Part shown: positions 1 through 11,629 of the stretch, piece after piece | How positions within the stretch are numbered: the stretch's first letter is position 1 | Layout of the letters: the number at the start of each line of letters is the position of its first letter | IMG/VR virus record: IMGVR_UViG_2700989507_000026 | Length of the DNA stretch: 11,629 bases | Direction: 5' to 3' (one strand) | Source of the DNA: a virus | Taxonomy: Duplodnaviria > Heunggongvirae > Uroviricota > Caudoviricetes | Program-made: the position numbers and the translations under genes | The notes under the pieces: model-generated | Told to the model about the DNA's origin: nothing | Databases searched by the model: none | What the model saw: only the letters and a program-made list of their open reading frames with translations

Positions 1-72
1 GCCCTGACTTTCCAGAACCATACGGACTGCCCGTTGACGGACTTCAGGGGAAAAACGAGTATTTTTAGTCAT
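1..72 (-). CDS. IS3-family transposase OrfA, N-terminal 24 codons only (runs off the window)
   Basis: Minus-strand ATG at 72-70 preceded by AGGTAAACAGG; translation MTKNTRFSPEVRQRAVRMVLESQG matches the IS629 OrfA N-terminus as I remember it. Confidence 0.7.
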   Translation of the reverse strand, partial: MTKNTRFSPEVRQRAVRMVLESQG

Positions 73-126
73 CCTGTTTACCTCTTTCTCAGGAAGTTTA
101 GTCTCCAGGATTCCCGGGGCGGTTCA
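1..126 (-). mobile_element. Left end of an IS3-family insertion sequence (IS629/IS1203-like), truncated by the window edge; terminal inverted repeat ends at 126
   Basis: Reverse complement of 57-126 reads TGAACCGCCCCGGGAATCCTGGAGACTAAAC...AGGTAAACAGGATGACTAAAAATAC, which I recognise as the IS629 left end and start of orfA; lambda O homology stops abruptly at this point. Confidence 0.75.
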
Positions 127-631
127 GGTCAGAGGATTCGCCAGAATTCTCTGACGAATAATCTTTTCTATTTTCTTTTGTATTAGTGTCTTTTGTGTTC
201 CCCTGTTTTGAGGGATAGCAATCCCCCAATTTGAGGGATGTTTTATCCCTCGTTTTAGGGGATTTTCCCTCGTTTTGAGGGATACACCATTCTGAGATGT
301 TTTTATTTGGTCCAAACATGCCGCCTTGCTGCTTGATAATATTCATTCTGACGAGTTCTAACTTGGCTTCATTGCACCGTTTGACAGGTAACTTTGTAAT
401 CTCGCTAAGTTGAGAATCGGTGATTCTGTCCATTGGTTTATTCCACCCATAGGTTTTACGCAGAATGGCAAGCAGCACTTTAAACTGTCGCTTGGTCAGA
501 TCTGCGCCTGAATAAGCCTCAAGCAGCATATTTGATAGTCTGGCGTAACCATCATCGAGATCTGCCACATTACGCTCCTGTCCGGCAAAGTTACCTCTGC
601 CGAAGTTGAGTATTTTTGCTGTATTTGTCAT
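98..631 (-). CDS. O: Replication initiator O, C-terminally truncated by the IS insertion (about 168 native codons fused to 9 IS-derived codons LNRPGNPGD)
   Basis: N-terminus MTNTAKILNFGRGNFAGQERNVADLDDGYARL... is lambda O; ori iterons lie inside the ORF; reading frame runs into the IS inverted repeat and stops at 98; lambda O is about 299 aa. Confidence 0.85.
   Translation of the reverse strand: MTNTAKILNFGRGNFAGQERNVADLDDGYARLSNMLLEAYSGADLTKRQFKVLLAILRKTYGWNKPMDRITDSQLSEITKLPVKRCNEAKLELVRMNIIKQQGGMFGPNKNISEWCIPQNEGKSPKTRDKTSLKLGDCYPSKQGNTKDTNTKENRKDYSSENSGESSDLNRPGNPGD
199..284. repeat. ori-lambda iterons: four direct repeats of about 18-19 bp (O-binding sites), followed at 130-198 by the AT-rich unwinding region
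   Basis: Four copies of the tCCCTCnnnTTGAGGGAt-type motif at about 199-216, 221-239, 245-263 and 267-284, inside the O coding region. Confidence 0.9.
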
Positions 632-641
632 AATGACTCCT

Positions 642-717
642 GTTGATAGTTCCAGTAATAACCTCAGAATTCCATCTGGATTTGTTCAGAACGCTCGGTT
701 GCCGCCGGGCGTTTTTT
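642..717 (+). ncRNA. oop: oop-like antisense RNA overlapping the 3' end of cII, ending at an intrinsic terminator
   Basis: GC-rich hairpin CGGTTGCCGCCGGGCG followed by TTTTTTATT at 698-720 on the + strand, antisense to the cII 3' end; candidate -10 CATAAT near 629-634. 5' end is approximate. Confidence 0.55.
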
Positions 718-957
718 ATTGGTGAGAATCGAAGCAACTTGTCGTGCCAATCGAGCCATGTCGTCGTCGACGACACCCCATTCAAGAACAGCAAGCAGCA
801 TTGAGAACTTTGGAATCCAATCCCTCTTCCACCTGCTGATCTGCGACTTATCAACTCCCACAGCTTCCGCTGTCTTCTCAGTTCCAAGCATTGCGATTTT
901 GTTAAGCAACGCACTCTCGATTCGTAGAGCCTCGTTGCGTTTGTTTGCACGAACCAT
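664..957 (-). CDS. cII: Transcriptional activator CII (97 aa)
   Basis: Translation from internal Met MVRANKRNEALRIESALLNKIAMLGTEKTAEAVGVDKSQISRWKRDWIPKFSMLLAVLEWGVVDDDMARLARQVASILTNKKRPAATERSEQIQMEF matches lambda CII; the longer ORF in the track (to 1017) is an upstream in-frame extension. Confidence 0.93.
   Translation of the reverse strand: MVRANKRNEALRIESALLNKIAMLGTEKTAEAVGVDKSQISRWKRDWIPKFSMLLAVLEWGVVDDDMARLARQVASILTNKKRPAATERSEQIQMEF
935..948 (+). promoter_or_regulatory. CII-binding site of pRE (TTGC-N6-TTGC) overlapping the cII start; pRE fires in the + direction toward cI
   Basis: TTGCgtttgtTTGC at 935-948 on the + strand, the classical CII recognition repeat. Confidence 0.8.
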
Positions 958-1036
958 ATGTAAGTATTTCCTTAGATAACAATTGATTGAATGTATGCAA
1001 ATAAATGCATACACCATAGGTGTGGTTTATTTTGAT

Positions 1037-1068
1037 GCCCTTTTTCAGGGCTGGGATGTGTAAGAGCG
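1037..1068 (-). promoter_or_regulatory. nutR (boxA CGCTCTTA and boxB GCCCTGAAAAAGGGC hairpin) between cro and cII
   Basis: Reverse complement of 1037-1068 gives CGCTCTTACACATCCCAGCCCTGAAAAAGGGC. Confidence 0.85.
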
Positions 1069-1076
1069 GGAATGTC

Positions 1077-2429
<1,353 letters not shown>

Positions 2430-2479
2430 TCCCCACCTCAATCTCGATAACAAAAAAACAAACTATTTTCCGTTTAAAA

Positions 2480-2553
2480 ACAATGGAGTTTGTTTTTCAC
2501 GTCCCTTTTTTACAATATTTCTTGTTTACAACATACAATCTTCCTTGTAATTT
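2480..2553 (+). promoter_or_regulatory. Left operator OL3-OL2-OL1 (434 type) with PL firing in the + direction
   Basis: ACAATGGAGTTTGT (2480-2493), ACAATATTTCTTGT (2512-2525), ACAATCTTCCTTGT (2535-2548); candidate -35 TTTACA at 2525-2530; the -10 is uncertain. Confidence 0.8.
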
Positions 2554-2594
2554 TAAGCCATCAGCAGGACGCACTGACCACCATTGAAGGTGAG

Positions 2595-2624
2595 GCTCTT
2601 AAAAATTAAGCCCTGAAGAAGGGC
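2595..2624 (+). promoter_or_regulatory. nutL (boxA-like GCTCTTA and boxB GCCCTGAAGAAGGGC)
   Basis: GGCTCTTAAAAATTAAGCCCTGAAGAAGGGC; boxB is canonical for lambda nutL, boxA has one mismatch to CGCTCTTA. Confidence 0.85.
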
Positions 2625-2781
2625 AGCATTCAAAGCAGAAGGCTTTGGTGTGTGTGATACGAAACGAAGCATTGGCCGGAAGTGCGAATCCGGATTAGCT
2701 GCCAATGTGCCATTGCGGGGTGTTTTCGTTCAGGACTACGACTCCCACACACAACCAAAGCTAACTGACAGGAGAATCCAG

Positions 2782-3105
2782 ATGGATGCACAAACACGCC
2801 GCCGCGAACGTCGCGCAGAGAAACAGGCTCAATGGAAAGCAGCAAATCCCCTGTTGGTTGGGGTAAGCGCTAAACCAGTTAACCGCCCTATTCTCTCGCT
2901 GAATCGCAAACCGAAATCACGAGTAGAAAGCGCACTGAATCCGATAGACCTTACGGTGCTGGCTGAATACCACGAACAGATTGAAAGCAACCTGCAACGT
3001 ATTGAGCGCAAGAATCATCGAGTTTGGTATAGCAAGCCAGGTGAGTTCGGTATAACTTGTCAAGGAAGACAAAAGGTTAAAGGGGAATCCATTCCATTGG
3101 CATGA
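2782..3105 (+). CDS. N: Antitermination protein N (107 aa), lambda-like with several substitutions
   Basis: MDAQTRRRERRAEKQAQWKAANPLLVGVSAKPVNRPILSLNRKPKSRVESALNPIDLTVLAEYH...; RBS GGAGA at 2771-2775; track ORF 2650-3105 is an upstream extension through nutL. Confidence 0.92.
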   Translation: MDAQTRRRERRAEKQAQWKAANPLLVGVSAKPVNRPILSLNRKPKSRVESALNPIDLTVLAEYHEQIESNLQRIERKNHRVWYSKPGEFGITCQGRQKVKGESIPLA

Positions 3106-3113
3106 GGTACGTA

Positions 3114-3983
3114 ATGAAGAAGATTGATTACAAGTCCATACCAAAACCAATAGACTCAGCATCAGAGCGAAAAAAACACAAAAAAGAGGCTGAAAAATTA
3201 GCAAATTATATCAGTTTTATTAGAAACAATGCTCACGGCGATGGCGACAAGAAGTTGCTTTCAGATGCTCGGACCCAAGCGTTCGGTATACTTCGTAAGC
3301 AGATGCAATATCGTCTTCATCCTGGCTACATAATTGAAATTCGCCCTACTGAAAGACAATTGTTCTTATTAAACTCTGTCTTTGACTTTGTAAACGTAGT
3401 TGGAGATCTTATCGACAGGTCTGTAGATAAGGATCCTGATACAAATAGTTTTCTTCTAACAAATAAAGAATACTTATATGGTAAATTCGGTATAAACGGA
3501 TGGCAAAAATATGTACGCTTCTTACGTGCATTCGTTGATGCGTATAAAAATTCCGACATGATTTATACATATTTGCCTGGTGGTGATAATTGTACGCTTT
3601 CGGCAGACAATAGAATATTCATACCTGTACTTGGTCTTGGGCTGATTAATGCAGTAAATGAAAAAGATGTTATAATTGTTAAGCAGTGGCGAAAATATGA
3701 GGGATATAGATATCTGCCATGCTTTGATATATTAAAAATACAGAATAAATTCTATGTAAAAATTAAATATAAAGAAGATATTTTCTTCCTCAGAAAAAAC
3801 AAAGATCTTTTACAAGAACTTTCTGGTACAATAGATGTCATCTTAGGTTCTAGGTTTATAAAAGAACTGAAAGAAAGCAGGTCTTTCTCTCGTGTAGAGA
3901 TAAGCGAGTCAGAGTTATGGGGTATATCAAATAATCCTGTAAACCACGCTCACCAACGAAACCCAAACAAAAAGTGGTCATAA
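3114..3983 (+). CDS. Hypothetical protein (289 aa), AT-rich accessory gene in the N-ea10 interval where lambda carries ral/orf28/sieB; candidate exclusion or abortive-infection function
   Basis: Long ORF with SD GAGG 5 nt upstream of ATG 3114 (alternative ATG at 3102 overlaps the N stop); clearly lower GC than neighbours; no recognisable family or catalytic motif. Confidence 0.65.
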   Translation: MKKIDYKSIPKPIDSASERKKHKKEAEKLANYISFIRNNAHGDGDKKLLSDARTQAFGILRKQMQYRLHPGYIIEIRPTERQLFLLNSVFDFVNVVGDLIDRSVDKDPDTNSFLLTNKEYLYGKFGINGWQKYVRFLRAFVDAYKNSDMIYTYLPGGDNCTLSADNRIFIPVLGLGLINAVNEKDVIIVKQWRKYEGYRYLPCFDILKIQNKFYVKIKYKEDIFFLRKNKDLLQELSGTIDVILGSRFIKELKESRSFSRVEISESELWGISNNPVNHAHQRNPNKKWS

Positions 3984-4125
3984 CCCGCTCAGGCGGATTT
4001 CATTTTCACGCAAACAACAGAATAAACACAGCGCTGTGTATTCATTCCAACGAGTGAATACACGGAGCAATGTCGCTCGTAACTAAACAGGAGCCGACTT
4101 GTTCTGATTATTGGAAATCTTCTTT

Positions 4126-4151
4126 GCCCTCCAAGATGAGGGCGATTTTTT
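4126..4151 (+). terminator. Intrinsic terminator upstream of ea10 (tL-type, would be overridden by N antitermination)
   Basis: GCCCTC-caagat-GAGGGC hairpin followed by GATTTTTTAT. Confidence 0.6.
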
Positions 4152-4171
4152 ATCTGTGAGGATATGAACAG

Positions 4172-4540
4172 ATGTCAAACATCAAAAAATACATCATTGA
4201 TTACGACTGGAAAGCATCAATAGAAATTGAAATCGACCATGACGTAATGACAGAGGAAAAACTTCACCAGATTAATAATTTCTGGTCAGACTCTGAATAC
4301 CGACTCAATAAACACGGCTCTGTATTAAATGCTGTATTAATCATGCTGGCGCAACATGCTCTGCTTATAGCAATTTCAAGCGACTTAAATGCATATGGTG
4401 TTGTGTGTGAGTTCGACTGGAATGATGGAAATGGTCAGGAAGGATGGCCTCCAATGGATGGTAGTGAAGGAATAAGAATTACCGATATCGATACATCAGA
4501 AATATTTGATTCAGATGATATGACTATCAAGGCCGCCTGA
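4172..4540 (+). CDS. ea10: Ea10 (lambda Ssb-like early protein, 122 aa)
   Basis: MSNIKKYIIDYDWKASIEIEIDHDVMTEEKLHQINNFWSDSEYRLNKHGSVLNAVLIMLAQHALL... matches lambda Ea10. Confidence 0.9.
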   Translation: MSNIKKYIIDYDWKASIEIEIDHDVMTEEKLHQINNFWSDSEYRLNKHGSVLNAVLIMLAQHALLIAISSDLNAYGVVCEFDWNDGNGQEGWPPMDGSEGIRITDIDTSEIFDSDDMTIKAA

Positions 4541-4612
4541 GCGCGGCGTTACCGCATACCAATTACGCTTCACTCGAGGCGTTTTTCGTTATGTATAAAT
4601 AAGGAGCACACC

Positions 4613-4777
4613 ATGCAATATGCCATTGCAGGGTGGCCTGTTGCTGGCTGCCCTTCCGAATCTTTACTTGAACGAATCACCCGTAAATTACGTGACGGAT
4701 GGAAACGCCTTATCGACATACTTAATCAGCCAGGAGTCCCAAAAAATGGATCAAACAATTATGGCTATCCAGACTAA
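4613..4777 (+). CDS. cIII: CIII (54 aa; FtsH inhibitor that stabilises CII)
   Basis: [54 protein letters not shown]; RBS AAGGAG at 4601-4606; below the ORF-track length cutoff, found by hand. Confidence 0.92.
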   Translation: MQYAIAGWPVAGCPSESLLERITRKLRDGWKRLIDILNQPGVPKNGSNNYGYPD

Positions 4778-4889
4778 ATTCACTATCGCCACTTTTATTG
4801 GCGATGAAAAGATGTTTCGTGAGGCCGTCGACGCTTATAAAAAATGGATATTAATACTGAAACTGAGATCAAGCAAAAGCATTCACTAA
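4746..4889 (+). CDS. kil: Kil (47 aa; host cell-division inhibitor)
   Basis: [47 protein letters not shown] matches lambda Kil; start overlaps the cIII 3' end. Confidence 0.9.
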
Positions 4890-5259
4890 CCCCCTTTCCT
4901 GTTTTCCTAATCAGCCCGGCATTTCGCGGGCGATATTTTCACAGCTATTTCAGGAGTTCGGCCATGAACGCTTATTACATTCAGGATCGTCTTGAGGCTC
5001 AGAGCTGGGCGCGTCACTACCAGCAGATAGCCCGTGAAGAGAAAGAGGCAGAACTGGCAGACGACATGGAAAAAGGCCTGCCCCACACCTGTTTGAATCG
5101 CTATGCATCGGTCATTTGCAACGCCACGGGGCCAGCAAAAAAGCCATTACCCGTGCGTTTGATGACGATGTTGAGTTTCAGGAGCGCATGGCAGAACACA
5201 TCCGGTACATGGTTGAAACCATTGCTCACCATCAGGTTGATATTGATTCAGAGGTATAA
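4844..5259 (+). pseudogene. gam: gam (RecBCD inhibitor) with a single-base frameshift near 5085; the canonical C-terminus is in the +1 frame
   Basis: Frame 1 gives [80 protein letters not shown] then diverges and runs through the bet start; the +1 frame from about 5086 reads [57 protein letters not shown] and ends at 5259, six nt before bet. Confidence 0.8.
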
Positions 5260-5264
5260 AACGG

Positions 5265-6050
5265 ATGAGTACAGCACTCGCAACGCTGGCAGGGAAGCTG
5301 GCTGAACGTGTCGGCATGGATTCTGTCGACCCACAGGAACTGATCACCACTCTTCGCCAGACGGCATTTAAAGGCGATGCCAGCGATGCGCAGTTCATCG
5401 CATTGTTGATCGTCGCCAACCAGTACGGCCTTAATCCGTGGACGAAAGAAATTTACGCCTTCCCTGATAAGCAGAACGGCATCGTTCCGGTGGTGGGCGT
5501 TGATGGCTGGTCCCGCATCATCAATGAAAACCAGCAGTTTGATGGCATGGACTTTGAGCAGGACAATGAATCCTGTACATGCCGGATTTACCGCAAGGAC
5601 CGTAATCATCCGATCTGCGTTACCGAATGGATGGATGAATGCCGCCGCGAACCATTCAAAACCCGCGAAGGCAGAGAAATCACGGGGCCGTGGCAGTCGC
5701 ATCCTAAACGGATGTTACGGCATAAAGCCATGATTCAGTGTGCCCGTCTGGCCTTCGGATTTGCTGGTATCTATGACAAGGATGAAGCCGAGCGCATTGT
5801 CGAAAATACTGCATACACTGCAGAACGCCAGCCGGAACGCGACATCACTCCGGTTAACGATGAAACCATGCAGGAGATTAACACTCTGCTAATCGCCCTG
5901 GATAAAACATGGGATGACGACTTATTGCCGCTCTGTTCCCAGATATTTCGCCGCGACATTCGCGCATCGTCAGAACTGACACAGGCCGAAGCAGTGAAAG
6001 CTCTTGGATTCCTGAAACAGAAAGCCACTGAGCAGAAGGTGGCAGCATGA
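5265..6050 (+). CDS. bet: Bet (Red-beta single-strand annealing recombinase, 261 aa)
   Basis: [68 protein letters not shown]... matches lambda Bet. Confidence 0.95.
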
Positions 6051-6727
6051 CACCGGACATTATCCTGCAGCGTACCGGGATCGACGTGAGAGCTGTCGAA
6101 CAGGGGGATGATGCATGGCACAAATTACGGCTCGGCGTCATCACCGCTTCAGAAGTTCACAACGTGATAGCAAAGCCCCGCTCAGGAAAGAAGTGGCCTG
6201 ACATGAAAATGTCCTACTTCCACACCCTGCTGGCTGAGGTTTGCACCGGTGTGGCTCCGGAAGTTAATGCTAAGGCGCTGGCCTGGGGAAAACAGTACGA
6301 GAACGACGCCAGAACCCTGTTTGAATTCACTTCCGGCGTGAATGTTACTGAATCCCCGATCATCTATCGCGACGAAAGTATGCGCACCGCCTGCTCTCCC
6401 GATGGTTTATGCAGTGACGGCAACGGCCTTGAGCTGAAATGCCCGTTTACCTCCCGGGATTTCATGAAGTTCAGGCTCGGTGGTTTCGAGGCCATAAAGT
6501 CGGCTTACATGGCCCAGGTGCAGTACAGCATGTGGGTGACGCGAAAAGATGCCTGGTACTTTGCCAACTATGACCCGCGTATGAAGCGTGAAGGCCTGCA
6601 TTATGTCGTGGTTGAGCGGGATGAAAAGTACATGGCGGGTTTTGACGAGATGGTGCCGGAGTTCATCGAAAAAATGGACGAGGCACTGGCTGAAATTGGT
6701 TTTGTATTTGGGGAGCAATGGCGATGA
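6047..6727 (+). CDS. exo: Exo (Red-alpha 5'-3' exonuclease, 226 aa)
   Basis: [68 protein letters not shown]... matches lambda Exo; start overlaps the bet stop. Confidence 0.95.
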
Positions 6728-6906
6728 AGCATCCTCACGATAATATCCGCGTAGGCACGATCACTTTCGTCTACTCCGTTACGAAGCGAGGCTGGGTATT
6801 TCCCGGCCTTTCTGTTATCCGAAATCCGCTGAAAGCCCAGCGGCTGGCTGAGGAGATAAATAATAAACGGGAGGCGATATGCACAAAGCATCTCCTGTTG
6901 AGTTAA
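6718..6906 (+). CDS. Lambda orf60a-like small protein (62 aa)
   Basis: [62 protein letters not shown]; immediately after exo as in lambda. Confidence 0.75.
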
Positions 6907-7070
6907 GAACGAGTATTGAGATGGCACATAGCCTTGCTCAAATTGGAGTCAGGTTTGTGCCAATACCAGTAGAAACAGACGAAGAATTTCATACGTTAGC
7001 CACATCCCTTTCGCAAAAGCTGGAAATGATGGTGGCGAAAGCAGAAGCAGATGAGAGAGACCTGGTATGA
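6879..7070 (+). CDS. Lambda orf63-like small protein (63 aa)
   Basis: [63 protein letters not shown]; overlaps the orf60a end as in lambda. Confidence 0.75.
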   Translation: MHKASPVELRTSIEMAHSLAQIGVRFVPIPVETDEEFHTLATSLSQKLEMMVAKAEADERDLV

Positions 7071-7150
7071 CAACCACTGAATGCATTTTTCTGGCAGCGG
7101 GCTTCATATTCTGTGTGCTTATGCTTGCCGACATGGGACTTGTTCAATGA
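7067..7150 (+). CDS. Small hydrophobic peptide (27 aa), possible single-pass membrane peptide
   Basis: ATGA overlap with the preceding stop; MTTTECIFLAAGFIFCVLMLADMGLVQ; its stop overlaps the next ATG (ATGA), suggesting a translationally coupled chain. Confidence 0.4.
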   Translation: MTTTECIFLAAGFIFCVLMLADMGLVQ

Positions 7151-7362
7151 CACCTCAGCAAGAAAACGCCCTTCGCAGTATTGCCCGTCAGGCTAATTCT
7201 GAAATCAAAAAAGCCAGACAGCAGTTTCCGGATAAAAACGTCGATGACATTTGCCGTAGCGTACTGAAGAAGCACCGCGAAACGGTAACGCTGATGGGAT
7301 TCACACCGACTCATTTAAGCCTGGCGATCGGCATGTTAAACGGCGTCTTTAAGGAACGGTGA
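7147..7362 (+). CDS. Hypothetical small protein (71 aa), early-left-operon gene of unknown function
   Basis: MTPQQENALRSIARQANSEIKKARQQFPDKNVDDICRSVLKKHRETVTLMGFTPTHLSLAIGMLNGVFKER; good coding texture, start coupled to the upstream peptide. Confidence 0.6.
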   Translation: MTPQQENALRSIARQANSEIKKARQQFPDKNVDDICRSVLKKHRETVTLMGFTPTHLSLAIGMLNGVFKER

Positions 7363-7382
7363 GCATGAAAAGCAAAATCATC

Positions 7383-7406
7383 AGGGAGCTACAGGCTCCT
7401 TTTTTA
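7383..7406 (+). terminator. Intrinsic terminator (tL-type)
   Basis: AGGGAGC-tacag-GCTCC hairpin followed by TTTTTT at 7400-7405. Confidence 0.6.
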
Positions 7407-7460
7407 TTGTTCGCATTCACCCTCAAGCGTATTAACCAACAATTCAGGGATTAATGGAAG

Positions 7461-7682
7461 ATGGCAGACATCATTGATTCAGCATCAGAAATTGAAGAAT
7501 TACAGCGCAACACAGCAATAAAAATGCGCCGCCTGAACCACCAGGCTATATCTGCCACTCATTGTTGTGAGTGTGGCGATCCCATAGATGAGCGAAGACG
7601 CCTGGCCGTTCAGGGTTGTCGGACTTGTGCAAGTTGCCAGGAGGATCTGGAACTTATCAGTAAACAGAGAGGTTCGAAGTGA
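7461..7682 (+). CDS. TraR/DksA-family C4 zinc-finger protein (73 aa), probable RNA-polymerase secondary-channel binder
   Basis: CxxC-N16-CxxC arrangement (CCECGDPIDERRRLAVQGCRTCASCQ) resembling F-plasmid TraR (CEACGNPIPEARRK...CVECQ). Confidence 0.8.
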   Translation: MADIIDSASEIEELQRNTAIKMRRLNHQAISATHCCECGDPIDERRRLAVQGCRTCASCQEDLELISKQRGSK

Positions 7683-7834
7683 GCGAAATTAACTAGAAGC
7701 CAAAGATAAAATCATCGCTGAGCAGGAGAAAATCGCTAACGGAGAAAAGACAGTAAGTCAGTATATGAAAACCGCATGATATCATCAGATAAAAATCGAT
7801 CGTAAAGCGAAATATTAATACCAGAATAAACGAG

Positions 7835-7858
7835 TCGAGGTAAATTATATTACCTCGA
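7835..7858 (-). terminator. Probable terminator for the minus-strand membrane-protein gene
   Basis: Perfect 9-bp inverted repeat TCGAGGTAA-attata-TTACCTCGA 35 nt beyond the stop at 7893; on the minus strand it is followed by CTCGTTTATT. Confidence 0.45.
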
Positions 7859-7892
7859 TAAATTAACTAAAACTTGCCCGCTATATACTATC

Positions 7893-8495
7893 TCATTCAG
7901 TATCATCACGCGCGGTCTGTGCATATGTTACTACCGCACCTAATGTATTAATTTTCTTTTCAACATAGATAATATTATCGTACTCATAATTGCCATACGG
8001 ATAGCAAATGCGAATATTCTCATGTAGATCGGGGTCATCCACCTCAGCTCCAGAACAACTTTTTGAACTACCGGAAGTATACCGATACGGTGCAACATAA
8101 GACGATGTCTCTCCAGGCAAAAAATAAGTTAGTGTTGTAAGGGGTATAATCAGAAAAAATCCAGCAAATATGCACATCCCTGCATAAACCTTAAGGTATG
8201 CTGACAGACTCTTCCAGCCGCTTTGTTTTACTATCCCCTTCTTAACCCAAAACAGAGATAACAGAAAAGCTATTCCCATGCTAAACAGAATGTAATAGTG
8301 GGATATACTCTGATTAAGAAACGTGACCCTGTAAATATCTGCCCGCCACCAGAAGAAAAGGAAAATAAAGATCAGGCCTGAAACTGTCATGCAAATCAAA
8401 TAAGGATACGAATCTTTTTTCATGTTTAGCGCCCATAAAATTTTTCCTGCCCCGGACAAATTTACCATCCATTTTTTGCGCAGAAAATAGCTCAT
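7893..8495 (-). CDS. Hypothetical integral membrane protein (up to 200 aa; about 3 predicted TM helices plus a roughly 75-aa Cys-containing C-terminal domain), AT-rich, transcribed against the PL operon
   Basis: Hydrophobic segments YLICMTVSGLIFIFLFFWW, YYILFSMGIAFLLSLFWV, AGMCIFAGFFLIIPLTTLTYFL; only sizeable minus-strand ORF in the early-left region; start is ambiguous (Met codons at 8495, 8468, 8423); no family recognised. Confidence 0.6.
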   Translation of the reverse strand: MSYFLRKKWMVNLSGAGKILWALNMKKDSYPYLICMTVSGLIFIFLFFWWRADIYRVTFLNQSISHYYILFSMGIAFLLSLFWVKKGIVKQSGWKSLSAYLKVYAGMCIFAGFFLIIPLTTLTYFLPGETSSYVAPYRYTSGSSKSCSGAEVDDPDLHENIRICYPYGNYEYDNIIYVEKKINTLGAVVTYAQTARDDTE

Positions 8496-8667
8496 TACTT
8501 ACTGCACAATAATACACAAAATTGCGTAAATTTTTTGCATGGATTTTAGCTCTTTCAGCCGACGTTTAAGGGGTAAATAGCATTTCCTAAAAGCAACTGC
8601 ACCAACCCAACAGAATGAGCTACCGCTTACGTTGAGAGCAAAAAAGTGTATAGCAGCAATGAACAGC

Positions 8668-8696
8668 ATCCTCGCACTGACGAGGATTTCTTTTAT
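8668..8696 (+). terminator. Intrinsic terminator on the + strand between the membrane-protein gene and the 55-aa ORF
   Basis: ATCCTCG-cactga-CGAGGAT hairpin followed by TTCTTTTAT. Confidence 0.55.
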
Positions 8697-8737
8697 CTGA
8701 ACTCGCTACGGCGGGTTTTGTTTTATGGAGATGATAA

Positions 8738-8905
8738 ATGCACTTCCGAGTCACAGGTGAATGGAATGGAGAACCATTCAACAGAGTTATCGAAGCAGAG
8801 AACATCAATGACTGCTATGACCACTGGATGATATGGGCGCAGATAGCACATGCAGACATAACCAATATTCGAATTGAAGAACTGAAAGAACACCAAGCCG
8901 CCTGA
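8738..8905 (+). CDS. Small hypothetical protein (55 aa) immediately upstream of xis
   Basis: RBS GGAG at 8727-8730; MHFRVTGEWNGEPFNRVIEAENINDCYDHWMIWAQIAHADITNIRIEELKEHQAA; stop lies in the loop of the next terminator. Confidence 0.55.
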   Translation: MHFRVTGEWNGEPFNRVIEAENINDCYDHWMIWAQIAHADITNIRIEELKEHQAA

Positions 8906-8920
8906 TGGCGGCTTTTTCTT
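8895..8920 (+). terminator. Intrinsic terminator just upstream of pI/xis
   Basis: AAGCCGCC-tgat-GGCGGCTT hairpin followed by TTTCTT. Confidence 0.7.
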
Positions 8921-8932
8921 GCGTGTAATTGC
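8919..8932 (+). promoter_or_regulatory. CII-binding site of the pI promoter (TTGC-N6-TTGC), which would give CII-dependent int expression
   Basis: TTGCgtgtaaTTGC immediately upstream of the xis ATG, as in lambda pI. Confidence 0.8.
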
Positions 8933-8944
8933 GGAGACTTTGCG

Positions 8945-9163
8945 ATGTACTTGACACTTCAGGAGTGGAACGCACGCCAGCGACGCCCAAGAAGCCTTGA
9001 AACAGTTCGTCGATGGGTGCGCGAATGCAGGATATTCCCTCCTCCGGTTAAGGATGGAAGAGAGTATCTGTTCCACGAATCAGCGGTAAAGGTTGACTTA
9101 AATCGACCAGTAACAGGTAGCCTTTTGAAGAGGATCAGAAATGGGAAGAAGGCGAAGTCATGA
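8945..9163 (+). CDS. xis: Excisionase Xis (72 aa)
   Basis: MYLTLQEWNARQRRPRSLETVRRWVRECRIFPPPVKDGREYLFHESAVKVDLNRPVTGSLLKRIRNGKKAKS matches lambda Xis. Confidence 0.95.
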   Translation: MYLTLQEWNARQRRPRSLETVRRWVRECRIFPPPVKDGREYLFHESAVKVDLNRPVTGSLLKRIRNGKKAKS

Positions 9164-10211
9164 GCGCCGGGATTTACCCCCTAACCTTTATATAAGAAAC
9201 AATGGATATTACTGCTACAGGGACCCAAGGACGGGTAAAGAGTTTGGTTTAGGCCGAGACAGGAGGATAGCAATCACTGAAGCAATACAGGCCAATATTG
9301 AGTTATTTTCAGGACACAAACACAAGCCTCTGACAGCGAGAATCAACAGTGATAATTCTGTTACGTTACATTCATGGCTTGATCGCTACGAAAAAATCCT
9401 CGCCAGCAGAGGAATCAAGCAGAAGACACTCATAAATTACATGAGCAAAATTAAAGCAATAAGGAGGGGGCTGCCTGATGCTCCACTTGAAGACATCACC
9501 ACAAAAGAAATTGCGGCAATGCTCAATGGATACATAGACGAGGGCAAGGCGGCGTCAGCCAAGTTAATCAGATCAACACTGAGCGATGCATTCCGAGAGG
9601 CAATAGCTGAAGGCCATATAACAACAAACCCGGTCGCTGCCACTCGCGCAGCAAAATCAGAGGTAAGGAGATCAAGACTTACGGCTGACGAATACCTGAA
9701 AATTTATCAAGCAGCAGAATCATCACCATGTTGGCTCAGACTTGCAATGGAACTGGCTGTTGTTACCGGGCAGCGAGTTGGTGATTTATGCGAAATGAAG
9801 TGGTCTGATATCGTAGATGGATATCTTTATGTCGAACAAAGCAAAACAGGCGTAAAAATTGCCATCCCTACAACATTGCATGTTGATGCTCTCGGGATAT
9901 CAATGAAGGAAACACTTGATAAATGCAAAGAGATTCTTGGCGGAGAAACCATAATTGCATCTACTCGTCGTGAACCGCTTTCATCCGGCACAGTATCAAG
10001 GTATTTTATGCGCGCACGAAAAGCATCAGGTCTTTCCTTCGAAGGGGATCCGCCTACCTTTCACGAGTTGCGCAGTTTGTCTGCAAGACTCTATGAGAAG
10101 CAGATAAGCGATAAGTTTGCTCAACATCTTCTCGGGCATAAGTCGGACACCATGGCATCACAGTATCGTGATGACAGAGGCAGGGAGTGGGACAAAATTG
10201 AAATCAAATAA
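9141..10211 (+). CDS. int: Integrase Int (356 aa, tyrosine recombinase)
   Basis: MGRRRSHERRDLPPNLYIRNNGYYCYRDPRTGKEFGLGRDRRIAITEAIQANIELFSGH... matches lambda Int, including the C-terminal catalytic Tyr region (ASQYRDDRG); overlaps the xis 3' end as in lambda. Confidence 0.96.
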   Translation: MGRRRSHERRDLPPNLYIRNNGYYCYRDPRTGKEFGLGRDRRIAITEAIQANIELFSGHKHKPLTARINSDNSVTLHSWLDRYEKILASRGIKQKTLINYMSKIKAIRRGLPDAPLEDITTKEIAAMLNGYIDEGKAASAKLIRSTLSDAFREAIAEGHITTNPVAATRAAKSEVRRSRLTADEYLKIYQAAESSPCWLRLAMELAVVTGQRVGDLCEMKWSDIVDGYLYVEQSKTGVKIAIPTTLHVDALGISMKETLDKCKEILGGETIIASTRREPLSSGTVSRYFMRARKASGLSFEGDPPTFHELRSLSARLYEKQISDKFAQHLLGHKSDTMASQYRDDRGREWDKIEIK

Positions 10212-10299
10212 TGATTTTATTTTGACTGATAGTGACCTGTTCGTTGCAACAAATTGATAAGCAATGCTTTTTTATAATGCCAACTTAGTATAAAAAAGC
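10212..10299. other. attL: phage P' arm (Int arm-type and IHF sites) plus the 15-bp common core at 10285-10299, joined to bacterial attB sequence
   Basis: Reverse complement of the lambda P' arm (CAATTTGTTGCAACGAACAGGTCACTATCAGTCAAAATAAAATCATTATT) followed by core TTAGTATAAAAAAGC (reverse complement of GCTTTTTTATACTAA) and then AGG..., matching the bacterial arm of attB. Confidence 0.9.
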
Positions 10300-10345
10300 A
10301 GGCTTCAACGGATTCATTTTTCTATTTCATAGCCCGGAGCAACCT

Positions 10346-11629
10346 GTGAACACATTTTCAGTTTCCCGTCTGGCGCTGGCATTGGCTTTTGGCGTGACGC
10401 TGACCGCCTGTAGCTCAACACCACCCGATCAACGTCCTTCTGATCAAACTGCGCCTGGTACCTCTTCTCGCCCGATTCTGTCGGCAAAAGAAGCGCAGAA
10501 TTTCGATGCGCAACACTATTTTGCATCCCTGACACCAGGTGCTGCAGCGTGGAATCCGTCCCCGATAACCCTGCCTGCGCAACCTGACTTTGTTGTCGGC
10601 CCGGCGGGTACTCAAGGTGTAACGCATACCACGATTCAGGCGGCGGTAGATGCGGCAATTATCAAGCGTACCAACAAGCGCCAGTATATTGCCGTGATGC
10701 CTGGTGAGTATCAGGGAACGGTGTATGTCCCTGCTGCTCCAGGTGGAATTACTCTGTACGGTACAGGTGAAAAACCGATTGATGTGAAGATTGGGCTTTC
10801 CCTTGATGGGGGCATGAGCCCTGCCGACTGGCGTCACGACGTCAACCCGCGCGGCAAATATATGCCAGGTAAACCAGCGTGGTATATGTACGATAGCTGC
10901 CAGAGCAAACGCAGCGACAGTATCGGTGTTCTCTGTTCTGCGGTCTTCTGGTCACAAAACAATGGCCTGCAACTGCAAAATCTGACCATCGAAAACACGC
11001 TGGGCGATAGCGTAGATGCAGGTAACCATCCGGCGGTGGCACTGCGTACTGACGGTGACCAGGTACAGATTAACAACGTTAACATTCTCGGTCGTCAGAA
11101 CACCTTCTTTGTCACCAACAGCGGTGTGCAGAACCGTCTGGAAACGAATCGTCAGCCGCGTACGCTGGTGACCAACAGCTACATTGAAGGGGATGTGGAT
11201 ATCGTTTCTGGTCGCGGCGCAGTGGTGTTCGATAACACCGAATTCCGCGTGGTGAACTCACGTACTCAGCAAGAAGCGTATGTGTTTGCACCGGCTACGC
11301 TGTCCAACATTTACTACGGTTTCCTCGCCGTAAACAGCCGTTTCAATGCTTCCGGTGATGGCGTGGCACAAATGGGCCGCTCGCTGGATGTTGATGCCAA
11401 TACCAACGGTCAGGTGGTGATCCGTGATAGCGCCATCAACGAAGGTTTTAACACGGCTAAACCATGGGCCGATGCGGTGATCTCTAATCGTCCGTTTGCG
11501 GGTAATACCGGCAGCGTTGACGATAGCGACGAAATACAGCGCAATCTGAATGACACTAACTACAACCGCATGTGGGAATACAATAACCGCGGCGTGGGTA
11601 GCAAAGTGGTTGCAGAGGCGAAGAAGTAA
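10346..11629 (+). CDS. ybhC: Host outer-membrane lipoprotein YbhC (pectinesterase-family fold, 427 aa), the chromosomal gene flanking attB
   Basis: MNTFSVSRLALALAFGVTLTACSS (lipoprotein signal with lipobox LTAC), complete ORF ending at the window edge; known to neighbour the lambda attachment site in E. coli. Confidence 0.9.
   Translation: MNTFSVSRLALALAFGVTLTACSSTPPDQRPSDQTAPGTSSRPILSAKEAQNFDAQHYFASLTPGAAAWNPSPITLPAQPDFVVGPAGTQGVTHTTIQAAVDAAIIKRTNKRQYIAVMPGEYQGTVYVPAAPGGITLYGTGEKPIDVKIGLSLDGGMSPADWRHDVNPRGKYMPGKPAWYMYDSCQSKRSDSIGVLCSAVFWSQNNGLQLQNLTIENTLGDSVDAGNHPAVALRTDGDQVQINNVNILGRQNTFFVTNSGVQNRLETNRQPRTLVTNSYIEGDVDIVSGRGAVVFDNTEFRVVNSRTQQEAYVFAPATLSNIYYGFLAVNSRFNASGDGVAQMGRSLDVDANTNGQVVIRDSAINEGFNTAKPWADAVISNRPFAGNTGSVDDSDEIQRNLNDTNYNRMWEYNNRGVGSKVVAEAKK

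Follow-up and report, generated by a model that had tools for sequence, protein, structure and literature searches.

An IS629 end joined to gene O beside ori-lambda in a ybhC-site prophage that has probably lost replication from its own products

Can a lambda-type prophage still replicate when an insertion sequence cuts its initiator gene short just where the origin of replication ends? The question is posed by a stretch of DNA of 11,629 nucleotides (the window), which represents the left arm and early region of a lambdoid prophage, ordered from the replication genes to the attachment site. On its minus strand lie a truncated gene O (98-631), cII (664-957) and a cro-like gene (1077-1292), and on its plus strand a gene for a LexA-type repressor (1396-2028) is followed by N, cIII, kil, gam, bet, exo, xis and int. 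A sequence-only reading of the first 631 positions had proposed that an IS element interrupts O and that the prophage could excise but should not replicate. We consider it highly probable that IS629 has entered gene O of a lambda-type prophage at the ybhC site, and that this event kept the origin, truncated the initiator and cost the prophage the start of replication from its own products.

The junction between IS629 and gene O

The first 126 nucleotides of the window are the IRL (transposase-proximal) end of IS629, which lies on the minus strand and consists of the terminal inverted repeat, the leader and the start of orfA. This segment matches one end of the 1310-bp IS carried by E. coli O145:H28 RM12761 (L003:12001-12126) at 100% identity, and the RM12761 element is in turn 100% identical to copies annotated as 'IS3 family IS629' in Stx-phage records, LC567824.1 among them. 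The supposed insertion sequence is therefore a genuine one, namely IS629 (100% identity over 126 nt). Its terminal inverted repeat (TGAACCGCCCCGGG...) is present, with window positions 102-126 forming the exact IRL of the 1310-bp element, and closes exactly at position 126, where it ends in ...CCCGGGGCGGTTCA (TGAACCGCCCCGGGAATCCTGGAGAC when read on the minus strand). The first 24 codons of orfA (MTKNTRFSPEVRQRAVRMVLESQG..., 1-72, minus strand), read from the sequence, match the annotated start of the IS3-family transposase in the RM12761 locus. The orfA start codon is at position 72, and the transposase gene is co-directional with O and hence downstream of pR. The reference copy of IS629 in RM12761 is full-length (1310 bp), with an orfA/orfB transposase that involves a programmed −1 frameshift.

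Gene O follows directly. Its native, lambda-type codons 1-168 occupy positions 127-631 on the minus strand and correspond to lambda nt 38686-39190 (505 nt, or 168 codons plus 1 nt), such that the IS joins O after codon 168, i.e. after lambda nt 39190; the earlier placement of the O/IS boundary at position 126, with about 168 native codons remaining, turned out to be exact. Residues 1-168 are the same as those of lambda O at 165 of 168 positions (98%) in a gap-free alignment. The truncated reading frame, O′ (98-631, minus strand), encodes 177 amino acids, in which the 168 native residues are followed by nine IS-encoded ones (LNRPGNPGD) and a stop codon. The Phage_rep_O domain (Pfam PF04492) is whole (residues 22-115, E=2.2e-36, full profile coverage). 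The C-terminal part of O (residues about 169-299) is not contiguous with the N-terminal domain, the frame leaving O at codon 168. The C-terminal part had been described as gone; it is indeed severed from the N-terminal part, but its physical absence is a separate matter, since whatever adjoins the IS on its left lies beyond the window. A sequence search for a solved structure of O found none.

The candidate target-site duplication copy is the 3-bp sequence GGT at positions 127-129 (ACC on the O strand). IS629 is known to generate target-site duplications of 3-4 bp, and matching duplications flank only 21 of its 47 copies in O157 genomes, 62% of the IS629 copies in these genomes being located within prophages (PMC3271280). 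IS629 outnumbers every other IS in O145:H28 as well as in other EHEC (PMC3893438).

Megablast of window positions 1-700 against 5426 complete E. coli genomes shows what the site looks like when it is unoccupied. Positions 127-700 are uninterrupted in 1176 records, which confirms the proposed insertion into O, and the best-matching genomes are 100% identical to this segment, which in them belongs to a 'replication protein' gene of full length (299 codons), with P and ren downstream of it. The window's own O/IS629 junction was found in none of the 5426 complete E. coli genomes (RefSeq) searched. The exact 177-aa junction protein, on the other hand, is encoded on eight contigs from three independent sources (NCBI, Logan and ENA), namely the NCBI draft GCA_002459035.1, the Logan assembly SRR33609521 and an ENA metagenome; two of the three are 100% identical to the window, and the third has a different immunity region. 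As it is found in three independent draft or metagenome assemblies, the junction is real and no assembly artefact. A literature search on the accession of the draft assembly returned no match.

In the ENA metagenome HOLS23-1 (L006, scaffold_3011, 3758-4774), an identical O′/IS629 junction is accompanied by another repressor (231 aa) and another cro. This sequence differs from the window by 8 mismatches per 1017 bp, one of which is within the IS, and its O starts with GTG instead of ATG. The allele has been spread by recombination, or else IS629 has entered this site on two occasions.

The origin, the early region and the integration module

By definition, ori-lambda comprises nt 39034-39160, and binding of its iterons by O is required (Hayes et al., PMC3349717). 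In the window, the iterons, the A+T-rich tract and the palindrome align to ori-lambda with no gaps and four mismatches. Mapping of the lambda annotation through this gap-free alignment places iterons ITN1, ITN2, ITN3 and ITN4 at positions 266-283, 246-263, 222-239 and 199-216, respectively. The four iterons (direct-repeat family D1, about 198-284) and the palindrome (inverted repeat I4, with 12-nt arms that are 92% complementary) were independently recovered by a repeat finder. The A+T-rich unwinding tract, with boundaries taken from PMC3349717, spans positions about 157-198 (lambda about 39119-39160) with two mismatches and no gaps, and the 28-bp palindrome at the right edge of the ori region (128-155, lambda 39162-39189), which contains an EcoRI site, is identical to that of lambda. 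The IS begins 30 bp past the functional origin and 2 bp past the palindrome. The description of the site as the edge of ori-lambda is thus accurate, the junction falling after nt 39190 and the origin, which ends at nt 39160, being untouched. The iteron-binding N-terminal domain and the iterons had both been expected to survive, and they do: the PF04492 domain is complete and all four iterons align to those of lambda.

The elements that would drive transcription across this origin are also in place. A promoter scan finds a pR-like promoter at positions 1320-1348 on the minus strand, which would transcribe cro, cII, O′ and ori before entering IS629. The cro-like gene (1077-1292, minus strand) encodes a 71-aa Cro-like protein. 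The cII gene (664-957, minus strand), located upstream of O in the pR operon, encodes a 97-aa protein that matches Pfam Phage_CII, and it is annotated as such in relatives with identical DNA. The divergent gene at 1396-2028 (plus strand) encodes a CI-type repressor of 210 amino acids with an HTH motif and an S24 peptidase domain; it is LexA-like and therefore SOS-cleavable. A further promoter scan hit on the plus strand (606-634) resembles pO, and the oop antisense RNA, mapped from lambda 38675-38599, would occupy positions about 642-718 of the same strand, where the terminator scan places a terminator at 688-715. Among Rfam families, only Lambda_thermo, the cIII thermoregulator, passes its gathering score within the window (4600-4658, plus strand, 88.5 bits).

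At the other end of the window, the integration module matches that of lambda. The xis gene (8945-9163, plus strand) and the int gene (9141-10211, plus strand) are both full length, and their products share 71 of 72 residues with lambda Xis and 353 of 356 residues with lambda Int, which upholds the view that the two genes are intact. The attL core GCTTTTTTATACTAA (10285-10299, minus strand) is exact, with one match found and none expected by chance. It is adjoined by the chromosomal gene ybhC (10346-11629), at what is the classical attB site of lambda. RM12761, the closest complete relative, has the attR core as well.

O is not the only damaged gene. In gam (about 4964-5305, plus strand), a 1-bp deletion relative to lambda at window position 5085/5086 changes CCCCAGCAC to CCCCACAC; the shifted ORF overruns the start of bet, and RefSeq flags gam as frameshifted in RM12761, too. 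This is a second inactivating lesion in the prophage.

The RM12761 version of the prophage extends over about 43 kb from ybhC to ybhB (L003:1-12000, L032:1-21800). It keeps P, ren, the nin genes, Q and the lysis and head genes; most tail genes are absent from it, and its cargo includes three genes for type III effectors (nleH, cif and espJ). A gene resembling lpxR and a nanS-p-type esterase gene are found in it as well.

What lies beyond the insertion sequence

A simple insertion predicts that the far end of the IS reads ...CTGGCTGGT/TGAACCGCCCC or ...TTTTCTGGCTGGT/TGAACCGCCCCGGGTTTCC, and that O codons 169-299 and P come next. Leftward extension by lookup of the exact 177-aa protein gave no contig (0 of 8) that reaches past the IS. 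Viral contigs scanned for exact patterns contained neither the junction nor its predicted far counterpart with the ACC duplication, and a degenerate pattern that covered the right, the predicted far and the RM12761-type far junctions found none in species-representative genomes or JGI metagenomes. All contigs that bear the window's junction terminate inside the IS, which is how short-read assemblies are expected to break at a repeat present in many copies. The start of the window within the IS is likewise consistent with the end of a short-read contig at a repeat boundary, which would account for the failed extension in the available assemblies. We also considered the 123/124-aa ORFs in the protein collection that correspond to the C-terminal part of O as possible IS-flanked remnants, but the contigs retrieved for them carry an O split by small indels in the ori region, with no IS beside the fragments, and thus have no bearing on the window's allele.

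Such splits form a class of their own. In the lambdoid loci L008-L027, where O lies at about 3440-4375 of each locus, this gene is often called as two ORFs with no intervening IS, an N-terminal one of 122-207 aa and a C-terminal one with a constant size of 123/124 aa. The recurrence of a split O in unrelated prophages would imply, from these sequences, that small indels or changes in iteron number are frequent inside the ori region; part of the splits could be sequencing errors.

The nearest relatives show what IS629 can leave behind in this gene. The ybhC-ybhB prophage of RM12761 and RM13516 is 99.98% identical to window positions 402-11629. In RM12761, however, IS629 abuts O nt 231, and all that its far side retains of O is a terminal piece of about 61 nt, behind which P, ren and the nin genes are intact; the loss amounts to 608 bp of O and takes in the entire ori, and the IS is not flanked by a duplication. 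The RM12761-type junction at O nt 231 is common to O157:H7, O80:H26 and other strains, for which reason the RM12761 allele need not descend from that of the window. Its derivation from the window's allele by one adjacent deletion was dropped as unsupported, the same junction being a simple insertion in O157:H7. The IS629/O allele with the junction at nt 231 seems to move between prophages. In O157:H7 F6294, the O nt 231 junction (L034:3501-3757, compared with L003:12100-12356 of RM12761) belongs to a simple insertion in a prophage that adjoins tRNA-Thr.

Other genomes display different far sides. Beyond the IS629/O junction, FY26 has a ninX remnant, FDAARGOS_1301 has Q, and FDAARGOS_293 has a recombinase remnant, while the O103:H2 strain FWSEC0007 contains a simple insertion that has O sequence to its left and right and is bordered by a 3-bp GTC duplication. 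The IS629-family junction of FWSEC0007 (L031:1315-2640), with its GTC duplication, is at the boundary between iteron 4 and the A+T-rich tract. Two other IS629-family junctions near ori, at L030:2626 (FDAARGOS_1301) and L001:6123 (FY26), lie 12 bp from the iteron-4/A+T-rich boundary and 47 bp beyond the window's site, respectively. Four independent IS629 junctions thus fall within about 120 bp around ori. The bent and easily unwound ori region may be a preferred IS629 target. Our procedure for finding junctions is biased toward this part of O, favoring positions at or beyond about O nt 440, and we therefore do not claim an IS629 hotspot at ori.

These observations bear on how the window's junction came about. 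It may be the edge of an IS629-mediated deletion or rearrangement that removed or relocated the C-terminal part of O, and possibly P and more, and that left no duplication; we give this reading an even chance. In most of the IS629/O junctions that we inspected in complete genomes, the IS is followed by DNA other than O or by no more than a stub of this gene, and RM12761, with 99.98% identity to the window over 11.2 kb, retains ~61 nt of O and has no duplication. The finding that only 21 of 47 IS629 copies in O157 have matching duplications (PMC3271280) points the same way. However, simple insertions with O on both sides exist (FWSEC0007 and F6294), and the RM12761 junction is located elsewhere in the gene (O nt 231), at a position common to O157 strains, and need not derive from the window's allele. 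Taking both sides together, we regard a simple insertion and an IS-associated deletion as about equally likely origins of the window's allele.

Replication status of the prophage and its known counterparts

The function of lambda O is split: its N-terminal part binds ori and its C-terminal part contacts P. Classical hybrid-phage and fragment work on this division is reportedly due to Furth and Yates (1978), Zahn and Blattner (1985) and Wickner and Zahn (1986). The N-terminal and C-terminal parts of O, when translated apart from one another, are not known to complement each other. At the start of replication, iteron-bound O recruits P-DnaB in a process that needs transcription from pR (PMC5043065, PMC3349717, PMC7466680), and the assembly is staged, an ori-O complex preceding the ori-O-P-DnaB complex (PMC5043065).

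By analogy with this established lambda biology, SOS induction of the window's prophage would lead to cleavage of the repressor and to transcription of cro, cII and O′ from pR, through ori and into orfA of IS629. Since ori binding needs no more than the N-terminal part of O, the 177-aa O′ could still attach to the iterons. As O′ lacks the part that contacts P, P-DnaB would not be brought to the origin, and no theta replication would ensue from the prophage's own products, the loss of which function we consider likely. Excision would still be possible, Int, Xis and attL being intact, provided that the prophage has an attR like the one found in RM12761. With an intact ori and activating transcription, the element would nonetheless constitute a replicon that another prophage in the cell could drive in trans if its O had the same specificity. 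The statement that the prophage could excise but not replicate is thus likely to be correct for the prophage on its own, in view of the truncated O, but does not extend to trans-complementation or regional replication, which the intact ori and pR would permit. We have softened the term 'replication-defective' because both pR and ori are intact in cis, and find the earlier interpretation reasonable, though over-confident, and supported in part.

How often such help would be at hand is a separate question. The prophage would not be replication-dead if its origin were fired by an O of the same iteron specificity from another lambda-type prophage, or if the region were replicated from a neighboring prophage, a situation that we regard as possible, though on balance unlikely. 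The origin, pR and the path of transcription through ori are intact, and a lambda-type O N-terminus is encoded in 1364 of 5426 complete E. coli genomes (about a quarter), with up to four copies in each; RM12761 has two. Moreover, defective O157 prophages have been found to be complemented or regionally replicated (PMC2669165). Such firing nevertheless depends on the other prophages of the source genome and on the supply of P from downstream of the IS, and the second copy in RM12761 is a match to the O N-terminus only, which speaks neither to the integrity of that gene nor to its iteron match.

Alternatively, the retained module of pR, cro, cII/oop, the O′ N-terminal domain and ori might interfere with lambda-type replicons. 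After induction, O′, which could bind iterons yet would fail to recruit P, would sit on the iterons of lambda-type phages already resident in the cell or newly entering it, Stx phages with related origins among them. A plasmid-borne lambda fragment, nt 38357-39172, excludes phages that replicate by the lambda mode (rep-lambda; PMC3349717), and by analogy the oop-plus-iteron segment of the window would match this excluding fragment. We rate such interference as very improbable. The reason is that ordinary lambda lysogens, to our knowledge, all carry the same sequences in single copy and show no such effect.

Less probable still, to the point of deserving hardly any credence, is that the IS/O junction is an assembly chimera at a repeat boundary that exists in no genome, for although the IS segment of 126 nt would equal k−1 for an assembler run with k=127 at a repeat-bounded contig end and the junction is absent from all complete genomes searched, the identical junction protein occurs on eight contigs obtained from three independent sources and pipelines, and the junction of HOLS23-1 sits in a different immunity-region background.

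The preferred reading, in which IS629 truncates the initiator and spares the origin, characterizes the ybhC prophage as one that cannot initiate replication by itself and bears on prophage mobility in a Shiga-toxin-type E. coli lineage. Its importance is mainly one of annotation. The prophage of the closest complete relative is a carrier of type III effector genes. As the complete origin and its activating promoter are kept, amplification with a matching O from another prophage may be possible for this allele, unlike for the ori-deleted allele of RM12761.

The window can finally be compared with five known systems. It resembles phage lambda (NC_001416, O/ori nt 38686-39585) in O residues 1-168, ori, cII, oop, Int, Xis and the attachment core, and differs from it in that O ends at codon 168 with nine foreign codons added, gam is frameshifted and the immunity region, with its 210-aa repressor and 71-aa Cro-like protein, is not that of lambda. 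The IS629 insertions into EHEC prophages (O157 Sakai and EDL933, O145:H28; PMC3271280, PMC3893438) involve the same element and the same habit of entering prophage genes, but the window's junction, after lambda nt 39190, is known from draft and metagenome contigs only and from none of the 5426 complete E. coli genomes. The prophage of RM12761 and RM13516 shares the integration site and the orientation of IS629 inside O with the window, whereas the window's allele keeps the ori that the RM12761 allele has lost entirely. In FWSEC0007 (O103:H2), an IS oriented as in the window interrupts the ori region of a lambda-type O, but is inserted about 70 bp earlier, at the boundary of iteron 4 and the A+T-rich tract, where it splits ori, and both halves of O are seen. 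The defective prophages of O157 Sakai (PMC2669165) are likewise lambdoid and have lesions in essential functions, and several of them are nevertheless excised, amplified or packaged with help; the likeness of the window to this pool is one of analogy, its element being known from sequence alone. Against this background, IS629 in a lambda-type O is a known kind of lesion and an ordinary route of decay for prophages in pathogenic E. coli, and the sole new detail is the exact point of insertion, which is already present in public draft assemblies.

Follow-up and report, generated by a model that had tools for sequence, protein, structure and literature searches.

What is the long AT-rich gene that lies between the antiterminator gene N and ea10 in this lambdoid prophage, and does it act in exclusion? 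In phage lambda this position is held by sieB and ral, of which sieB encodes a small Abi protein that is associated with the membrane and has a promoter to itself. An earlier note on this DNA regarded the gene as unrecognised and proposed it as a candidate defence or exclusion gene of the prophage. The gene shared with sieB and ral both the position and an accessory, moron-like character, but its product had no similarity to SieB or Ral in sequence (Pfam, NCBIfam, PHROG) or in predicted fold. The window, i.e., the whole stretch of 11,629 nt that was analyzed, was 99.8% identical to Escherichia phage 434 (OL657226) between positions 127 and 10299, and contained the prophage at the lambda attachment site, adjoining ybhC. 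The annotation of the 434 record was moved onto the window by a constant offset of 899 (locus L001 versus the window), giving the gene order 434 cI, hex, oL/pL, nutL, N, the 289-aa gene, terminator, ea10, cIII, kil, gam, bet and exo (Table 1). The N gene was labeled "antiterminator" in OL657226 and "antitermination protein N" in E. coli genomes.

Table 1. Features of the leftward early operon around the 289-aa gene, in window positions; domain limits within the protein are predicted.
Feature	Position	Strand	Basis
pL -10 hexamer (2547-2552) and transcript start of the leftward early operon carrying the gene	2547..2560	+	OL657226 annotation
nutL boxB stem-loop, lambda type	2609..2625	+	OL657226 annotation, offset 899
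N antiterminator gene, 107 aa, lambda-type ARM MDAQTRRRERRAEKQAQWKAAN, directly upstream of the 289-aa gene	2782..3105	+	ORF list
Shine-Dalgarno GAGGT, five bases 5' of ATG 3114	3104..3108	+	Sequence; RBS annotated in OL657226
CDS, 289-aa "Nun C-terminal peptide-containing protein", 434 CPT_434_48, PHROG 12139	3114..3983	+	ORF list, OL657226
N-terminal extension, aa 1-69, long helices 16-38 and 43-65, basic (pI 10.05)	3114..3320	+	AF2 model, alignment
Core, aa 70-220: strand, helical bundle, beta-barrel strands; read as WED split by a REC-like insertion	3321..3773	+	
Long C-terminal helix, aa 221-257, with conserved ESRSFSRVEIS at its end, then linker aa 260-275	3774..3938	+	AF2 model, alignment
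Nun peptide VNHAHQRNPNKKWS (aa 276-289), the same as residues 96-109 of HK022 Nun	3939..3980	+	phmmer vs PDB chain 6alg_N; PHROG 5632
Mosaic block shared with HK022 (95% identity): 3' end of nun and downstream flank	3938..4153	+	Pairwise blastn, alignment
Short hairpin CCGC-TCAG-GCGG, then ATTTCATTTT, directly 3' of the stop codon	3985..4006	+	Sequence; L005 and HK022 alignment
Imperfect inverted repeat, arms 4026-4047 / 4052-4073, 77% complementary	4026..4073	.	Computed
Intrinsic terminator, 4124-4145 and T run, ending the N-gene48 unit (tL1 equivalent)	4124..4153	+	Terminator scan; OL657226

The first in-frame ATG, at 3102, opened an ORF of 293 codons on the + strand (3102..3983). The frame described earlier was thus correct, but the 289-aa product assigned to it starts at ATG 3114, as it does in the record of phage 434. 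The upstream ATG overlapped the N stop codon (ATGA) and had no Shine-Dalgarno sequence, while ATG 3114 was preceded by the good one that had been noted. The GC content of the gene was 0.346, compared to 0.455 for the window and 0.489 for N, in agreement with its description as AT-rich.

The 289-aa protein was 100% identical to CPT_434_48 of phage 434, and the gene was present in full length in 83 of 5426 complete E. coli genomes. Among phage records, tblastn matches were confined to 434 and 434B. The protein family was tiny, with a handful of clusters among 5.8 billion proteins and a few more at 36–48% identity. Synonymous sites were saturated among family genes, with pS values of 0.77–0.89 versus pN values of 0.19–0.41, and codons were identical in 12 of the 90 amino-acid-identical columns of four family genes. 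The ORF is a real coding gene under purifying selection. It was missing from lambda itself and from lambda imm434, the hybrid behind much classical work, which has the lambda genes in its place, so that a phenotype could have been missed for 60 years. The whole-protein family, PHROG 12139, carries the label "unknown function", and the 434 protein had no family match in Pfam, PADLOC or NCBIfam; with the PADLOC-DB 2.0 profiles, zero families were obtained at E up to 1 for the 434 protein and for a relative embedded in a BREX operon alike. The phage 434 genome announcement does not discuss this gene (PMC9119081), and no paper on it was found in the literature. To that extent "unrecognised" was apt, but GenBank OL657226 already names the product "Nun C-terminal peptide-containing protein".

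This name is justified by the last 14 residues, all of which (14/14) were identical to HK022 Nun residues 96–109 (phmmer against PDB sequences, 6alg_N). PHROG 5632, "Nun-like transcription termination factor", matched residues 274–293 of the 293-aa ORF, i.e., its last 20 residues, at E = 7e-5. Because of this identity the gene cannot be described as lacking a recognisable motif, as it had been. The shared stretch contains N97, H98, H100, R102, K106, K107 and W108 (Nun numbering), residues that touch the rudder, the hybrid and the downstream DNA and that lower Nun activity when mutated (PMC5386594). In the elongation complex only Nun residues 87–109 are ordered (Kang et al., 2017; PMC5386594), with residues 102–109 filling the pocket between the hybrid and the downstream duplex, and the C-terminal carboxylate pairing with R102 (PMC5386594). 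The classical loss-of-function alleles are H98A, K106A/K107A and W108A, N103A being neutral, and removal of the last 13 residues leaves Nun inactive and unable to bind the polymerase (PMC5386594). Upstream of the shared stretch, Nun H93 and R94 contact the upstream duplex, and R94A strongly weakens binding (PMC5386594). The 434 protein has Asn-Asn at these two positions and, since R94 is not kept, its tail alone may bind weakly.

The tail was retained with different codons in relatives that were only 42–68% identical. All family members kept V-N-H-A-H-x-R-x-x-x-K-K-W(-S), and for the last 14 codons pN was 0–0.13 versus a pS of 0.5–1.0. The variable positions were Q101, N103, P104 and N105 (Nun numbering), including N103, which Kang et al. 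found dispensable (PMC5386594). The Nun tail is therefore under selection and very probably not a recombination scar.

A degenerate DNA pattern for VNHAH.R...KKW was then searched in IMG/VR, where at least 120 viral contigs matched. Among the matches listed, the peptide formed the very C-terminal end of an ORF, in frame, in 121 of 121 cases. After removal of the tails the bodies were grouped, those without a link at BLASTP E<1e-5 being counted as unrelated, and at least six unrelated bodies carried the Nun peptide among the matches listed. These comprised canonical Nun (57), the long family to which the 434 protein belongs (29), and four groups of 80–125-aa proteins with differing Arg-rich N-termini, again among the matches listed; within the same matches, a large body was found in the long family only. 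The short proteins share the terminal peptide of the 434 protein and presumably its effector logic, with N-termini that resemble an arginine-rich motif (ARM). The Nun peptide is thus a modular warhead. Nun, the textbook example of RNA polymerase being jammed to shut out a rival phage, had so far counted as one small ARM protein with specificity for lambda nut; with one warhead on at least six unrelated bodies it becomes a modular family, and the question arises of what the other bodies recognise.

The position of the gene pointed in the same direction. The earlier note had stressed the slot downstream of N, and in other E. coli prophages this slot holds canonical nun, a proven exclusion gene: in two of them (L011 and L012) nun directly followed an N-like gene and had the same 3' flank as 434. 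Conversely, an HK022-like locus (L003) had a 290-aa relative in the nun position, with a terminator immediately after it. The immunity region of L003 was 76% identical to that of HK022 up to ~105 nt before the gene and contained a pL-like promoter. Just downstream of pL lay a 70-nt two-hairpin block ~95% identical to HK022, i.e., a putL-like leader, which is where putL is located in HK022 (PMC9378689). Among the IMG/VR matches listed, ~21 of 32 long-family genes followed an N gene, at a distance of 1–8 nt or, in one case, of 22 nt, and 7 of 32 lacked an upstream ORF within 60 nt. This locus and that of nun are interchangeable.

The body upstream of the tail was examined by structure prediction. 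With three sequences, AlphaFold gave a pLDDT of 43, and a model was usable only after distant relatives had been added by HMMER; with the resulting alignment of 30 sequences, pLDDT was 81 and pTM 0.70. The model had helices at 16–38, 43–65 and 80–145, a strand at 71–77, strands with one helix between 152 and 219, a helix at 230–257 and disorder at 260–281. Residues 10–220 were predicted to be folded, with pLDDT mostly 82–95, and the linker of residues 260–275, with a pLDDT below 50, was predicted to be flexible. According to the alignment, the N-terminal extension was found only in the lambdoid-phage subfamily. By eye, its stretch SERKKHKKEAEKLANY resembled the arginine-rich motifs of Nun and N, a resemblance that was rejected as the stretch is Lys-rich and not conserved (residues 17–28), a candidate stacking residue, Tyr32, being Cys in relatives. 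BLASTP against Nun aligned the C-terminus only, with no ARM match.

The top nine Foldseek matches of the model were Cas12k, l, n, f and p at E values of 0.01–0.13, and a fold search of BFVD placed giant-virus "transposases" among the top five. One strand, a helical bundle and then the remaining barrel strands is what we take to be the WED-REC-WED arrangement of TnpB, as in the ISDra2 structure. At the sequence level, hhalign of the family profile against six real TnpB N-termini gave a probability of 3%, a non-significant value in which the first-strand motif alone aligned; a profile search of the PDB with the family found no TnpB, and Pfam OrfB did not match the 434 protein. Since TnpB had no support at the sequence level, the claim made here is limited to a fold resemblance on a predicted model: the core appears to share a WED domain with a REC-like helical insertion with TnpB/Cas12, which does not amount to membership of that family. 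Compared to TnpB/Cas12 (ISDra2 TnpB, 8h1j; RdCas12n, 9udi), the 434 protein is devoid of RuvC with its D-E-D triad, stopping ~70 residues past the WED strands with one helix and a disordered tail, and of the zinc-finger/TNB. It also differs in context, being encoded in a lambdoid early operon and not in an IS200/IS605 or CRISPR setting, with no omega RNA found by Rfam. A literature search linking TnpB with Nun, or TnpB with BREX, found nothing relevant.

Free Nun is intrinsically disordered. The 434 protein resembles it in the C-terminal 14 residues (including H98, R102, K106, K107 and the penultimate W108), in the slot within the pL operon, in the 3' flank and terminator (95% DNA identity) and in its disordered tail, whereas it is 289 aa long with a folded 150-residue core versus 109 aa for HK022 Nun, does not have the arginine-rich boxB-binding motif, and does not conserve H93 and R94. 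Taking the predicted nucleic-acid-binding body together with the identical Nun peptide, a new kind of transcription-arrest factor is the most likely reading. On balance, we consider it probable that the 434 protein is a long, modular RNA-polymerase arrest factor of the Nun type, in which a folded targeting domain replaces Nun's arginine-rich motif. Its gene being the second cistron of the pL transcript, behind N and before the first terminators, the protein would be made as soon as pL fires. The product would have four parts: the basic two-helix extension, a WED and REC-like core of the kind used by TnpB/Cas12 for holding nucleic acid, the long helix with its disordered linker, and the 14-residue Nun peptide. 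The body would recognise a specific nucleic acid or a feature of the elongation complex, in place of the boxB-binding ARM, and the tail would thread into the active-site cleft of RNA polymerase, tying the enzyme to its DNA/RNA scaffold and blocking translocation. Early transcription of the phage itself would escape, being N-modified in 434 and put-modified in the HK022-like relative: put-modified polymerase reads through Nun-dependent termination, and lambda N reaches into the catalytic cavity (PMC8632103; see below). The outcome would be arrest of the transcription of a competitor phage or of the host, and the biological role may accordingly be exclusion of rivals or selective host shut-off.

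The candidacy as an exclusion gene proposed earlier gained from the nun slot, the selected Nun peptide and relatives in BREX operons and defence islands (below), which together make a role in exclusion or conflict plausible; PADLOC, Pfam and NCBIfam lent it nothing, and no promoter active in the lysogen was seen. The HK022 nun gene reportedly has its own constitutive promoter, PNun, in the account of King et al. of 2000. By comparison, the 434 gene follows N instead of replacing it, and the scan found no PNun-type promoter. The N stop codon and ATG 3114 were 8 nt apart, with no terminator-like site between N and CPT_434_48 in the terminator scan and no consensus promoter listed upstream of CPT_434_48 in the promoter scan. 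A weak TATAAC inside N, picked out by eye as a lysogenic promoter, had a poor -35, was absent from the promoter scan and was rejected. CPT_434_48 is co-transcribed with N, as the second cistron from pL and ahead of the first terminators. Given the N-coupled start, the lack of an intervening terminator and of a lysogen promoter, the gene has the appearance of an immediate-early lytic gene no less than that of a defence gene expressed in the lysogen.

This tight coupling to N is what speaks for host takeover, in which the protein would be made with N early in lytic growth and would broadly arrest unmodified host polymerase while phage transcription, being N-modified, goes on, with no role in the lysogen. 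[quoted passage not shown] However, the HK022-like relative has the gene at the very position of nun, which is expressed in the lysogen, and without a need for specificity it is difficult to account for a body that is large, conserved and folded. We know of no hint of host shut-off in classical 434 biology, and host takeover, though worth keeping in mind, is rather unlikely.

More remote members of the family widened the picture. An exhaustive HMMER search retrieved 24 proteins at E <= 0.001, mostly distant relatives matching residues 73–225. The distant relatives were without the N-terminal extension and had another near-invariant tail, ...G-x-x-V-x-GGLPSLGK(R/G/H)R, hence the ancestral function of the body need not involve RNA polymerase. 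Two of them lay between brxC and pglX, with intergenic gaps of 23–35 nt, and PADLOC confirmed the order BrxA-BrxB-BrxC-[relative]-PglX. Others adjoined ParB/NYN/RelA-SpoT/PLD/MZB genes, an MZB gene and a UvrD helicase gene (L014), or a Pycsar pair (L017). The body thereby ties the 434 gene to uncharacterised BREX-embedded genes and would be an unusual nuclease-less TnpB-like module. A broader proposal is that a nuclease-free descendant of the TnpB/Cas12 WED-REC module has been reused as a sequence- or structure-specific delivery device for short C-terminal effector peptides, the Nun tail in lambdoid phages and GGLPSLGKRR in BREX and defence settings. We put this forward as an unlikely idea; if it holds, conflict proteins with a peptide warhead would form a class of their own, and a programmable system of transcription arrest might be among them. 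The GGLPSLGKRR tail was also observed on an unrelated 103-aa protein in Bradyrhizobium, downstream of an AAA_15 ATPase in which an OLD-nuclease-like (Toprim-type) motif was seen by eye. A literature search for the GLPSLGK motif found nothing relevant.

The same neighborhoods, between brxC and pglX or near Pycsar, MZB/UvrD and RelA-SpoT/PLD genes, as well as the AT-rich, moron-like and terminator-bounded character of the 434 gene, could be read as marks of a stand-alone abortive-infection or defence protein, the body of which senses or cuts invading nucleic acid while the tail is accessory. Yet there is no RuvC, nuclease or other catalytic domain and no PADLOC match, and the phage-borne subfamily has swapped the tail of its relatives for one that binds polymerase, an indication that the effector is the tail; this reading is distinctly improbable. 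The features of the 434 protein family that appear to be undescribed are the selection on a modular tail, a body resembling TnpB/Cas12, a relative standing in for nun in an HK022-like phage, and the relatives in BREX operons and defence islands. The Nun tail as such is already known from the GenBank annotation.

Could the tail have come in passively, by exchange of 3' flanks at codon 276, leaving a body that serves some other purpose, for example as a DNA-binding regulator or in anti-defence? The first tail codon, that of Nun V96, is precisely where the DNA match to HK022 sets in, and from there the match continues through the stop codon, the short hairpin and the inverted repeat to the terminator, whereas upstream of codon 276 no DNA similarity to nun was detected (blastn, alignment). 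Within the 14 tail codons, 434 and HK022 differed at three sites, all synonymous, and the body's distant relatives do use another tail. Against such a scar, the tail has been kept with almost no non-synonymous change despite saturated synonymous sites, and among the matches listed the peptide was always terminal and on several unrelated bodies. Moreover, the 3' flank of the L003 relative, a protein 42% identical to that of 434, was unrelated to the 434 flank, so the same flank exchange cannot explain the tail of L003. A mere scar is thus very unlikely.

Weakest of all is RNA-guided arrest, in which the body, being TnpB-like, would have kept a guide RNA and would bring the arrest peptide to targets complementary to it. 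The predicted WED/REC fold is that of RNA-guided nucleases. However, the protein has neither RuvC nor TNB, the domains by which the omega RNA and the heteroduplex are mostly held; the non-coding block downstream also accompanies canonical nun, which has no such body; the gaps around the BREX-embedded relatives span only the 23–35 nt given above; Rfam had no match; and amino-acid conservation accounts for the conserved 3' coding stretch. All of this makes the idea barely credible. That coding stretch, 3872–3892, was the sole one matching between the window and L003 by blastn and contains a hairpin region; an RNA element at the hairpin (3869–3891) was rejected, since the codon alignment showed conservation at the amino-acid level. 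A guide or omega RNA in the downstream flank was likewise rejected, given that canonical nun shares the flank and that Rfam had no match near the 434 gene.

The downstream signals pointed out in the earlier note were both recovered. The inverted repeat holds a perfect 9-bp core, GTGTATTCA/TGAATACAC; it is also present in nun-carrying phages and is therefore not specific to the 434 gene. The intrinsic terminator is annotated in the 434 record. In relatives, stronger terminators take the place of the short hairpin, that of L003 being at 3988–4007. The HK022 copy of the mosaic block is split by IS903, and its 9-bp target duplication corresponds to positions 4042–4050 of the window.

Distant relatives of the core domain (residues 70–220 of the 289-aa protein) were found inside BREX operons. 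In the loci concerned (L007–L010), PADLOC confirmed the operon order BrxA-BrxB-BrxC-[relative]-PglX, with a relative of 276–288 aa, for which PADLOC has no models; downstream lay two unknown genes and then an HSP70-like gene. A second peptide of almost invariant sequence, GGLPSLGK[RGH]R (P0010–P0035), formed the C-terminus of the distant relatives; no literature mention of it was found. This peptide matched 90 genome stretches, and because relatives were encoded in only nine of them, it looks, from sequence, like another portable tail. It also ended an unrelated 103-aa Bradyrhizobium protein; the gene directly upstream encoded an AAA_15 ATPase of 721 aa, in which a Toprim-type motif like that of OLD nucleases was spotted by eye.

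The Nun peptide itself was carried in IMG/VR loci by several groups of short proteins (80–125 aa), behind differing N-terminal Arg-rich motifs (e.g., NSKNRRFKARGE, GRRKLRRKHLQ, and SRARCKARRKQRR). The short proteins may be Nun paralogues directed at other nut specificities.

The uncultured HK022-like phage of locus L003, in which the 290-aa gene occupies the position of nun, contained a putL-like two-hairpin block of ∼70 nt; the HK022 sequence to which it was ∼95% identical lies just downstream of pL. Homology of the window to HK022 ended at 4153 and restarted at 4554, the intervening 400 bp being an insertion relative to HK022 that comprised the ea10 gene and its RBS. The HK022 IS903 interrupts a conserved block, and the 9 bp that it duplicated on insertion are equivalent to window 4042–4050; therefore, the inverted repeat at the target site is dispensable for HK022 Nun function. 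Disrupted copies of the 289-aa gene were present in some E. coli prophages; in one (P0008), a fusion has left the N-terminal 23 residues of Bet joined to the C-terminal 73 of the 289-aa protein, 96 aa in all.

Features of the window and of the compared loci.
Feature	Location	Remarks
134-aa ORF in rexA/rexB slot after cI	window 2025–2429	overlaps cI stop
ea10 (DUF2528)	window 4172–4540	inside 4154–4553 insertion
cIII thermoregulator RNA	window 4600–4658	Rfam Lambda_thermo, 88.5 bits
AT-rich 200-aa ORF	window 7893–8495	minus strand; between early-left genes and xis/int
PutL-like two-hairpin block region	L003 2905–3010	compared with HK022 (L002) 1972–2077
IS903 in HK022	L002 2655–3711	within conserved non-coding block downstream of nun
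289-aa gene copy truncated by IS1A	L013 1788–3054	E. coli EC190486
Core-domain relative	L007/L008 7001–7831	between brxC and pglX
Core-domain relative	L009 7001–7867	between brxC and pglX
Core-domain relative	L010 4390–5256	between brxC and pglX
103-aa protein with terminal GGLPSLGK[RGH]R	L020 7932–8243	Bradyrhizobium
GGLPSLGK[RGH]R peptide loci	L019, L021, L022 near 8001–8240	
Short Nun-peptide proteins	L031, L039, L040, L043, L056, L064, L068, L105, L108 and others	IMG/VR

Elsewhere in the window, the phage 434 annotation assigns the 134-aa ORF to the repressor-protection protein Hex and notes the published start codon to be wrong; the ORF product had a signal-like hydrophobic stretch at the N-terminal start. 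The Lambda_thermo match fits a lambda-type cIII leader, as expected. The 200-aa ORF, judged from its sequence to encode a hydrophobic protein with several hydrophobic stretches, and matched in its C-terminal half by PHROG 1416 (unknown function), looks like another moron.

Follow-up and report, generated by a model that had tools for sequence, protein, structure and literature searches.

In the lambda gam-minus mutants known from the genetics of Spi and Chi, RecBCD remains active and degrades the tails of rolling circles, and growth of the phage depends on recombination. The protein that these mutants are missing is known in structural detail: in its complex with RecBCD, the Gam dimer blocks the RecB arm that binds duplex DNA and inserts one of its long N-terminal helices into the 3' single-strand channel, filling it (PMC5218532). 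The solved structures 2UUZ and 5MBV span all 98 Gam residues. In the gam-minus state RecBCD is active against linear and rolling-circle DNA (PMC12315714), and a comparable situation exists in nature, in that 43 of 246 lambdoid phages with recombination modules are without any anti-RecBCD gene (PMC12315714). The phages that naturally do without such a gene may be adapted to RecBCD, for example by the possession of many Chi sites.

The gene described here is most closely related to the gam genes of phage 434 (OL657226, where it is annotated 'RecBCD inhibitor') and lambda (J02459), with which it shares a place in the left operon, flanked by kil and bet, and a match of both halves of the protein to the Gam family of Pfam. 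It resides in a stretch of 11,629 nucleotides from a virus of the Caudoviricetes (IMG/VR record IMGVR_UViG_2700989507_000026), which as a whole is called the window in this report and from whose first letter all positions are counted unless another sequence is named. Compared with the genes of 434 and lambda, the gam of the window is without one G, such that residues 42-98 are out of frame and no full-length Gam is expected from normal translation. In our estimation it is very probable that a genuine, vertically inherited one-base deletion inactivates gam in a prophage of 434 immunity that is resident beside ybhC in an Escherichia coli lineage of the O145:H28 type.

Three known situations invite comparison with this locus. 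The predicted genotype of the window, Exo+ Bet+ Gam-, is that of the classical lambda red+ gam- mutants, with the difference that the allele is a natural one and belongs to a resident prophage that is also replication-defective, through an insertion sequence (IS) in gene O. Like the recombination modules that naturally have no anti-RecBCD gene, the window combines an annealase and a nuclease with no inhibitor of RecBCD; in those modules, however, the gene is wholly absent, whereas in the window a recently intact gene has been broken by one base. The defective prophages of enterohaemorrhagic E. coli contain frameshifted pseudogenes, which the gam of the window resembles as a single-base lesion amid IS insertions and small deletions.

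The Prophage and its Left Operon

The prophage of the window is lambdoid with phage 434 immunity, and over 8.8 kb it is separated from a 434 isolate by 9 substitutions and 2 indels of a single base. Its left-operon genes cIII, kil, gam, bet and exo occupy positions 4613-6727 on the + strand, and the Red module has the lambda gene order, kil-gam-bet-exo. Both of the recombination genes that follow gam are full length. The bet gene (Red-beta; 5265-6050, + strand) encodes a protein of 261 aa that is identical to lambda Bet at 260 of the 261 positions and matches Pfam RecT, and exo (Red-alpha; 6047-6727, + strand) encodes 226 aa, 222 of which are identical to lambda Exo, with a match to Pfam YqaJ. 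The statement in the preliminary description of this DNA that bet and exo are intact is therefore upheld. Farther along the + strand are xis and int with the att core at 10285-10299 (the whole spanning 8945-10299), assigned from the annotation of an identical locus in E. coli RM12761 and from phage 434. The att core is followed by the chromosomal gene ybhC (10346-11629), and the prophage ends at the lambda attachment site. At the opposite border of the window, the end of an IS3-family (IS629-like) element at 1-126, which is 100% identical to an IS end of RM12761 (an IS3 family transposase according to PGAP), interrupts replication gene O. What is left of O is an IS-cut N-terminal remnant at 127-631 on the - strand that matches O of phage 434.

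The closest complete genomes are those of the E. coli O145:H28 strains RM12761 and RM13516, which are food and patient isolates from the 2007 ice-cream outbreak in Belgium and whose loci are identical to each other. Both strains are counted in the lineage of the prophage and in sequence type ST6130 (PMC7067040 for RM13516), and Prophage 01 of RM13516, located between ybhC and ybhB, carries espJ, nleG, nleH and cif (PMC3893438, supplement). Gene O is cut by the IS in the window and in both of these strains, with 275 bp more of O kept in the window (127-401). Aside from these 275 bp beside the IS, the window departs from RM12761 and RM13516 by one substitution, at 7389; the two differences together rule out the idea that the window is simply the locus of these strains. 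The 275-bp difference suggests either that an IS-adjacent deletion occurred later in RM12761 and RM13516 or that the insertion point was another one.

Several other features of this region can be recorded. The IS transposase protein of RM12761 is encoded elsewhere in that genome as well, and a fragment in the same genome bears the annotation of an IS3-like element (IS629 family). Between N and ea10 the window has an ORF of 289-293 aa (3102-3983), which has no Pfam hit in the precomputed table of the assembly collection and is annotated as 'Nun C-terminal peptide-containing protein' in the record for phage 434. The only Rfam family detected in the window is Lambda_thermo, the cIII thermoregulator (4600-4658; 88.5 bits). 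Upstream of xis, ~430 bp of phage 434, including the 114-codon hypothetical ORF CPT_434_33, are missing from the window (window 8908-8917 as against L005 10076-10506), and at this junction the two alignments overlap by 10 bases.

The Missing Base and the Reading Frames of gam

Alignment of positions 4844-5270 with phage 434, lambda and the prophage of an O55:H7 strain places the lesion between 5085 and 5086 of the + strand, where the G of a CAG codon has been lost. The missing G is the sole difference between the window and phage 434 over the 427 aligned bases (~99.8% identity). At the deletion site the window reads CCCCA-CACC (CCCCACACC), and phage 434, lambda and the O55:H7 prophage all read CCCCAGCACC. 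There is no homopolymer run at the lesion, the lost G being a single base preceded by A and followed by C. Since the comparison was made base by base with near-identical homologues, chance is no issue for this deletion. The broken codon corresponds to Q41 of the 98-residue form of Gam (GamS) and to Q81 of the 138-residue form (GamL); in the numbering of the latter, the codon for P80 is at 5081-5083 and the residues H82-V138 are the 57 that follow. The preliminary description had reported a single-base frameshift in gam, a division of the protein into 80 and 57 residues with a switch of frame near 5085, and a G in lambda (CAG CAC) that the window does not have. On all of these points the alignment agrees with it to the base.

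The remains of the gene can be delimited as a pseudogene at 4964-5259 on the + strand, which corresponds to the 98-codon GamS but measures 296 bp, one base too few, or in other words the gam of phage 434 minus one G. The upstream frame holds codons 1-40 of the 98-codon gene (equivalent to codons 1-80 of the 138-codon annotation of lambda), and its start is either ATG 4844, as in the 138-codon annotation, or ATG 4964, as in the current annotation of the 98-codon gene; the last 57 codons lie elsewhere. Read from ATG 4964, the actual ORF (4964-5305, + strand) specifies 113 aa, namely 40 correct residues (MNAYY...DDMEKGLP) and 73 that are out of frame, and it ends within bet at TGA 5303-5305, having spanned the ribosome-binding site and the start codon of that gene. 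The stranded C-terminal part (5086-5259, + strand) retains the 57 codons for GamS residues H42-V98 (HLFESL...VDIDSEV) together with the original stop at 5257-5259, in a frame that is open since 5038. Pfam Gam (PF06064) is split, with profile positions 1-48 matched in the upstream frame and 42-98 in that of the stranded part (E = 5.6e-35 for the latter). By both DNA alignment and Pfam, then, homology to the Gam family is present over both halves of the gene, whereas an uninterrupted frame of ~98 codons, joining the N-terminal helix to the C-terminal dimer core, is absent from the gam of the window and breaks at codon 41.

The existence of two annotated starts raises the matter of which of them defines the gene. 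The GamL leader, a 40-codon upstream extension at 4844-4963 (+ strand), is open in the window and overlaps the end of kil. Among 109 related contigs of IMG/VR, the 138-codon frame is open in 21 and the 98-codon frame is intact in 106; in a wider count, among the matches listed, the 98-aa frame is intact in 111 of 114 contigs. Judging from these frames, the conserved gene is the 98-codon GamS, and the 40-codon extension of GamL is not conserved. As for the form in which the frameshift product is recorded, a 153-aa product initiated at ATG 4844 was considered and rejected, as it has no exact match in the protein collection, in which only the 113-aa form occurs.

The leader has peculiarities of its own. 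A terminator-like hairpin is situated within it at 4914-4931, and in the O55:H7 strains RM12579 and 2013C-4465 it is broken by a change from C5 to C4, with the 98-codon gam intact (L002 3001-3120). These two strains had been candidates for carriers of the same deletion, their matches being also 421 bases long, and were discarded because the base that they have lost is a C of the C5 run in the leader.

Carriers of the Deletion

Of 5426 complete E. coli genomes, 2152 contain this stretch according to a 71-base query around the deletion site, and 2 of the 2152 have the deletion, namely RM12761 and RM13516, which carry the identical allele. A mutant 39-mer had no exact match in IMG/VR, the JGI metagenomes or the GTDB species representatives, and the wild-type 40-mer has at least 120 matches in IMG/VR. 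By these counts the deletion is a private allele of one lineage and not a conserved arrangement. For the identical sequence in both strains, RefSeq/PGAP gives 'host-nuclease inhibitor Gam family protein, frameshifted', so that the lesion is already known in the sense that RefSeq flags the gene as a pseudogene.

A public assembly collection, which takes in Logan assemblies made from SRA runs, has the 113-aa frameshift product in exact form on 35 contigs in 43 blocks. Five loci, drawn from Logan SRA assemblies and two NCBI drafts among others, were read in detail and represent five structural contexts. Of the 24 contigs that were read, 14 group with a contig of SRR29061450 in which gene O is intact; in other carriers of the gam deletion an IS interrupts O, in some of them next to a further deletion. 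Between about 420 and 11629 the carriers are identical to the window, or nearly so. Such near-identity in spite of the varied contexts fits a single event that was inherited by a diversifying clone, and most of the carriers do look like one clone.

The individual contexts have some features that set them apart. The SRR29061450 contig, with its intact O, has 8 substitutions that are clustered in 170-419. A contig of SRR29499145 has the same gam deletion and in addition a 13-bp deletion in exo, at the equivalent of window positions 6565-6577, by which exo is split into ORFs of 174 aa and 48 aa, a further step in the decay of the Red module. The draft GCA_000752635.1 (CCVQ01000154.1) shares this left arm and its gam deletion, with 4 substitutions in cIII/kil; beyond a recombination junction near window position 2962 it has another module for immunity and replication, which encodes a lambda-type Cro, a 237-aa repressor, a protein with a BstA_C domain and a DnaB-type helicase. 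A second and different gam frameshift product, P0002, of 114 aa, falls into the same 90% cluster and comes from one NCBI contig of 5.08 Mb. It derives from a lambda-type gam allele in which the frame is lost right after MEK at an A5 run (…MEKRPAPSTCLNRY…), and is either an independent lesion or the outcome of homopolymer sequencing errors.

Alternative Explanations

The preliminary description had allowed that the frameshift might be a sequencing error, in which case the strains would in truth have an intact 98-codon gam; we give this explanation almost no chance. It draws on the facts that single-base indels are the commonest of assembly errors, that the earliest carrier genomes (2014) relied on 454 and early PacBio chemistry, and that the original GenBank annotation named the 113-aa ORF simply 'putative Gam'. 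However, the genomes of RM13516 and RM12761 are separate de novo assemblies, each of them built from 454, Illumina and PacBio data, with ~60 million Illumina reads apiece, or ~60 million read pairs in the case of RM13516 (PMC3893438; PMC4032123), and the deletion is common to both. It is also present in the window's own genome, a structurally different variant, and on the 35 contigs in all, among whose examined loci are later SRA runs assembled by Logan and two NCBI drafts other than these genomes; and the missing base, a lone G between A and C, is outside any run. The signature of an artefact, such as restriction to one assembly or platform or an association with a homopolymer, is thus absent over 35 contigs, five contexts and three platforms. 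On the basis of the agreement between independent assemblies, which can stand in for read pile-ups when a single-base indel is to be judged, we take the deletion to be real and inherited. It seems just as improbable that a useful amount of functional Gam is restored during expression, through -1 ribosomal slippage or reinitiation. Restoration of the frame needs a -1 shift between 5038, from where the C-terminal frame is open, and 5086, and there is indeed an in-frame A_AAA tetramer, at 5071-5074 and 12 bases ahead of the deletion; slippage by -1 at this tetramer would generate a 98-aa protein in which GLPQ to RPAP is the sole change from the wild type. Yet this weak tetramer is the only slippery element upstream of the frame change, where no heptamer of the form X_XXZ_ZZN was found, and tetramers that have no stimulator downstream shift at ~0.15%, where the background is 0.11%; among the six tetramers with a clear response to a stimulator, A_AA.A is the weakest (PMC4066793). 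The RNA of 5060-5160 folds no better than shuffled sequence (z = 0.12) and has no Rfam match. The motif is present in every wild-type gam and so did not evolve for frame rescue, and, with 2 carriers among 2152 genomes, the deletion does not mark a conserved site of recoding. With regard to reinitiation, the C-terminal part has a single in-frame start, TTG 5116, upstream of which no Shine-Dalgarno sequence was seen. The check for programmed frameshifting that had been proposed in the preliminary description was negative, and with no heptamer, no stimulatory structure and no conservation found, a programmed frameshift at gam is most improbable.

Given that the deletion is genuine, its loss of gam might have been selected instead of neutral, in that it could spare the lysogen the inhibition of RecBCD, with the slow growth and quinolone sensitivity that this brings, or could avoid setting off a defence that senses the inhibition of RecBCD, such as Old of phage P2. 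We consider selection unlikely, if somewhat less so than the explanations of the preceding paragraph. The costs on which it would act are documented: Gam alone causes a slight growth defect and Gam together with P2 Old lowers viable counts 100,000-fold, lambda without Gam escapes Old (PMC12445682), and Gam lowers the ciprofloxacin MIC about fourfold (PMC5218532). A P2-like prophage is present in RM13516, and the occurrence of the gam lesion in the SRR29061450 contig together with an intact O fits a gam lesion that predates the IS insertion in O. Against selection, the hotspot of the P2-like prophage in RM13516 is occupied by Lamassu (LmuA, LmuB and LmuC) and not by Old, and what is listed for this strain as a 'retron-type reverse transcriptase' is in all likelihood the maturase of a group II intron, which was found close to where it was expected, its correspondence to the old locus tag having been estimated. 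The deletion is furthermore a single mutational event in one clone, with no recurrence that would point to selection, and in related contigs lesions of gam are no more frequent than those of bet or exo: among the matches listed of IMG/VR contigs with the wild-type site, broken copies number 3 of 114 for gam, 6 of 102 for bet and 5 of 94 for exo (~3-6%). There is a slim prospect that the loss was an adaptive disarming of one prophage through conflict with another element, be it because Gam is costly or because of a defence that monitors RecBCD or free DNA ends, for example the Lamassu of the co-resident P2-like prophage. If this adaptive reading were true, the locus would be a small example of prophage conflict that shapes a recombination module.

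Two candidates in RM13516, the hotspot of the P2-like prophage and the 'retron-type' reverse transcriptase, were checked as possible guards of RecBCD, and no support for such a role was found for either. The P2-like prophage lies between yegQ and yegR; ISEc8 interrupts its integrase gene, and its lysozyme gene carries a frameshift. The hotspot is between the portal gene and replication gene A, and in P2 itself we would expect the same hotspot to carry old and tin. The Lamassu genes LmuA, LmuC and LmuB, recognized by PADLOC (E = 1e-98 for LmuB), occupy 2,650,890-2,654,299 of the RM13516 genome (L132 25891-29300), where all three are annotated solely as hypothetical proteins. In the search for the 'retron-type reverse transcriptase', the first 50-kb stretch of RM13516 to be searched contained nothing relevant, and the next one contained a group II intron reverse transcriptase/maturase (ltrA) within an IS629-family element at ~1,509,866-1,513,349 (L134 39867-43350). 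This maturase is probably the protein that was tabled as a 'retron-type reverse transcriptase' in the original paper on RM13516.

Predicted Consequences for the Red Module

An inherited one-base deletion, which is the explanation that we favour, would have the following effects. Translation from the gam start would produce the first 40 residues, containing the long N-terminal helix, and 73 unrelated residues, with the loss of residues 42-98, among them the globular part by which Gam, in the solved complex with RecBCD, forms its dimer and obstructs the site for duplex DNA on RecB. Of the Gam part of the 113-aa product, an AlphaFold model from the single sequence keeps just helix 3-36, which low-confidence sequence follows; with a mean pLDDT of 59 the confidence is low, and the model, which was run without an alignment, is usable solely for the retention of the N-terminal helix. 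From the description of 5MBV and this model, we infer that the mutant product should not inhibit RecBCD and that the allele is null or nearly null, although the fragment with the helix could retain weak binding to RecB.

When the left operon is turned on, Exo and Bet would be made and linear DNA would be left without protection from RecBCD, which is the classical lambda gam-minus state. The suggestion in the preliminary description that the prophage encodes Red-beta and Red-alpha without the RecBCD inhibitor is in this sense supported, the deletion and the intactness of bet and exo having been confirmed and the loss of Gam function being predicted from structural considerations. A further effect may fall on bet itself. 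Ribosomes in the shifted frame would run 41 bases past the bet start (ATG 5265), over its ribosome-binding site, which in phage 434 is annotated just upstream of bet, and might disturb the initiation of bet translation.

Implications

The gam lesion would be one step in the ordinary decay of a prophage, and the finding has little importance beyond the correct annotation of the gene. For databases, it means that the 113-aa GenBank entries AHG13428.1 and AHY63769.1, each named 'putative Gam', are frameshift products and not a variant of Gam. The gam deletion allele, being limited to 2 of the 2152 complete genomes that have the stretch, can serve as a clean marker of its lineage. The prophage, which in RM13516 is the carrier of espJ, nleG, nleH and cif, is to be recorded as gam-minus, and its gam is a genuine, ordinary pseudogene in a decaying prophage.

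Follow-up and report, generated by a model that had tools for sequence, protein, structure and literature searches.

The gpA-gpQ (old/tin) position of P2-like prophages is a known anti-phage hotspot (PMC9122126; bioRxiv 10.1101/2024.10.15.618418), which also takes up cargo other than defense genes, namely partition systems in about a quarter of the phages and the CDT toxin (PMC9122126). For this hotspot in E. coli P2-like phages, Rousset et al. (2022) list in their Table S5B a System #4, described as "3 TM" and with 470 occurrences; its family ranks fourth in frequency among the cargos there, its sequence is not in their table of tested constructs, and it stands as a catalog entry without function (PMC9122126). 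Another described system of comparable build is SieA of phage P22, which resides in the inner membrane, is about 164 aa long and has three predicted transmembrane (TM) helices; its gene has its own promoter and is read from the strand opposite to gene 16 (PMC10883804). Two further groups of genes are to be compared for their positions: old and tin of P2, which are annotated as lysogenic-conversion genes and have their own mapped transcript start, and ea22 and ea8.5 of phage lambda, which have the TraR/DksA-like gene on one side and the t-L4/xis region on the other.

Here we analyzed a window of 11,629 nt of tailed-phage DNA (IMG/VR record IMGVR_UViG_2700989507_000026), which carries a minus-strand gene for a small protein with three TM helices. 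Judged by BLASTP (52% identity over 168 aa, E = 3e-57), this 3-TM protein is an uncharacterized member of the family already cataloged as System #4; each is a lone gene whose product has three TM helices and lacks a Pfam domain. System #4 sits in P2-like phages, whereas the copy in the window occupies the exo-xis slot of a lambdoid phage together with a decayed P2 boundary. The likeness to SieA is one of form: both are opposite-strand prophage accessory genes for proteins of roughly 165-175 aa with three predicted TM helices, the promoter in the window being a candidate. Homology is not detected (hhalign probability 0.2%), and the SieA motif FxRYPxEAxxFNK is not seen in the translation. That motif is predicted to be cytoplasmic, whereas the conserved part of the window protein is a predicted periplasmic beta-barrel, and sieA lies between homologs of gene 16 and gene 9 in P22-like phages, unlike the gene in the lambdoid exo-xis region. 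With old and tin the family shares a place, since its homologs hold the same position directly 3' of the cos-proximal triple repeat and read away from cos; Old is a cytoplasmic ATPase/nuclease and Tin a soluble protein, however, and neither is similar to the 3-TM protein in sequence or architecture. Lambda ea22 and ea8.5 fill the same slot as the gene studied here, but they are on the PL strand, encode soluble proteins unrelated to it in sequence, and are represented in the window only by ea22-like relics.

The gene belongs to an inserted module of 973 bp (7695..8667, minus strand). In a blastn comparison of the window with lambda, homology extends over 7100-7694 (97.8%) and 8668-9100 (96.5%) with nothing between, and lambda has ea22 and ea8.5 in this slot, as the earlier note had proposed in describing the gene as a replacement of ea22. 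GC content is 0.36-0.39 over 7650-8700 (38.8% in the coding sequence) and 0.44-0.54 in the flanks. All other genes from N to int are on the plus strand, and the 3-TM gene is convergent to the PL operon; the description of an AT-rich minus-strand gene in a plus-strand region is confirmed, the open reading frame being real and its GC low relative to the flanks. The right boundary is formed by a plus-strand hairpin at 8668..8687 within the terminator annotated as t-L4 (about 8664-8694; M60848 annotation and terminator scan), where lambda homology restarts, and this hairpin lies outside the cassette. At the left end two ea22-like relics are read on the plus strand: the first five codons, VSEIN, followed by a stop (7679-7696, from translation of the window and of a related locus, L021), and, read in a different frame at 7696-7779, the final 27 codons, EAKDKIIAEQEKIANGEKTVSQYMKTA, with their stop. 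L021 itself has a frameshifted ea22-like frame (MSEINYQALRE...) convergent to its cassette, and 7736-7693 of the window matches 5713-5756 of L021 at 77%.

At the opposite end, on the minus strand, stand three heptamers with a 10-bp period, TTACGCA, TTGTGTA and TTGTGCA (8503..8529), which correspond to the decayed cos-proximal boundary of the P2 gpQ-gpA hotspot, and upstream of these repeats the alignment reveals more sequence derived from the P2 backbone (8530..8591, minus strand); here 8591-8556 of the window matches 4749-4785 of L021 at 83.8%. Because decayed P2 cos-proximal backbone is found in the module together with ea22-like relics, these alignments show that the module originated in the gpQ-gpA (old/tin) hotspot of a P2-like phage. 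Whatever the function of the gene, the cassette has on this evidence moved between two unrelated lineages of temperate phages, and some of the hotspot boundary of the donor traveled along. A 56-aa open reading frame on the minus strand of this end (8499-8669), called "membrane protein" in phage 434, was judged to be no gene: both the P2 fossil and the t-L4 hairpin fall within its span, at least in part, and P2-type cassettes do not conserve it.

Annotations of the start of the 3-TM gene differ, giving 200, 188 or 176 aa. In RefSeq the frame extends over 7893..8495 (minus strand) and encodes 200 aa, and the 434 record uses a TTG start for 188 aa. The homologs (169-180 aa), on the other hand, all start at the position of M25. 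Because an in-frame stop lies 2-19 codons 5' of the conserved ATG in nine of the nine other genomic contexts examined, the true start is almost certainly ATG 8423, which gives a coding sequence of 176 aa and a stop codon (7893..8423, minus strand); both longer starts were rejected. The 24-codon N-terminal extension of RefSeq (8424..8495, minus strand) is not conserved, is closed by stops in homologous cassettes, and is probably a non-coding 5' leader with the promoter. Against the 78%-identical copy of the E. coli P2-type cassette the gene has a dN/dS of 0.10, with synonymous sites near saturation in this comparison, and the ratio is lower still in the C-terminal domain. The 3-TM gene is thus real and under strong purifying selection.

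A hydropathy scan gives three hydrophobic segments, after which the last 75 aa or so are soluble, and together with the AlphaFold2 (AF2) model it bears out the earlier description of about three TM helices and a small soluble C-terminal domain. Within 8121..8405 (minus strand) TM1 is at 8343-8405, TM2 at 8244-8306 and TM3 at 8121-8201; the model (pLDDT 87) has helices at residues 5-29, 38-61 and 70-101 and a short strand at 34-36 in loop 1. The KK at the N-terminus and four lysines in loop 2 are both predicted to be inside, and the protein is accordingly predicted to be an inner-membrane protein with N-in/C-out topology and a periplasmic conserved surface. This surface consists of the conserved loop 1 between TM1 and TM2 (IYRVTFLN, predicted periplasmic) and a small acidic beta-barrel, probably with a disulfide. 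The barrel is the predicted periplasmic C-terminal domain (7896..8120, minus strand), which has 75 aa, five strands, a net charge of -6 and two invariant cysteines, and which shows the strongest conservation within the family. Most of the 30 invariant columns in the protein alignment fall in loop 1 and the C-terminal domain, and the predicted cytoplasmic loops are short and variable.

The Pfam and NCBIfam models gave no match, and none of the defense models of PADLOC-DB v2.0.0 was hit at E <= 1. In PHROGs only PHROG 1416, a family without function, was found, with the C-terminal 88 residues aligned to the whole 90-position profile (E = 2e-50); it models the C-terminal domain alone and was probably built from truncated calls like that of phage 2B8. 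Among solved structures a profile search by sequence gave no match below E 0.38 and the fold search no significant neighbor, and in BFVD nothing was found at E < 0.01. A profile search of 1.84 billion representatives returned 61 matches, and the full-length ones inspected share one architecture; an outlier match to a 3074-aa repeat protein (E = 5e-6) was judged spurious. No published test of the function of the family was found in the literature.

As for distribution, the gene is identical in phage 434 and in prophage Sp3 of O157:H7 Sakai (ECs0804), and 905 of 5426 complete E. coli genomes (about 17%) carry it. P2-like prophages of E. coli, Salmonella and Klebsiella have homologs of 55-78% identity between the portal gene gpQ and gpA, those in the P2 hotspot of E. 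coli and Salmonella being 70-78% identical. Among 79 IMG/VR loci, the flanks are lambdoid in 64, the P2 repeat is present in another 10, and the remaining 5 show neither. The copies of E. coli, Salmonella and Klebsiella michiganensis are located in accessory slots of prophages; in L021 the gene adjoins a partition system. Enterobacter species, those of the E. cloacae complex included, have a chromosomal ortholog that neighbors a GGDEF/HAMP gene and in many cases also a LysR gene.

With regard to expression, the best promoter candidate is an extended -10 element, TGGTAAATT (8459..8467, minus strand), which is conserved and has a predicted transcription start at about 8452. The earlier note had presumed a promoter within 8496-8600, and this did not hold: that region is mostly decayed P2 backbone with no dedicated promoter, and the candidate at 8467-8459 lies inside the 5' end of the frame as annotated. 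The element, TGnTAAATT, stands about 36 nt 5' of the ATG and is invariant in 434-type, E. coli P2-type and Salmonella P2-type cassettes, and variants of the form TG(G/A)TAA(T/G)TT occur at equal distance in two Salmonella loci (L013 and L015) and in Cedecea and Citrobacter loci. The extended -10 pattern occurs three times in the window against 0.73 expected. The candidate has no good -35 and was missed by a consensus scan; we infer that it may act as the promoter of the cassette. Strand-specific RNA-seq data exist for strain EDL933 (PMC4048457).

On the 3' side of the gene, 35 nt past the stop codon, begins a hairpin with a perfect 9-bp stem and a 6-nt loop (7835..7858, minus strand; arms 7835-7843 and 7850-7858), as noted earlier, which is a candidate intrinsic terminator. 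As minus-strand RNA it folds at -12.9 kcal/mol (z = -2.6), and its tail, CUCGUUUAUU, is only moderately U-rich, hence weak. The homologous position of L021 folds less stably (-8 kcal/mol, z = -0.6), and the hairpin is poorly conserved there. Taken together, the discrete AT-rich module, the convergent gene, the hairpin, the conserved promoter-like element and the purifying selection lend good support to the moron architecture proposed in the earlier note, and this proposal is strengthened by the recurrence of the cassette in a second, unrelated type of phage at the P2 old/tin hotspot.

Regarding function, we tentatively favor, at somewhat less than even confidence, the reading that this is a mobile moron cassette for an N-in/C-out protein with three TM helices and a conserved periplasmic surface, which acts in superinfection exclusion at the envelope. 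Because P2-like prophages have the same cassette in their anti-phage hotspot, the 3-TM protein is a good candidate for a new phage-exclusion protein. As a cassette of one gene with a promoter-like element and a hairpin, and being convergent to the PL operon, it could be read in a lysogen that keeps PL repressed, and we infer expression from the prophage; during lytic growth N-antiterminated read-through from PL would oppose its transcription. The periplasmic domain would then attach either to the apparatus with which an incoming phage delivers its DNA or to an inner-membrane host factor used by that phage, and genome entry would be blocked without death of the cell. Blocking entry without killing is the logic of SieA, HK97 gp15 and T4 Imm/Sp, to none of which the protein has homology. 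A more elaborate form of the exclusion reading is possible though doubtful: the protein would be the founding member of a new envelope-level anti-phage family, in which a periplasmic mini-barrel with a disulfide bond, anchored by three TM helices, blocks genome entry by other phages, and the gene would have been recruited from an envelope gene of the Enterobacter chromosome and passed from P2-like to lambdoid phages with part of the P2 cos flank.

Should the protein prove to be an exclusion factor, it would account for some of the phage resistance of the roughly one sixth of E. coli strains carrying the gene, including O157:H7, O55:H7, O145:H28 and Shigella sonnei, which would be relevant to phage therapy and to competition between prophages. 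Among the uncharacterized cargos of the P2 defense hotspot, one of the commonest would thereby gain a function, and so would an unassigned gene of the textbook phage 434.

A different account, less probable and yet to be taken seriously, is that the gene encodes a membrane protein of lysogenic conversion or host fitness with no part in exclusion, that is, a borrowed enterobacterial envelope protein whose barrel acts on a host component and benefits the lysogen directly, for example in envelope stress, transport, signaling or colonization. The chromosomal copies speak for it: at least seven Enterobacter species carry the ortholog at a syntenic position, its GC matching that of the flanks, and Klebsiella sp., Cedecea and Pseudescherichia have single chromosomal copies. 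The Enterobacter ortholog and the single copies of Klebsiella sp. and Cedecea suggest a cellular role independent of phages, and the lack of any match among the defense models agrees with such a role. The host-like GC of the syntenic ortholog and the non-defense cargo of the P2 hotspots are also the observations that weaken the defense reading. Against the host-fitness account, the gene occupies prophage accessory slots in E. coli, Salmonella and K. michiganensis, one of these slots being the best-documented anti-phage hotspot; moreover, known exclusion proteins have host paralogs too, and chromosomal copies are compatible with defense.

It is improbable that the protein is an abortive-infection or toxic effector, which upon infection would depolarize or permeabilize the inner membrane and kill the cell before progeny is formed. 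The idea draws on the finding of a small multi-TM protein in a defense hotspot, on the belief that TM proteins of known defense systems are suicide effectors (Rousset et al.; PMC9122126), and on a weak and non-significant Foldseek likeness to an S-2TMbeta effector (E = 0.34). Yet the gene stands alone in every context, with no sensor or antitoxin partner seen; the surface that is conserved is the periplasmic one, whereas the loops on the cytoplasmic side vary and are short, which offers no obvious means of sensing a cytoplasmic infection; the gene is a stable chromosomal one in Enterobacter, and PADLOC gave no match.

Still less probable is a role in the phage's own cycle, such as lysis timing, injection or the establishment of lysogeny, one version of which invokes a promoter activated by CII. 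Part of the heptamer region, TTGT-N6-TTGT at 8506-8519, fits a loose CII consensus and is annotated as "CII site" in the 434 record (OL657226), and the exo-xis region, where the gene lies, influences lysogeny decisions of lambdoid phages. A CII promoter of the pRE, pI or paQ type is characterized by TTGC-N6-TTGC around -35 and a -10 placed some 13 nt further downstream, and the two genuine sites in the window have the TTGC-N6-TTGC form (pRE 935-948, pI 8919-8932). The supposed site has TTGT instead of TTGC and the wrong spacing to any -10-like hexamer, its pattern TTGY-N6-TTGY occurs in the window at chance level (5 against 3.1 expected), and it is the decayed cos-proximal triple repeat of P2, so a CII-dependent promoter was rejected. 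The exact form of the repeat, TTGTGCA-N3-TTGTGCA-N3-TTGTGCA, was found in at least 120 P2-like contigs of IMG/VR, preceded by conserved P2-like backbone among the matches listed, and in none of 120 contigs does a gene of the family follow within 800 nt downstream. Because they are part of the P2 backbone and the family gene is absent behind them in these contigs, the repeats are apparently not a regulator of the cassette, and they were dropped as its own activator site. In P2 itself the equivalent repeats adjoin the old-tin transcript starts; a promoter of the P_old type with the third repeat as -35 was rejected, the spacer to TATTTT/TGTTTT being only 14 nt. Against the own-cycle account it also speaks that the gene functions in chromosomes as well as in two phage backbones that are unrelated, and that its orientation is antisense to the early operon. 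That the frame is decaying or spurious and without function, as its purely hypothetical annotation, the reduction of its ea22-like neighbor to relics and the disagreement of annotators on its start might suggest, is effectively refuted by the selection analysis (dN/dS about 0.1), along with the 30 invariant residues, the confident predicted fold and a frame that is intact in hundreds of genomes.

The window represents an imm434 lambdoid prophage inserted at the attachment site of lambda, in which 434 Cro and cI, Hex, a lambda-type N, gam/bet/exo, xis and int are followed by the host gene ybhC. From the sequence alone, an earlier note had claimed that ea22 is replaced there by a convergent, AT-rich membrane-protein gene with a hairpin behind it, and this description was borne out. 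A minus-strand open reading frame is present (7893..8495), the region has a GC content of 0.36-0.39 versus 0.44-0.54 in its flanks, the product has a soluble tail of about 75 amino acids behind three hydrophobic segments, and positions 7835-7843 are perfectly complementary to 7850-7858. Alignment with lambda shows that homology stops at 7694 and restarts at 8668, so that a 973-bp cassette (7695-8667) sits exactly at the place of lambda ea22 and ea8.5. The existence of the gene is not new, since existing annotation calls it 'hypothetical' or 'putative membrane protein' and a published catalogue lists the family.

Homologues of the gene encode 169-180 amino acids, every one starting at the equivalent of M25, and nine further genomic contexts have an in-frame stop 2-19 codons before the conserved ATG, with no other start codon between the two. 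The coding sequence is thus 7893-8423 (176 amino acids), and on the same evidence both the 200-aa RefSeq model and the 188-aa model of the 434 record are over-extended. Comparison with the copy from an E. coli P2-like prophage (78% identity) gave dN of about 0.12, dS of about 1.2 and dN/dS of 0.10, falling to 0.07 in the C-terminal domain. An alignment of 21 diverse family sequences has 30 invariant positions, clustered in the first extracytoplasmic loop (IYRVTFLN) and in the C-terminal domain, whose conserved pattern is SCSGAxVxDPxL...IxICYPxGxY...EKRSNxLGxVV with both cysteines invariant. The gene is shown to be under constraint for a small inner-membrane protein and, judged by its sequence, is functional. 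A confident AlphaFold2 model built with the family alignment (pLDDT 87) shows a beta domain of five strands after three long helices, loop 1 containing a short strand, and the C-terminal domain modelled alone reaches a pLDDT of 90.7. Lysines are concentrated in two places, the N-terminus (KK) and loop 2, which has four, and the C-terminal domain carries a net charge of -6; by the positive-inside rule the topology is predicted to be N-in/C-out. Loop 1, which is conserved, and the barrel would then lie in the periplasm, where the two invariant cysteines could pair as a disulfide.

As for relatives of known function, searches of Pfam, NCBIfam and PADLOC with the membrane protein gave no match, nor did a profile search of PDB sequences, and PHROG 1416 (unknown function) matches the C-terminal domain only. 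Searched with a profile of the family, 1.84 billion cluster representatives yielded 61 proteins, and the full-length matches among them whose sequences were read have an architecture identical to that of the membrane protein. By size, TM count and gene arrangement the nearest analogue is P22 SieA, but the two show no homology (hhalign probability 0.2%). The membrane protein is outside every characterised exclusion or defence family.

Homologues are found between portal gene Q and replication gene A in P2-like prophages of E. coli (78% identity), Salmonella (58-70%) and Klebsiella michiganensis (55%). This interval, known as the old/tin locus, is an established anti-phage hotspot (PMC9122126; bioRxiv 10.1101/2024.10.15.618418). 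In the hotspot catalogue of Rousset et al. (Table S5B, PMC9122126), System #4 is a single protein with no Pfam domain, described as '3 TM' and occurring 470 times; the window protein shares 52% identity with it (E = 3e-57). The constructs that these authors list as cloned and tested do not include its sequence, so the family is catalogued and apparently untested. Among 79 family loci in IMG/VR, 64 have lambdoid flanks (98-100% protein identity), 10 have the P2 boundary repeat (69-80%) and five have neither. The DNA around the cassette is 99.9-100% identical to phages 434 and 2B8 and 98.9% to mEp332, and recurs in E. coli O157:H7 Sakai, whose prophage Sp3 carries the gene as ECs0804. With a 1051-bp query, a match over at least 80% of its length was obtained in 905 of 5426 complete E. 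coli genomes. In species-representative genomes, a scan placed the family in Enterobacteriaceae, apart from a 3.6-kb contig (JARKOR010000073.1) binned in a 'Candidatus Nanosynbacter' MAG, whose 99%-identical copy is probably binning contamination.

The module bears traces of a P2-type origin. DNA similarity to the E. coli P2-type locus is not confined to the gene but spans 8560 to 7786, and patches at 8591-8556 and 7736-7693 add to it. Upstream of the gene, on the minus strand at 8529-8503, three heptamers spaced at a 10-bp period (TTACGCA, TTGTGTA, TTGTGCA) come after an A-tract. They were rejected as a regulatory site of the cassette, because at least 120 viral contigs of IMG/VR contain the perfect triple of TTGTGCA and none of 120 has a family gene within 800 nt downstream; in those contigs that were printed, the triple lies between one conserved P2-like backbone before it and unrelated cargo after it. 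P2 itself (NC_001895, about 33455-33485) has equivalent repeats, TAATGCA, TCATGCA and GAATGCA, between cos and the old-tin transcript starts, and the third of these, as read from the sequence, overlaps what is likely the -35 of the promoter of old-tin. The triple marks the cos-proximal edge of the gpQ-gpA hotspot, and it could be a terminase/cos accessory site or a promoter element. Window positions 8495-8560 align with the P2-like backbone, so the 434-type module holds a decaying fossil of a P2-like hotspot boundary. The 'CII binding site' of the 434 record is this fossil; TTGY-N6-TTGY occurs five times in the window versus 3.1 expected, and the genuine sites, pRE and pI, both read TTGC-N6-TTGC. 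The 56-aa ORF at 8499-8669 on the minus strand ('putative membrane protein' CPT_434_35 in phage 434) is probably no gene: it overlaps the fossil, begins within the t-L4 hairpin and is not conserved in P2-type cassettes.

In the E. coli P2-type locus an ead/Ea22-like gene (L021 5640-6070, minus strand; MSEINYQALRE...), apparently frameshifted, lies on the cassette's other side and is convergent to the membrane-protein gene, which shows that lambdoid exo-xis genes have been exchanged with P2 hotspots; it adjoins a StbA/StbB partition system inside the hotspot. Of an ea22-like gene the window retains the first five and last 27 codons only. The most economical history would be that a P2-like prophage and a lambdoid one recombined through ea22 homology and that the ea22-like gene then underwent an internal deletion.

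An element TG(G/A)TAA(A/T/G)TT has been kept along with the gene, about 36-45 nt upstream of the ATG, being invariant in 434-type, E. coli P2-type and Salmonella cassettes and recognisable in Cedecea and Citrobacter loci. It is a candidate extended -10, not called by a consensus promoter scan because its -35 is poor; the predicted transcript start, about 8452, lies downstream of the annotated ATG at 8495 and would fit the shorter gene model. The hairpin at 7835-7858, as minus-strand RNA, has -12.9 kcal/mol (z = -2.6 against shuffles) and begins 35 nt past the stop codon, with a weak U tail.

The gene is best described as an uncharacterised prophage membrane moron with putative expression in the lysogen. 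It is oriented against the early operon, and would be expressed in the lysogen, when PL is off, and opposed by PL read-through during lytic growth, its product presumably acting in the envelope. The cassette, a single gene, occupies accessory slots in two types of temperate phage that are unrelated to each other, and one of these slots is a defence hotspot. We tentatively favour superinfection exclusion through interference with genome entry, because the conserved parts would face the compartment crossed by incoming phage DNA-delivery machinery and because there is neither a partner gene nor an infection-sensing cytoplasmic domain. The main rival, an envelope or fitness function independent of phage, is somewhat unlikely; it draws on the mixed cargo of the P2 hotspot, where partition systems and CDT toxin are stressed as items without a defence role (PMC9122126), and on an orthologue at one syntenic chromosomal site in several Enterobacter species, with GC equal to that of its flanks. 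An abortive-infection effector is improbable, a role in the phage's own cycle rather more so, and an ORF without function, set beside the constraint on the gene, is hardly credible. To a specialist the architecture is no surprise; what makes the gene a worthwhile and easily testable candidate is that its family is abundant, occurs in phage 434 and in O157:H7, and ranks as the fourth commonest P2-hotspot cargo.

The Enterobacter orthologue, which may be the ancestral cellular form of the family, has the GC content of its host, starts 17 bp after a LysR-family gene in most species and is convergent with a HAMP-GGDEF gene; single chromosomal copies occur in Klebsiella sp., Cedecea and Pseudescherichia. 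In a Klebsiella P2-like prophage (L016-L018, 2281-5623) two uncharacterised genes lie in the hotspot together with the homologue; their products, one of 790 aa that matches AAA_16 weakly and one of 279 aa, may form a further defence system. Phage 434 has an additional 114-codon ORF (ORF114; L001 4235-4579) between ORF55 and xis, absent from the window (8905-8945), O145:H28 RM12761 and Sakai Sp3, so that its site is a second variable slot adjoining the cassette. Directly after N, the plus-strand ORF at 3102-3983 (293 aa, 31-38% GC, ending ...HQRNPNKKWS) has no match in Pfam or PADLOC; it is named 'Nun C-terminal peptide-containing protein' in the 434 record and may be a Nun-like exclusion module joined to a larger protein.
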